In this document: in pieces, positions 1-64,000 of the stretch
How positions within the stretch are numbered: the first letter of the stretch is position 1
Layout of the letters: every line of letters starts with the position of its first letter
Assembly (NCBI RefSeq): GCF_044324785.1
Contig: NZ_CP172127.1
Source: Escherichia coli
Lineage (GTDB): Bacteria; Pseudomonadota; Gammaproteobacteria; Enterobacterales; Enterobacteriaceae
Reading direction: 5' to 3' (one strand)
Length of the DNA stretch: 64,000 nt
Program-made: the position numbers and the translations under genes
Notes under the pieces: generated by a model
What the model saw: the letters and a program-made list of their open reading frames with translations, nothing else
What the model was told of the DNA's origin: nothing
Database searches by the model: none

Positions 1-642
1 CCAGGGGGAAGGCGGTGTGGTGCCAGCCAGCAACGCATTTTTACAAGGTCTGCGTGAATTGTGTGACCGCCACAATGCGCTGTTGATTTTTGATGAAGTA
101 CAAACCGGCGTCGGACGCACCGGGGAACTGTATGCCTATATGCACTACGGCGTGACGCCCGATCTGTTAACTACCGCCAAAGCGCTGGGCGGCGGTTTCC
201 CGGTCGGTGCGTTGTTGGCAACCGAAGAGTGCGCCAGTGTGATGACCGTTGGCACTCATGGCACCACCTATGGTGGTAATCCGCTAGCCTCGGCGGTAGC
301 AGGCAAAGTGCTGGATCTCATTAACACGCCAGAGATGCTTAATGGCGTTAAACAGCGTCACGACTGGTTTGTTGAGCGCCTTAATACCATTAATCACCGC
401 TACGGTTTGTTCAGTGAAGTTCGCGGCTTAGGTTTGTTGATTGGCTGTGTACTGAATGCCGATTACGCCGGGCAAGCGAAACAGATCTCTCAGGAAGCGG
501 CGAAAGCAGGCGTGATGGTACTGATTGCGGGTGGCAACGTGGTGCGTTTTGCGCCTGCGCTCAATGTCAGCGAAGAAGAGGTGACGACCGGACTGGATCG
601 CTTTGCAGCTGCTTGCGAACACTTTGTGAGCGGAGGTTCATC

Positions 643-646
<4 letters not shown>
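1..646 (+). CDS. astC: succinylornithine transaminase AstC, C-terminal portion (5' end lies outside window)
   Basis: ORF track 17..646 translation matches the C-terminus of E. coli AstC/ArgD-family aminotransferase; stop TGA 644-646; frame continues to window edge. Confidence 0.93.
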
Positions 647-5453
<4,807 letters not shown>

Positions 5454-5459
5454 TACTTA

Positions 5460-5481
5460 CCCGCAGAAATCATTCTGCGGG
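5460..5481 (+). terminator. hairpin downstream of astE (cccgcagaa/ttctgcggg), probable ast operon terminator
   Basis: Inverted repeat read directly 7 nt after astE stop, followed by T-rich tract. Confidence 0.45.
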
Positions 5482-5639
5482 TATTAAGTTACTTTCTTAT
5501 AAATTAATACAGATTAATCCTGGTTATTTGCTTTATTTATCACCAGTCATCCGGTATAGTTCTTCATAATCTCTGCAAAATCATCGTGTTGTAATATTCT
5601 CTCATTACTCTCCATCAAATTTTCTTTTTTTCTCCATAA

Positions 5640-5782
5640 TTGGCGCAAAAGTGTTTTTTACACTTTCATTGTTTTACCGTTGCTCTGATTAATTGACGCT
5701 AAAGTCAGTAAAGTTAATCTCGTCAACACGGCACGCTACTTAAGAAAGCCGTAATAAATAACTGAAAGGAAGGATATAGAAT
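5640..5782 (+). promoter_or_regulatory. spy promoter/leader region (envelope-stress controlled, CpxR/BaeR in E. coli); exact sites not resolved
   Basis: 329-bp AT-rich non-coding gap upstream of spy with GTAAA-type motifs; promoter placement is from established knowledge, not mapped here. Confidence 0.35.
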
Positions 5783-6268
5783 ATGCGTAAATTAACTGCA
5801 CTGTTTGTTGCCTCTACCCTGGCTCTTGGCGCGGCTAACCTGGCCCATGCCGCAGACACCACTACCGCAGCACCGGCTGACGCGAAGCCGATGATGCACC
5901 ACAAAGGCAAGTTCGGTCCGCATCAGGACATGATGTTCAAAGACTTGAACCTGACCGACGCGCAGAAACAGCAGATCCGCGAAATCATGAAAGGCCAGCG
6001 TGACCAGATGAAACGTCCGCCGCTGGAAGAACGCCGCGCAATGCATGACATCATTGCCAGCGATACCTTCGATAAAGCAAAAGCTGAAGCGCAGATCGCA
6101 AAAATGGAAGAACAGCGCAAAGCTAACATGCTGGCGCACATGGAAACCCAGAACAAAATTTACAACATCCTGACGCCGGAACAGAAAAAGCAATTTAATG
6201 CTAATTTTGAGAAGCGTCTGACAGAACGTCCAGCGGCAAAAGGTAAAATGCCTGCAACTGCTGAATAA
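5783..6268 (+). CDS. spy: periplasmic ATP-independent chaperone Spy
   Basis: ORF 5783..6268, 161 aa, signal peptide MRKLTALFVASTLALGAANLAHA followed by the helical Spy/CpxP-family sequence. Confidence 0.96.
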   Translation: MRKLTALFVASTLALGAANLAHAADTTTAAPADAKPMMHHKGKFGPHQDMMFKDLNLTDAQKQQIREIMKGQRDQMKRPPLEERRAMHDIIASDTFDKAKAEAQIAKMEEQRKANMLAHMETQNKIYNILTPEQKKQFNANFEKRLTERPAAKGKMPATAE

Positions 6269-6291
6269 TCTTTCAGCCAAAAAACTTAAGA

Positions 6292-6352
6292 CCGCCGGTC
6301 TTGTCCACTACCTTGCAGTAATGCGGTGGACAGGATCGGCGGTTTTCTTTTC
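6292..6352 (+). terminator. long imperfect stem-loop plus T-run; spy intrinsic terminator
   Basis: ccgccggtcttgtccac ... gtggacaggatcggcgg followed by ttttcttttctc. Confidence 0.6.
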
Positions 6353-6392
6353 TCTTCTCAAACAGTTGTAAAAAAAGCCTGATCACCACTAA

Positions 6393-7893
<1,501 letters not shown>

Positions 7894-8043
7894 TGTTGAC
7901 TCCGAATGCTGGTTATCTATCCAGTGTAACAGGCGGGGAGCGATTAAAAAAGAGGCGGGTTGATGACAAAGGTTACACCGTCTGACGTGCTACGCCTGTC
8001 AGGCCTATTCGACTCCTGCAATGTATTGAATTTGCATAGTTTT

Positions 8044-8077
8044 GTAGGTCGAATAAGGCGTTCACGCCGCATCCGGC
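8044..8077. repeat. REP (repetitive extragenic palindromic) element
   Basis: gtaggtcgaataaggcgttcacgccgcatccggc is the reverse complement of the canonical E. coli REP GCCGGATGCGGCGTGAACGCCTTATCCGACCTAC; lies in the cho-nadE intergenic gap. Confidence 0.7.
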
Positions 8078-8122
8078 GTGAACAAATTACTCTTTTTCGC
8101 ACAATCCAATAGGTGCAAATTA

Positions 8123-8950
8123 TTACTTTTTCCAGAAATCATCGAAAACGGTAATTGGCGGACGGCGTTTATGTTCGGTTTTCAGATACCAGTTCTCTAT
8201 TGTTCTGGCGACCTGTTCAGGTACGTTTTTCCCTTCCAGATAGTCGTCGATATTGTCATAGGTCACGCCGAGTGCCACTTCATCTGGCAGAGAAGGGCGA
8301 TCATCTTCCAGATCGGCCGTTGGCGCTTTCTTATAAAGGTGTTCCGGGCAACCTAATGCCGCCAGTAACTGTTTACCCTGACGTTTGTTGAGACGATACA
8401 GCGGATTAATGTCCGTACCGCCGTCACCATATTTAGTGAAGAATCCGGTAATGGCTTCTGCTGCATGATCGGTGCCCACCACGACACCGCTGGTCATACC
8501 CGCAATGCTATATTGTGCTTTCATCCGCTCACGCGCTTTTTCATTGCCACGGACAAAATCGCTCAGTTCAATGCCTGCTTCCCGCAATGCCTGCTCGCTA
8601 GCCAATACCGCGCCCTTGATATTAACGGTTAATACGCGATCCGGTTGAATAAAGGCAATGGCATCCTGGCAATCTTGTTCGTCGGCCTGAACACCATAGG
8701 GCAGGCGTACGGCAATAAATTGCAGTGATTCGTTGCCGGTTTCCTGGCGCAGCTCATTAATCGCCATCTGGCACAGCTTTCCGGCAAGCGTGGAGTCCTG
8801 ACCGCCGCTGATCCCGAGCACCAGTGATTTAATGAACGGATAAGTTTGCAGGTAGCTTTTCAGAAAATCGACACTACGACGAATTTCCTCTTCAGCATTA
8901 ATCTGCGGTTTTGCGCCCAGCGCCTTTATTATTTGTTGTTGCAATGTCAT
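8123..8950 (-). CDS. nadE: NH3-dependent NAD+ synthetase NadE
   Basis: ORF 8123..8950, 275 aa, [31 protein letters not shown]..., PP-loop SGGQDS. Confidence 0.97.
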
Positions 8951-9151
8951 TGAACCCCTCCAGACAGAAAAGACAAAACTTCCTTAAAGCTAACCCGTTG
9001 CTACTGAAACGACAAGCGACAGCGGGCTGAATGGTGGTTAAAACGTCATACAGGAATCCTCTGAAAGCGGAGCCGTTTCGTTCACGGGCTTGAAAAAGCG
9101 CCCAATGTATTCCAGGCTTATCTAACACGCTGATAAACAAGAGGACGGAAT

Positions 9152-9490
9152 ATGAACAAGAATATGGCAGGAATTCTGAGTGCAGCGGCGGTATTAACCA
9201 TGCTGGCGGGTTGTACGGCTTATGATCGTACCAAAGACCAGTTTGTACAGCCTGTGGTGAAAGACGTCAAAAAAGGCATGAGCCGGGCGCAGGTTGCACA
9301 AATTGCGGGTAAACCTTCGTCTGAAGTGAGCATGATCCATGCTCGCGGTACTTGCCAGACCTACATCCTGGGTCAACGTGATGGTAAAGCAGAAACCTAC
9401 TTTGTCGCGTTAGATGATACCGGACATGTCATCAACTCCGGTTATCAGACCTGTGCTGAATACGACACTGATCCACAGGCTGCGAAGTAA
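9152..9490 (+). CDS. osmE: osmotically inducible lipoprotein OsmE
   Basis: ORF 9152..9490, 112 aa; lipobox LAGC at the signal peptide end. Confidence 0.95.
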
Positions 9491-9521
9491 TCACTTCGTC
9501 TGAAAGCTTGAGTAACAACGG

Positions 9522-9550
9522 AAACCGGCCATTGTGCCGGTTTTTTTTGG
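9522..9550 (+). terminator. osmE intrinsic terminator
   Basis: aaaccggccattgtgccggttttttttgg: GC stem followed by T8. Confidence 0.75.
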
Positions 9551-9585
9551 CCTGAGTTCTTAATTATCTTCGCGAATTATTTGCC

Positions 9586-9611
9586 CGAAATGTGAAGAGG
9601 GTCATAACCGC
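9586..9611 (+). promoter_or_regulatory. CRP-like binding site in chbB upstream region
   Basis: TGTGA-agaggg-TCATA (9591..9606) matches the TGTGA-N6-TCACA consensus; the chb operon is known to be CRP/NagC/ChbR controlled. Confidence 0.4.
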
Positions 9612-9788
9612 AGGTCAAGGAGAGACAATTTATAAGGTCAAAGAAATACTATTGCTCAGGTCTATACCGTATACTCCTTTCAGCCACAAAAAAAGTCATG
9701 TTGGTTTCGCAAGTTACCCAGAGCATGGAAGCAGGTTAAGGCTTGCGGAGTGTCTGGCTGACAGATAATCGTCGATGAGGGCAGTTTT

Positions 9789-10109
9789 ATGGAAAAGAAA
9801 CACATTTATCTGTTTTGTTCTGCGGGCATGTCTACCTCTTTACTGGTATCAAAAATGCGCGCACAGGCAGAAAAATATGAAGTTCCGGTCATTATTGAAG
9901 CATTTCCGGAAACACTGGCTGGTGAAAAAGGTCAGAATGCCGATGTCGTGTTATTAGGGCCGCAGATTGCTTATATGTTGCCCGAAATCCAGCGTTTGTT
10001 ACCCAACAAACCGGTTGAAGTAATTGACTCGCTGCTTTATGGCAAAGTCGATGGTTTAGGCGTGCTTAAGGCTGCGGTTGCAGCGATTAAAAAAGCCGCA
10101 GCAAATTAA
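9789..10109 (+). CDS. chbB: PTS chitobiose transporter subunit IIB
   Basis: ORF 9789..10109, 106 aa, [26 protein letters not shown]... Confidence 0.96.
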
Positions 10110-10193
10110 TTTATTTTAAATTTTCCCGTCAAAGAGTTATTTCATAAATCAATACCGCAATATTTAAATTGCGGTTTTTAAGGGTATTTTTCT

Positions 10194-11552
10194 ATGAGTA
10201 ATGTTATTGCATCGCTTGAAAAGGTACTCCTCCCTTTTGCAGTTAAAATAGGAAAGCAGCCACACGTTAATGCAATCAAAAATGGCTTTATTCGCTTAAT
10301 GCCGTTAACCCTTGCGGGGGCCATGTTTGTATTAATTAACAACGTTTTTCTAAGCTTTGGGGAGGGGTCGTTTTTTTATTCCTTAGGTATTCGCCTCGAC
10401 GCCTCAACCATTGAAACACTTAATGGTCTGAAAGGTATTGGCGGCAACGTATATAACGGAACATTAGGGATAATGTCTTTAATGGCACCGTTCTTTATTG
10501 GCATGGCGCTGGCAGAAGAGCGTAAAGTCGATGCGCTGGCGGCTGGGTTGTTATCCGTTGCAGCATTTATGACCGTCACCCCATATAGTGTCGGTGAGGC
10601 CTATGCGGTTGGCGCAAACTGGTTAGGTGGGGCGAATATCATCTCCGGGATTATTATTGGCCTGGTGGTGGCAGAAATGTTTACCTTTATTGTCCGCCGC
10701 AATTGGGTCATTAAACTGCCCGACAGCGTACCTGCTTCAGTATCGCGTTCCTTCTCGGCATTAATTCCCGGCTTTATTATTCTTTCCGTGATGGGGATTA
10801 TTGCCTGGGCGTTGAATACCTGGGGTACCAACTTCCATCAGATCATTATGGATACCATCTCAACCCCACTGGCATCGTTGGGTAGCGTGGTGGGCTGGGC
10901 CTATGTGATCTTTGTTCCACTGCTCTGGTTCTTCGGTATTCATGGCGCGCTGGCGCTGACCGCACTGGACAACGGCATTATGACGCCGTGGGCGCTGGAA
11001 AATATCGCGACCTATCAGCAATATGGTTCCGTCGAAGCGGCGCTAGCAGCCGGTAAGACCTTCCATATCTGGGCCAAGCCGATGCTGGACTCCTTTATTT
11101 TCCTTGGGGGCAGTGGTGCGACTTTAGGCCTGATCCTGGCTATCTTTATCGCCTCTCGCCGTGCTGATTATCGTCAGGTGGCAAAACTGGCGCTGCCGTC
11201 CGGCATCTTCCAGATTAACGAACCGATTCTGTTTGGTCTGCCAATTATCATGAACCCGGTGATGTTTATCCCGTTTGTACTGGTACAACCGATTCTGGCG
11301 GCAATCACCCTCGCAGCGTACTACATGGGCATTATTCCTCCGGTGACCAATATTGCACCGTGGACCATGCCAACCGGTCTGGGAGCCTTCTTTAATACCA
11401 ACGGTAGCGTCGCCGCATTGCTAGTCGCACTCTTCAACCTTGGCATCGCAACGTTAATTTATCTGCCCTTTGTTGTGGTCGCTAACAAAGCACAAAACGC
11501 GATTGATAAAGAAGAGAGCGAAGAAGATATCGCTAACGCCCTGAAATTTTAA
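10194..11552 (+). CDS. chbC: PTS chitobiose transporter subunit IIC
   Basis: ORF 10194..11552, 452 aa polytopic membrane protein. Confidence 0.96.
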
Positions 11553-11602
11553 TCGATGCCGGTACGGGTAATCGTGCCGGTAAGAATAGAGAGGAACGAT
11601 GT

Positions 11603-11953
11603 ATGATGGATCTCGATAACATTCCCGATACGCAAACGGAAGCTGAAGAGCTGGAAGAAGTGGTGATGGGGCTTATCATCAACTCCGGACAAGCGCGCAG
11701 CCTGGCGTATGCGGCACTGAAACAGGCGAAGCAGGGCGATTTTGCCGCAGCAAAAGCCATGATGGATCAGTCACGGATGGCATTGAATGAAGCGCATCTG
11801 GTACAGACGAAACTGATTGAAGGTGATGCGGGTGAAGGTAAGATGAAAGTGAGTCTGGTGCTGGTCCACGCTCAGGATCATTTAATGACGTCCATGCTTG
11901 CGCGTGAACTGATTACTGAATTAATTGAGCTTCATGAAAAACTAAAGGCATAA
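11603..11953 (+). CDS. chbA: PTS chitobiose transporter subunit IIA
   Basis: ORF 11603..11953, 116 aa. Confidence 0.95.
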
Positions 11954-11960
11954 GGAGTCG

Positions 11961-12803
11961 ATGATGCAGCCAGTGATTAACGCGCCGGAAATTGCCACTG
12001 CCCGAGAACAGCAGTTGTTTAATGGCAAAAACTTCCATGTGTTTATCTATAACAAAACTGAGAGTATCAGCGGACTGCATCAGCACGACTATTATGAATT
12101 TACTCTGGTATTAACCGGGCGTTATTTCCAGGAGATTAACGGTAAGCGCGTGTTACTGGAACGGGGCGATTTTGTTTTTATTCCGTTAGGTTCGCACCAT
12201 CAAAGTTTTTATGAGTTTGGTGCCACGCGTATATTGAACGTTGGGATCAGTAAACGCTTTTTTGAGCAGCATTACCTGCCGTTGTTGCCTTATTGCTTTG
12301 TCGCTTCGCAGGTATACCGGACCAATAACGCTTTTCTCACCTATGTGGAAACAGTGATTTCTTCATTGAATTTCCGCGAAACAGGGCTGGAAGAGTTTGT
12401 TGAGATGGTTACTTTTTATGTCATTAACCGTTTACGTCATTACCGCGAAGAACAGGTGATTGATGATGTACCGCAGTGGCTGAAAAGTACGGTAGAAAAG
12501 ATGCATGATAAAGAGCAGTTTAGTGAATCGGCGCTGGAGAATATGGTGACGTTGTCAGCCAAATCACAGGAATATTTGACGCGAGCGACTCAACGATATT
12601 ATGGCAAAACGCCAATGCAGATTATTAATGAAATCCGTATTAATTTTGCCAAAAAACAACTGGAAATGACCAACTATTCAGTGACGGATATTGCGTTTGA
12701 GGCCGGTTATAGTAGCCCGAGTTTGTTTATTAAAACGTTTAAGAAATTAACGTCCTTTACGCCTAAGAGCTATCGTAAGAAATTGACTGAATTTAATCAG
12801 TAA
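11961..12803 (+). CDS. chbR: AraC-family dual regulator ChbR
   Basis: ORF 11961..12803, 280 aa; C-terminal AraC-type helix-turn-helix. Confidence 0.95.
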
Positions 12804-12906
12804 GTCGTTATACCTGACAATTCACATATCTGTCCTGTTGCTGGATTATTTATGTCCGGGGGGCAGATATGCCAGATATCAGTATTCTGTACTGAAGGGA
12901 GAAATT

Positions 12907-14259
12907 ATGAGCCAGAAATTAAAAGTCGTCACTATTGGTGGCGGGAGCAGCTATACCCCGGAGTTACTGGAAGGATTTATTAAGCGTTATCACGAATTGC
13001 CGGTCAGCGAATTATGGCTGGTGGATGTCGAAGGTGGTAAAGCTAAACTGGATATTATTTTTGATCTCTGCCAACGGATGATTGATAACGCTGGCGTCCC
13101 GATGAAGCTTTATAAAACGCTGGATCGCCGCGAAGCATTGAAAGATGCTGATTTCGTTACTACCCAACTGCGCGTAGGCCAATTACCGGCGCGCGAACTG
13201 GATGAACGTATTCCATTAAGTCATGGTTATCTTGGTCAGGAAACCAACGGCGCGGGCGGTCTGTTTAAAGGTCTGCGTACCATTCCGGTGATTTTTGACA
13301 TCGTAAAAGATGTCGAAGAACTTTGTCCGAATGCATGGGTGATTAACTTCACTAACCCGGCGGGAATGGTCACTGAAGCCGTTTATCGTCATACCGGATT
13401 TAAACGCTTTATCGGCGTGTGTAATATTCCGATCGGCATGAAGATGTTTATTCGCGATGTTCTGATGCTGAAAGACAGCGATGATTTATCTATCGATCTG
13501 TTCGGCCTCAACCATATGGTGTTCATTAAGGATGTGCTGGTAAATGGCAAATCTCGCTTTGCCGAATTACTTGATGGTGTGGCATCCGGGCAGTTAAAAG
13601 CATCTGGCGTTAAAAATATTTTCGATCTGCCATTTAGCGAAGGCTTAATTCGTTCTCTGAATCTGTTGCCGTGTTCTTATTTGCTTTATTACTTCAAGCA
13701 AAAAGAGATGCTGGCTATTGAAATGGGCGAATACTACAAAGGCGGCGCACGAGCGCAGGTAGTACAGAAAGTCGAGAAACAACTTTTTGAGCTGTATAAA
13801 AACCCGGAGTTGAAAGTTAAGCCGAAAGAACTGGAACAGCGCGGTGGGGCTTATTACTCTGATGCAGCGTGCGAAGTGATCAACGCTATCTACAACGACA
13901 AGCAAGCAGAACATTACGTTAATATCCCGCATCATGGGCAGATTGATAATCTTCCGGCAGACTGGGCGGTAGAAATGACCTGTAAGCTGGGGCGCGATGG
14001 CGCGACGCCACATCCGCGCATTACGCATTTCGATGATAAAGTAATGGGGCTGATTCACACCATTAAAGGCTTCGAGATTGCTGCCAGCAACGCCGCACTT
14101 AGCGGAGAATTTAACGATGTGTTACTGGCGCTAAACCTTAGTCCGTTGGTGCATTCCGATCGCGATGCTGAGCTGCTGGCACGCGAGATGATTCTGGCGC
14201 ACGAGAAATGGCTGCCAAATTTTGCCGACTGCATCGCAGAGCTTAAAAAAGCACATTAA
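12907..14259 (+). CDS. chbF: 6-phospho-beta-glucosidase ChbF (GH4 family)
   Basis: ORF 12838..14259; start set to ATG 12907 (MSQKLKVVTIGGGSSYTPELLEG..., 450 aa). Confidence 0.94.
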   Translation: MSQKLKVVTIGGGSSYTPELLEGFIKRYHELPVSELWLVDVEGGKAKLDIIFDLCQRMIDNAGVPMKLYKTLDRREALKDADFVTTQLRVGQLPARELDERIPLSHGYLGQETNGAGGLFKGLRTIPVIFDIVKDVEELCPNAWVINFTNPAGMVTEAVYRHTGFKRFIGVCNIPIGMKMFIRDVLMLKDSDDLSIDLFGLNHMVFIKDVLVNGKSRFAELLDGVASGQLKASGVKNIFDLPFSEGLIRSLNLLPCSYLLYYFKQKEMLAIEMGEYYKGGARAQVVQKVEKQLFELYKNPELKVKPKELEQRGGAYYSDAACEVINAIYNDKQAEHYVNIPHHGQIDNLPADWAVEMTCKLGRDGATPHPRITHFDDKVMGLIHTIKGFEIAASNAALSGEFNDVLLALNLSPLVHSDRDAELLAREMILAHEKWLPNFADCIAELKKAH

Positions 14260-15021
<762 letters not shown>

Positions 15022-15031
15022 GTAAGGTGGT

Positions 15032-15059
15032 AAGGTCACTCCCCAGGGGGCGTGACCTT
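15032..15059. terminator. bidirectional hairpin between convergent chbG and katE
   Basis: aaggtcactccccagggggcgtgacctt: perfect inverted repeat in the 46-bp gap between the two stop codons. Confidence 0.55.
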
Positions 15060-15067
15060 ATCCATAT

Positions 15068-17329
15068 TTACGCCGGGATTTTGTCAATCTTAGGAATGCG
15101 TGACCACACGCGGTGTGCTGCCATCAGCGTTAACAGTTCATCCATAAAACTACCATCGGCGCTGTCAGCTTCCACAATCCCTTCTTCACCCTGGTCAGCG
15201 ACCTTGATTGTTGCTTTAAACTTGCGCGCGTCTCCTGCCAGCGCAATCGGTTTAAGGTGTTTGTAGGCTTCCATCAGGTAGTAGTTGGCATCGCCGTTGT
15301 CAGCGATATCCGCGATATTGCCGCAAGGGACAATAACCGCATCGACCGTCAGCGAAGGCGCTCCGGCAAAGGTAGCAGCTATAGGCAGCACCGTACCGTC
15401 ATCCGCAGTCACTTCACCCATTCGGGAGTAGAGCAGTTTGGCATGAACGCCTTTGGCCTTCAGCGCCTTGAGAATGGTCAGAAGGTCTGCCGATCTCACT
15501 TCATCATTAAGCAAAATCGCTACCACGCGACCTTTCACATCACCGTCAGGAATGGCGTACAAACTTAAGGATGGATCCTTTTTCAGACCGTTGACGTCCG
15601 GAGGCGGGGAGATATTCAGCTGGTCGTCAGTCAGTTCGATACCGAGATTTTTCGCCACCGCCTGGGCCAGAGTGAGATCAATATGCGCCAGCTGGTCAAC
15701 AACGCGCTCACGAATATACGGCCGAACTACTTTGCTTAACTCAAAACTGAAACCATCGACAATATGGCGCTGCTCGAATGGCGTCTGACTTAGCCAGAAC
15801 AGACGCGGATGGGAATAATATTCGCCAAACGATGGACTGCGCTCGCGAACTTTATTGCCTTCCACGCGTTCCTGGTATGATTCAAAACCGCCACGTTTCG
15901 GCCCCGGCGGTGTTTCGCGCGGCCAGTTATCGTTGATCGAGTTCGGTTCGTAATTCGCCGGGTTAGTGTCGATCCCCATACGATGCATGCCGTCACGCTG
16001 GAAATTATGGTAAGGGCAGGTCGGGCGGTTAATCGGAATCTCATGGAAATTTGGTCCGCCAAGACGACTGATTTGTGTATCGGTATAGGAGAACAAACGT
16101 CCCTGCAACAGGGGATCGTTGGTGAAGTCCAGACCAGGAACAATATGACCTGGATGGAATGCTGCTTGTTCGTTTTCGGCAAAGAAGTTATCCGGATTGC
16201 GATTGAGCACCATTTTGCCGACACGCTGAACGGGCACCAGTTCTTCCGGGATAAGTTTAGTTGGATCAAGAAGGTCGAAGTCGAACTTAAATTCATCTTC
16301 CTCAGGAATCAACTGGAAGCCCAGTTCGTATTCCGGAAAATCGCCTGCTTCTATCGCTTCCCACAACTCGCGGCGGTGGAAGTCCGGGTCACGTCCGGTT
16401 AGTTTTTGTGCTTCATCCCAAACGAGTGAGGCTTTACCTGCCAGTGGTTTCCAGTGGAAACGTACGAACGTTGCCTTCCCTTCGGCATTAATCAGGCGGA
16501 AGGTGTGAATACCGAAGCCTTCCATGGTGCGGTAACTGCGCGGGATCCCGCGATCCGACATCGCCCACATCACGTTGTGCAGAGTTTCAGGTTGCAGAGA
16601 AACATAATCCCAGAAAGTATCGTGGGCGCTTTGCCCTTGTGGAATTGCCCAGTGTGGTTCTGGTTTTACCGCATGCACAAAATCGGGGAATTTATGCGCA
16701 TCCTGGATAAAGAAGATTGGCGTGTTATTGCCAACGAGGTCAAAAATACCCTCTTCAGTATAGAACTTGGTGGCAAAGCCACGGATATCACGCACGGTAT
16801 CGGCAGAGCCAGCACCACCCTGAACGGTAGAGAAACGTACAAATACTGGGGTGATTTTATTCGGATCTGAGAGGAAATCCGCTTTGGTGATATCGCTTAA
16901 GCTTTTATATGGCTGGAAATAACCGTGAGCGGCTGATCCGCGTGCATGAACAATACGTTCCGGGATGCGCTCATGGTCAAAGTGAGTGATTTTCTCGCGC
17001 AGAATAAAATCTTCCAGCAGCGTTGGACCACGGCTACCGGCACGCAGTGAGTTTTGATCATCGGCGATGCGCACGCCCTGATTAGTGGTCAGCGCAAAAT
17101 TTTCACTGCCTTTGCGTACGTCTTCCAGAGAATTAAGTTTTTCGTTACGCGTATCAGGGGCTTTCAGGCTCCCAGGGGCGGTAGGTTGTGCACCTGGCGG
17201 TGTTGGTTCAGCCGCTGGACGATGAGATCCGTCCTCAGGTGCCAGTGAGTCCATCCCCGGTTTCGCTTCGTTGGAATCGTGTAGTGGTGACTGGTGCTGA
17301 TGTGGGTTCTTTTCGTTATGTTGCGACAT
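15068..17329 (-). CDS. katE: catalase HPII
   Basis: ORF 15068..17329, 753 aa, [38 protein letters not shown]... and catalase core. Confidence 0.97.
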
Positions 17330-17511
17330 TGAACTCGTCTCCTTAACTTATTACTGAAAGGGCCGCTGTTTTGGTCAAAAAACCCTCTAAATATAGACCA
17401 TCAGCCAGATCCCGCTTCGGAGACTATTCTGGAAACGGTGTTATGAAATACACGCAAAGCGGGACGTACAGGGGCTAAATCGGCTAAACTACAGTTTTTC
17501 TGATTTTTAAT

Positions 17512-17775
17512 ATGCGTTTAGTGAAGCCAGTAATGAAGAAACCGCTCCGTCAGCAAAACCGCCAGATTATTAGCTATATCCCACGCACGGAACCCGCGCC
17601 GCCAGAACATGCGATAAAGATGGATTCGTTTCGTGATGTCTGGATGCTGCGTGGCAAATATGTTGCGTTTGTACTGATGGGAGAGTCATTTCTGCGCTCA
17701 CCGGCGTTTACTGTGCCTGAATCCGCCCAGCGTTGGGCAAATCAGATCCGCCAGGAAGGGGAAGTGACTGAGTAA
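17512..17775 (+). CDS. cedA: cell division activator CedA
   Basis: ORF 17512..17775 (87 aa); the protein may instead start at the in-frame ATG 17533 (MKKPLRQQNRQ..., 80 aa); start uncertain. Confidence 0.85.
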   Translation: MRLVKPVMKKPLRQQNRQIISYIPRTEPAPPEHAIKMDSFRDVWMLRGKYVAFVLMGESFLRSPAFTVPESAQRWANQIRQEGEVTE

Positions 17776-18062
17776 GGCTTAGGTACCTCCCGGTTTGGCC
17801 GGGAGTTACATGACCTGAAATTCTGTATTTCGTTGCTACATTCATTCAATCCACCTGTAACAAAAAGCTGCCTTTGACGATCTATTGCTATAAATAAGTG
17901 ATCTTTTTTCTTTGATTGTTTATTTATTTTATAATAGTTAAGTTTAGCTAATCATAATGAGCTATTTTTGATAGTTCATCCTGTGGCGTTGTCATTAAAC
18001 TTATATTGTAAATTGCTTAGATTCAAATGAGATAATAATTTTGTTGAAATATGAGGTGGGAG

Positions 18063-18866
18063 ATGTTTTCTACAAACTTAATACAGAGTAATTATGGTAA
18101 TTTAAATATTAAAAACCTTGCCTTCGACTCTTTTAAAGAAAGACTGCAGTCTACCATGACAGCACTCACTTTCTTTATATCAACGGGTCAATGTGCCTGC
18201 GATGAAATAGCAGAATCAAACTTCAATTATATGATTGCCTATATGTCTAACATTAACTATGATGCCTCAAAGCCAGGAGCGCCAGCACTTAGTTTTGATA
18301 CGTATCTGCAGGACAATGTTAAATATAGAGTGATAATTAATAATCTTTATGGTAGTGAAATTAGAATAAGAGGTATTAATGAGAATTTTGTTGGGATGGA
18401 TTTTACCTGTGAATTCCGACCAGAAAAAATGACCAATTTGATCAATATAAAAAACAGGTTGGTTATTCACTATTTAAGAACGATATACTATGAACAAAAT
18501 TATATACATCCTGTTGGGAGCATTTTTGCTGCGATTCAAAAAAATGAGAGTCTCCTAAAGTTTCCTTCGGTAATATCAATGCTTAATGTCAATCTTCTTT
18601 TTAATCCACTGAATCTTCCGGGAATGGGAAGTGGTGTGCTTGAAGAGATTATGAGTATTTCAGATAGTTCACTTAGAAAACGTCTTGGGTATGAGGTTTT
18701 AAGCTTTTCGCTACAGGCACATTCATTGAGCCAGGAATGTATTGATAAGTTGGACATTTTTTTCGCTGACGATCTGTTTAAATATGAGTCAGTATGCATC
18801 GCCGCGATGGAACATTTAAAAAGTAAGGCAACGGCCCCTATACAAAACGAACCGTTGCCAGCATAA
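18063..18866 (+). CDS. ydjO: uncharacterised protein YdjO (no recognisable domain)
   Basis: ORF 18051..18866; start preferred at ATG 18063 (MFSTNLIQSNYGNLN...), which has a GGTGGGAG Shine-Dalgarno 5-8 nt upstream; strongly AT-rich ORF and upstream region. Confidence 0.85.
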   Translation: MFSTNLIQSNYGNLNIKNLAFDSFKERLQSTMTALTFFISTGQCACDEIAESNFNYMIAYMSNINYDASKPGAPALSFDTYLQDNVKYRVIINNLYGSEIRIRGINENFVGMDFTCEFRPEKMTNLINIKNRLVIHYLRTIYYEQNYIHPVGSIFAAIQKNESLLKFPSVISMLNVNLLFNPLNLPGMGSGVLEEIMSISDSSLRKRLGYEVLSFSLQAHSLSQECIDKLDIFFADDLFKYESVCIAAMEHLKSKATAPIQNEPLPA

Positions 18867-18869
18867 GAA

Positions 18870-28610: not shown

Positions 28611-30539
28611 ATGCCTGTTATAACTCTTCCTGATGGCAGCCAACGCCATTACGACCACGCTGTAAGCCCCATGGATGTTGCGCTGGACATTGGTCCAGGT
28701 CTGGCGAAAGCCTGTATCGCAGGGCGCGTTAATGGCGAACTGGTTGATGCTTGCGATCTGATTGAAAACGACGCACAACTGTCGATCATTACCGCCAAAG
28801 ACGAAGAAGGTCTGGAGATCATTCGTCACTCCTGTGCGCACCTGTTAGGGCACGCGATTAAACAACTTTGGCCGCATACCAAAATGGCAATCGGCCCGGT
28901 TATTGACAACGGTTTTTATTACGACGTTGATCTTGACCGCACGTTAACCCAGGAAGATGTCGAAGCACTCGAGAAGCGGATGCATGAGCTTGCTGAGAAA
29001 AACTACGACGTCATTAAGAAGAAAGTCAGCTGGCACGAAGCGCGTGAAACTTTCGCCAACCGTGGGGAGAGCTACAAAGTCTCCATTCTTGACGAAAACA
29101 TCGCCCATGATGACAAGCCAGGTCTGTACTTCCATGAAGAATATGTCGATATGTGCCGCGGTCCGCACGTACCGAACATGCGTTTCTGCCATCATTTCAA
29201 ACTAATGAAAACGGCAGGGGCTTACTGGCGTGGCGACAGCAACAACAAAATGTTGCAACGTATTTACGGTACGGCGTGGGCAGACAAAAAAGCACTTAAC
29301 GCTTACCTGCAGCGCCTGGAAGAAGCCGCGAAACGCGACCACCGTAAAATCGGTAAACAACTCGACCTGTACCATATGCAGGAAGAAGCGCCGGGTATGG
29401 TATTCTGGCACAACGACGGCTGGACGATCTTCCGTGAACTGGAAGTGTTTGTTCGTTCTAAACTGAAAGAGTACCAGTATCAGGAAGTTAAAGGTCCGTT
29501 CATGATGGACCGTGTTCTGTGGGAAAAAACCGGTCACTGGGACAACTACAAAGATGCAATGTTCACCACGTCTTCTGAGAACCGTGAATACTGCATTAAG
29601 CCGATGAACTGCCCGGGTCACGTACAAATTTTCAACCAGGGGCTGAAGTCGTATCGCGATTTGCCGCTGCGTATGGCCGAGTTTGGTAGCTGCCACCGTA
29701 ACGAGCCGTCAGGTTCGCTGCATGGCCTGATGCGCGTACGTGGATTTACCCAGGATGACGCGCATATCTTCTGTACTGAAGAACAAATTCGCGATGAAGT
29801 TAACGGATGTATCCGTTTAGTCTATGATATGTACAGCACTTTTGGCTTCGAGAAGATCGTCGTCAAACTCTCCACTCGTCCTGAAAAACGTATTGGCAGC
29901 GACGAAATGTGGGATCGTGCTGAGGCGGACCTGGCGGTTGCGCTGGAAGAAAACAACATCCCGTTTGAATATCAACTGGGTGAAGGCGCTTTCTACGGTC
30001 CGAAAATTGAATTTACCCTGTATGACTGCCTCGATCGTGCATGGCAGTGCGGTACAGTACAGCTGGACTTCTCCTTGCCGTCTCGTCTGAGCGCCTCCTA
30101 TGTGGGCGAAGACAACGAGCGTAAGGTACCGGTAATGATTCACCGCGCAATTCTGGGGTCGATGGAACGTTTCATCGGTATCTTGACCGAAGAGTTCGCT
30201 GGTTTCTTCCCGACCTGGCTTGCGCCGGTTCAGGTTGTTATCATGAACATTACCGATTCTCAGTCTGAATACGTTAACGAATTGACGCAAAAACTATCAA
30301 ATGCGGGCATTCGTGTTAAAGCAGACTTGAGAAATGAGAAGATTGGCTTTAAAATCCGCGAGCACACTTTGCGTCGCGTCCCGTATATGCTGGTCTGTGG
30401 TGATAAAGAGGTGGAATCAGGCAAAGTTGCCGTTCGCACCCGCCGTGGTAAAGACCTGGGAAGCATGGACGTAAATGAAGTGATCGAGAAGCTGCAACAA
30501 GAGATTCGCAGCCGCAGTCTTAAACAATTGGAGGAATAA
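28611..30539 (+). CDS. thrS: threonyl-tRNA synthetase
   Basis: ORF 28611..30539, 642 aa, [34 protein letters not shown]... Confidence 0.98.
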
Positions 30540-31085
<546 letters not shown>

Positions 31086-31157
31086 GGCCTTCAAGTAGCA
31101 CTGTCTGTGGAGCCTTCGGGCTTCACAGGTTTTGTTCGCCTTTGTTTCGTTTATTAA

Positions 31158-31379
<222 letters not shown>

Positions 31380-31404
31380 GCCGTTAACGTTTTTAACTTT
31401 TTAA

Positions 31405-31788
<384 letters not shown>

Positions 31789-31796
31789 GCCAGTTG

Positions 31797-31828
31797 AAAG
31801 AGGGAGCTAGTCTCCCTCTTTTCGTTTC
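31797..31828 (+). terminator. rplT intrinsic terminator
   Basis: aaagagggag-ctagt-ctccctcttt followed by tcgtttc. Confidence 0.7.
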
Positions 31829-31910
31829 AACGCCATCAAAACATTGACTTTTATCGCCGTAGCCTTTTCAATAAAGGTCTTTTGAAGAGTACCAAAAGGT
31901 AACGCAAGCA

Positions 31911-31955
31911 ATGAATGCTGCTATTTTCCGCTTCTTTTTTTACTTTAGCACCTGA
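31911..31955 (+). CDS. pheM: pheST operon leader peptide (14 aa, 5 Phe)
   Basis: ATG AAT GCT GCT ATT TTC CGC TTC TTT TTT TAC TTT AGC ACC TGA translates to [14 protein letters not shown]; too short for the ORF track, read directly. Confidence 0.9.
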
Positions 31956-32002
31956 CTCCAGGAGGCTAGCGCGTGAGAAGAGAAACGGAAAACAGCGCCT
32001 GA

Positions 32003-32028
32003 AAGCCTCCCAGTGGAGGCTTTTTTTG
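32003..32028 (+). terminator. pheST attenuator terminator
   Basis: gcctcc-cagt-ggaggc followed by ttttttt, between pheM and pheS. Confidence 0.8.
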
Positions 32029-32196
32029 TATGCGCGTTTTGAAAAATAAAAAGCCTGTCTCATCAGGCGTAATTGTCGCAGCCAGTCTGGACACGGCCAG
32101 CGCGGAGAAACCGGAGCGTATTTAAGTACGTGAGGATTTCGAGCACTGCCCGGGACCAAAATGGCAAGTAAAATAGCCTGATGGGATAGGCTCTAA

Positions 32197-33222
<1,026 letters not shown>

Positions 33223-33233
33223 GGCAGGAATAG

Positions 33234-35624
<2,391 letters not shown>

Positions 35625-35628
35625 ACCT

Positions 35629-35928
35629 ATGGCGCTTACAAAAGCTGAAATGTCAGAATATCTGTTTGATAAGCTTGGGCTTAGCAAGCGGGATGCCAAA
35701 GAACTGGTTGAACTGTTTTTCGAAGAGATCCGTCGCGCTCTGGAAAACGGCGAACAGGTGAAACTCTCTGGTTTTGGTAACTTCGATCTGCGTGATAAGA
35801 ATCAACGCCCGGGACGTAACCCGAAAACGGGCGAGGATATTCCCATTACAGCACGGCGCGTGGTGACCTTCAGACCCGGGCAGAAGTTAAAAAGCCGGGT
35901 CGAAAACGCTTCGCCCAAAGACGAGTAA
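35629..35928 (+). CDS. ihfA: integration host factor alpha subunit
   Basis: ORF 35629..35928, 99 aa, [52 protein letters not shown]... Confidence 0.97.
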
Positions 35929-35940
35929 TCTGATCTAACT

Positions 35941-35972
35941 AAAAAGGCCGCTCTGCGGCCTTTTTTCTTTTC
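35941..35972 (+). terminator. ihfA intrinsic terminator
   Basis: aaaaaggccg-ctctg-cggccttttttcttttc. Confidence 0.8.
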
Positions 35973-36028
35973 ACTGTCGAAGAGTCACCGTAAAATCAAC
36001 GCCATGACACTTCAGCAGAACGGATACC

Positions 36029-37009
36029 ATGCTGACACTTGCCCGCCAACAACAGCGACAAAATATTCGCTGGTTATTATGCCTGTCAGTTTTGATGCTG
36101 CTGGCGCTTCTCTTAAGCCTTTGCGCCGGTGAACAATGGATTTCGCCAGGTGACTGGTTTACTCCTCGTGGCGAACTGTTCGTCTGGCAAATTCGCCTGC
36201 CACGTACGCTGGCTGTATTGCTGGTTGGTGCGGCGCTGGCTATATCCGGCGCAGTAATGCAGGCGTTGTTTGAAAATCCTCTGGCAGAACCTGGACTACT
36301 TGGCGTCTCTAACGGCGCAGGCGTGGGGCTTATCGCCGCGGTATTGCTTGGGCAAGGGCAACTCCCAAACTGGGCACTAGGGCTGTGTGCGATTGCTGGC
36401 GCGCTTATCATCACTTTAATACTCTTACGTTTCGCCCGTCGTCATCTTTCGACCAGTCGGTTATTGCTGGCTGGCGTTGCATTAGGGATTATCTGTAGCG
36501 CACTAATGACGTGGGCTATCTACTTTTCCACCTCTGTTGATTTACGTCAGCTGATGTACTGGATGATGGGCGGTTTTGGCGGCGTAGACTGGCGGCAAAG
36601 CTGGCTGATGCTGGCATTGATCCCCGTGTTGTTGTGGATCTGTTGTCAGTCCAGACCGATGAATATGTTAGCACTTGGCGAGATCTCGGCGCGGCAACTG
36701 GGTTTACCCCTGTGGTTCTGGCGCAATGTGCTGGTGGCAGCGACCGGCTGGATGGTTGGCGTTAGTGTGGCGCTGGCGGGTGCTATCGGCTTTATTGGTC
36801 TGGTGATCCCACATATTCTCCGGCTGTGTGGTTTAACCGATCATCGCGTATTACTTCCCGGCTGCGCGCTGGCAGGGGCGAGCGCATTGCTGCTGGCTGA
36901 TGTTGTAGCACGCCTGGCATTAGCTGCCGCAGAGCTGCCTATTGGCGTGGTCACCGCAACGTTGGGTTCGCCGGTATTTATCTGGTTATTGTTAAAAGCA
37001 GGACGTTAG
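36029..37009 (+). CDS. btuC: vitamin B12 ABC transporter permease BtuC
   Basis: ORF 36029..37009, 326 aa polytopic membrane protein. Confidence 0.96.
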
Positions 37010-37071
37010 CCGCAAAAAGACGGTCTATGATTAAAAGCTAAGATTTTTACTGACCACACCCAGGAGAAACG

Positions 37072-37623
37072 ATGCAAGATTCCATTCTGACGACCGTAGT
37101 GAAAGATATCGACGGTGAAGTGACCACGCTGGAGAAGTACGCCGGTAATGTGCTGTTGATTGTCAATGTCGCCTCAAAGTGTGGCTTAACGCCGCAATAT
37201 GAGCAGTTGGAGAATATTCAGAAAGCCTGGGCCGATCGAGGTTTTGTGGTGCTGGGATTCCCGTGCAACCAGTTTCTGGAACAAGAACCGGGCAGCGATG
37301 AAGAGATTAAAACTTACTGTACCACCACATGGGGGGTGACGTTCCCGATGTTCAGTAAGATTGAAGTTAATGGCGAAGGACGCCATCCACTGTATCAAAA
37401 ATTGATTGCCGCAGCGCCGACGGCAGTCGCGCCGGAAGAGAGCGGATTCTATGCCCGTATGGTCAGCAAAGGTCGTGCACCGCTGTACCCTGATGATATT
37501 TTATGGAATTTTGAGAAATTTTTAGTCGGCAGGGACGGATTGGTCATCCAGCGTTTTTCCCCGGATATGACGCCGGAAGCTCCCATTGTGATGGAAAGCA
37601 TTAAACTGGCGTTGGCGAAATAA
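37072..37623 (+). CDS. btuE: glutathione-peroxidase-like thioredoxin/glutathione peroxidase BtuE
   Basis: ORF 37072..37623, 183 aa; GPx motifs ([20 protein letters not shown]). Confidence 0.96.
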
Positions 37624-38372
37624 TGTCTATTGTGATGCAGCTACAGGATGTTGCGGAATCAACCCGCCTTGGGCCGCTTTCTGGCGAGGTTCGGGCTGGG
37701 GAGATCCTGCACCTGGTGGGGCCGAATGGCGCGGGTAAGAGTACCTTACTGGCGCGAATGGCCGGAATGACCAGCGGTAAGGGAAGCATTCAGTTCGCGG
37801 GGCAACCACTGGAAGCATGGTCCGCAACAAAACTCGCGCTGCATCGCGCCTATCTTTCACAACAGCAGACGCCGCCGTTTGCAATGCCGGTCTGGCACTA
37901 CCTGACACTGCATCAGCACGATAAAACGCGTACCGAACTACTGAATGATATCGCAGGGGCGCTGGCTCTTGATGACAAACTCGGACGTAGCACCAATCAA
38001 CTTTCCGGCGGTGAATGGCAACGCGTACGTCTTGCTGCGGTGGTGCTGCAAATCACACCACAAGCCAATCCCGCAGGCCAATTGCTGCTTCTTGATGAGC
38101 CGATGAACAGTCTTGATGTTGCGCAACAAAGTGCGTTAGACAAAATTCTGAGCGTGCTGTGTCAGCAAGGACTGGCGATTGTGATGAGCAGTCACGATCT
38201 CAACCACACATTGCGTCATGCGCATCGGGCGTGGTTGCTAAAAGGTGGAAAAATGCTGGCCAGTGGACGCAGAGAAGAGGTGCTCACGCCGCCAAATCTG
38301 GCGCAGGCCTATGGGATGAATTTTCGCCGTCTGGATATCGAAGGTCACCGAATGCTGATTTCGACCATCTGA
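37623..38372 (+). CDS. btuD: vitamin B12 ABC transporter ATP-binding protein BtuD
   Basis: ORF 37623..38372, 249 aa; Walker [10 protein letters not shown]; TAATG overlap with btuE. Confidence 0.96.
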
Positions 38373-38449
38373 TTTCATTAGTATCTTGAAAATCGGGTAA
38401 TTACGACGCTAAATTAATGCAAGAATAAAAAACAGAGGAACCGTACGGA

Positions 38450-38914
38450 ATGCGTTTCTGCCTTATTTTGATCACAGCACTGTTTCTGGCCGGGTGTAGC
38501 CACCATAAAGCACCGCCGCCAAATGCCAGACTTTCTGATTCGATTACCGTTATTGCCGGTTTGAACGACCAGCTACAAAGCTGGCATGGCACGCCGTATC
38601 GTTATGGTGGCATGACGCGGCGCGGTGTGGACTGTTCGGGATTTGTTGTTGTGACGATGCGCGATCGTTTCGATTTGCAGCTGCCCCGTGAAACCAAACA
38701 ACAAGCCTCTATCGGCACGCAAATTGATAAAGACGAGTTGCTGCCTGGTGACCTGGTCTTTTTCAAAACGGGCTCCGGACAAAATGGTTTGCATGTAGGT
38801 ATTTATGATACCAACAACCAATTTATCCACGCCTCTACCAGCAAGGGAGTGATGCGTTCCTCACTCGATAATGTCTATTGGCAGAAAAATTTCTGGCAGG
38901 CGAGACGAATCTAG
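38450..38914 (+). CDS. nlpC: NlpC/P60-family peptidoglycan endopeptidase lipoprotein NlpC
   Basis: ORF 38450..38914, 154 aa; lipobox LAGC; catalytic Cys context DCSGFV. Confidence 0.95.
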   Translation: MRFCLILITALFLAGCSHHKAPPPNARLSDSITVIAGLNDQLQSWHGTPYRYGGMTRRGVDCSGFVVVTMRDRFDLQLPRETKQQASIGTQIDKDELLPGDLVFFKTGSGQNGLHVGIYDTNNQFIHASTSKGVMRSSLDNVYWQKNFWQARRI

Positions 38915-38923
38915 TATGTCGAA

Positions 38924-38958
38924 AAATGGACGGCGATGATACATCTCCGTCCATTTAC
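38924..38958 (+). terminator. hairpin downstream of nlpC (possible terminator)
   Basis: atggacgg...ccgtccat inverted repeat with a long loop, followed by ttactcc; weak T-tract. Confidence 0.35.
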
Positions 38959-39160
38959 TCCTGAATACAGTAGTATTTTACAGACAAAAATTCCGTAAAT
39001 GGATTATTCGTTTATAATCAGGATAATCTAATAAAAGGACCCCTGAAAAAGTGGTTAACATGGAACAAATGAAAGTTACTCCTTCTGTAATTGTTATGTC
39101 TTATGGCCTCATCCCTTTTAGCCGGATACTGAAAAACATCCTTCGAGAGGGACGGTTACC

Positions 39161-39874
39161 ATGAAGATTTTTTTGGAGAATCTTTATCATTCTGATTGCT
39201 ATTTCCTGCCGATAAGAGATAACCAGCAAGACCTTGTCGGCGTTGAGTTAATTACCCATTTCTCCAGTGAAGATGGTACGGTTCGTATCCCGACGAGTCG
39301 GGTTATAGCGCAACTTACCGAGGAGCAACATTGGCAATTATTTTCTGAGCAGTTGGAATTGCTAAAATCATGCCAACACTTTTTTATTCAACATAAACTC
39401 TTTGCCTGGCTTAATTTAACCCCACAAGTGGCTACTTTATTATTAGACAGGGATAATTACGCGGGCGAACTATTAAAATATCCGTTTATTGAACTGTTGA
39501 TTAATGAGAATTACCCGCATCTCGATGAAGGAAAAGATAATCGCGATCTTTTTTCCTTATCGCAAATGTATCCCCTTGTGTTAGGTAATTTGGGCGCAGG
39601 CAATAGCACAATGAAAGCGGTTTTTGATGGCCTTTTCACCCGCGTCATGCTGGATAAAAGTTTTATTCAGCAACAAATCACGCATCGCTCCTTCGAACCG
39701 TTTATTCGTGCGATCCAGGCGCAAATTTCCCCATGTTGCAATTGCATCATCGCGGGGGGCATTGATACGCCAGAAATAATGGCACAGATTATCCCCTTTG
39801 ATTTCCATGCTCTCCAGGGATGCCTGTGGCCTGCCGTTCCTGTAAATCAGATAACGACGTTGGTTCAGCGATAA
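39161..39874 (+). CDS. ydiV: anti-FlhD4C2 factor YdiV (degenerate EAL domain)
   Basis: ORF 39161..39874, 237 aa, MKIFLENLYHSDCYFLPIRDNQQDLVGVELITHFSSEDG... Confidence 0.94.
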   Translation: MKIFLENLYHSDCYFLPIRDNQQDLVGVELITHFSSEDGTVRIPTSRVIAQLTEEQHWQLFSEQLELLKSCQHFFIQHKLFAWLNLTPQVATLLLDRDNYAGELLKYPFIELLINENYPHLDEGKDNRDLFSLSQMYPLVLGNLGAGNSTMKAVFDGLFTRVMLDKSFIQQQITHRSFEPFIRAIQAQISPCCNCIIAGGIDTPEIMAQIIPFDFHALQGCLWPAVPVNQITTLVQR

Positions 39875-39897
39875 CCCTCCTGTTTGCTGGTGTTTAA

Positions 39898-41373
<1,476 letters not shown>

Positions 41374-41376
41374 AGG

Positions 41377-41568
41377 CTACTTGGTCAACAGCAGCTTGCC
41401 AGCCTGAGTTTTACGAAGCAGATATTCTTGCCCGTCATGATCGATAATCAGTTTGCCATCCGGACCTAACAGTGTCTGGCTGGTAATTCGCCGAATGGGC
41501 TGCGGGGAAGCGGTCTTGTGATTGGCATCCGTTTCAGGCGTGAGTTTTCTGCTATCCGTATAACGCAT
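41377..41568 (-). CDS. ydiE: HemP-family small protein YdiE
   Basis: ORF 41377..41595; start set to ATG 41568 ([28 protein letters not shown]..., 63 aa); convergent with selO, stops 3 nt apart. Confidence 0.85.
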
Positions 41569-41582
41569 AAAAATTAATAATA

Positions 41583-41609
41583 ATTGATATAACAATAATT
41601 CTTATTATC
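41583..41609 (-). promoter_or_regulatory. Fur-box-like sequence upstream of ydiE
   Basis: Minus-strand GATAATAAGAATTATTGTTATATCAAT resembles the Fur consensus GATAATGATAATCATTATC; lies 15-40 nt upstream of the ydiE ATG. Confidence 0.5.
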
Positions 41610-41699
41610 AATATTCTGGCGGGCCAGAGCAAGCAGTAATTTGTTGAGAAGACAACAAGTTGCGCAGAAATGCCCATTCCGTCAGGAATGGGCACGCAT

Positions 41700-42746
41700 T
41701 CAGAAGCGGGTATCAACCGCAGAGGCGAGTTTTTCGACCAGGCGTTCGGTATCTTCCCAGCCCAGACACGGGTCGGTAATCGATTGACCGTAAGTGAGCG
41801 GCTGACCGCCGACGATTTTTTGCGTTCCTTCGCGCAGGAAACTTTCCGCCATAATTCCAGCAATCGCCGTAGAGCCATTGCGGATTTGCTGACAAATATC
41901 CTCACAAACTTCTAACTGGCGACGGTGCTGCTTCTGGCAGTTACCGTGGCTGAAATCCACCACCAGATGTTCAGGCAAATCAAATTCGTGCAGCGTATCG
42001 CAGGCTGCGGCGATATCATCGGCATGATAATTCGGTTTTTTGCCGCCACGCATAATAATGTGGCCATACGGGTTGCCGCTGGTCTGATAGATGGTCATCT
42101 GACCATTTTTGTCTGGCGAGAGGAACATATGGCTGGCGCGGGCTGCGCGGATAGCATCCACAGCAATCCGCGTGTTGCCATCGGTACCATTTTTAAAACC
42201 TACCGGACAGGAGAGTGCCGAAGCCATTTCACGGTGGATCTGACTTTCGGTAGTACGTGCGCCAATCGCGCCCCAACTGATTAAATCAGCAATAAACTGA
42301 CCGGTCACCATATCGAGGAACTCAGTCGCGGTGGGGACGCCCAGCTCATTTACCTGTAAAAGTAATTTGCGCGCCAGCTCCAGACCGTGATTTACCCGAT
42401 AGCTGCCGTTTAAATCCGGATCGGAGATTAGCCCTTTCCAGCCGACAACAGTTCGTGGTTTTTCAAAATAGGTGCGCATTACGATTTCCAGCCGTGACTG
42501 GTACTGGTTGCGCAGCGACTGCAGACGGGTGGCGTACTCCATTGCAGCGGTGAGATCGTGGATCGAGCAGGGGCCAATAATGACCAACAGTCGCTTATCT
42601 TCACCATTCAGTATTTTTTCAATTCTGCGGCGGGAGTCGGTGACATGGGTGGCGACGCCAGGCGTTACGGGATACCGTAGCGCGAGTTCGGCGGGCGTTA
42701 CCAGGCTCTCAATACGCGCAGTACGGAGTTCGTCAGTTCTGTTCAT
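41700..42746 (-). CDS. aroH: DAHP synthase, Trp-sensitive isozyme
   Basis: ORF 41700..42746, 348 aa, MNRTDELRTARIESLVTPAELALRYPVTP... Confidence 0.97.
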   Translation of the reverse strand: MNRTDELRTARIESLVTPAELALRYPVTPGVATHVTDSRRRIEKILNGEDKRLLVIIGPCSIHDLTAAMEYATRLQSLRNQYQSRLEIVMRTYFEKPRTVVGWKGLISDPDLNGSYRVNHGLELARKLLLQVNELGVPTATEFLDMVTGQFIADLISWGAIGARTTESQIHREMASALSCPVGFKNGTDGNTRIAVDAIRAARASHMFLSPDKNGQMTIYQTSGNPYGHIIMRGGKKPNYHADDIAAACDTLHEFDLPEHLVVDFSHGNCQKQHRRQLEVCEDICQQIRNGSTAIAGIMAESFLREGTQKIVGGQPLTYGQSITDPCLGWEDTERLVEKLASAVDTRF

Positions 42747-42891
42747 TACAAGTCTCAGAAATTTGTTGCTTCTACGGCAGGACTACCGGGAAGTGATGCG
42801 CATCACGATAAACCAATCGCAGCTGATTTCAAGTGCGAGGTGTGTCACACCTCGCCGGGTGGTTAGCATGATAACAAAAAAACAAGTTAAT

Positions 42892-42909
42892 GCACTAGTT
42901 CTCTAGTAC
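42892..42909 (-). promoter_or_regulatory. TrpR operator of the aroH promoter
   Basis: Minus-strand GTACTAGAGAACTAGTGC, matching the known aroH trp-repressor operator; overlaps the ppsR stop codon (42903..42905). Confidence 0.85.
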
Positions 42910-43736
42910 ATTCGGCGGCTAAGGCCCATGATATCGAGGATCTTGGTGGCAATCTCTTCTACCGAATAATTGGTACTGTTAATCCACGGGATCTGATTTT
43001 TACGGTACAACGCTTCCACTTCCGCGACTTCCATCCTGCACTGACGAAGCGAGGCATAGCGACTGTTCTCCCGACGTTCCTCGCGAATCGCCGCCAGACG
43101 TTCCGGGTCGATAGTCAGGCCGAACAATTTATGCTGAAGCGGTTTGAGCGACGCGGGTAGCACAAGATTATCCATATCGTCGGCAATAAAGGGGTAGTTT
43201 GCCGCGCGGATACCAAACTGCATTGCCAGATACAGACTGGTGGGGGTTTTACCACAGCGAGAAACACCGAGCAGGATCACCTGAGCCTGGTCCAGATTGC
43301 GCAACGAAATGCCGTCATCGTGGGCGAGGGTGTAATCAATCGCCGCAATGCGCGCATCATATTTATTGAGATTATTAGGGTTAAGGCCGTGGGTTCGGTG
43401 AGCAATCGGCGTTGGATCCAGTTTCATCTCTTGTTGTAGCGGGGCAACCAGCGCCTGAACGATATCCTGGCAAAACCCTTCACTTTGCAAGATGATGGCG
43501 CGAATCTCCGGCAATACGATGGAGTAGAAGACCAGCGGGCGCACACCTGTCTGGTGATAAATTGCGTCAATCTGATCCTTCACTGCCCGTGCACGGCTCT
43601 CATTTTCGACAAACGGCAGCGTAATGCTGCTGATAGTGACGGGAAATTGTGACATTACTGCGTGTCCTAATACCTCCGCAGTTATTGCCGTACCATCAGA
43701 AATATAAAAAACGTGGCGATCAACAGCATTATCCAT
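42903..43736 (-). CDS. ppsR: PEP synthase regulatory protein PpsR (bifunctional kinase/pyrophosphorylase, DUF299)
   Basis: ORF 42903..43736, 277 aa; P-loop GVSRCGKT. Confidence 0.95.
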
Positions 43737-43966
43737 TTTGTTCTTCCCGTGATGCAGACATAATTCTATGAAAGCATAAATTAAAAACGCACAGAAGCGT
43801 AGAATGTTATGTCTGGTTTATAAAATGAACCTTCAATTTTATTATTTATGAAAACAGCATTTCATTTTTATGGTTTCGTTTATACCGATGGTTTATGTGG
43901 AAATTGTCGAATAAAGCAGGTTTGCGCAACGCTGGGATCAGTCTTAAAAAGTAAAAAAATATATTT

Positions 43967-43982
43967 GCTTGAACGATTCACC
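43967..43982 (+). promoter_or_regulatory. Cra (FruR)-like site upstream of ppsA
   Basis: GCTTGAACGATTCACC: near-palindromic TGAAC-G-ATTCA resembling the Cra half-sites TGAAAC/GTTTCA; ppsA is a known Cra-activated gene; about 90 bp upstream of the ppsA ATG. Confidence 0.4.
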
Positions 43983-44068
43983 GTTTTTTTCATCCGGTTA
44001 AATATGCAAAGATAAATGCGCAGAAATGTGTTTCTCAAACCGTTCATTTATCACAAAAGGATTGTTCG

Positions 44069-46447
44069 ATGTCCAACAATGGCTCGTCACCGCTGGTGCT
44101 TTGGTATAACCAACTCGGCATGAATGATGTAGACAGGGTTGGGGGCAAAAATGCCTCCCTGGGTGAAATGATTACTAACCTTTCCGGAATGGGTGTTTCC
44201 GTTCCGAATGGTTTTGCCACAACCGCCGACGCGTTTAACCAGTTTCTGGACCAAAGCGGCGTAAACCAGCGCATTTATGAACTGCTGGATAAAACGGATA
44301 TTGACGATGTTACCCAGCTTGCGAAAGCGGGCGCGCAAATCCGCCAGTGGATTATCGACACTCCCTTCCAGCCTGAGCTGGAAAACGCCATCCGCGAAGC
44401 CTATGCACAGCTTTCCGCCGATGACGAAAACGCCTCGTTTGCGGTGCGTTCCTCCGCTACTGCAGAAGATATGCCGGACGCTTCTTTTGCCGGTCAGCAG
44501 GAAACTTTCCTCAACGTTCAGGGTTTTGACGCCGTTCTCGTGGCTGTGAAACATGTATTTGCTTCTCTGTTTAACGATCGCGCCATCTCTTATCGTGTGC
44601 ACCAGGGTTACGATCACCGTGGCGTGGCGCTCTCCGCCGGTGTTCAGCGGATGGTGCGCTCCGACCTCGCATCTTCTGGCGTGATGTTCTCCATTGATAC
44701 CGAATCCGGCTTTGACCAGGTGGTGTTTATCACTTCCGCATGGGGCCTTGGTGAAATGGTCGTGCAGGGTGCGGTTAACCCGGATGAGTTTTACGTGCAC
44801 AAACCGACACTGGCGGCGAATCGCCCGGCTATCGTGCGCCGCACCATGGGGTCGAAAAAAATCCGCATGGTCTACGCGCCGACCCAGGAGCACGGCAAGC
44901 AGGTTAAAATCGAAGACGTACCGCAGGAACAGCGTGACATCTTCTCGCTGACCAACGAAGAAGTGCAGGAACTGGCAAAACAGGCCGTACAAATTGAGAA
45001 ACACTACGGTCGCCCGATGGATATTGAGTGGGCGAAAGATGGCCACACCGGTAAACTGTTCATTGTGCAGGCGCGTCCGGAAACCGTGCGCTCACGCGGT
45101 CAGGTCATGGAGCGTTATACGCTGCATTCACAGGGTAAGATTATCGCCGAAGGCCGTGCTATCGGTCATCGCATCGGTGCGGGTCCGGTGAAAGTCATCC
45201 ATGACATCAGCGAAATGAACCGCATCGAACCTGGAGACGTGCTGGTCACTGACATGACCGACCCGGACTGGGAACCGATCATGAAGAAAGCATCTGCCAT
45301 CGTCACCAACCGTGGCGGTCGTACCTGTCACGCGGCGATCATCGCTCGTGAACTGGGTATTCCGGCGGTAGTGGGCTGTGGTGATGCAACAGAACGGATG
45401 AAAGACGGTGAGAACGTCACTGTTTCTTGTGCCGAAGGTGATACCGGTTACGTCTATGCGGAGTTGCTGGAATTTAGCGTGAAAAGCTCCAGCGTAGAAA
45501 CGATGCCGGATCTGCCGTTGAAGGTGATGATGAACGTCGGTAACCCGGACCGTGCTTTCGACTTCGCCTGCCTGCCGAACGAAGGCGTGGGCCTTGCACG
45601 TCTGGAATTTATCATCAACCGTATGATTGGCGTCCACCCACGCGCACTGCTTGAGTTTGACGATCAGGAACCGCAGTTGCAAAACGAAATCCGCGAGATG
45701 ATGAAAGGTTTTGATTCTCCGCGTGAATTTTACGTTGGGCGTTTGACTGAAGGGATCGCGACGCTGGGTGCCGCGTTTTATCCGAAGCGCGTCATTGTCC
45801 GTCTCTCTGATTTTAAATCGAACGAATATGCCAACCTGGTCGGTGGTGAGCGTTACGAGCCAGATGAAGAGAACCCGATGCTCGGCTTCCGTGGCGCGGG
45901 CCGCTATGTTTCCGACAGCTTCCGCGACTGCTTCGCGCTGGAGTGTGAAGCAGTGAAACGTGTGCGCAACGACATGGGGCTGACCAACGTTGAGATCATG
46001 ATCCCGTTCGTGCGTACCGTAGATCAGGCGAAAGCGGTGGTTGACGAACTGGCGCGTCAGGGGCTGAAACGTGGTGAGAACGGGCTGAAAATCATCATGA
46101 TGTGTGAAATTCCGTCCAACGCCTTGCTGGCAGAGCAGTTCCTCGAATATTTCGACGGCTTCTCAATTGGCTCAAACGACATGACACAGCTGGCGCTCGG
46201 TCTGGACCGTGACTCCGGCGTGGTGTCTGAACTGTTCGATGAGCGCAACGATGCGGTGAAAGCACTGCTGTCGATGGCGATTCGTGCCGCGAAGAAACAG
46301 GGCAAATATGTCGGGATTTGCGGTCAGGGTCCGTCCGACCACGAAGACTTTGCCGCATGGTTGATGGAAGAGGGGATCGATAGCCTGTCTCTGAACCCGG
46401 ATACTGTGGTGCAAACGTGGTTAAGCCTGGCTGAACTGAAGAAATAA
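44069..46447 (+). CDS. ppsA: phosphoenolpyruvate synthase
   Basis: ORF 44069..46447, 792 aa, [34 protein letters not shown]... Confidence 0.97.
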
Positions 46448-46454
46448 AATAAAT

Positions 46455-46482
46455 CCCCGGCGGCGTTTTGTCGCCGGGTTTA
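46455..46482. terminator. bidirectional hairpin between convergent ppsA and fadK
   Basis: cccggcg-gcgttttgt-cgccggg followed by tttatg. Confidence 0.55.
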
Positions 46483-46503
46483 TGTGATCCCCGAAGATGA
46501 AAC

Positions 46504-48150
46504 TTATTCAATCTCTTCACAGACATCCTGAGTTAATCGCCGCATAATATCTTTCCTTAACAAAAACTTTTGTATTTTACCTGAGGCTGTGCGCGGTAGT
46601 TTTTCGATTACCACGATATGTTCAGGATATTTATATTTCGCGACCCGTTTACGGCTAAAAAATGCCACCACCTCTTCCAGCGATAATGAATGATGCGGCG
46701 CTTTCAGCACGACATAAGCGCATGAACGTTCACCTAAGCGTTCATCGGGCATTGCAACCACACAAGCATCGTGAATTTTAGGATGCTGTAATAAAATATC
46801 TTCCACTTCACGGCTGCTAATATTTTCGCCGCCGCGGACAATAATATCTTTCTTGCGCCCGGTTATTTTTATATAGCCAGCCTCATCCATGCGGCAGAGA
46901 TCGCCGCTGTAATACCAGCCTTCTTCATCCAGCGCACGGGCGGTTAATTCAGGTTCATCAAAATACCCCATAAACACATTGGGGCCACGCGAGGCTTCTT
47001 CACCTTCGTAACCTGGCGGTAAGGTCTTGCGTGCGTCATCGACCACTTTAATCTCAACTCCTGCGGCAGCGTAACCATCGGTGTGCATAAAGCGCGATAA
47101 AGGATCGTCGAGATTCACCACTGCGTGCGGCGAACTTTCTGTGGAACCATAAACACTTAATAATTTAATGCCGCGCTGCTGGCATTCACGCGCCACTTTT
47201 TTGGGGATTGTGGTCCCGCCGCAAAGAAAGAAGCGCAGCGCTGAAAGGTCTGCGGGTTGTTTCTCCAGTAAATTCAAAAGATCATAGACAAACGGCGTTG
47301 CGCCGAGCATACAGGTGCAACGCTGCTGCTCAAGCAGCGCGAGACACGCATCAGGAGTGAAAATATCTAACAACACGCTGCGAGCGCCAATTAAGAATGG
47401 TGCCGTTACGCCATGCAGAAAGCCCGTTGCATGACCAAGTGGCGCAGGCATCATAAAGACATCCTGCCAGGTCAGATTCAACCGCGCGCAATAAGCCCGC
47501 TCACTGGCGAGAATATTGTTATGCGTTAGCATCACGCCCTTTGGCAGACCCTCGGTTCCGGAGGTAAACAGCACCGCGGCTAATTCATCGCCGTGGACCG
47601 TTATCGCCGTGGTCAGAGGAGTATTGTCGGCGATAATCTGACTTAATGAGAGGGAAGAGGTGGCGGGAGCCAGTTTGTCCACGCCGACAATTTGTTGTAG
47701 TTGTGGAAGCTGATTTTGCAGCGGCAGGATTAAATCTACCGGACGCGTTTGTTTAAACAACGTCGGAGCAAAGAACATTTTTGCCTGACACTTATTGAGC
47801 ACCCATACCAGTTCTGCTTCCCGCCAGGAAGGCAACAGCGGTACGGAAACCGCACCGATTTTCAGGCAGGCAAGATAGATAACGGTAAATTCACACCAGC
47901 CAGGCAGTTGAAATGCGATGCGATCGCCTGATTCAATACCCTTCGCTAACATCCAGTTTGCCAGACAGCTCGCGGCGTGATCGAGCGCGCTATAGGTGTA
48001 CGATGCTCCATGATTATCGACCACGGCAATTTTGTCTGGCATCGCACGAGCGGTCTGCTGCCAGTAATCGGCCAGCGAAGCATCGCCCCATAGCCCTTGC
48101 TGACGATACGCCGCACGACGTTGTTCGTTAAACGTTAATGTCACTTTCAT
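46504..48150 (-). CDS. fadK: short-chain acyl-CoA synthetase FadK (anaerobic)
   Basis: ORF 46504..48204; start preferred at ATG 48150 (MKVTLTFNEQ..., 548 aa); the longer frame start at 48204 has no Shine-Dalgarno; adenylate-forming enzyme motifs. Confidence 0.9.
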   Translation of the reverse strand: MKVTLTFNEQRRAAYRQQGLWGDASLADYWQQTARAMPDKIAVVDNHGASYTYSALDHAASCLANWMLAKGIESGDRIAFQLPGWCEFTVIYLACLKIGAVSVPLLPSWREAELVWVLNKCQAKMFFAPTLFKQTRPVDLILPLQNQLPQLQQIVGVDKLAPATSSLSLSQIIADNTPLTTAITVHGDELAAVLFTSGTEGLPKGVMLTHNNILASERAYCARLNLTWQDVFMMPAPLGHATGFLHGVTAPFLIGARSVLLDIFTPDACLALLEQQRCTCMLGATPFVYDLLNLLEKQPADLSALRFFLCGGTTIPKKVARECQQRGIKLLSVYGSTESSPHAVVNLDDPLSRFMHTDGYAAAGVEIKVVDDARKTLPPGYEGEEASRGPNVFMGYFDEPELTARALDEEGWYYSGDLCRMDEAGYIKITGRKKDIIVRGGENISSREVEDILLQHPKIHDACVVAMPDERLGERSCAYVVLKAPHHSLSLEEVVAFFSRKRVAKYKYPEHIVVIEKLPRTASGKIQKFLLRKDIMRRLTQDVCEEIE

Positions 48151-48206
48151 TTTGGACTCTCGAGACAGAACATCAGGCCCGAGATGCGGGCCTGTGGGAT
48201 GCATGA

Positions 48207-48500
48207 TTAGCCGTAGCGAAAATCAATACCGAAGGTGCCTGCGGGATATTGCCACTGTTCGAGAATAGTGTTGCCGCACAGCACCCGACAGGTGCCGCAC
48301 TCCAGACAACCGGCGGAATCGAAATGAATATTTCCTGCGTCATCCTGCTTATAAAGTCCGGCAGGGCAGGCTTTCATTAATTTACGGAATTCATTGATAT
48401 CGGGATTTGCCGCCAGAATGATATGCGGATGGCCCTCATCAACATGGAATTTATTGACGCCTAATTTGATGTCGACGTTAACCGTAGCGTTCTGGCTCAT
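48207..48500 (-). CDS. ydiT: ferredoxin-like protein YdiT (FixX homologue)
   Basis: ORF 48207..48500, 97 aa; Cys cluster CPAGLY...CLECGTCRVLC. Confidence 0.93.
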   Translation of the reverse strand: MSQNATVNVDIKLGVNKFHVDEGHPHIILAANPDINEFRKLMKACPAGLYKQDDAGNIHFDSAGCLECGTCRVLCGNTILEQWQYPAGTFGIDFRYG

Positions 48501-49786
48501 AGCGCGGTTGCTCCCTTAATGCCATCTTTCAGCAAGTTGATCAGTCCAATTTTCTTCGCGTGTCCCATGATCATTTTGCGTACCGGTTGGTTAGGTTTGC
48601 CGTCAATGGTGAACATCTCGTTCATGATGTCGGCGACCATGCGCGGATACTGACTAAACAGGCGCGGATTTTCCATCAGCGCCGGGATCTTGCGGAAATG
48701 CTGCATATCGCGCATAACACAACTTTGTTCCAGCTCACGTTTGTATTGCGCCAGACTGCTGGTGGAGAAATCCGCGCGTTCTTTGGCGGCAATCACCGTT
48801 GTGGCGGCAGCCTGAGCTGATGCAATGGCTAAATCCATGCCGCGAACTGTAAAACCCAAATTCAGGCAGAAGCCTGCGGCGTCACCAACGATCATCACGC
48901 CATCGTTAACCAGCTGCGGCACCATCGCCAGACCGCCTTCCGGTACCATATGCGCGGAGTATTCAAGCAGTTTGCCGCCGCTAATCAGCGGGCGAATGGC
49001 GGGGTGTTGTTTAAAATCTTCCAGCATTTGCGGCACGCTTTTTTGCGCATGGGCGATATCACCCAATCCACAAACCAGCCCCAACGATATGGAATCCTTA
49101 TTGGTATAGAGGAATCCGCCACCCATCAGGCCGTCAGAAGGGGAACCGGCAAACAGCCAGGCGGCACCTTCCTCGCCCGTAATATTAAAGCGATCGTTGA
49201 TCTGTTCTGGTGTGAGGCCAATAACCTCTTTAACACCAACAGCGTAATGATGCGGATCGGAAGCGGGAACCATTCCCAGCGAGCGGCCAAGCATCGAGTT
49301 AACGCCATCAGCCAGAATCACCACATTCGCTTCGAGAATATCATCCCCAGCCTGGACGCCAGTGACCTTGTTTCCTTCACGAACCAGCGCATCGACGCGA
49401 ACGCCCGGGATAAACTGTGCGCCCGCCTGCTCGGCTTGTTCCATCAACCACGGGTCCAGACGATTACGCAATACGGTATAAGATGCGTGTTGCGGAACAT
49501 CTGGTTGCTCGCGGTGAAAATCGAGGGTAACGGCGCTCTCTTCGGTTAAGAAGGAGATTTTCTCGCGTGTGACCTTGCGTTCTACCGGCGCTGATGCTGC
49601 AAAGCCTGGAATGATTGCTTCAAGTGTGTGGGCATAAAGACGCCCGCCGGTCATGTTTTTACATCCGGCACTGTCGCCGCGTTCTATCACCAGGACATCC
49701 AGCCCGGCTTGCGCCATGACCAGTGCGGCAACGCTACCAGCAACGCCCGCACCGACCACAATGGCATCAAATTTGTCATCCGACAT
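48497..49786 (-). CDS. ydiS: electron-transfer-flavoprotein:quinone oxidoreductase homologue YdiS (FixC-like)
   Basis: ORF 48497..49786, 429 aa; N-terminal FAD fold DAIVVGAGVAGS; 4-nt overlap with ydiT. Confidence 0.93.
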   Translation of the reverse strand: MSDDKFDAIVVGAGVAGSVAALVMAQAGLDVLVIERGDSAGCKNMTGGRLYAHTLEAIIPGFAASAPVERKVTREKISFLTEESAVTLDFHREQPDVPQHASYTVLRNRLDPWLMEQAEQAGAQFIPGVRVDALVREGNKVTGVQAGDDILEANVVILADGVNSMLGRSLGMVPASDPHHYAVGVKEVIGLTPEQINDRFNITGEEGAAWLFAGSPSDGLMGGGFLYTNKDSISLGLVCGLGDIAHAQKSVPQMLEDFKQHPAIRPLISGGKLLEYSAHMVPEGGLAMVPQLVNDGVMIVGDAAGFCLNLGFTVRGMDLAIASAQAAATTVIAAKERADFSTSSLAQYKRELEQSCVMRDMQHFRKIPALMENPRLFSQYPRMVADIMNEMFTIDGKPNQPVRKMIMGHAKKIGLINLLKDGIKGATAL

Positions 49787-49841
49787 GCGTTATGCTCCCT
49801 TCCCGCTGCGTTTACAGCGGGAGATGTGGTTGAAAGGGGAA

Positions 49842-50780
49842 TTAGCGGCTCAACTGGCTAATCAGGGCAGGGACGACTTTGTAGATATCGCCCACCAGAC
49901 CGTAGTCGGCATAGTTGAAGATTGGCGCATTTTTATCTTTATTGATGGCGACAATCACTTTTGCGCCGTTGCCGCCAACCATATGCTGGATCTGCCCGGA
50001 GATTCCCAGCGTCAGGTAGAGATCGGATTTCAGCAACACGCCGGAGACACCGATATAACGTTCACGCTCCATCCAGTTCTCGCCTTCGGCAATTGGACGT
50101 GAACAGCCGACTTCAGCATTCAGAACCGCCGCCAGTTCGTGGACCATTTTCAGGTCATCCTGCGCTGCCAGACCACGACCGACGCCAACCACACGTTTTG
50201 CTTTGCTCAGGTCCACGCTGCTTGCCGCTTTCGCACGGCGTTCGCGACAGAGAATTTCATGACGCGGGGCAACATAAGGTACCGTTTCTGTCGGGCACTG
50301 ATGAGAGGTATCACTGGTGCACGGTTCCTGAACACCGGGTGCAAGGGTAATGATCGCCAGCGGGCTGTTGATCTTTTCCTGTGCGAACGCTAACCCGCCA
50401 TACATCCGGTGTTCGGCGCAAATGTGACCATCGACAATATCCACCGCCGTGGCATCGTTCACCAGCGCCGCATTCAGTTGCACACTTAACCGTGCTGCCA
50501 GAGCTTTACCACGTTTCGTCGCGGCCAACAGCAACATAGCGGGGTGTTTATCTTTCAGCAGGGCAGCAATGCTTTCGGCGTAATTTTCAGTACGTTGCAG
50601 CGCATCATTTTGCTCAAGAACATAAATACATTTTGGACCATAAGGCATAACTGCCTGCGCCTGGTCGGTATTTTGTACAATGGCATACACCTGTTGACCC
50701 CATTGCTGCGCGCCGCCAAACAGTTCAGCATAACGTTCAGGATTATCGCTAAAGACCCAGACGCTGTTTAATTGACTCAT
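49842..50780 (-). CDS. ydiR: electron transfer flavoprotein alpha subunit homologue YdiR (FixB-like)
   Basis: ORF 49842..50780, 312 aa. Confidence 0.93.
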   Translation of the reverse strand: MSQLNSVWVFSDNPERYAELFGGAQQWGQQVYAIVQNTDQAQAVMPYGPKCIYVLEQNDALQRTENYAESIAALLKDKHPAMLLLAATKRGKALAARLSVQLNAALVNDATAVDIVDGHICAEHRMYGGLAFAQEKINSPLAIITLAPGVQEPCTSDTSHQCPTETVPYVAPRHEILCRERRAKAASSVDLSKAKRVVGVGRGLAAQDDLKMVHELAAVLNAEVGCSRPIAEGENWMERERYIGVSGVLLKSDLYLTLGISGQIQHMVGGNGAKVIVAINKDKNAPIFNYADYGLVGDIYKVVPALISQLSR

Positions 50781-50799
50781 CGTTTCTTCTCCGTAGGCT

Positions 50800-51564
50800 T
50801 CAGTTCAGGGCTTTCTTCAGATGTTCCACCAGCTCGGCAATGGCCTCCGGCGAATCGTTATCGAGAATGATGTGCTTACGTTCTGTTTGCGGCGGTACGC
50901 GAATGCCGGTCAGTTCAGCAAGTGGTGCGCTCTGGCTCCAGCCAATATCACTTGCCTGCCACTGATTTACCGGTTTTTTACCCGCGCCGAGAATGGCTTT
51001 CATCGAAGGAATGCGTGGCATGTTAATATCGGAGGTGACGCAGAGCACGGCTGGAACAGAGAGCTCAATAACTTCAACATCATCTTCAAGCGTGCGTTCA
51101 ATCACCAGTGTATTGCCCTGACGCTGAATAGCACTCACTGCATTAATCACCGGAAGTTGCAGAATTTCTCCGACCAGCAAGCCAACCTGCTGGGCATAAA
51201 GGTCGCCGGAACCTTCACCAAAGATCAGTAAATCGAAGCCGATCTTTTCAACTGCTGCCGCCAGCGCCTTTGCGGTATCGAGAGGCAGTGCATGTTCAAG
51301 TTGCGCATCCTGCACCAAATACAGGCTATGCGGCCCGCGGGATAGCACGTCTTTGCGCACTTTCGAGTTCTGCAACAATGAGCCACCAATAGTCAGCGCG
51401 GCTATCTCATCGTCATCTGTTGCAAGCTGGCTTGCAGCTTCAATGGCATTGAGATCGAACTGGCTGATTTTGGCGTCGGCATTGTCGAAATTCAGGGTAT
51501 ATTCTGGAGTGACAACAATGTCCTGTTCTTCAGGCACCAGCTTAAAGCAGGTTATTATTTTCAT
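50800..51564 (-). CDS. ydiQ: electron transfer flavoprotein beta subunit homologue YdiQ (FixA-like)
   Basis: ORF 50800..51663; start set to ATG 51564 (MKIITCFKLVPEEQDI..., 254 aa). Confidence 0.9.
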   Translation of the reverse strand: MKIITCFKLVPEEQDIVVTPEYTLNFDNADAKISQFDLNAIEAASQLATDDDEIAALTIGGSLLQNSKVRKDVLSRGPHSLYLVQDAQLEHALPLDTAKALAAAVEKIGFDLLIFGEGSGDLYAQQVGLLVGEILQLPVINAVSAIQRQGNTLVIERTLEDDVEVIELSVPAVLCVTSDINMPRIPSMKAILGAGKKPVNQWQASDIGWSQSAPLAELTGIRVPPQTERKHIILDNDSPEAIAELVEHLKKALN

Positions 51565-51781
51565 GATTTCTCCTGTGAGTCGCATACGGAACCATCTCCG
51601 ATGGAAGGTAAAAATGGCCTGAAAATAGTGTGCGATAGCGGTGCGGGGTTTTCGACGGAGCAAGCTGTTTTCCTTGCCAACAATCTTGCAAAAAAAATGC
51701 GATCGCTAAAACAAAAGTGCAATTTGCGGCAATATAGTTATTCCATGACCGTACAATCTTGCATTCAGTGTAAATAATCTT

Positions 51782-51815
51782 GTTTAGCTCTCGCTAAACG
51801 CGGTTGTATAACCGC
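51782..51815. promoter_or_regulatory. two adjacent perfect inverted repeats in the ydiQ/ydiP divergent intergenic region (function unknown)
   Basis: GTTTAGC-tctc-GCTAAAC (51782..51799) immediately followed by GCGGTT-gtat-AACCGC (51800..51815); 65-98 bp upstream of the ydiP ATG. Confidence 0.3.
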
Positions 51816-51879
51816 AATACACGCCGTATTTTATCCGGCATATATTGTTTTTGCTTGCTCATGGAATAGGGAGGTTGTC

Positions 51880-52791
51880 ATGTATCAACGCTGTTTTGAT
51901 AATGCCAGTGAAACGCTGTTTGTCGCCGGTAAAACGCCACGGCTTTCACGTTTTGCATTTAGCGATGATCCAAAATGGGAGTCCGGACATCACGTTCATG
52001 ACAATGAAACCGAGTTGATTTACGTCAAGAAAGGGGTAGCAAGGTTTACCATCGATTCTTCGTTATATGTCGCGCACGCCGATGACATTGTGGTGATAGA
52101 ACGTGGCAGGCTGCATGCGGTGGCCTCTGACGTTAACGATCCAGCAACGACGTGTACCTGTGCGCTGTACGGCTTTCAGTTTCAGGGGACTGAGGAAAAT
52201 CAGCTACTGCAACCGCATTCTTGCCCGGTAATTGCCGCAGGGCAGGGAAAAGAAGTCATTAAAACCTTATTTAATGAGCTAAGTGTGATTTTGCCGCAAA
52301 GTAAAAATAGCCAAACATCTTCGTTATGGGACGCATTTGCCTATACGTTAGCAATTCTTTACTATGAAAACTTTAAAAATGCTTATCGTTCGGAGCAGGG
52401 GTATATTAAAAAAGATGTTCTGATAAAAGATATTCTTTTCTATCTGAATAATAATTATCGCGAAAAAATCACTTTAGAGCAGTTATCGAAAAAATTTCGT
52501 GCCAGCGTCAGTTATATTTGCCATGAATTTACCAAAGAGTATCGTATTTCCCCTATTAACTATGTTATTCAACGGCGTATGACGGAAGCGAAATGGTCAC
52601 TCACCAATACTGAATTATCACAGGCAGAGATCTCCTGGCGTGTGGGTTATGAAAATGTCGATCACTTTGCCAAACTGTTTTTGCGCCATGTCGGCTGTTC
52701 GCCCAGCGATTACCGCAGGCAATTTAAAAACTGTTTTGCGGAACAAGAAATCTTATCTGAATTTCCTCAACCGGTAAGTCTTGCCGGATAA
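51880..52791 (+). CDS. ydiP: AraC-family transcriptional regulator YdiP
   Basis: ORF 51880..52791, 303 aa; cupin-like N-terminus and AraC HTH C-terminus. Confidence 0.93.
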   Translation: MYQRCFDNASETLFVAGKTPRLSRFAFSDDPKWESGHHVHDNETELIYVKKGVARFTIDSSLYVAHADDIVVIERGRLHAVASDVNDPATTCTCALYGFQFQGTEENQLLQPHSCPVIAAGQGKEVIKTLFNELSVILPQSKNSQTSSLWDAFAYTLAILYYENFKNAYRSEQGYIKKDVLIKDILFYLNNNYREKITLEQLSKKFRASVSYICHEFTKEYRISPINYVIQRRMTEAKWSLTNTELSQAEISWRVGYENVDHFAKLFLRHVGCSPSDYRRQFKNCFAEQEILSEFPQPVSLAG

Positions 52792-52833
52792 ATCTGGCGG
52801 CGCAGTTTGTTAAGAAGCTGCGCCGCCTGCAGA

Positions 52834-53985
52834 TTATTTGTTCTGATAATCTTTCAGGATCTGCCGACCCGCTACGTAAATCATAATTTCGTCTGTACCG
52901 CCGCCGATACGTTCACAACGGACATCACGCCAGAAGCGAGAGACGCGCGCCTCATCGGTATAGCCCAGACCGCCCATGATTTGAATCGCATCATCAATGA
53001 CTTCCATTGCAGTACGTGCGCAGTACAGTTTTGCCAGCGCCGCGCTGGTGCGCAGTGACTGATGCTGATCGGCTTGCCATGCCACTTTCAACACCATGTT
53101 GCGCATGTTGTCGATCTTAATCGCCATCAGCGCCAGTTTTTCCTGGATCATCTGGTTATGACCAATGGGCTTACCAAAAGCGATACGTTGGTTGGCATAG
53201 CGGGCGGCATCTTCGAATGCGCATTCGGCAAAGCCGGTGCTGCGCGCGGCGTTGATCAGGCGCTCCATCTCAAAGTTGTACATCACATTGAGGAAACCCA
53301 TTCCTTCTTCCCCCACCATGTCGCTCTCTTCAACTTCTACGTTGTCGAGATAGACTTCGCAGGTGCTGAGCATATGCCAGCCGATTTTATGCAGCGGGTT
53401 AATCTTAATGCCGGGCTTACTGGAGTCGACCCACCACAGGGTGAAGGCTTTTTTGGGATCTTTCGGTTCTGGATCGCGCGCCAGCACCAGCATATACGGG
53501 TACTCTTTCGCGCCGGTAATAAAGGTTTTCTGGCCGTTGATGTAAACCTTGCCATTTTTACGCGTGTAAGTGGTAGTAGCACTGTTATTGTCTGAGCCTG
53601 CGCCTGGTTCCGTCAACGCCAGGGCATAGGCGGGATCACCCGTTTCCAGGGTGCTCTCTGCCGTTTTACGTAGCTGCTCAGCAGAACCGAAACGGCGCAT
53701 GCTGTGAATACATTGACCGTTGGTAATCAAAAATGCCGGAGCACCGCATTTTGACACTTCCATCAGCGCCAGCATTTGGGTGACGTAATCCGCAGGGATA
53801 CCACCAAATTCTTCCGGCACGCCAAGCATGGAAATACCGTTATCCGCCAGTGCCCGCATAAATTCACGCGGGTATGTCCCGTTTTGATCGCAGGTGCGGA
53901 AATACTCTTCCGGAAAGTTAGTCGTAATCAGTTCGCGAATACTGGCCAGCAGCAGTTCTTGTTCTTCAGTTAAAGAAAAATCCAT
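52834..53985 (-). CDS. ydiO: acyl-CoA dehydrogenase YdiO (CaiA-like)
   Basis: ORF 52834..54039; start set to ATG 53985 (MDFSLTEEQELLLASIREL..., 383 aa). Confidence 0.9.
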   Translation of the reverse strand: MDFSLTEEQELLLASIRELITTNFPEEYFRTCDQNGTYPREFMRALADNGISMLGVPEEFGGIPADYVTQMLALMEVSKCGAPAFLITNGQCIHSMRRFGSAEQLRKTAESTLETGDPAYALALTEPGAGSDNNSATTTYTRKNGKVYINGQKTFITGAKEYPYMLVLARDPEPKDPKKAFTLWWVDSSKPGIKINPLHKIGWHMLSTCEVYLDNVEVEESDMVGEEGMGFLNVMYNFEMERLINAARSTGFAECAFEDAARYANQRIAFGKPIGHNQMIQEKLALMAIKIDNMRNMVLKVAWQADQHQSLRTSAALAKLYCARTAMEVIDDAIQIMGGLGYTDEARVSRFWRDVRCERIGGGTDEIMIYVAGRQILKDYQNK

Positions 53986-53998
53986 CGTGATACTCCTG

Positions 53999-64000: not shown

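Follow-up and report, generated by a model that had tools for sequence, protein, structure and literature searches.

In all probability (about 85%), the DNA between cedA and tcyP in this Escherichia coli genome is the ydjO islet, an insertion about 1.1 kb long whose composition is foreign to the genome. It holds one orphan gene restricted to Escherichia, which is dispensable, and by published data it is bound by H-NS. The islet was analyzed within a window of 64,000 nucleotides, the whole stretch of DNA studied, where the genes run katE, cedA, ydjO, tcyP as RefSeq annotates them in K-12 and in near-identical genomes. The identity of CedA was confirmed by NCBIfam; the name tcyP is taken from the RefSeq annotation, NCBIfam having no TcyP model and giving below-cut-off matches to related transporters. 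ydjO and tcyP are convergent, with stop codons 3 nt apart. The features of the locus, by window position, are:

17758 to 17775, plus strand: islet-type 3' end of cedA (codons 83-87, GEVTE, and the stop codon), the left edge of the replaced segment, from allele comparison
17776 to 18062, plus strand: cedA-ydjO spacer of 287 bp, which matches a published K-12 promoter island, from GC content and literature
17783 to 17809, plus strand: hairpin just 3' of the cedA stop codon, GTACCTCCCGG TTTGG CCGGGAGTTAC, without a U-tract (inverted repeat I11)
17875 to 17886, plus strand: left copy of a 12-nt direct repeat, TGACGATCT(A/G)TT, with its right copy at 18767-18778 (repeat family D7)
18012 to 18039, plus strand: candidate counterpart of the K-12 ydjO sigma-70 promoter, which was proposed for K-12 from genomic SELEX (PMC3946193)
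18053 to 18058, plus strand: Shine-Dalgarno sequence GAGGTG, 4 nt 5' of the ATG at 18063, from reading of the sequence
18063 to 18866, plus strand: ydjO (b1730), 267 aa, 30.3 kDa, pI 5.4, from the RefSeq start, homology and ORF statistics
18538 to 18544, plus strand: A7 run at which ydjO has repeatedly been frameshifted, from allele comparison
18757 to 18763, plus strand: T7 run, where a -1 frameshift inactivates ydjO in O157:H7, from allele comparison
18814 to 18859, minus strand: candidate intrinsic terminator of the convergent tcyP, a terminator-like site within the last ~17 codons of ydjO

The GC content of 17776-18866 is 34.5%, as compared to 49.4% for the whole 64-kb window. The spacer (32.8%) and ydjO (35.1%) share this composition, and the nearby genes cedA, katE and tcyP have GC contents of 51.5%, 51.6% and 53.2%, respectively. 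Among all 1091-bp stretches of the window the islet lies close to the GC minimum (34.3%, at 17761), with fewer than 0.1% of stretches lower. An earlier note on this DNA had described an AT-rich region and ORF between cedA and tcyP, and sliding-window GC confirmed it as the lowest ~1.1 kb window-wide. The fall in GC starts at ~17790-17850 and stops at the ydjO stop codon, the lowest 60-bp windows (17-18% GC) lying at 17880-17970. The A/T tracts that the note had quoted were located at 17916-17931 (TTGTTTATTTATTTTA) and 17932-17948 (TAATAGTTAAGTTTAGC); the upstream region is AT-rich as described, although it measures 287 bp and not 270 bp. Third-position GC in ydjO (0.335) is the lowest among the 42 window ORFs of at least 200 aa (mean 0.53, sd 0.07), and both composition and codon usage thus differ sharply from those of the flanking genes.

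The islet is already known as a feature, being the same object as a catalogued K-12 promoter island. The spacer between ydjO(-) and cedA(-) is entry 1811053_320 in K-12 (Panyukov and Ozoline 2013, PMC3661553 Table 1), where the ChIP data sets of Kahramanoglou and Oshima are cited for its binding by H-NS and it is recorded as lying beside a gene predicted to be foreign by both Nakamura and Lawrence, with no genomic-island flag from IslandViewer or GIST (columns A and B empty). The catalogue treats the K-12 spacer alone; the edges of the insertion, the terminator that preceded it, the E. coli genomes that lack it and the decay of the gene, all described below, go beyond it. The same spacer is labelled 'HNS' in PMC3946193, and the H-NS and promoter literature on the ydjO region also includes PMC5493296. 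A literature search on b1730 together with H-NS found nothing relevant.

The K-12 promoter sequence, ATGACT-16-AATAAT, was found at 3158-3185(-) of the K-12 locus. Its counterpart in the window has the -10 element AATAAT and a -35 element of ATTGCT in place of ATGACT, so that the two mismatches are both in the -35. A sigma-70 consensus scan of the spacer returned 3 sites as compared to 4.2 +/- 2.2 in composition-matched shuffles, a scan that is distinct from PlatProm, the method that defines the promoter-island class. The high-affinity H-NS motif has the consensus TCGATAAATT; it is not enriched in the islet, where the 2 sites at two or fewer mismatches are about what the window average would give. 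No Rfam family matched the spacer. From the published ChIP and SELEX data, H-NS would bind both the AT-rich spacer and the gene body, and this binding would leave the candidate sigma-70 promoter largely silent in ordinary growth. Silencing by H-NS had been suggested in the earlier note, and the published data agree with binding. Once transcribed, ydjO would be translated from the ATG at 18063 behind GAGGTG.

The evidence for an insertion comes from the empty site. A CedA-anchored scan with one genome per species gave 54 loci, of which 50 were readable on both flanks and had no ydjO-like match; cedA and tcyP are adjacent in every one of the 50 (46 from outside Escherichia, one from E. whittamii and three from other Escherichia species-level lineages). 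The arrangement cedA-terminator-tcyP is found in outgroup genera that include Citrobacter, Salmonella, Enterobacter, Kluyvera and Atlantibacter. Empty-site spacers are mostly ~50-110 bp long, four being longer (up to ~0.9 kb), and a terminator composed of A-tract, hairpin and U-tract was present in all 11 spacers inspected. Within E. coli, ydjO was unmatched in 1128 of 5426 complete genomes (~21%), 1124 of which have an intact empty site; the species type strain, ATCC 11775, likewise lacks ydjO and has the empty site. Some of the E. coli strains that lack ydjO, the type strain included, belong to phylogroup B2, and the genomes without ydjO are presumably largely of that phylogroup, which includes major extraintestinal pathogens. 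Far from being universally conserved across Enterobacteriaceae, the gene is therefore missing from the other genera sampled and from a fifth of complete E. coli genomes. The E. coli empty-site spacer differs at several positions from that of every sampled islet-free Escherichia lineage.

Comparison of alleles sets the left boundary of the insertion inside cedA. Empty-site cedA alleles end NEVEE, and their divergence from the window begins directly after CAGGAA at 17757; all islet-bearing lineages (E. coli, MOD1-EC7003 and E. albertii) share instead the cedA tail QEGEV(T/A)E. In an ancestor within Escherichia, the islet would have replaced ~65 bp, made up of the last five cedA codons and the bidirectional terminator shared by cedA and tcyP. 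With the old terminator removed, the hairpin at 17783-17809 now follows cedA. It sits at the ancestral terminator position and has a predicted fold of -21.2 kcal/mol (z = -2.9), and in E. albertii a different hairpin occupies the same place after cedA. Termination of tcyP most likely occurs at the hairpin and U-tract at 18814-18859 (-), inside the end of ydjO, where a stem-loop at 18827-18859 (-19.6 kcal/mol, z = -3.1) is followed by UUACUUUUUAAAU in a U-rich tail at 18814-18826. A published list of genes that go down in serum together with the CysB regulon includes both ydjN and ydjO (PMC4145685), which transcription reading through antisense to ydjO would explain. The locus would then be a clean natural case in which an insertion destroyed a shared bidirectional terminator and the replacements lie at the edge of the new gene or inside it.

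These junctions also bear on the opposite polarity, in which ydjO is an ancestral enterobacterial core gene that was deleted in all other lineages and became AT-rich secondarily. Real deletions are indeed known: in the Escherichia sp. genome MOD1-EC7003, ~900 bp between the two 12-nt repeat copies is gone, leaving only the last 32 ydjO codons together with the candidate tcyP terminator, and in ES4 ydjO was deleted by way of IS1. The MOD1-EC7003 derivative keeps both islet ends and so looks quite different from the empty site. The outgroups and the E. coli empty sites share a homologous, intact bidirectional terminator and the ancestral cedA tail (QENE...), which deletion of the islet cannot recreate, and none of the 48 non-Escherichia loci examined held a trace of ydjO. 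Ancestral presence is thus contradicted, and we regard it as extremely improbable.

The islet itself offers few clues to how it arrived. No integrase or transposase gene and no flanking or terminal repeats were found at its ends, the repeats detected being short, internal and at chance level, and there is no tRNA gene within 12 kb. Phage genomes gave no ydjO match, and matches in a plasmid collection proved to be mislabelled chromosomes of 4.8-4.9 Mb. The earlier note had proposed horizontal acquisition. The insertion of compositionally alien DNA stands, and it is from the composition and the insertion that we infer horizontal transfer; a donor or a mobile-element signature was not found.

Outside E. 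coli, a counterpart is present in E. albertii, which has an islet of 32% GC at the same junction with an ORF 40% identical to ydjO; a 257-aa E. albertii protein in AFDB is 33% identical to YdjO. Between the two species, identity is thus 33-40% for YdjO as compared to 91% for CedA, with dN of 0.54 and 0.04, respectively. A search with the YdjO fragment of the E. albertii type strain matched one 79-aa fragment. No genuine homologue was found outside Escherichia, either among 5.8 billion protein clusters or among 1.84 billion representative proteins. One apparent distant homologue (P0034, 26% identity, E = 3e-35) was rejected as a data artefact: the 2-kb Logan contig that encodes it reproduces the E. 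coli locus with the letters A and G swapped (569 A-to-G and 434 G-to-A changes). Most E. coli thus carry the islet, as does E. albertii, but it is missing from several further Escherichia lineages and from some E. coli, known B2 strains among them. One insertion followed by plain vertical inheritance does not account for so patchy a distribution, which needs either an old presence/absence polymorphism or recombinational spread between lineages.

ydjO is a genuine protein-coding gene and the sole islet ORF with annotation or homology support. The longest frame opens at an ATG at 18051 that lacks a Shine-Dalgarno sequence; the earlier note had preferred the ATG at 18063, rightly, since GAGGTG precedes it and it is the start of the 267-aa RefSeq and K-12 b1730 protein. 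The product is 94% identical to K-12 YdjO. The length of the ORF was reached in 0 of 5000 shuffles, and the probability of 267 stop-free codons is ~1e-9. The dN/dS ratio of ydjO, 0.16 in the comparison with K-12 and 0.22-0.27 in that with the P0005 allele, lies well above the 0.02-0.03 of katE, tcyP and ydjM, and a rare mosaic ydjO allele with dS of ~0.9 is present inside E. coli. By these substitution ratios, intact YdjO is under purifying selection that is much weaker than that on its neighbors.

The fast divergence and narrow range of the protein could also be read as birth in place. The inserted DNA would then have been non-coding or otherwise coding, and the frame would have arisen and grown longer inside the genus, for example by reading on across the tcyP terminator as far as the next stop, to make YdjO a very young protein with marginal function. 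Homologues are absent outside the genus, the E. albertii copy has diverged very fast, the gene is frequently lost, and the C-terminal ~13 codons are the terminator hairpin read as protein, a segment modelled as disordered. However, the E. coli and E. albertii copies both have an open frame and can be aligned with each other, and a coding gene of about this length hence predates the divergence of those copies; dN/dS is well under 1 in every comparison, and an ancestral spacer of 50-110 bp is too short to be the source of 1.1 kb. Birth in place thus seems very unlikely.

In agreement with the earlier note, which had recognized no motif in YdjO, the protein had no significant match among Pfam, NCBIfam, PADLOC, PHROGs or PDB sequences. 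The top Pfam hit had an i-E of 0.12, the single NCBIfam match scored 14.8 bits against a cut-off of 450, and the defence-system (PADLOC) and phage (PHROGs) libraries, like the PDB sequences, gave no match at all. No membrane segments were predicted. The structure model is weak (best pLDDT 67.6, the other four ~45) and agrees poorly with the one that AFDB has for a near-identical protein (TM 0.33), and on both counts it gives no functional support. YdjO would be a soluble acidic protein, weakly selected where intact and repeatedly lost or inactivated.

Loss of the gene by several routes is directly visible, and ydjO is dispensable. Frameshifts or nonsense mutations occur in O157:H7, E143, VCSW8, 13TMH22, PK13, UTAK-22 and E110019. 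The A7 run has gained one A in VCSW8, 13TMH22, UTAK-22 and E110019 and two in PK13; among the protein clusters, P0013 (2273 members) terminates in ...IQKK at the run and P0012 (149 members) in ...IQKMRVS, the outcome expected of a -1 slip. The gene departs from 804 bp in 13 of 59 evenly sampled carriers, and YdjO protein clusters hold ~2,400 truncated members as compared to 8,291 of full length. Insertions of IS elements in ydjO have also been reported (PMC10044804, PMC3486847). ydjO is thus a well-bounded case of a taxonomically restricted gene persisting under weak selection: public genomes show the empty ancestral state, deeply diverged and mosaic alleles, and inactivation by several independent routes.

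These results have a practical side, as PMC11057252 presents YdjO as a 'conserved signature protein' of E. coli/Shigella and uses it in qPCR for water monitoring; of the three markers there, it was detected least often (93%) and tracked culture counts least closely (r = 0.65). YdjO is not a universal E. coli marker. With ~21% of complete E. coli genomes lacking the gene, the assay should give systematic false negatives, an expectation that fits both of the published figures. No homologue was found in taxa outside the genus; within it, E. albertii has the homologue described above and MOD1-EC7003 a remnant. Given how far the DNA has diverged, the published primers should stay specific.

Among known systems, a matching profile is that of icaR (yjgL) and icaT (yfdF), single-gene islets of ~35% GC that occur in phylogroups A, B1, D and E and are largely missing from B2; icaR has an orthologue in E. 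albertii but none in E. marmotae, and the products have no clear family and have been described as possible 'fossil genes' (PMC9241512). Like them, ydjO is a low-GC single orphan gene between core genes, widespread in E. coli but absent from the known B2 strains checked, and the icaR and icaT spacers are also listed as promoter islands (PMC3661553). By analogy, YdjO might be, or once have been, an effector secreted by a type III system (ETT2 or pINV-like) together with which it entered Escherichia, a third 'fossil' substrate beside icaR and icaT, although we consider this very unlikely. On that reading the gene, whose site is uninterrupted in part of E. coli, would have been decaying elsewhere since the cognate system degenerated, and the deep allele divergence (the mosaic allele, and 33-40% identity to E. 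albertii) would reflect a past arms race and not neglect. The profile of icaR and icaT speaks for it, as do a second AT-rich islet 8 kb away, annotated as the T3SS effector gene espL1, of which the type strain (B2, and itself without ydjO) has only a frameshifted remnant, and the first 19 residues of YdjO, which are modelled as disordered, rich in S, N, I and Q and devoid of acidic residues. That composition, however, is expected of any AT-rich gene, none of the 21 papers found to mention ydjO ties it to secretion, and O157:H7, which has an active LEE system, carries ydjO as a frameshifted pseudogene. The MxiE box has the consensus GTATCGTTTTTTTANAG, which had no match within 3 mismatches near or upstream of ydjO, the single window match (24501) being at chance level. 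For IcaR and IcaT, in contrast, the MxiE box is functional and secretion through the T3SS has been demonstrated, and no sequence similarity of YdjO to either was detected or has been reported.

YahL and YjfZ (264-271 aa, close to YdjO in size; PMC11057252), which also serve as conserved signature proteins, and YhiS are, like YdjO, of low GC (38.8% for yahL, 42.4% for yjfZ and 33.9% for yhiS) and restricted to E. coli/Shigella. Paralogy with YdjO was considered for all three and dropped, as neither BLASTP nor phmmer found similarity, and a Foldseek match to YhiS was weak (TM ~0.3 on a low-confidence model). Within the window itself, the espL1/arpB islet at 26193-28091 is likewise a lone AT-rich gene (39% GC, GC3 0.36) with core genes on either side. 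It varies from one E. coli to another and is degenerate in the type strain, a B2 strain that lacks ydjO. EspL1 belongs to a named effector family (ShET2/EspL), whereas YdjO belongs to none. The ydjO locus belongs to a textbook class, that of AT-rich orphan islets bound by H-NS and lying in gaps of the core genome.

The locus occupies window positions 15068-20261 and holds four genes:

15068-17329, minus strand, katE
17512-17775, plus strand, cedA
18051-18866, plus strand, a 271-codon open reading frame (ORF), the longest ydjO frame
18870-20261, minus strand, tcyP

Gene order is identical in K-12, where ydjO is b1730 (804 bp) and encodes a protein 94% identical to that of the window. RefSeq names the genes at the locus cedA, ydjO and tcyP, and megablast matched the locus in 5424 of 5426 complete E. 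coli genomes. CedA was confirmed by NCBIfam, which has no TcyP model; related transporters match the tcyP frame only below cut-off. In E. coli N3, the nearest relative of the window (99.9% identical), cedA is annotated as frameshifted (263 bp; L005 3113-3375); the window copy has all 87 codons intact. Local identity dips were also seen in katE, at 16100-16199 and 16500-16799, falling to 88% in one 100-bp bin against K-12 and to 89-91% in three bins against L007, the locus of the divergent ydjO allele P0005, with neighbouring bins at 96-99%. These dips suggest recombination patches within katE.

An earlier note had described a strongly AT-rich islet here; its description proved correct, and its reading of the islet as horizontally acquired, H-NS-silenced DNA is supported. 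Positions 17776-18866 have a GC content of 34.5% (spacer 32.8%, ydjO 35.1%) as compared to 49.4% for the window and 51.5-53.2% for the three neighbouring genes, and are the lowest-GC 1091-bp stretch of the entire window. The GC3 of ydjO, 0.335, is likewise the lowest among 42 ORFs of at least 200 residues (mean 0.53, sd 0.07). The A/T tracts quoted in the note lie at 17916-17931 and 17932-17948, and the start that the note preferred, ATG 18063, is the RefSeq start and follows GAGGTG (18053-18058), while ATG 18051 has no Shine-Dalgarno sequence. The sole correction concerns the upstream region, given as 270 bp and measured at 287 bp. Other stretches below 40% GC (500-bp windows) are found at 5251-5400, 12351-12900, 43501-43850 and 52151-52400.

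Alignment of empty alleles, which lack the islet, with filled ones placed its left edge inside cedA, immediately 3' of the CAGGAA ending at 17757; on the right it extends as far as the stop codon of ydjO, which is separated from that of tcyP by 3 nt. The cedA tail reads GEVTE* in the window versus NEVEE* in empty alleles. The islet is an insertion in which about 65 ancestral bp, including a terminator, were swapped for about 1.1 kb. A CedA scan of one genome per species, followed by tblastn on the 54 loci returned, found cedA and tcyP as direct neighbours in 50, with both flanking genes readable and no ydjO-like match. Non-Escherichia genera account for 46 of these (including Citrobacter, Salmonella, Enterobacter, Kluyvera, Leclercia and Atlantibacter); the remaining four are E. 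whittamii and the Escherichia species-level representatives E69, SCPM-O-B-8794 and E1V33. Spacers in those loci are mostly ~50-110 bp, with four longer (at most ~0.9 kb), and the A-tract, GC hairpin and U-tract of a bidirectional terminator were present in 11 of 11 spacers read. An intact empty site also occurs in 1124 of the 5426 complete E. coli genomes, among them T309.Ta3, Ecol_867, ATCC 11775, A0 34/86 and APEC IMT5155, the last three of which belong to phylogroup B2. No tRNA, integrase, target duplication or terminal repeats were found with the islet.

Two hairpins now lie within the region between cedA and tcyP:

17783-17809, hairpin 3' of cedA, stable (-21.2 kcal/mol), without a U-tract
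18827-18859, minus strand, hairpin just downstream of tcyP (-19.6 kcal/mol, z = -3.1)

The second is located within the final ydjO codons, is directly followed by UUACUUUUUAAAU, and is a candidate replacement that would now terminate tcyP. This role fits the disorder modelled for the last 10 YdjO residues, which are encoded there, and the retention of the hairpin in Escherichia sp. MOD1-EC7003 (L010 4300-4460). In that strain a ~900-bp deletion between 12-nt direct repeats (17875-17886 and 18767-18778) took the promoter and 235 ydjO codons, leaving the last 32 codons and both islet ends, including the putative terminator.

ydjO is a real gene. With a stop probability per codon of 0.074 at its composition, 267 open codons have P ~1e-9, and the longest stretch without a stop in 5000 shuffles of the region was 197 codons, never 267 or more. 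The Nei-Gojobori dN/dS, 0.16 between window and K-12 and 0.22-0.27 against the divergent allele, also speaks for a coding gene. Constraint is nevertheless weak, as katE, tcyP and ydjM have a dN/dS of 0.02-0.03, and dN of ydjO is ~8-fold that of these genes at similar dS. The protein (30.3 kDa, pI 5.4) has no predicted membrane segment.

The presence/absence survey proposed in the earlier note found ydjO DNA in 4298 of 5426 E. coli genomes, at 93.4% to 100% identity to the window allele; the gene is not universal. In an even sample of 59 full-length matches, 13 had a length other than 804 bp, and all six off-length copies fetched are annotated pseudogenes. The lesions were as follows:

18538-18544, A7 run, gain of one or two A
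18523-18527, T5 run, loss of one T
18757-18763, T7 run, loss of one T (O157:H7)
codon 119, CGA to TGA

Protein clusters truncated at the A-run have 2273 and 149 members versus 8291 full-length. E. coli ES4 (L003) has lost part of the chb operon, katE, cedA and nearly all of ydjO in a rearrangement bordered by a pair of IS1 copies, and the last ~67 bp of ydjO adjoin tcyP. IS insertions in ydjO have been reported (PMC10044804, PMC3486847).

The distribution contradicts the "conserved in all" of PMC11057252, in which YdjO is an E. coli/Shigella "conserved signature protein" and qPCR target. The amplicon maps to 18706-18803, a region missing from ~21% of complete E. coli genomes, type strain included, and the forward primer TTCTCGCTACAGGCACATTC differs from this strain at one position (TTTTCG...). 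The practical worth of the locus lies in this marker; otherwise it is a neat example of how an orphan gene is gained, a terminator replaced and the new gene left to decay.

The absence of a recognisable YdjO motif was borne out by Pfam, NCBIfam, PADLOC, PHROGs and PDB sequence searches, none of which gave a significant match. A search of 5.8 billion clusters matched Escherichia proteins only, and exhaustive phmmer against 1.84 billion representatives returned Escherichia fragments and one 26%-identical protein. This apparent distant homologue was rejected as an artefact, as its source (Logan SRR33321306 contig 56313) is a copy of the E. coli cedA-ydjO-tcyP locus in which A and G have changed places along the whole length (569 A-to-G and 434 G-to-A differences); such contigs can pass for remote homologues of orphan genes. 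No ydjO match was found in phage genomes, and matches in the plasmid collection were only mislabelled chromosomes. The AlphaFold model has marginal confidence, and YahL, YjfZ and YhiS showed no detectable sequence similarity to YdjO.

E. albertii carries a 32% GC islet at the identical junction and shares the derived cedA tail (QEGEVAE); an open frame in it matches YdjO at 40% identity over 114 residues, up to the contig end. Between E. coli and E. albertii, ydjO has a dS of ~1.8 and dN of 0.54, and cedA 0.62 and 0.04. The contig of the type strain NBRC 107761 (L012) stops inside the ydjO-like gene and has no katE match upstream of cedA in the 4 kb examined, unlike the five other Escherichia loci recovered; either the local gene order differs or the assembly breaks there. 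The rare E. coli allele P0005 (29 cluster members; GCA_025283635.1, L007 4000-4500) is a mosaic in which window 18000-18560, covering the 5' two-thirds of ydjO, is 75-79% identical (dS ~0.9) between flanks of 95-100%, which implies that it recombined with a deeply diverged ydjO lineage outside the sample. ydjO is therefore an old family that has diversified within Escherichia. Either the filled/empty polymorphism is older than the species splits, or it has spread by homologous recombination via the flanks.

The H-NS association of ydjO, a known gene of a known class, is already in the literature. The ydjO/cedA spacer is among 78 K-12 "promoter islands", is tied to a gene that both Nakamura and Lawrence predicted to be foreign, and is marked as bound by H-NS in the data sets of Kahramanoglou and Oshima (PMC3661553). 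It is also marked HNS in PMC3946193, which lists a constitutive sigma-70 promoter for ydjO, ATGACT-16-AATAAT; the window counterpart, at 18012-18039, has two -35 changes. An RpoS-holoenzyme SELEX peak lies within ydjO (PMC5493296), and ydjN (tcyP) and ydjO are listed together among genes whose expression falls in serum along with the CysB regulon (PMC4145685); in our view, antisense transcription running on from tcyP would be consistent with this.

Another AT-rich islet with a single gene, at 26193-28091 (minus strand; GC 39%, GC3 0.36), encodes a 632-residue protein that RefSeq names type III secretion effector EspL1. The gene, arpB in K-12, is covered over at least 80% of the query in 4329 of 5424 genomes; in the B2 type strain, itself without ydjO, it has been reduced to a frameshifted remnant. 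This effector gene 8 kb away, degenerate in that strain, and the similar profile of icaR (yjgL) and icaT (yfdF), which encode type III secretion substrates (PMC9241512), raise by analogy the idea that YdjO is such a substrate. We consider this very improbable: ydjO is a pseudogene in O157:H7 and has no match to the MxiE-box consensus. icaR and icaT each form a one-gene islet of ~35% GC that is frequent in phylogroups A, B1, D and E and mostly absent from B2, with icaR present in E. albertii too (PMC9241512); ydjO resembles them in low GC, in forming a single-gene islet and in its patchy presence in E. coli.

Follow-up and report, generated by a model that had tools for sequence, protein, structure and literature searches.

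The pheM leader peptide and transcription attenuator of the pheST-ihfA operon in Escherichia coli

Results

Organisation of the rplT-pheS interval

The DNA analysed here, called the window in the following, is a stretch of 64,000 nucleotides from E. coli in which the genes around the leader are arranged in the order thrS-infC-rpmI-rplT-pheM-pheS-pheT (Table 1). The rplT gene ends at position 31788, and the PheS protein encoded further downstream is 100% identical to E. coli PheS of locus L006. The open reading frame delimited mechanically for pheS begins at an in-frame ATG at 32227, which lies 12 nt 5′ of the annotated start (MSHLAEL..., as in K-12 and in RefSeq).

Alignment of the rplT-pheS interval with that of K-12 MG1655 revealed differences at 5 of 453 positions, only one of them within the leader. 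This position, 31956, is the first base after the TGA codon and belongs to a hairpin loop; it is a C here and an A in K-12, while the remaining four substitutions are located in the spacer. The C is also present in strains 18KM2445 and FCI48 and in locus L006. At the same place the K-12 annotation lists pheM (b1715) as ‘pheST-ihfA operon leader peptide’. The peptide encoded here is the same as that of b1715, it occupies the same position between rplT and pheS, and the stop codon of pheM is separated from the ATG of pheS by 284 nt in both strains.

A search of the 64-kb window against Rfam identified the Phe_leader family (RF01859) at 31905..32029 on the plus strand with a score of 74.4 bits, compared to a gathering score of 55, and an E value of 9.2e-11. 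As positions 1–125 of the 125 model positions were aligned, the match exceeds the curated gathering threshold over the full length of the model. Between 31700 and 32300, no T-box or other cis-regulatory family except Phe_leader was matched in Rfam, even at E ≤ 1. The initial annotation, a reading of the raw sequence, had named the element pheM, and this name stands: the leader agrees with that of K-12 b1715 apart from one loop base, it carries the RefSeq annotation, and it scores above the cut-off of RF01859.

Table 1. Features of the window, with positions counted from its first nucleotide.
Feature	Position	Strand	Basis and remarks
Hairpin distal to rplT	31796..31822	+	GAAAGAGGGAG-CUAGU-CUCCCUCUUUC, T-rich tail; -15.2 kcal/mol
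Native pheST promoter	31844..31872	+	-35 TTGACT at 31844..31849, 17-nt spacer, -10 TTCAAT at 31867..31872
Shine-Dalgarno-like AAGGU	31896..31900	+	Read from sequence; 10 nt 5′ of pheM ATG
pheM leader peptide	31911..31955	+	Translation; same peptide as K-12 b1715; RefSeq pheM
Protector (1:2)	31920..31996	+	Coding region paired with 31973..31996; -36.0 kcal/mol; minimum-free-energy fold
Antiterminator (2:3)	31961..32010	+	GGAGGCUAG and GCGU (31961..31974) with GCGC, CU and AGCCUCC (31995..32010); -17.0 kcal/mol
Intrinsic terminator (3:4)	32001..32027	+	Stem 32001-32010/32015-32024, loop CAGU; -14.9 kcal/mol
Imperfect-palindrome repeat, 147 bp	32047..32193	.	Between terminator and pheS; outside the attenuator
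pheS	32239..33222	+	First structural gene under the attenuator; annotation of near-identical E. coli DNA
pheT	33237..35624	+	3′ of pheS
ihfA	35629..35928	+	3′ of pheT
ES036/CssrF	8001..8043	-	Rfam, 42.9 bits, above gathering score
STnc540	35870..36028	+	Rfam, 67.4 bits, above gathering score; overlaps 3′ end of ihfA ORF
RprA sRNA	60705..60812	-	Rfam, 118.5 bits, above gathering score

Leader peptide and upstream signals

The pheM reading frame consists of 14 sense codons followed by TGA at 31953..31955, and five of the 14 codons specify phenylalanine (TTC at 31926 and 31932, TTT at 31935, 31938 and 31944). Translation of this segment bore out the ORF of 14 codons with five Phe codons that had been described from the raw sequence, including its exact 5′ coordinate. 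The accompanying remark that the ORF is too short for the list of open reading frames was also correct, as it goes unlisted even at a minimum length of 20 amino acids. With a ribosome-binding-site-like sequence, an ATG and an enrichment in Phe codons, pheM has the make-up of a leader peptide and is predicted to be translated. We propose that the AAGGU motif serves as the putative ribosome-binding site. In most loci whose upstream sequence was inspected, the sequence AAGGTAAC is kept just 5′ of the mini-ORF.

The density of Phe codons was also considered as a statistic. Short ORFs with five identical residues within seven codons occurred 7 times in the window and 5.7 ± 2.8 times in shuffled sequences, which is not unusual; since pheM was indistinguishable from the background by this measure, runs of one amino acid were dropped as evidence. 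In combination, the mini-ORF, the Rfam match, the fold and the conservation of the leader are far beyond chance.

A hairpin with a T-rich tail follows rplT and probably marks the end of the rpmI-rplT unit as a putative terminator; it forms part of the context and lies outside the attenuator. The corresponding GAGGGAGC..CTCCCTC hairpin was found again 5′ of the leader in other genera. Between this hairpin and pheM lies the native pheST promoter, which, according to PMC4082710, was identified by Fayat et al. 1983 as TTCAATA, 368 nt 5′ of the pheS ATG. In the window, TTCAATA occupies 31867..31873 and starts 372 nt 5′ of the pheS ATG. In 55 of 79 loci, the arrangement TTGACW-N17-TTCAAT has been retained, 31–58 nt (mostly 34–41 nt) 5′ of the pheM ATG. 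A generic sigma-70 scan of 31400..32400 found no promoter; it missed the native one because its rule requires an A at the second position of the -10 element. In E. coli GPEC60-33-648 (locus L086, 491..949), an IS200C transposase gene is situated between rplT and the Phe leader, near the native promoter.

Terminator, antiterminator and protector

The free leader RNA folds with -58.5 kcal/mol, corresponding to a z-score of -5.5 relative to dinucleotide shuffles, none of which (0/200) was as stable. Its fold consists of two parts, the protector and the terminator at 32001..32024. The protector forms without a ribosome on the leader, and its apex buries a GGAGGCU box (31961..31967). Across 75 distinct sequences, 93.5% of the protector cells are paired.

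The terminator scan described the 3′ structure as a stem of 10 pairs, five of them G-C, with a 4-nt loop and a U tract of seven residues at 32021..32027. In the alignment to Rfam Phe_leader, this structure corresponds to the 3′ helix. The leader ORF and pheS, the first structural gene, are separated by this intrinsic terminator. The GC hairpin with a run of seven T residues, as put forward in the initial annotation, is thus present. Of the extent given there for the whole element, 31911 to 32028, the start is exact and the end lies one base beyond the T run. The position upstream of pheS is right in that pheS is the next gene; the two do not directly adjoin, as 211 nt separate the T run from the pheS ATG, 147 of which belong to an inserted repeat.

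The antiterminator overlaps both other helices: bases 32004..32010 are also part of the terminator, and 11 bases are also part of the protector. Protector and terminator have no base in common. The absence of mutually exclusive hairpins had been named at the outset as the observation that would speak against an attenuator, and with these overlaps such hairpins were found.

The dependence of folding on the position of a ribosome was computed by modelling the ribosome as a fixed mask that keeps -15 to +13 nt around the A-site codon unpaired, and by ending the transcript at 32014, ahead of the 3′ arm of the terminator. With the ribosome at Phe codon 6, 8, 9, 10 or 12, the segment 32004..32010, which makes up seven of the ten bases of the terminator 5′ arm, was predicted to pair with 31967..31961 with probabilities of 0.80–1.00. 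Every pairing between 32004..32010 and 31961..31967 remained below 0.2 when the RNA was free of ribosomes or when the ribosome occupied the stop codon. Antiterminator formation would thus depend on stalling, in silico and under a fixed mask. The GGAGGCU box begins 8 nt 3′ of the T of the TGA codon and 5 nt past the codon itself, and because of this spacing a ribosome at the stop codon covers it. The predicted switch arises because a terminating ribosome covers the box, while a ribosome stalled at a Phe codon melts the protector and leaves the box free.

Equilibrium folding of the leader with the complete terminator was tried as a test of the switch and replaced by the folding of truncated transcripts, since it is the wrong calculation for a kinetic switch. 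At equilibrium, the terminator wins if the ribosome occupies Phe codon 6, 8, 9 or 12 (P 0.87–0.97), whereas it loses if Phe codon 10 or Tyr codon 11 is occupied (P 0.13 and 0.10, respectively). As the terminator wins at most stalling positions, read-through would require the antiterminator to form before the terminator and would thus be a matter of kinetics.

Conservation in E. coli and Enterobacterales

The 161-nt leader was detected in 5,425 of 5,426 complete E. coli genomes, with an identity of at least 99% in 5,242 of them. Among the matches listed, the leader bears the RefSeq labels ‘Phe leader region’ and ‘pheM’. One of the 5,426 genomes yielded no match to the leader, and two matches to the leader region were located on plasmid records. 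In strain FCI48, PheM ends with ...FSS (TCC) instead of ...FST (ACC) (locus L004, 601..603).

For a wider comparison, one genome per species was scanned for PheS, which provided 80 loci from Enterobacterales. The genera covered include Escherichia, Salmonella, Citrobacter, Enterobacter, Erwinia, Pantoea and Yersinia, as well as Dickeya, Pectobacterium, Hafnia, Edwardsiella, Rahnella and others. An ORF of 13–15 codons with the core FRFFFYF precedes pheS in 78 of the 80 loci; Yersinia aldovae has FRFSFYF and hence four Phe residues. In the two loci without the mini-ORF, fewer than 230 nt of sequence are available 5′ of pheS. All 78 mini-ORFs end with TGA, and a GGRGGC box, one base shorter or changed at one base in eight leaders, starts 7–9 nt 3′ of the T of this codon. 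An in-frame ATG situated farther 5′ would lengthen the mini-ORF in loci L056, L058, L066, L069, L070 and L083, which belong to an Erwinia, a Dickeya, Edwardsiella and several Yersinia.

A terminator with a stability of -12.6 to -16.8 kcal/mol was present in all 78 distinct leaders. Applied to these leaders, the ribosome model predicted a mean probability of contact with the box core of 0.04 for the free RNA, 0.00 with the ribosome at the stop codon and 0.91–0.96 with the ribosome at Phe codons. The zero contact at the stop codon is partly due to the mask covering the box, and this coverage is the very point of the conserved spacing. Under the model, 74 of the 78 leaders behaved as expected in all three ribosome states; in the other four, antiterminator contact was predicted with P ≥ 0.1 even without a ribosome (0.19–0.95). 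A different metric, which scored the 5′ arm as paired with anything upstream, was abandoned in favour of the box-core contact, as weak non-specific pairing had inflated its baseline to 0.3–0.6.

The conservation of base pairs was evaluated in anchored registers and in a MAFFT alignment. In the anchored registers, the GCCUCC/GGAGGC core of the terminator pairs in 76 of 76 sequences. Most pairs are invariant, some show one-sided U-A/U-G changes, and compensatory changes occur at two pairs only, one of which is a C·A mismatch in 39 of the 76 sequences. In the MAFFT alignment, six pairs were changed on both sides, a number reached in 10 of 500 shuffles, and 89% of the cells were paired in register, compared to 45–63% with the partner slid. 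For the antiterminator, the corresponding values were 83% in register and 43–58% slid. The MAFFT rows of the terminator, with 55 entries scored as ‘other’ at one pair, were discarded as artefacts of a one-column shift of the alignment in the 5′ arm of the terminator. Since the leader is almost devoid of variation, synonymous sites included, covariation is weak. We regard the evidence from pairing and covariation as supportive and not decisive.

A dispersed repeat between terminator and pheS

The spacer between the terminator and pheS contains a repeat that carries terminal inverted repeats of 17 nt (32052-68 and 32176-92) and folds at -65.9 kcal/mol. It gave no match in Rfam and has no RefSeq feature. 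About 88% of complete E. coli genomes, among them K-12, contain the repeat, and 645 of 5,426 (about 12%) are devoid of it. In strain FCI48, which belongs to the latter, the end of the leader is 64 nt from the pheS ATG, compared to 209 nt. The repeat is dispersed at low copy number, with a median of five copies per genome, one of which is located between qseG and qseE. An ‘RSA’ repeat of 150/151 bp with six copies is listed for K-12 (PMC5172473), and the repeat described here may be this old RSA repeat, judged by the similar size and copy number.

Among Enterobacterales (loci L006–L085), the ATG codons of pheM and pheS are 156 to 484 nt apart, and within Escherichia they are separated by 183 or 328 nt. 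This wide range, together with the near-invariance of the leader, implies that the spacer after the terminator differs widely in length between loci, perhaps as a result of insertions such as the E. coli repeat.

Discussion

Identity of the element

We conclude with high confidence, close to certainty, that the feature at 31911..32028 represents the pheM leader and the transcription attenuator of the pheST-ihfA operon. This attenuator is already known; it is a textbook case and an ordinary regulatory element without novelty of its own. The parts of the leader, its identity with the K-12 leader, the mutually exclusive nature of the helices, the change of the computed folds with ribosome position and the conservation in Enterobacterales were all observed here, and none of our findings contradicts the explanation as an attenuator. 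The initial annotation had further called the element a Phe-sensing attenuator. The computed folds, which vary with the position of the ribosome, agree with this designation, and so does the attenuation control described in the literature (PMC4082710, PMC5371410). Specifically, pheM is described as a Phe-rich leader peptide that acts by transcription attenuation with alternative stem-loops (PMC5371410), and PMC4082710, with reference to Fayat 1983, Trudel 1984, Springer 1985 and Mechulam 1987, places the pheST transcripts from the native promoter under attenuation control. A read-through response of the K-12 leader to the level of charged tRNA-Phe in vivo was reported by Trudel 1984, Springer 1985 and Mechulam 1987, as relayed in PMC4082710 and PMC5371410.

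Proposed mechanism

In the scheme that we propose, transcription would start at TTGACT-N17-TTCAAT (31844..31872) and enter the leader encoding the 14-residue PheM. If charged tRNA-Phe is plentiful, the ribosome would reach the TGA at 31953 and cover the GGAGGCU box; if the leader is not translated, the box would be buried in the protector (31920..31996). In either case, AGCCUCC at 32004..32010 would remain free to pair with 32015..32021, so that the terminator at 32001..32024 would form together with its U7 tract, and RNA polymerase would halt 211 nt 5′ of the pheS ATG. If charged tRNA-Phe is scarce, the ribosome would stall at one of the Phe codons (31926..31946), melting the protector and exposing GGAGGCU. 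The exposed box could then pair with AGCCUCC as soon as the latter is transcribed, and the resulting antiterminator (31961..32010) would block the terminator and allow polymerase to continue into pheS, pheT and ihfA. For the transcription start, the response to tRNA-Phe charging in vivo, a pause at the protector and the kinetic order of folding, this scheme draws on the literature or on inference.

Related systems

The closest known system is the pheM/pheST-ihfA attenuator of K-12 itself, with which the leader described here shares the peptide, the promoter, the helices, the terminator and the spacing to pheS. Both differ by one base in the leader and by four substitutions in the spacer, and a functional difference is not expected. 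The pheL leader of pheA follows the same logic of a Phe-rich ORF, protector, antiterminator and terminator and is represented by the same RF01859 model; however, pheL controls the biosynthetic gene pheA, whereas pheM controls the genes of an aminoacyl-tRNA synthetase. The RF01859 consensus starts with AUG AAA AAU AUA CUG UUC UUU UUC GCU UUC UUU UUU ACC and thus differs from PheM of this locus, and the alignment of the leader to the model contains several non-canonical pairs and short gaps.

The trpL leader of the trp operon is the paradigm of leader-peptide attenuation, in which helix 1:2 acts as protector or pause. Both attenuators have the same design of four segments (1:2, 2:3 and 3:4) in which the position of the ribosome selects the fold, but trpL uses Trp codons and pheM uses Phe codons, and their sequences are unrelated. 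Set against trpL, the protector of pheM is a single long helix with about 31 pairs, and cleavage by RNase III has been reported for the attenuator structure (PMC5371410). This cleavage was observed in vitro and by RNA-seq inside the pheM attenuator/termination structure (PMC5371410). The mapped sites probably fall in the protector helix.

Alternative explanations

One could regard the hairpin with its T7 run as a constitutive terminator, for example a back-up for rpmI-rplT, and the Phe-rich mini-ORF next to it as a coincidence. The statistics of amino acid runs given above, with ORFs of this kind no commoner than in shuffled sequence, are compatible with this idea, as are the equilibrium folds, in which the terminator appears in most states. 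However, rplT has a hairpin of its own, and a conserved promoter is inserted between that hairpin and the leader. Moreover, 78 loci representing many genera have retained the mini-ORF, its Phe core, the TGA codon and the position of the GGRGGC box, 7–9 nt from where the stop codon starts, an antiterminator dependent on ribosome position exists, and attenuation control has been reported (PMC5371410, PMC4082710). We therefore consider a constitutive terminator so improbable as to be practically negligible and retain the attenuator as the explanation of the leader.

A second kind of explanation would place the control of read-through in a factor acting in trans on the leader RNA, such as uncharged tRNA in the manner of a T-box, ribosomal protein L20 or a TRAP-like protein. 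The leader adjoins the 3′ side of rplT, whose product L20 is known to bind RNA and to regulate its own synthesis, but the target of L20 is the translation initiation region of rpmI and not the pheM leader. A protein might as well find its binding site in the long protector helix, and RNase III does cleave the attenuator structure. The Rfam search, on the other hand, revealed Phe_leader as the only match around the leader, and a protein site made of RNA only would have no need of a Shine-Dalgarno-like site, an ATG, a conserved frame, a run of Phe codons and a fixed stop position; we thus judge trans-acting control to be extremely unlikely. It is also conceivable that the PheM peptide is functional itself, either as a hydrophobic peptide acting in trans or by arrest of the nascent chain, in addition to or instead of codon sensing. 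Arg7, Tyr11 and Ser13 are near-invariant across genera, and most of the peptides start with MNAAI. Synonymous positions are equally conserved, however, and the codons constitute the 5′ strand of the protector helix; the near-invariance of these residues is thus explained by the constraint that the protector helix imposes on the coding strand at the RNA level. As these data hold no pointer to a function of the peptide and none is needed, we regard such a role as very improbable, and codon sensing by the attenuator remains our explanation for the conserved leader. Its near-invariance down to synonymous sites is what one expects if the protector helix constrains the coding strand.

Biological implications

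The repeat in the spacer adds a hairpin of -66 kcal/mol to the read-through mRNA. One laboratory proposed TCTAAGT, about 45 bp 5′ of pheS, as an ‘alternate promoter’ independent of the attenuator (PMC4082710). In the window, TCTAAGT at 32192..32198 overlaps the right end of the repeat, and the allele without the repeat reads ATTAAGT at this place. If the proposal of an alternate promoter is correct, strains with and without the repeat could differ in how tightly pheST is coupled to the charging of tRNA-Phe, a notion that we consider doubtful.

With regard to the leader itself, the confirmation shows only that a leader ORF of less than 60 amino acids and its terminator can be recognised from raw sequence. 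For the cell, the pheM attenuator ties the synthesis of phenylalanyl-tRNA synthetase, and that of IHF-alpha encoded downstream, to the supply of charged tRNA-Phe.

Follow-up and report, generated by a model that had tools for sequence, protein, structure and literature searches.

A conserved leader open reading frame that ends on the ydiV (rflP) start codon in Enterobacteriaceae

The ydiV (rflP) gene lies downstream of nlpC in the window, i.e. the whole 64,000-nucleotide stretch of Escherichia coli DNA that was analysed; in E. coli MG1655, rflP occupies positions 1791307-1792020 on the minus strand. In the spacer between the two genes an ATG at 39060-39062 opens a frame of 34 codons (MEQMKVTPSVIVMSYGLIPFSRILKNILREGRLP), which closes with a TGA at 39162-39164, on top of the ydiV initiation codon. 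This arrangement had been pointed out in a preliminary description of the locus and was confirmed on the sequence, as was the weakness of the Shine-Dalgarno (SD) sequence ahead of that ATG, where the motif five bases upstream is only GTGG. The same frame can be read in a 37-codon version from a GTG at 39051 and in a 31-codon version from a second ATG at 39069. The features of the locus are listed in Table 1, in which negative positions, here as throughout, are counted from the ydiV ATG.

Table 1 Features of the nlpC-ydiV region (window coordinates).
Feature	Position	Strand	Remarks
nlpC	38450..38914	+	upstream gene; co-oriented in 77/79 related loci
TATAAT hexamer	39013..39018	+	putative -10; would set transcription start near -136, before the uORF
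Upstream AAGGA motif	39035..39039	+	-126..-122; GGA within -135..-115 in 91% of representatives
5' extension ATG GAA CAA	39060..39068	+	three in-frame codons; specific to E. coli and closest clades
SD-like motif for ATG 39069	39061..39066	+	E. coli TGGAAC; family consensus AAGGAA
Leader ORF, conserved core	39069..39164	+	31 codons MKVTPSVIVMSYGLIPFSRILKNILREGRLP plus TGA; start at -92 relative to the ydiV ATG
Candidate anti-SD	39113..39120	+	UCCCUUUU; tentative predicted pairing with 39145-39152 in the E. coli minimum-energy fold
GGAT(G/A) motif	39124..39128	+	inside the uORF, -37..-33; candidate CsrA-type GGA site; 77-89% conserved
ydiV SD region	39145..39152	+	GAGAGGGA; inside the 3' end of the uORF; consensus GcGGGGC at -16..-10
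ydiV / rflP CDS	39161..39874	+	anti-FlhD4C2 factor, 237 aa, EAL domain PF00563
uORF stop TGA	39162..39164	+	overlaps the ydiV ATG at 39161-39163, context cATGAag

The frame was described as unannotated, and this agrees with the RefSeq E. coli records examined, MG1655 among them, which carry no feature at this place. An exact-sequence look-up returned only unnamed or 'hypothetical' gene calls for the 34- and 37-residue E. coli peptides, and the 31-residue version and the peptides of other genera were absent from it. Searches of the literature revealed no paper that links ydiV/rflP with an upstream ORF, a small ORF, a leader peptide or coupling, and the papers searched name no cis element for the post-transcriptional control of ydiV; a description of a ydiV leader ORF was found neither in these records nor in this literature. 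A search by gene name did not reveal the upstream ORF (uORF) in one supplement of a Ribo-RET/Ribo-Api study of small ORFs in strain BL21, nor was it present in two Salmonella small-protein supplements. Absence from such lists is weak evidence because K-12 expresses little ydiV mRNA when grown in rich medium. A 274-residue 'long YdiV' (P0002), considered as an alternative isoform, was rejected, being a variant with a 1-nt insertion that fuses both frames.

On the single sequence the frame is mildly unusual. When the 200 nt upstream of ydiV were simulated with a first-order Markov model, frames opened by an ATG and closed in the ATGA reached 34 codons or more with P = 0.013 and 31 codons or more with P = 0.016. 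Within the window, 5 of the 63 long ORFs are preceded by an ORF of at least 25 codons that ends on their start, three of these five being real upstream genes. A probability of about 0.015 is suggestive and not decisive, and many comparable upstream frames are to be expected genome-wide. A chance open frame in an AT-rich spacer is the reading that draws on these figures, since a single-sequence probability of 0.013-0.016 amounts to dozens of such frames per genome and since the TGA is automatic whenever codon 2 of ydiV begins with A. It is contradicted by all of the comparative results that follow and, already refuted by the cross-species data, has a negligible probability; it is the comparison between species alone that shows the leader frame to exceed chance.

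The comparison set comprised 80 ydiV loci, that of the window and those of 79 other Enterobacteriaceae, and spanned more than 15 genera. In all of them the alignment puts the ydiV start at M1, which excludes mis-anchoring of the loci. Over codons 2-30 the leader frame is free of stops in 74 of the 80 loci. The two other sense frames are stop-free in 8 and 7 of 80 loci (3 and 7 of 79 in another count), the antisense frames in 5, 30 and 17 of 80, and control windows further upstream in 3-12 of 79. The stops that do occur in the leader frame, 11 in total, fall at 8 distinct codon positions, compared with 20 distinct positions in each of the other sense frames. In a tree-aware simulation, which preserves column composition and phylogeny, a realistic divergence gave a mean of 42 and a maximum of 67 stop-free leaves against the 74 observed (P < 0.001); with an unrealistically low divergence P was 0.014.

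The ends of the frame are conserved just as its openness is. A stop codon overlaps the ydiV ATG in 79 of the 80 loci (ATGA in 67, TGATG in 6, TAATG in 6 and another arrangement in 1), and 78 of the 80 begin the second ydiV codon with A although the residue encoded varies (I, K, N or M). The distance from the start at -92 to ydiV shows no indels across the loci, whereas the nlpC-ydiV spacer as a whole has 41 different lengths, from 197 to 1255 nt. The frame is kept in 17 of 25 clusters despite less than 70% identity between genera. Most of the exceptions retain an uORF that begins at the homologous ATG and ends between -25 and +17, as in E. albertii, Kluyvera, Kosakonia sacchari and a metagenome-assembled genome (L062); the uORF is broken or replaced in Pseudescherichia (L078 and L081), L070, Siccibacter (L083) and Entomohabitans (L085). 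Judged by these alignments, the frame has been maintained by selection across species without frame-shifting indels. Frame, length, start and stop overlap are retained jointly, as one would expect where a uORF is translated and acts in cis, and the caution given earlier, that this may be a chance frame, was rejected on the same grounds, position and length being common to about 70 species of more than 15 genera.

The start codon proposed in the preliminary description, ATG 39060, did not stand as the conserved one. An ATG is present exactly at -92 (39069 in the window) in 70 of the 80 loci, the next codon being AAA in 51 of these 70, and 65 of the 70 sequences have a GGA-type SD within 14 nt on its 5' side, at a spacing of 4-5 nt. 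The consensus of this SD is AaAaGGaAaaaATG, with its GG conserved at 86-98%; it is weaker in E. coli (ATGGAA), and in Salmonella the GG motif is wholly missing. ATG 39060 is found in the window, in MG1655 and in three further loci (L006, L007 and L010), and its position reads AAG in one Escherichia lineage (L008) and in E. albertii (L009). ATG 39060 is thus a product of the E. coli clade, where a change from A to T within the AAGGA-type motif created it, and the conserved start is ATG 39069, with the conserved motif before it. The leader ORF thereby appears to possess a start codon and a ribosome-binding site of its own.

The peptide, by contrast with the YdiV protein, bears little mark of constraint. 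The ratio pN/pS is 0.90 for the leader peptide (26 independent close pairs) and 0.18 for ydiV, and the entropy by codon position is flat in the leader ORF (1.26, 1.24 and 1.10), with no excess at the third position, compared with 0.88, 0.66 and 1.62 in ydiV. Leader peptides of different genera can barely be aligned, searches of Pfam and NCBIfam with peptides from four genera gave no family, and neither a run of regulatory codons nor an arrest motif is conserved across the loci. Purifying selection on the amino-acid sequence is not indicated by these measures. Where a uORF matters through being translated, an unconstrained peptide is typical. That the ORF encodes a small protein acting in trans, e.g. 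a membrane or regulatory peptide, could be argued from the moderate hydrophobicity of the E. coli peptide and from a Ser at position 8 that recurs across many genera and whose codon varies in its third base; the lack of constraint just described makes such a product very improbable.

Both pS (0.084) and pN (0.075) of the leader ORF are about 0.08, far below the pS of ydiV (0.376), and this equal and strong constraint at both site classes implies that part of the conservation reflects binding sites in RNA or DNA rather than translation. Within E. coli, the uORF stretch is more conserved than the ydiV coding sequence: in 5401 of 5417 genomes a 120-nt segment of the uORF shows 99% identity or more, and the same identity is reached by the adjacent spacer in 527 of 5417 and by the first 120 nt of ydiV in 2313 of 5416.

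Leaders repressed by CsrA, such as those of glgC, cstA and pgaA, contain several GGA sites, and one of these covers the SD. The ydiV leader resembles them: its GGA motifs, three to five in number, occupy conserved positions, one lies over the putative SD of the uORF, and in this pattern it has the makings of a CsrA-type leader. The E. coli motifs are at 39021, 39037, 39062, 39124 and 39150. Three leader sites have a GGA in 91%, 85% and 65% of representatives respectively, whereas control windows have one in 3-6%; a GGA starts at -37 in 62% and lies within -40..-32 in 65%. Arg at the GGAT motif is encoded by NGG without exception, a sign of constraint at the nucleotide level. In the known CsrA leaders the site covers the SD of the regulated gene, whereas here it belongs to the uORF, so that CsrA, if its action at this site is real, would reach ydiV indirectly through coupling. 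Binding of CsrA to rflP mRNA, partly explaining repression, is described in a preprint (bioRxiv 10.64898/2026.07.10.737737), and an action of CsrA on the Salmonella rflP/STM1344 leader is reported at second hand.

Putative signals for transcription are also found in the spacer. The placement of the TATAAT hexamer is common to Escherichia, Salmonella and Citrobacter; a scan of the plus strand for the sigma-70 promoter consensus gave nothing useful, the hexamer being missed because its -35 element is weak. A sigma-E-like motif, GGAACAA-N15-TCTGTA, was read by eye from the sequence at 39062-39089, and a sigma-24 promoter has been predicted in the nlpC-ydiV spacer (PMC5930307). If active, a promoter at 39062-39089 would give transcripts that lack the uORF start. 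In Salmonella the transcription start of rflP was mapped by 5'-RACE to -230 (bioRxiv 10.1101/2020.05.29.124750), which places the uORF (-92) inside the rflP mRNA; read-through from nlpC into Salmonella rflP has been reported as well.

These observations bear on the reading in which the leader regulates without coding, as a conserved set of sites for a protein, a small RNA or CsrA on the mRNA or as operator or promoter DNA, with the frame as a by-product. The equal pN and pS, the near invariance in E. coli, the conserved GGA at four places, the NGG-only Arg codon and the two promoter-like elements would all be accounted for in this way. What such a region leaves unexplained is the avoidance of stops in one frame when column composition and phylogeny are controlled, the exact position of the ATG at -92 with AAA as second codon, the constant stop overlap with the ydiV ATG, the 92 nt without a frame-breaking indel in an otherwise indel-rich spacer, and the persistence of the frame in clusters of such low identity between genera. 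A purely non-coding leader is accordingly improbable, though a better candidate than a functional peptide.

The ribosome-binding site of ydiV lies within the leader frame. The G residues of its SD are 89-98% conserved, and the SD is 8-10 nt from the AUG. Its predicted unpaired probability is 0.19-0.37 compared with a mean of 0.46, which is only mildly suggestive of masking. In E. coli the predicted SD-masking helix has 8 bp, and the z-score of the fold is only -0.39, i.e. not better than shuffled sequences. Applied to a diverse set of 32 leaders, RNAalifold recovered a 3-bp CCC/GGG helix between anti-SD and SD as the only conserved structure, and no conserved alternative hairpins of the attenuator type. 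Searching positions 38400-39900 against Rfam with a permissive E-value yielded sub-threshold chance matches only, and a terminator scan of the plus strand gave no terminator-like site; there is no room for a terminator between the uORF and ydiV because the two ORFs overlap.

Several translated leader ORFs control the downstream gene in cis, including trpL, hisL, pheL, tnaC, secM, mgtL and toiL. Attenuators and arrest peptides of this kind rely on regulatory codons or an arrest motif, combined with alternative structures or with Rho loading. The ydiV uORF differs from them in that it has no conserved run of residues, peptide motif, alternative structure or terminator structure. A closer parallel in logic is uof-fur, where, in work of 2007 attributed to Vecerek, Moll and Blasi, a leader ORF of about 28 codons is reportedly needed for the translation of fur and RyhB is said to act on the ribosome-binding site of the uORF rather than on that of the main gene. 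The proposed control of ydiV by CsrA or nutrients through the uORF follows the same logic; the two leaders have no sequence relationship, and what has been demonstrated for fur, both coupling and regulator, is inferred for ydiV.

Small ORFs that lie over the 5' ends of larger E. coli genes have been detected with Onc112 and retapamulin by Weaver et al., among them baxL-baxA, evgL-evgA, argL-argF, pssL-pssA, ORF33-accD and yoaL (bioRxiv 10.1101/511675). They share with the ydiV uORF a short leader ORF that runs out of frame over the start of the main gene. They differ in having been detected experimentally in K-12, the ydiV uORF being known from sequence alone, where it shows positional conservation across the family.

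The effect of translating the leader could also be negative, with elongating or terminating ribosomes on the uORF occluding the ydiV ribosome-binding site, or could consist in shielding the leader from Rho-dependent termination or RNase, in which case the uORF would govern completion or stability of the mRNA and not reinitiation. The conservation data fit occlusion or shielding equally, since selection for translating the frame is all that they show. At 230 nt in Salmonella the leader is long, and in the comparable E. coli small ORFs the removal of the start, by its change to a stop codon, raised or lowered downstream translation (bioRxiv 10.1101/511675). The geometry argues the other way: a stop/start overlap in 79 of 80 loci with a G-rich SD just before the stop is the classic arrangement of positive coupling, neither occlusion nor Rho shielding needs a stop on the AUG, and a displaced stop, in those lineages that have one, stays within -25..+17. 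A negative or shielding uORF is unlikely on this evidence, yet is the most serious of the alternatives. The sequence by itself is compatible with activation and with repression.

The reading that we favour is that the leader is a cis-acting, translated ORF coupled to the translation of ydiV, to which we assign a probability of about 0.6. Its basis is what the alignments show, namely conservation of frame, start, stop overlap, length and SD, with neither selection on the peptide nor a conserved RNA structure. Translation of the uORF, positive coupling and the action of CsrA or nutrients through the uORF are what we infer from this pattern. The earlier suggestion that a coupled leader ORF might gate ydiV is in this respect borne out as to the conserved frame and overlap, and not as to the start at 39060.

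In such a coupled leader, ribosomes would load at the A-rich, AAGGA-type site before ATG 39069, with alternative initiation in E. coli possible at ATG 39060 (34 codons). They would traverse the leader, including the G-rich SD region of ydiV, and would end at the stop that overlaps the ydiV AUG. Synthesis of YdiV would depend largely on that termination, either by reinitiation or by unmasking of a poor ydiV ribosome-binding site. Control of initiation on the uORF would then set the output of YdiV, the candidate regulators being CsrA at the GGA motifs or nutritional status, and the leader peptide itself would be functionless.

YdiV/RflP directs the flagellar master regulator FlhD4C2 to degradation by ClpXP, and it underlies several aspects of motility in Salmonella and pathogenic E. 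coli: nutrient control, bistability, immune evasion and mechanosensing. Its synthesis is controlled post-transcriptionally, by poor translation in K-12 and by CsrA repression; rflP of E. coli K-12 has been described as inactive through 'attenuated translation' (PMC7157525). It is possible, and on balance doubtful, that the flagellar on/off decision has in the uORF its missing point of post-transcriptional control, nutrients and CsrA acting on its ribosome-binding site and coupling setting the level of YdiV/RflP. If so, both the nutrient-dependent translation of ydiV in Salmonella and the attenuated translation in E. coli K-12 would be explained, and transcripts that start inside the uORF, e.g. 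from a sigma-E promoter, would bypass the gate under envelope stress. Differences in the uORF were considered as a source of differing YdiV output between K-12 and pathogenic strains and were rejected, as the segment is invariant at the level given above (5401 of 5417 genomes); the poor translation of YdiV in K-12 does not arise from strain differences in the uORF.

Current genome annotations lack a leader ORF for ydiV. An uORF that ends on the ydiV start across the family would offer a concrete element for mutation, and the behaviour of ydiV reporter fusions, deletions and 'promoter' fragments would depend on whether the segment from -92 to +1 is cut or included.

In E. coli, where the locus reads btuE-btuD-nlpC-ydiV(rflP)-selO, the frame opened by ATG 39060 (MEQMKVTPSVIVMSYGLIPFSRILKNILREGRLP) does run, as the preliminary description held, to a TGA overlapping the ydiV ATG, and it is unannotated in the RefSeq E. 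coli records examined, MG1655 included. This upstream ORF (uORF) also contains an in-frame GTG and a second ATG (table below). On this sequence alone it is only mildly unusual, with P = 0.013-0.016 for an ATG-initiated ORF that reaches 31-34 codons or more and terminates in ATGA.

Coordinates of features at the ydiV leader and of related sites
Feature	Sequence	Position	Strand	Remark
Hairpin directly after nlpC stop	window	38926-38953	+	ATGGACGG...CCGTCCAT
-10/operator-like block	window	38990-39030	+	cTGGATATT-N5-TATAAT-CAGGATAAgCT; ~45-50 nt upstream of uORF ATG
Conserved TATAAT	window	39013-39018	+	putative -10 element
Near-invariant 120-nt segment	window	39045-39164		
In-frame GTG	window	39051		uORF frame
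Upstream ATG	window	39060		uORF frame
Sigma-E-like motif	window	39062-39089	+	GGAACAA-N15-TCTGTA; inside uORF
Second in-frame ATG	window	39069		counterpart of the -92 ATG
Terminator-like site	window	39137-39154	-	
ydiV start codon	window	39161-39163		ATG
uORF stop codon	window	39162-39164		TGA
46-47-codon ORF	window	56495-56638	-	ATGA overlap with aroD start (56498)
Region with 1-nt insertion, GAAAAA-T-CATCC	L087 (GCA_903972355.1)	390-526		E. coli draft assembly
Degraded locus	L005 (NZ_CP067342.1)	2237242-2240304		E. coli ECJXMCRH7
GC hairpin 5' of uORF ribosome-binding site	L086 (Salmonella)	1380-1410		

An alignment of YdiV homologues provided 80 ydiV loci, one genome per species, with a Salmonella enterica locus added. 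YdiV evolves fast: between the E. coli protein and its homologues in Citrobacter, Salmonella, Enterobacter and the remaining genera, identity is 36-54%. Unexpectedly, 70 of the 80 loci had an ATG exactly 92 nt upstream of the ydiV ATG (-92), including those of Citrobacter, Salmonella, Enterobacter, Lelliottia, Kosakonia, Kluyvera, Trabulsiella, Yokenella, Phytobacter, Pseudocitrobacter, Leclercia, Huaxiibacter, Intestinirhabdus and others. In these genera it opens a frame of 31 codons (30 in some) that ends in a stop overlapping the start of ydiV, and the Salmonella ydiV/rflP leader, singled out earlier for a conservation check, carries the same arrangement. The nlpC-ydiV spacer has 41 distinct lengths (197-1255 nt) and the 92-nt distance is fixed, so all indels are located upstream of the uORF. 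The stop/start arrangement takes the form ATGA in 67 loci, TGATG in 6 and TAATG in 6, with another form in 1, which bears out the coupling geometry first proposed. The TGA of ATGA follows automatically when ydiV codon 2 begins with A, as it does in 78/80 loci, the residue being variable (I, K, N, M).

The frame had at first been thought a possible product of chance. Codons 2-30 are free of stops in 74/80 loci, against 8/80 and 7/80 for the other two sense frames (3/79 and 7/79 in another count), 5/80, 30/80 and 17/80 for the antisense frames, and 3-12 of 79 for upstream control windows. When the 92-nt leaders were grouped into 25 clusters (<70% identity), ATG and open frame were kept in 17, for each of which shuffling gave a chance of only 0.07-0.26 of a stop-free frame. 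Simulation on a neighbour-joining tree, retaining column base composition and thus generous to the null hypothesis, produced a mean of 42 and a maximum of 67 stop-free leaves in 1000 runs at realistic divergence, the observed number being 74; even at unrealistically low divergence P was 0.014. Stops fall at 20 distinct positions in each of the other sense frames versus 8 in the uORF frame, where all 11 come from exceptional lineages. Cluster shuffles, tree simulation and stop positions together exclude, on comparative grounds, a chance origin of the frame.

The start at 39060, as originally described, stands only in part: an ATG is present there, and the ancestral start, judged by conservation, is ATG 39069. 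In E. coli and three closely related clades the ancestral Escherichia sequence AAGGAA has changed to ATGGAA, with AAG retained in one further locus (L008) and in E. albertii, which makes ATG 39060 a local novelty. The change created a new upstream in-frame ATG and weakened the Shine-Dalgarno (SD) sequence of ATG 39069; the downstream consequence would be the same from either start.

In E. albertii (1-nt deletion), two Kluyvera species and Kosakonia sacchari the uORF is retained with the homologous ATG shifted to -91, and ends at -16, -25 or +14. A metagenome-assembled genome (L062) lacks the -92 ATG; its upstream ORFs begin at -101 and -91 and end at +1 and +17. In Pseudescherichia (two loci, L078 and L081) and Siccibacter (L083), unrelated uORFs lie farther upstream, and no uORF is present at the L070 and Entomohabitans (L085) loci. 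These lineages indicate that the uORF is very widespread and dispensable. Within E. coli, ECJXMCRH7 is among the very few genomes in which the locus is not intact: its btuE, nlpC and selO carry pseudogene or fragment annotations, and the leader match is only 63 nt at 85%. The insertion in a draft assembly (L087) places the uORF in the ydiV frame, so that gene callers give a 274-aa 'long YdiV' (P0002). Either an assembly error or rare natural variation may lie behind it; if real, it is a natural uncoupling mutant.

The peptide was rejected as the conserved entity: the uORF has a pN/pS of 0.90, against 0.18 in ydiV (26 independent close species pairs), and variability by codon position is flat in the uORF (1.26, 1.24, 1.10; ydiV 0.88, 0.66, 1.62). 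It belongs to no Pfam or NCBIfam family, and gene-caller output contains it solely as unnamed or hypothetical. An RNA fold was likewise not detectable; RNAalifold on 32 diverse leaders found nothing beyond a CCC/GGG helix of 3 bp that touches the ydiV SD, no Rfam family matched the leader, and the E. coli leader folds no better than shuffles. The conserved features are the open frame together with its length, start and stop. Conservation extends to the initiation context (consensus AaAaGGaAaaaATGAAA), where a GGA-type motif precedes the start in 65/70 sequences and the second codon is AAA in 51/70, to the G-rich ydiV SD (-16..-10), and to short motifs such as GGAT(G/A) at -37..-33 and AAGGA near -124. 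The whole leader is constrained at the nucleotide level (pS 0.084 versus 0.376 for ydiV), and its 120-nt segment has at least 99% identity in 5401/5417 E. coli genomes, compared with 527/5417 for the adjacent spacer and 2313/5416 for the first 120 nt of ydiV. Frame conservation and nucleotide-level constraint together argue for a leader in which a translated frame and recognition sites at the RNA or DNA level occur together.

Ribosomes starting at the uORF would cross the ydiV SD, which lies 8-10 nt from the AUG, and halt on that AUG, where they could reinitiate on ydiV or hold the site unfolded. Predicted accessibility (0.39 for the ydiV SD region versus 0.53 for the uORF ribosome-binding site) lends weak support to coupling. 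A translated uORF might instead act by occlusion, or by protection from Rho or RNases, and comparable E. coli smORFs have effects in both directions (bioRxiv 10.1101/511675). The Salmonella rflP transcript begins at -230 (bioRxiv 10.1101/2020.05.29.124750) and so takes in the uORF. K-12 rflP is described as inactive owing to attenuated translation (PMC7157525). CsrA is reported to repress rflP partly via binding its mRNA (bioRxiv 10.64898/2026.07.10.737737); the conserved GGA motifs, one over the uORF SD, would fit CsrA acting through the uORF. Salmonella and Citrobacter (four loci, L014, L018, L026 and L082) have a short GC hairpin directly 5' of the uORF ribosome-binding site (for example CCGGTTCACCGG). 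In Salmonella AAGGAA is on its 5' side, with no GG at the usual SD position, and the hairpin could draw AAGGAA nearer the start codon.

The element is of a well-known kind, the regulatory uORF that overlaps the start of the main gene, with baxL, evgL, argL, pssL and uof-fur as examples. No report linking ydiV/rflP with a uORF, leader peptide, small ORF or coupling was found in the searchable literature, which takes in subscription papers only partly. Here the uORF belongs to a much-studied regulator with unexplained post-transcriptional control.

Transcription from the conserved TATAAT, a putative -10 element, would place the uORF within the transcript. The surrounding block, conserved in Escherichia, Salmonella and Citrobacter and related to ACTGGCTATTAT...CCAGGATAAGATTA in Enterobacter-like genera, looks like a -10 element plus operator. 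The motif inside the uORF resembles the sigma-E (sigma-24) promoter consensus; transcripts from it would begin at about -65, without the uORF start, and the motif with this spacing is not conserved among other genera. For the nlpC-rflP spacer a predicted sigma-24 promoter is on record (PMC5930307). In the hairpin after nlpC, two changes in strain EC556 compensate each other (ATTGACGG...CCGTCAAT), which suggests a real stem, and the weak T-tract that follows it fits the reported nlpC-ydiV read-through. The minus-strand terminator-like site mirrors a small plus-strand hairpin around the ydiV SD and is probably not an independent feature. The ORF overlapping the aroD start is probably due to chance, because it lies mostly within the ydiB 3' end in another frame.

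Follow-up and report, generated by a model that had tools for sequence, protein, structure and literature searches.

A probable Fur operator over the core promoter of ydiE, a small hemP-family gene of Escherichia coli

Small PF10636 proteins resembling YdiE are encoded by hemP of the Yersinia enterocolitica hemPRSTUV genes and by the HemP/HmuP/ChuP genes of Burkholderia, Bradyrhizobium, Ensifer, and Chromobacterium. Like ydiE, the hemP/HmuP/ChuP genes have Fur-controlled promoters and are expressed under iron limitation; unlike ydiE, which stands alone, they are the first genes of haem uptake operons, and their products regulate haem receptor genes. Haem binding and the regulation of haem receptor genes have been described for the ChuP and HmuP proteins of other bacteria, and ydiE of E. 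coli was described as a gene of unknown function (PMC10164565). The classical Fur operators, represented here by entC, fepD-entS, mntH, and sodA, consist of AT-rich, palindrome-like boxes of 19 bp that overlap in a 6-bp phase and lie over the core promoter; the ydiE upstream region shares the phased boxes and, with the candidate promoters considered below, may share their placement.

The orthologous locus of K-12 is the closest described system. In a study of nine E. coli strains, ChIP-exo of Fur together with RNA-seq of the fur deletion mutants placed ydiE in a core Fur regulon of 36 genes, and ChIP-exo peaks were assigned to ydiE in all nine (PMC10164565). The W3110 peak (1791295-1791307) of that study (PMC10164565) is located 20-32 nt 5' of the ydiE ATG (1791327), which corresponds to positions 41588-41600 of our window and falls inside the 27-nt string examined here (Table 1). 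The ydiE peaks of MG1655 and W3110 are offset by 3,690 bases, which is also the offset of the sufA peaks, and thus, the MG1655 peak represents the same site. ydiE belongs to both Fur iModulons and co-varies there with genes such as fepA, fhuA, and entC (PMC10164565). The log2 changes of ydiE in the fur mutants of the nine strains were 2.87 (MG1655), 8.14 (W3110), 5.24, 2.91, 7.08, -1.10 (BL21), 3.20, 2.23, and 5.16 (PMC10164565). The upstream gene aroH was nearly flat in the fur deletion mutants (log2 change of -0.48 in MG1655 and +0.54 in W3110; PMC10164565) while ydiE rose, and therefore, ydiE has its own Fur-controlled promoter. In BL21(DE3), ydiE was the only core Fur regulon gene to go down in the fur mutant (log2 change of -1.1; PMC10164565), which indicates that simple repression is not universal and that the strain background can invert the response. 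These binding and expression data from K-12 were obtained on the C allele of a site that carries a T in the window.

In Salmonella Typhimurium, ydiE was expressed 7.4-fold higher in a fur mutant (PMC3212961, Troxell et al., 2011), and the same study cites earlier identifications of Fur sites at Salmonella ydiE (by Fur titration) and at Yersinia hemP. The Fur box of the orthologous hemP-family gene of Salmonella enterica (STM1346), GATAATAATAATCATTGTG, is about as far from the ATG as that of the window. In the subspecies arizonae and diarizonae, it scored 19.2 bits, and it is closer to the consensus than the box of the window; the leader and the N-terminal third of the protein also differ between the Salmonella and E. 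coli genes. The ydiE Fur site is already known, having been documented in E. coli through ChIP-exo and transcriptomics and in Salmonella through genetics. It is an ordinary site of the textbook type and matters little beyond correct annotation.

The window, i.e., the whole 64,000-nucleotide stretch of DNA analysed, is part of an E. coli chromosome in reversed orientation relative to K-12. A 501-nt stretch around the site was found with at least 95% identity in 5,422 of 5,426 complete E. coli genomes, where the annotated genes are hemP, aroH, and selO, and the promoter region was 98% identical to that of K-12. The gene order and orientation aroH-ydiE-selO are the same in K-12 and the window. 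A sequence-only reading of this DNA had described ydiE as convergent with selO, with the two stop codons 3 nt apart, and as divergent from aroH; the ORF map agreed with the former statement, and the latter had to be corrected, as both genes are on the minus strand and co-directional with aroH upstream, in K-12 likewise. The hairpin that follows the aroH stop codon was matched in folding by none of the shuffled sequences (0 folded equally well), and, as judged from its modelled fold, it is likely the aroH terminator, separating the transcription of aroH from that of ydiE. The regions 41300-41800 and 40900-41400 were scanned for promoters and terminators, with zero calls; the terminator scan missed this hairpin because its U-tail (AUUUCU) is weak.

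Table 1 Positions of genes, Fur boxes, and other features around ydiE in the window (sequences on the minus strand are read as reverse complement)
Feature	Position	Strand	Remarks
rflP/ydiV	39161-39874	+	ORF and profile search
selO	39937-41373	+	ORF and profile search; convergent to ydiE
ydiE/hemP CDS	41377-41568	-	63 aa; ATG at 41568, stop codon 41377-41379; gene under regulation
ATG-proximal Fur-like AT-rich block ATCAATTATTATTAATTTT	41570-41588	-	21 bp downstream of the best box; 11.2 bits
27-nt string GATAATAAGAATTATTGTTATATCAAT	41583-41609	-	-41 to -15 from the A of the ydiE ATG
Best 19-bp Fur box GATAATAAGAATTATTGTT	41591-41609	-	14/19 to consensus; 15.6 bits
Single-base variant	41597	-	T (C in K-12); position 13 of the best box; rare
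Overlapping weaker Fur box AATATTGATAATAAGAATT	41597-41615	-	Shifted 6 bp upstream; 9.2 bits
Putative -10 hexamer GATAAT	41604-41609	-	Invariant in 14 sequences; first hexamer of the Fur box
Putative -35 hexamer TTGCTC	41627-41632	-	CTTG invariant, next C nearly invariant across three genera
Hairpin after the aroH stop codon (GCCCAUUCC-UGAC-GGAAUGGGC)	41672-41693	-	-21.4 kcal/mol, z-score -4.3
aroH	41700-42746	-	ORF and profile search; 5' of ydiE, tandem, 131 nt apart
ppsR	42903-43736	-	ORF and profile search
ppsA	44069-46447	+	ORF and profile search

YdiE matched the Pfam family hemP (PF10636) over residues 27-63 (E-value of 3.7e-15; 55.9 bits against a cut-off of 25), the NCBIfam equivalog PRK10183 (135.5 bits against a cut-off of 77), and the PDB entry 4YNX, which is named 'YdiE' (E-value of 1e-37), and the gene is annotated as hemP in RefSeq E. 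coli genomes. The assignment of ydiE to the hemP family as a small gene, made earlier from the sequence, is therefore borne out by PF10636, PRK10183, and the length of the product. The same reading had called the protein haem-uptake-associated, and this description was upheld with respect to family membership and not with respect to context: the neighbours are aroH and selO, ydiE lies outside any haem uptake operon, and no haem receptor or transporter gene adjoins it, so that the operon context of the HemP family is missing. 'Haem-uptake-associated' is best taken as a family label only for YdiE. ydiE, which has no haem uptake system beside it, counts among just 36 core Fur targets. The N-terminal third of YdiE diverges among the orthologues. 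A YdiE sequence 98% identical to that of E. coli was also retrieved from a 417-bp, low-coverage contig labelled Streptomyces sp. NTH33 (NZ_POTZ01001146.1), which is most likely E. coli contamination of the Streptomyces assembly.

The match of the best ydiE box to the 19-bp consensus GATAATGATAATCATTATC was equalled at five other positions of the window, and plain consensus counting was rejected as a criterion. As the count was not discriminating, a matrix was trained on independent sites, using the W3110 ChIP-exo peak coordinates of 15 Fur regions (fepA-fes, fepD-entS, fepB, entC, fiu, fhuE, tonB, yncD/E, sufA, cirA, mntH, exbB, yqjH, sodA, and efeO) from Dataset 2 of PMC10164565, with ydiE left out. 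Palindromic expectation-maximisation, seeded with the consensus, resulted in a matrix with the consensus GAAAATGATTATCATTTTC and 16 bits of information. With this matrix, the best ydiE box ranked second in the 64 kb. The best boxes of the 15 training regions scored 10.0-21.8 bits, values that are inflated since each site helped to build the matrix. The ydiE box is in the middle of this range, compared to 19.7-21.8 bits for entC, fepD-entS, mntH, and sodA, and its half-site ATTGTT deviates from the ATTATC of these classical operators. Dinucleotide-preserving shuffles reached 15.6 bits in 0.3% of cases for the 131-nt intergenic region and in 0.6% for the proximal 60 nt (77% A+T), and approximately 0.24 sites of at least this score were expected per shuffled 64-kb window. 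The sequence evidence can be considered good for the ydiE upstream region and only suggestive for a trawl of the whole window.

The top matrix match in the window was at 26631-26649 (AATATTCATTACCATTTTT, 17.1 bits), inside a minus-strand ORF of 632 aa (26193-28091) that matched no model in an NCBIfam search, and another strong match at 1525-1543 was also inside a long ORF. The W3110 ChIP-exo list has zero peaks between ydiV and yeaP, a span that covers both matches. As Fur sites, these two matches are probably non-functional, being located inside ORFs and devoid of a ChIP-exo peak.

The best box is flanked and overlapped by weaker boxes, and the array spans approximately 41570-41615. A 6-bp phase shift, as seen between the best box and its upstream neighbour, is typical of Fur box arrays. 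The hexamers AATATT, GATAAT, and AAGAAT are in register and match GATAAT at 4, 6, and 4 of 6 positions, respectively, and 4 of 6 positions of ATTGTT agree with the reverse hexamer, so that the ydiE array shows the hexamer repeats of a Fur operator. The equivalent of the upstream overlapping box scored 10.7 bits in K-12, and its scores were 14.7-17.1 bits in the Salmonella and most of the Citrobacter sequences, with one at 12.4 bits. Binding of Fur to the ATG-proximal block in particular is predicted from its sequence. The sequence-only reading had placed a Fur-box-like site just upstream of the ydiE ATG, from which the string is now found to span 15-41 nt, and had suggested iron- and Fur-dependent repression of ydiE; the former was confirmed, and the latter agrees with the published ChIP-exo, the derepression in eight of nine strains, and the increase in Salmonella.

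YdiE relatives were scanned in one genome per species, giving 13 loci from Escherichia, Citrobacter, and Salmonella, 12 of which had usable upstream DNA; the alignment comprised 14 upstream regions from these three genera. The core block TTGATAATAAnAATnATTGT was invariant in all 14 aligned sequences, and the mean majority fraction of the box was 0.97. The sub-block ATTATTATTAAT (41584-41573) was nearly invariant (mean majority fraction of 0.94). The corresponding values were 0.59 further upstream, 0.62 in the promoter spacer, and 0.52 in the last four bases before the ATG, and the start of the ydiE coding sequence also diverged among the genera. The best Fur box was at the equivalent place in every orthologue, with 14.6-20.9 bits. 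This pattern amounts to a clean phylogenetic footprint of the operator.

The same alignment points to a promoter. TTGCnn was always located 17 bp upstream of GATAAT (14/14 sequences; TTGTCG in C. sedlakii), and the spacer between the two varied; from this conserved TTGCnn-17-GATAAT arrangement with a variable spacer, we infer a sigma-70 promoter. The ydiE promoter is thus predicted to be TTGCTC-17-GATAAT, with a transcription start near 41597 and a leader of approximately 30 nt, which constitutes a concrete, testable prediction. The promoter scan missed it because the -35 hexamer shares only 3 of its 6 bases with TTGACA. A mapped ydiE transcription start was not found in the literature searched, and the Cappable-seq supplements list neither ydiE nor nearby coordinates. 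Genomic SELEX with the RpoD holoenzyme detected a constitutive promoter in the aroH-ydiE spacer, and a different ydiE promoter, TTGATA-16-TATCAA, was predicted in that study (PMC3946193). Its -10 hexamer is replaced by GTTTGA, AATTGA, or AACTGA in Salmonella and Citrobacter, and, because it is not conserved outside Escherichia, this candidate was ranked second to TTGCnn-17-GATAAT. Whichever of the two candidates is taken, the Fur box overlaps core hexamers of the promoter.

We conclude that the 27-nt string is very probably the core of the ydiE Fur operator and that an array of Fe2+-Fur over the core promoter represses ydiE. Under iron-sufficient conditions, Fe2+-Fur dimers would bind the overlapping boxes between approximately 41570 and 41615, most strongly at the best box, and the bound Fur would lie over both the -10 hexamer and the start site, presumably excluding RNA polymerase. 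A box reaching from the -10 hexamer across the start site is the classical arrangement for repression by exclusion of RNA polymerase. Under iron limitation or upon deletion of fur, the array would be free of Fur, and ydiE would be transcribed from its own promoter, independently of aroH. The occlusion mechanism, the exact hexamers and start site, and the number of Fur dimers are predicted features of this model.

The window differs from K-12 at one base of the best box and at three further bases, which are in the spacer between the -35 and -10 hexamers. At 41597, C was present in all 13 other aligned sequences, and the T of the window is a very rare substitution at an operator position that is invariant elsewhere in the alignment. 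Among the 5,409 complete E. coli genomes with a match, only 3, including strains SCU-172 and MSB1_4I, have the exact 83-mer with T, and 3,719 have the version with C. The change costs 2.3 bits (17.9 bits in K-12 to 15.6 bits in the window). The rarity of the allele, its cost, and the invariance of the base elsewhere are what would be expected if T weakened the operator and the box had decayed, leaving ydiE partly or fully derepressed. We consider such a decay quite unlikely, as the residual score is still higher than those of the best boxes of four training regions (fhuE, 10.0; exbB, 13.3; tonB, 14.3; and fepA-fes, 15.1 bits), the flanking boxes are intact, and 41597 is the central spacer base of the promoter-proximal 7-1-7 unit, an 'n' in the ChIP-exo consensus TGAnAATnATTcTCA (PMC10164565). 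The T-allele site is expected to bind Fur still and to work, because its residual score exceeds those of boxes in the four regions, which are supported by ChIP-exo.

The operator reading thus retained for the window allele leaves the question of whether Fur acts alone. H-NS or another nucleoid protein might be the main silencer of ydiE, with Fur in a secondary role, displacing or assisting it and not excluding RNA polymerase. The aroH-ydiE spacer was marked as an H-NS site (PMC3946193), which implies that Fur may not be the sole silencer; Rcs control of ydiE was listed in the Salmonella study (PMC3212961), and the opposite sign of the response in the BL21 fur mutant would also fit. As an account of the main silencing, this is very improbable: the overlap of the Fur box with core hexamers under either promoter is enough for direct occlusion, ydiE co-varies in both Fur iModulons with classical directly repressed genes such as fepA, fhuA, and entC, and the conservation is base-specific to the Fur motif and does not follow general AT-richness. 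H-NS is possible as a co-factor at ydiE and is not needed. That the site is a chance match from an AT-rich promoter (a -10-like element, a UP-element-like feature, and an AU-rich leader) at which Fur is inactive draws on the composition of the proximal 60 nt, the five places tying in the consensus count, and the top matrix match, whose position inside an ORF free of W3110 peaks indicates that matrix matches can be non-functional, but it can be dismissed as extremely improbable against the ChIP-exo peaks in nine strains, the derepression in fur mutants, the rarity of the score in shuffles of the same 60 nt, and the invariance of the box in the three genera, next to equally AT-rich bases that vary.

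Direct repression by Fur at the ydiE operator remains the preferred reading, and several minor features were observed around it. A conserved AATTA/ATTTA motif is located at 41637-41641, just upstream of the putative -35 hexamer, and its A40, T42, T43, and A44 were invariant in the 14 sequences; it could be a UP-element-like feature or the site of another protein. The 15 nt before the ydiE ATG (41569-41583, TTATTATTAATTTTT) have no purine-rich Shine-Dalgarno sequence, so that the ydiE leader is purely A/U-rich. The position of the ydiE start codon relative to the conserved blocks differs among the genera. An Rfam scan of the whole window found no RNA family at or near the ydiE site, and therefore, a reading of the AU-rich leader as a riboswitch or sRNA was dropped.

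On the other side of ydiE, the scans found no terminator-like hairpin on either side of the selO and ydiE stop codons (41373-41379 and flanks). With the stop codons 3 nt apart and no hairpin, each transcript must end inside the other gene, and ydiE transcription released by Fur would run antisense into selO. ydiE-selO was listed as an excludon candidate by ExcludonFinder (PMC12288877). Simple transcriptional interference of selO by derepressed ydiE was not supported, as selO rises and does not fall in fur mutants (+0.32 in MG1655 and +1.6 in W3110; PMC10164565).

A second Fur-like box (GAGAATCTTTATCATTCTG, 39176-39194, 13.3 bits) begins within the rflP/ydiV coding sequence, 15 nt from its start, and a further one is at 39327-39345. 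The box at 39176-39194 overlaps the position equivalent to the published ydiV ChIP-exo peaks (W3110 1793696-1793708; MG1655 P54); the W3110 peak is approximately 27-39 nt past the ATG, as extrapolated from the K-12 gene spacing. ydiV was induced 3- to 23-fold by iron starvation by a mechanism left unexplained (PMC7515728), and it barely changed in fur mutants (log2 changes of -0.36 and -0.61; PMC10164565). ydiE, selO, and rflP (ydiV) might constitute a small iron-responsive neighbourhood with two Fur sites, one being the ydiE operator and the other lying within the initial 35 nt of the rflP coding sequence, although we regard this as unlikely. If it were true, the C-to-T operator variant might shift the set-point of the ydiE-selO coupling in the lineage of the window.

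Elsewhere in the window, four Rfam matches reached the gathering score, namely the RprA sRNA (60705-60812, minus strand), the Phe leader (31905-32029, plus strand), STnc540 (35870-36028, plus strand), and ES036/CssrF (8001-8043, minus strand), and all four are expected for that part of the E. coli chromosome.

Follow-up and report, generated by a model that had tools for sequence, protein, structure and literature searches.

The TrpR operator of the distal aroH promoter overlaps the stop codon of ppsR in Escherichia coli

The ppsR-aroH junction and its operator

The ppsR (ydiA) and aroH genes both lie on the minus strand of the window, by which we mean the whole 64-kb stretch of DNA that was analyzed. 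The product of ppsR is 100% identical to Escherichia PpsR, and the RefSeq labels of both MG1655 and Nissle give the gene order as ppsA, then the divergent ppsR, then aroH. A 501-bp stretch around the aroH operator had a match of at least 95% identity in 5,422 of 5,426 complete E. coli genomes, and the same stretch is 99.8% identical to that of Nissle 1917. Window positions are related to the MG1655 reference by subtraction (window coordinate = 1831181 minus NC_000913.3 coordinate), and the ppsR-aroH junction aligns with that of MG1655 without indels. The aligned junctions differ at five positions, comprising one synonymous change in ppsR, two in the spacer of the distal aroH promoter (P1) and two in the leader, and nothing essential is altered. 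The 18-bp aroH operator is identical to that of E. coli K-12 (MG1655) and occupies the same position relative to ppsR and aroH, and the two-promoter layout of the K-12 aroH locus is likewise identical to that of the window. The features of the junction are collected in Table 1.

Table 1. Positions of genes, promoters and regulator sites at the ppsR-aroH junction, in window coordinates.
Feature	Position	Strand	Basis
ppsR (ydiA) CDS, 277 codons + stop	42903..43736	-	ORF list, RefSeq annotation
ppsR TSS, origin of ppsR-aroH transcript	43766..43767	-	SMRT-Cappable-seq TSS 1787414, Kim 2012
ppsR stop TAG, within left operator arm	42903..42905	-	ORF list and RefSeq annotation
TrpR operator of aroH P1, GTACTAGAGAACTAGTGC	42892..42909	-	exact, unique in window
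P1 extended -10, TGTTATCAT	42876..42868	-	read from sequence
P1 TSS	42861	-	SMRT-Cappable-seq TSS 1788320 (b1704), mapped via MG1655 alignment
Second CRP-type motif, TGCGAGGTGTGTCACA	42834..42849	.	same ETEC CRP ChIP-seq peak as the site at the P2 TSS
P2: -35 TTGAAA (42832..42827), 16-nt spacer, -10 TATCGT (42810..42805)	42805..42832	-	
CRP-type site CGTGATGCGCATCACT, straddling P2 TSS	42792..42807	.	palindrome, conservation, ChIP-seq
P2 TSS, 5′ UTR 51-52 nt	42797..42798	-	Kim et al. 2012 and SMRT-Cappable-seq
aroH CDS, Trp-sensitive DAHP synthase	41700..42746	-	ORF list, RefSeq annotation

The operator sequence GTACTAGAGAACTAGTGC has no other match in the 64-kb window at up to three mismatches, where 0.02 would be expected by chance, and the operator site is also the sole match in the window to the looser pattern GNACT-N8-AGTNC. 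It agrees with the palindromic consensus GTACTAGTTAACTAGTAC at 15 of 18 positions and contains both CTAG cores, which by definition are 8 bp apart. Read along the minus strand, the operator is made up of the G of the final Met codon (ATG) of ppsR, the Tyr codon TAC, the stop codon TAG and 11 intergenic bases. Seven operator bases are thus shared with ppsR, and G-TAC-TAG doubles as the Met-Tyr-stop end of the reading frame and as the GTACTAG arm of the operator. The original prediction, that positions 42892-42909 are the aroH TrpR operator and span the TAG of ppsR, is therefore borne out by the unique match, the end of the open reading frame, the RefSeq annotation and conservation. These results identify 42892..42909 as the classical TrpR operator of P1, which is functional and conserved. 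Binding of TrpR to the aroH operator was reportedly described by Kumamoto, Miller and Gunsalus in 1987 and by Klig, Carey and Yanofsky in 1988. TrpR control of aroH is also given in a regulon review.

Two aroH promoters and the leader RNA

Two aroH promoters were reportedly described in 1991 by Hudson, Rellos and Davidson. Other authors call them aroHp1 and aroHp2, and SMRT-Cappable-seq (PMC6131387, Supplementary Data 2) lists two start sites for aroH, TSS 1788320 and TSS 1788383. The first of these defines P1 and gives a 5′ UTR of 115 nt (42861..42747); the P1 start rests on this one data set, and the Kim 2012 survey lists the proximal promoter (P2) alone. Relative to the P1 start, the operator lies at -48..-31, the ppsR stop codon at -44..-42 and an extended -10 element at -15..-7. 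The latter consists of a TATCAT hexamer (42873..42868) with TGT directly before it, and ends 7 nt upstream of the start; an equivalent TG-n-TAT... element is present in other genera. The P1 spacer (42877..42891) is T-rich, and in the -35 zone (42897..42892) the best candidate, TAGTGC, agrees with TTGACA at only two of six positions. A generic -35/-10 scan did not call P1.

When its coordinates are set against the published TSS 1788320, the operator overlaps core elements of P1. Taken together, the elements identify P1 as an extended -10 sigma-70 promoter with a poor -35. In the accepted picture in the TrpR literature the aroH operator overlaps the -35 region, and the geometry of P1 fits this picture. 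The operators of trpEDCBA (trpO) and trpR are bound by the same repressor and contain the same type of dyad with two CTAG cores, but they sit elsewhere in their promoters, over the -10 region (trpO) and over the start site (trpR operator), and in this the aroH operator at -48..-31 differs from both. To our knowledge, overlap with an upstream coding sequence occurs, among these three operators, only at aroH.

This geometry bears on two parts of the original prediction. The aroH promoter had been described as embedded in the 3′ end of ppsR, which is correct for the DNA upstream of -42, whereas the -35 zone, the spacer, the -10 element and the start site are all intergenic. The aroH leader had been put at about 145 nt, and this is contradicted by both mapped starts, which give leaders of 115 nt from P1 (42861) and 51-52 nt from P2 (42797/42798). 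A 145-nt leader would need a start at 42891, adjoining the operator, and we found no fitting -10/-35 pair there.

P2 was the sole sigma-70-like match in a scan of 42600..43100 and lies 94-112 bp downstream of the operator. The supplement of Kim et al. 2012 records a single aroH start, 1786408 in the old numbering (equal to 1788384), with 414 reads and a 51-nt UTR, and TSS 1788383 of the SMRT-Cappable-seq data (window 42798) lies one base from it and 7 nt past the P2 -10 element. P2 is kept in the Enterobacteriaceae and also in Erwinia, Pantoea, Serratia and Yersinia.

The P2 start is straddled by the CRP-type site CGTGATGCGCATCACT, whose palindrome GTGAT-N4-ATCAC is unique in the window. The form cGTGATGCGCATCACt agrees with the CRP core TGTGA-N6-TCACA at 8 of 10 core positions and is also unique in the window. 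The arms of CGTGATGCGCATCACT are nearly invariant across about 30 genera (each pair is kept in 27-28 of 28 sequences), the centre varies, and no compensatory changes were found in the arms across these genera. In CRP ChIP-seq of ETEC H10407, aroH is a high-confidence target, with exactly the motif at 42792..42807, and the same peak contains the second CRP-type motif, TGCGAGGTGTGTCACA, about 44 bp upstream of P2. The Shimada 2011 CRP SELEX paper makes no mention of aroH.

A near-perfect palindrome, GCGAGGTGT-GAC-ACACCTCGC (42835..42855, minus strand), would pair into a 9-bp hairpin in the P1 RNA, at +7..+27, and overlaps TGCGAGGTGTGTCACA. It is found in Escherichia, Salmonella and some Citrobacter, with unrelated sequence in other genera, and might act as a stabilizing stem at the 5′ end of the RNA or be no more than the DNA sequence of the second CRP motif. 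Just upstream of the aroH ribosome-binding region lies a further small hairpin of the leader, CCGG(Y)A...UGCCG (about 42770..42787, minus strand), with some compensatory changes between genera, two of three pairs being altered on both sides (CCAG/CUGG in Kluyvera, GGUAA/UUACC in Leclercia). The alignment fold of the leader gave weak covariation for one small hairpin alone. The fold of the 127 nt from the P1 start to 11 nt past the aroH ATG (42861..42735) showed nothing unusual (z = -0.55), a search of 42600..43100 against Rfam at E ≤ 1 returned no RNA family, and promoter and terminator scans of the flanks (41300..42600 and 43100..44100) found nothing relevant to the operator overlap.

At five loci from Lelliottia, Silvania and a relative (L046, L050, L052, L061 and L067), a 1-nt difference in the leader creates an upstream ATG in frame with aroH, so that the longest aroH open reading frames there start with MKQKILR..SMNK, 9 codons before the conserved start. 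This upstream start is probably an artefact of choosing the longest reading frame, but it could instead be a short N-terminal extension or an upstream open reading frame.

Conservation of the operator and choice of codons at the end of ppsR

We compared the junction across species in a scan of one genome per species, which yielded 80 Enterobacteriaceae loci whose PpsR was at least 90% identical; protein look-ups contributed Klebsiella and Shimwellia, giving 82. GTACT beginning 4 nt before the ppsR stop codon, together with CTAG at +7, was present in 78 of the 82 species. At least 74 of 77 distinct sequences retain CTAGT, the right arm, which is non-coding, and the flanking intergenic positions vary. 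At the level of sequence comparison, conservation in 78 of 82 species excludes a chance juxtaposition of operator and stop codon.

The four exceptions take different forms. At locus L034 an insertion of about 205 nt parts the operator from ppsR, leaving a free-standing operator and a ppsR gene that ends in TAT TAG, and at L071 a new free-standing operator lies just beyond an insertion of 24 nt. Locus L037 encodes a PpsR with one extra residue and has a degraded left arm, and at L041 more than 1.4 kb has been inserted between ppsR and aroH.

The final Tyr codon of ppsR is TAC at 78 of 80 loci, compared with 409 TAC and 371 TAT (about 52% TAC) among the other Tyr codons of the same genes, and the third positions of the two preceding Arg codons vary freely. 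The stop codon is TAA at 65 of the 80 loci, TAG at 15 and TGA at none; these codon and stop counts are uncorrected for shared ancestry. As a counter-example, Shimwellia ends ppsR in TGA and has the rest of the operator intact, and the constraint on the stop codon is therefore not absolute. Within that limit, we infer that the last codon of ppsR and its stop codon are doubly constrained by the overlap.

Beyond the Enterobacteriaceae, the operator is absent in Erwinia, Pantoea, Dickeya, Serratia and Yersinia, where the ppsA/ppsR/aroH order is unchanged and ppsR ends in TAT TAA, TAC TGA, TAT TAA, TTC TGA and TTT TAA, respectively. This agrees with the RegPrecise survey, quoted in the regulon review, in which TrpR control of aroH is limited to close relatives of E. 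coli. In four of these five operator-lacking genera, P2 and the sequence just past it are conserved, and P2 is therefore probably the older promoter. P1 and its operator would then be an addition within the Enterobacteriaceae.

The stop codon and the right arm of the operator appear to vary together. Among loci with a TAG stop the right arm is imperfect in 14 of 14, whereas among those with a TAA stop it is a perfect CTAGTAC in 54 of 63, and both arms are perfect at none of 78 loci (Fisher p ~1e-9, uncorrected for shared ancestry). The TAG stop is confined to about three clades, namely Escherichia, the Citrobacter freundii group and Franconibacter. The pattern is suggestive of compensation between the two arms. 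We can only tentatively extend this into a history in which the left half-site was recruited from the Met-Tyr-stop end of ppsR (ATG TAY TAA) when an ancestor of the Enterobacteriaceae gained P1, upstream of the older P2, the covariation of stop codon and right arm would keep the operator below full strength, and the rare TAG of E. coli would be a regulatory rather than a translational adaptation.

Transcription across the operator and interpretation of the overlap

The ppsR start at 1787414 (window 43767), 31 nt before the ppsR ATG, is the origin of a "novel" operon, b1703|b1704, in the SMRT-Cappable-seq study (PMC6131387), and Kim 2012 independently records weak ppsR starts next to it, at 1785439 and 1785444 (old numbering), with 8 and 7 reads. 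In the former study both single-gene RegulonDB operons were extended to ppsR-aroH, among 883 RegulonDB operons extended by read-through, one read being enough for an operon to be called extended. The study lists one transcript context for ppsR in M9 and one in rich medium, ppsR-aroH, and two contexts for aroH; cDNAs shorter than 1 kb had been removed from the library, which could therefore miss a ppsR transcript without aroH, about 0.9 kb long, with its end close to the operator. The curated Term-seq tables of Adams et al. 2021, which cover three conditions, list no sense 3′ end or Rho termination region for ppsR or aroH, although low expression could hide a 3′ end in such data. Since ppsR-aroH reads occur in both media and no sense 3′ end is listed, transcription of ppsR reads through the operator, including in tryptophan-containing rich medium. 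It had been predicted that ppsR transcription must either read through the operator or stop there: the first course is documented by the ppsR-aroH reads, and for the second no 3′ end is listed. The ppsR-aroH transcript thus belongs to the set of read-through operon variants in the SMRT-Cappable-seq survey (PMC6131387). The junction resembles other promoters and regulator sites that lie in or across the 3′ end of a preceding gene, with the difference that the regulator site here is built from the final sense codon and the stop codon, and marks the choice of synonymous codon and of stop codon.

Our favored reading, to which we assign a probability of roughly 85%, is that of a classical TrpR-controlled distal promoter, P1, whose operator contains the end of ppsR in its left half-site, accompanied by P2 and by read-through from ppsR. 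Tryptophan-bound TrpR on the 18-bp dyad would compete with RNA polymerase for the -35 zone of P1 and thereby reduce the number of P1 starts; binding of the dyad by holo-TrpR and the resulting block of polymerase at P1 are established in the literature. The aroH transcripts would then come from three sources: the TrpR-controlled P1, with its 115-nt leader; P2, with a 51-52 nt leader and an overlapping CRP site; and weak transcription that starts at the ppsR promoter and runs on over the operator. Transcripts from the latter two sources would escape TrpR and supply basal aroH expression. Repression of aroH by TrpR is modest, which would fit TrpR-independent expression from P2 and by read-through.

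Whether the overlap has a value of its own is a separate matter, and on this the evidence is evenly balanced. The operator may simply have arisen where ppsR ended, in which case the TAC and TAR codons would reflect operator constraint and inheritance and not a coupling of ppsR to aroH. The weakness of the ppsR starts (7-8 reads against 414 at aroH P2) points this way, as do the free-standing operators at L034 and L071, where insertions part operator and stop codon and yet the operator and intact genes are kept, and the outgroups that already end ppsR in ATG TAY TAA or TGA. The persistence of the overlap in 78 of 82 species might be held against it, but compactness and inheritance explain that persistence equally well. 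This reading is compatible with TrpR control of P1 as set out above, and denies only an adaptive role for the overlap. Any regulatory role of the overlap itself would be hypothetical, and its visible consequence is the double constraint on sequence.

A coupling that acts on ppsR itself appears unlikely. Operator-bound TrpR could act as a roadblock to polymerases coming from ppsR, so that tryptophan would set the 3′ end of ppsR and stop read-through into aroH. The geometry permits this, the operator lying in the path of ppsR transcription, and this is its one direct support. The generally weak repression of aroH by TrpR speaks against a tight roadblock. Furthermore, ppsR is recorded solely as ppsR-aroH in both rich medium and M9, albeit in a library depleted of RNAs under 1 kb, and the Term-seq tables list no 3′ end just upstream of the operator.

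It is distinctly unlikely that the operator dyad serves mainly at the RNA level as an intrinsic terminator of ppsR, with the T-run of the P1 spacer as its U-tract, even though a terminator scan flags AATGTACTAGAGAACTAGTGCATT followed by AACTTGTTTT and the isolated operator hairpin, with a 10-bp stem, folds at -11.4 kcal/mol (z = -3.9), because only 3 of the 10 stem pairs are G-C, AACUUG stands between the stem and the U7 run so that the uninterrupted U-run starts 6 nt past the stem, the fold is not unusual in its wider context (z = -1.5), no 3′ end appears there in the three Term-seq conditions, the ppsR-aroH transcript runs through the site, most other genera retain the operator but have lost the T-run, the hairpin is weaker (-7.5 kcal/mol) in species with a TAA stop, and in the operator-lacking Erwinia and Serratia ppsR is followed by a separate G+C-rich hairpin. 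A weak contribution to termination could nonetheless be made.

The reading of the site as the operator of P1, with the ppsR end in one half-site, has practical consequences. The original prediction held that the overlap matters to anyone engineering either gene, and in this it was right, since seven operator bases are the end of ppsR. For the same reason, a C-terminal tag on PpsR, a change of the stop codon or a deletion of the last codons would break a TrpR half-site and derepress aroH P1. Conversely, engineering of the operator is limited to changes that preserve Met-Tyr-stop. For the production of aromatic compounds, aroH expression has to be considered as the outcome of three inputs, namely the TrpR-controlled P1, P2 together with the CRP site, and transcripts that run in from ppsR. 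The literature or databases already cover the operator, both promoters, the ppsR-aroH transcript and the binding of CRP, and the understanding of the TrpR regulon is unchanged. The locus offers a small, clean example of a regulator site that constrains the choice of a synonymous codon and of a stop codon.

Two further observations concern the RNAs of ppsR. The Term-seq tables contain the 3′ end of an antisense RNA inside ppsR, at MG1655 1787648 on the minus strand, which corresponds to about 43533 on the plus strand of the window; no consensus promoter that would explain it was found on that strand in 42600..44100. The G+C-rich hairpins of the outgroups lie directly after ppsR, at 2835..2900 of the Erwinia locus (L084; -13.8 kcal/mol) and at 2823..2860 of the Serratia locus (L086; -17.7 kcal/mol), which suggests a dedicated ppsR terminator where P1 is absent.

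Follow-up and report, generated by a model that had tools for sequence, protein, structure and literature searches.

The question raised by the intergenic region between ppsR and ppsA in Escherichia coli is whether a 16-bp Cra-like sequence lying within it is the site through which Cra activates ppsA, and what else this long gap may carry. The present study analyzes the gap within a window of 64 kb, i.e. the whole stretch of DNA under analysis, together with the corresponding gaps of related species. Almost certainly, positions 43967-43982 are the ppsA promoter's operator for Cra (FruR), a catabolite repressor/activator of the LacI/GalR family. This operator is already known and well characterized, so that its confirmation here brings no new biology, but it does show that the operator is recognizable from sequence alone. 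What is added is a map of the elements of the gap, comprising both promoters, the extended -10, the spacing of the Cra box across 77 species, and the turnover of KdgR-type boxes.

The ppsR-ppsA gap and the species compared

An earlier note on this DNA had described ppsR and ppsA as a divergent pair separated by an AT-rich gap of 332 bp (43737..44068), and the list of open reading frames and the RefSeq annotation both bear this out: RefSeq names ppsR and ppsA on a stretch of strain N3 that is 100% identical to this part of the window, including the 332-bp gap itself, and GC content in 100-bp windows is 0.26-0.37 in the gap versus about 0.45-0.60 in its flanks. The window is from E. coli, and the 332-bp gap was found in 5420 of 5426 complete genomes of that species. 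The haplotype of the gap is uncommon, with at least 99% identity over the 332 bp in just 119 of those 5420 genomes. Compared with K-12 there are five differences (43805, 43844, 43912, 43914, and 43920), none within an element assigned here, and in the alignment 43960-44068 is base for base that of K-12 MG1655.

The ppsR-ppsA region was retrieved from 80 species of Enterobacteriaceae, from which 77 usable gaps were aligned; column identities given below are means over the 72 species outside Escherichia. Of the 77 species whose gap could be measured, 72 had a length of 319-340 bp, and exceptional lengths were seen in Intestinirhabdus alba (L037; 575 bp) and in one further species (L051; 392 bp). 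In Buttiauxella sp. B2 (L078) an insertion of ~120 bp, starting ATACCCGTCATACTTCAAGTT..., directly follows the -10 region in the ppsA promoter and leader, and resembles an enterobacterial ERIC/IRU repeat.

The features of the region are given in Table 1. No RNA family was returned by an Rfam scan of 43500-44300 at E-values up to 1, a generic terminator scan gave no terminators, and a generic promoter scan gave three promoter-like matches where 2.0 were expected, none of which corresponded to a mapped start site; the mapped promoters were missed because they are too weak for the consensus of that scan. Two open reading frames of 55 aa lie inside the gap, at 43848..44015 (+) and 43880..44047 (-), and cover poorly conserved segments at 43867-43936, where single-base gaps separate the aligned sequences.

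Table 1. Features of the ppsR-ppsA region, in window coordinates
Feature	Position	Strand	Basis
ppsR (ydiA) CDS, PEP synthase regulatory kinase/phosphorylase	42903..43736	-	ORF of 277 aa; RefSeq annotation, strain N3
ppsR starts 43766 (30-nt leader) and 43761 (25-nt leader), both weak	43761..43766	-	Kim et al. 2012, via K-12 alignment
Putative ppsR -10 hexamer, TATGCT (-12..-7 of start 43766)	43773..43778	-	Upstream sequence
KdgR-type box 1, decayed in E. coli (below 9-bit cut-off)	43824..43842	.	Matrix scan of 77 orthologous gaps
KdgR-type box 2, ATGAAAACAGCATTTCATT, centre 43857	43848..43866	.	Matrix score; conservation
A/T tract AAAAAGTAAAAAAATATATTT (-74..-54), adjoining the Cra box	43946..43966	+	Partly conserved
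Cra (FruR) operator of ppsA, GCTTGAACGATTCACC (minus strand GGTGAATCGTTCAAGC)	43967..43982	.	Identity to OppsA; consensus match; conservation; position
Putative ppsA -35 position, TTTTTT (2/6 matches to TTGACA)	43985..43990	+	17 bp upstream of -10 hexamer
Putative ppsA extended -10, TGcAAAGAT (T-15, G-14, hexamer -12..-7)	44005..44013	+	Invariant columns; mapped start
ppsA transcription start (G, invariant)	44020	+	Kim et al. 2012, transferred via K-12 identity
ppsA leader with ribosome-binding site AAGGA at 44057-44061	44021..44068	+	Sequence; conservation
ppsA CDS, PEP synthase	44069..46447	+	ORF of 792 aa; RefSeq annotation

The Cra operator in the ppsA promoter

The 16-mer begins exactly at 43967, where it had been placed, and read as its reverse complement it is letter for letter the operator OppsA (ggtgaatcgttcaagc), which Table S5 of PMC9948231 lists as the site bound by Cra at ppsA and which serves there as a working Cra operator in Cra-regulated synthetic promoters. 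The sequence had been likened to a Cra half-site palindrome, and although the likeness to Cra sites stands, the term half-site does not: this is a full, asymmetric operator of two half-sites, one strong and invariant (CGATTCACC) and one weak and variable (GCTTGAACG). The Cra consensus from ChIP-exo and earlier work is gcTGAAtCGaTTCAgc, with TGAATCG as the half-site. Against the ideal palindrome GCTGAATCGATTCAGC the operator matches 12 of 16 positions, i.e. has four mismatches, and is the only site in the gap within four mismatches.

The consensus of Ramseier, which reportedly reads RSTGAAWCSNTHHW, matches the 64 kb without mismatch only once, on the minus strand at 43969-43982. An alternative explanation could be that the 16-mer, set in AT-rich promoter DNA, resembles this consensus by chance and regulates nothing. 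By chance 0.64 matches are expected per 64-kb window, and 43 of 100 shuffles contained at least one; scaled arithmetically to the 332-bp gap, the expectation is ~0.003. The motif match alone is therefore without significance window-wide, and it is conservation and position that settle the identity of the operator. A near-match also occurs elsewhere in the window: GCTGTATGGATTCAAC, at 27482-27497 in the frameshifted espL1 pseudogene, has three mismatches to the ideal Cra palindrome and is most likely itself a chance match. Coincidence would not account, however, for a 16-mer that equals a published functional operator, keeps a fixed spacing to the -10 in 78 of 78 sequences, and is conserved above all other non-coding stretches of the gap except the block at the ppsA start codon. 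Conservation and identity to the published operator thus exclude a chance match, to which we would assign only negligible probability.

The Cra box is present in all 77 other species of Enterobacteriaceae (78 of 78 sequences), in five variants. None of these sequences departs from CGATTCA in the strong half, and the weak half alternates between GCTTGAACG and GCTTACACG (GAAC/ACAC), which fits the known asymmetry of Cra sites. Mean identity at 43966-43986 is 0.92-0.99, compared with 0.2-0.6 in neighboring segments, and the only non-coding block of the gap that is as conserved is 44057-44066 (0.99), which adjoins the ppsA start codon. Of the 5426 complete E. coli genomes, 5357 carry the 42-mer around the box unchanged. 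Measured from its centre, the box stands 30 bp from the TG of the extended -10 in 69 sequences and 31 bp in nine, but anywhere between 86 and 217 bp from the ATG among the 78 sequences; selection has thus fixed the geometry of activator and polymerase and not just the presence of a box.

The position of the box agrees with what has been reported for K-12. In a genome-wide map of starts, Kim et al. 2012 (PMC3415461, supplementary file 2) list one for ppsA, at NC_000913.2 1785185 (-) with 420 reads, and print a leader of 49 nt and the upstream 51-mer TGAACGATTCACC...GATAAATGCG; because the window and K-12 do not differ over 43960-44068, this start is G 44020 of the window. According to a passage in PMC7897506 that cites Negre et al. 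1998, the Cra operator is centred at -45.5 relative to the start of ppsA, and 45.5 bp upstream of 44020 is 43974.5, the centre of the 16-mer, between its C and G. The value of -45.5 is second-hand, yet it is corroborated by the independently mapped start-site data. The reported Cra position therefore falls on the 16-mer and not elsewhere in the gap, and the earlier suggestion that this site activates ppsA is supported jointly by identity to OppsA, by position relative to the mapped start, and by conservation.

It could also be argued that the box serves mainly another regulator of the LacI/GalR family, or KdgR, with which an AACGATT-type core would be shared, and that Cra is secondary. Operators of the LacI family do share a CG-centred palindrome, and a KdgR matrix scores 11.3 bits on 43972-43990, overlapping the Cra box. 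That score lies in the background tail, however, with 17 sites in the window at 10 bits or more, and the literature gives this operator to Cra, whose half-site TGAATCG is exactly the invariant half. A primary role for another regulator is thus very hard to credit, and Cra remains the preferred reading. A figure legend in PMC5555440 describes a comparison of wild type and a cra deletion with a ppsA reporter, and a passage of the same paper names Cra as the sole regulator of ppsA in the database of that time.

In the promoter downstream of the box, the invariant columns among the 72 species are T44005 and G44006 (-15/-14), A44009 (-11), T44013 (-7), and G44020 (+1), so that, relative to the mapped start, it has the TG at -15/-14, the A at -11, and the T at -7 of an extended -10 sigma-70 promoter. 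In the region of the -35 position, GTTTTTTT is conserved across species, and with so weak a -35 the promoter is plausibly dependent on an upstream activator. In the A/T tract next to the box, 43946-43949 do not vary and the run of A has 0.8-0.9 identity over the 72 species; given the class I mechanism, this tract may act as docking DNA for the alpha C-terminal domain of RNA polymerase.

The literature supplies the binding of Cra, its class I mechanism, its response to effector, and the dependence of expression on Cra, while sequence identity, agreement with the start site, and conservation were computed here. Together they support the following mechanism. At low glycolytic flux effector-free Cra would bind the operator centred at -45.5 and, as a class I activator, would hold the alpha C-terminal domain of RNA polymerase more stably on the promoter DNA, making up for the near absence of a -35 in a promoter whose extended -10 is TGcAAAGAT; transcription would then begin at G 44020 to give the 49-nt leader, and on glycolytic sugars fructose-1-phosphate would hinder Cra binding and leave ppsA at its basal level. 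Passages in PMC7897506, citing Negre 1998 and earlier work, describe Cra as activating ppsA in class I fashion, by tightening the binding of the alpha C-terminal domain of RNA polymerase to DNA, and fructose-1-phosphate as interfering with the binding of Cra at the ppsA promoter. The parts of PMC5555440 that deal with reporters give a signal from the native ppsA promoter that was 16-fold higher on acetate than on glucose, and name a copy with a scrambled Cra site as the Cra-independent control of the biosensor. With its Cra site, the ppsA promoter is a textbook case of how flux activates a gene where cells switch between glycolysis and gluconeogenesis, and it already serves as a glycolytic-flux biosensor.

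Further downstream, none of the 12 bases of 44057-44068 (AAGGATTGTTCG), which run from the ribosome-binding site up to the ATG, varies in the 72 species. This exceeds what a ribosome-binding site alone needs, and a post-transcriptional target there is possible; the small RNA ArcZ has a positive effect on ppsA according to a review (PMC11331407). A PdhR box identified by gSELEX, AgTTGGTtatACCAAag, has been assigned to the ppsA/ppsR spacer (PMC7660256), but it maps as its reverse complement, CTTTGGTATAACCAACT, to 44099-44115, i.e. to ppsA codons 11-16 and not to the gap. It lies at ~+88 of the ppsA transcript, and its conservation there is confounded by codons.

The ppsR side of the gap and the KdgR-type boxes

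For ppsR, Kim et al. 2012 (PMC3415461) list starts at NC_000913.2 1785439 (8 reads) and 1785444 (7 reads). A conserved island at 43770-43786 (0.8-1.0 identity over 72 species) holds the putative -10, and the sequence at the -35 position, TACGCT at 43796-43801, is poor. It is possible to imagine that the same Cra site drives this divergent promoter as well and so forms a bidirectional control element, given that ppsR and ppsA are divergent and functionally coupled and that the gap keeps its length of 319-340 bp in 72 of 77 species. The box centre is ~208 bp upstream of the ppsR starts, however, far outside normal activator positions, a distance that makes control of ppsR from the Cra site geometrically implausible; the ppsR starts are weak, with 7-8 reads versus 420 for ppsA, and KdgR-type boxes that are also conserved lie much nearer to the ppsR promoter. 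A role for the Cra site in both directions is accordingly improbable, and we read it as an operator of ppsA.

Between the two promoters, at 43820-43870, three conserved ATGAAA/TTTCAT arms resolve into two KdgR-type boxes. The KdgR matrix was built from only four K-12 boxes, identified by pattern upstream of kdgK, kdgT, and kduI; known KdgR targets include kdgK, kdgT, and kduD (PMC6958661). Box 2 scores 16.5 bits, which is the top of the 64-kb window (the next site scores 12.3) and compares with 24-26 bits for the four training boxes, and its score was reached by 0.15% of shuffles of the gap; its arms are conserved and its spacer is variable. The KdgR consensus of Nasser is said to be a palindrome like AATRAAAYRNYRTTTYATT, and box 2 has two mismatches to this form. 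Box 1 (AATGAAACnnnnTTTTTAT) scores 9.8-20.8 bits, at or above the 9-bit cut-off, in 67 of the 72 species outside Escherichia, and one or both boxes reach at least 9 bits in 70 of the 72 and in all Escherichia sequences. Which box is the stronger depends on lineage, being box 2 in Escherichia and Salmonella. The decay of box 1 and the strength of box 2 look like binding-site turnover, in which the functional box appears to have switched from box 1 to box 2 in those two genera.

Relative to the weak ppsR start, box 1 is centred at about -67 and box 2 at about -91; relative to the ppsA start, box 2 is at -163 and box 1 at -187, so that both are far from either mapped start. Their distances to the ppsR promoter and to the Cra box were similarly conserved, by patterns that missed 12 sequences. 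A passage in PMC6127512, citing Rodionov, Gelfand and Hugouvieux-Cotte-Pattat 2004, includes ppsA and ydiA (i.e. ppsR) in the KdgR regulon, and the same source describes both genes as shown to be KdgR-regulated in Dickeya dadantii; the KdgR-type boxes are consistent with that comparative-genomics prediction of 2004. That the gap also carries KDG-responsive control by KdgR in E. coli, as the matrix scores and conservation would predict, is possible, but we would stop short of calling it probable. If true, PEP synthase and its regulatory kinase would answer to hexuronate or pectin catabolism in addition to Cra, from an unusually distal operator, a position that hints at activation or at an unmapped promoter.

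Several other candidates in the gap were considered. A second Cra site at the TGAAAC in the region of 43824 was rejected because the central CG, which bears most of the Cra information, is not conserved there (many species have TGAAAT or TGAAACA); a KdgR box fits better. A candidate for YpdB, the pyruvate-responsive LytTR regulator, at 43856-43865 (AGCATTTCAT) matches 9 of 10 positions of the published repeat GGCATTTCAT, but it is a single copy, and since a second copy at the 21-bp period is lacking and GGC is not conserved, YpdB was rejected in favor of KdgR; the sequence coincides with the right arm of box 2. At 43816-43830, GTTTATAAAATGAAC has no mismatch to the degenerate Fis consensus GNNNAWWWWWTNNNC and overlaps the left arm of box 1, which is a weak lead. 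The best CRP sites (43896-43911 and 43933-43948) have three mismatches in 10 specified positions and are poorly conserved, and are not assigned here; a passage in a CRP gSELEX study names ppsA as a CRP target, with no site given there. Finally, a palindrome at 43922-43929 (TTGCGCAA) is conserved in Escherichia, Citrobacter, and Salmonella but not in other genera.

Comparison with known Cra and KdgR sites

The closest counterpart of the operator is the ppsA Cra operator of K-12, which has the same 16 bp at the same -45.5, with no differences in the operator or core promoter. That Cra (FruR) operator was reportedly described by Ramseier in 1993/1995 and by Negre et al. 1998 (J Mol Biol 276:355). 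The fruB operator OfruB (gctgaaacgtttcaagaa) has in common with the ppsA site its regulator, Cra, and a TGAA(A/T)CG half-site, but the two halves of the ppsA site are less alike, TCAAGC being the weak one. Cra represses fruB through a site that overlaps the promoter. According to a passage in PMC7897506, Cra activates from the native ppsA site, which is positioned upstream of the -35. In synthetic circuits OfruB has been used in positive-response biosensors and OppsA in negative-response ones (PMC9948231).

For the KdgR-type boxes, the comparison is with those of kdgK, kdgT, and kduI, which belong to an IclR-family repressor. Box 2 likewise has the form RAAAC-N3-RTTTY with AT-rich arms, and agrees with the kdgT box in 15 of its 19 positions. 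Unlike the boxes of kdgK, kdgT, and kduI, those in the ppsR-ppsA gap are not positioned over a mapped promoter.
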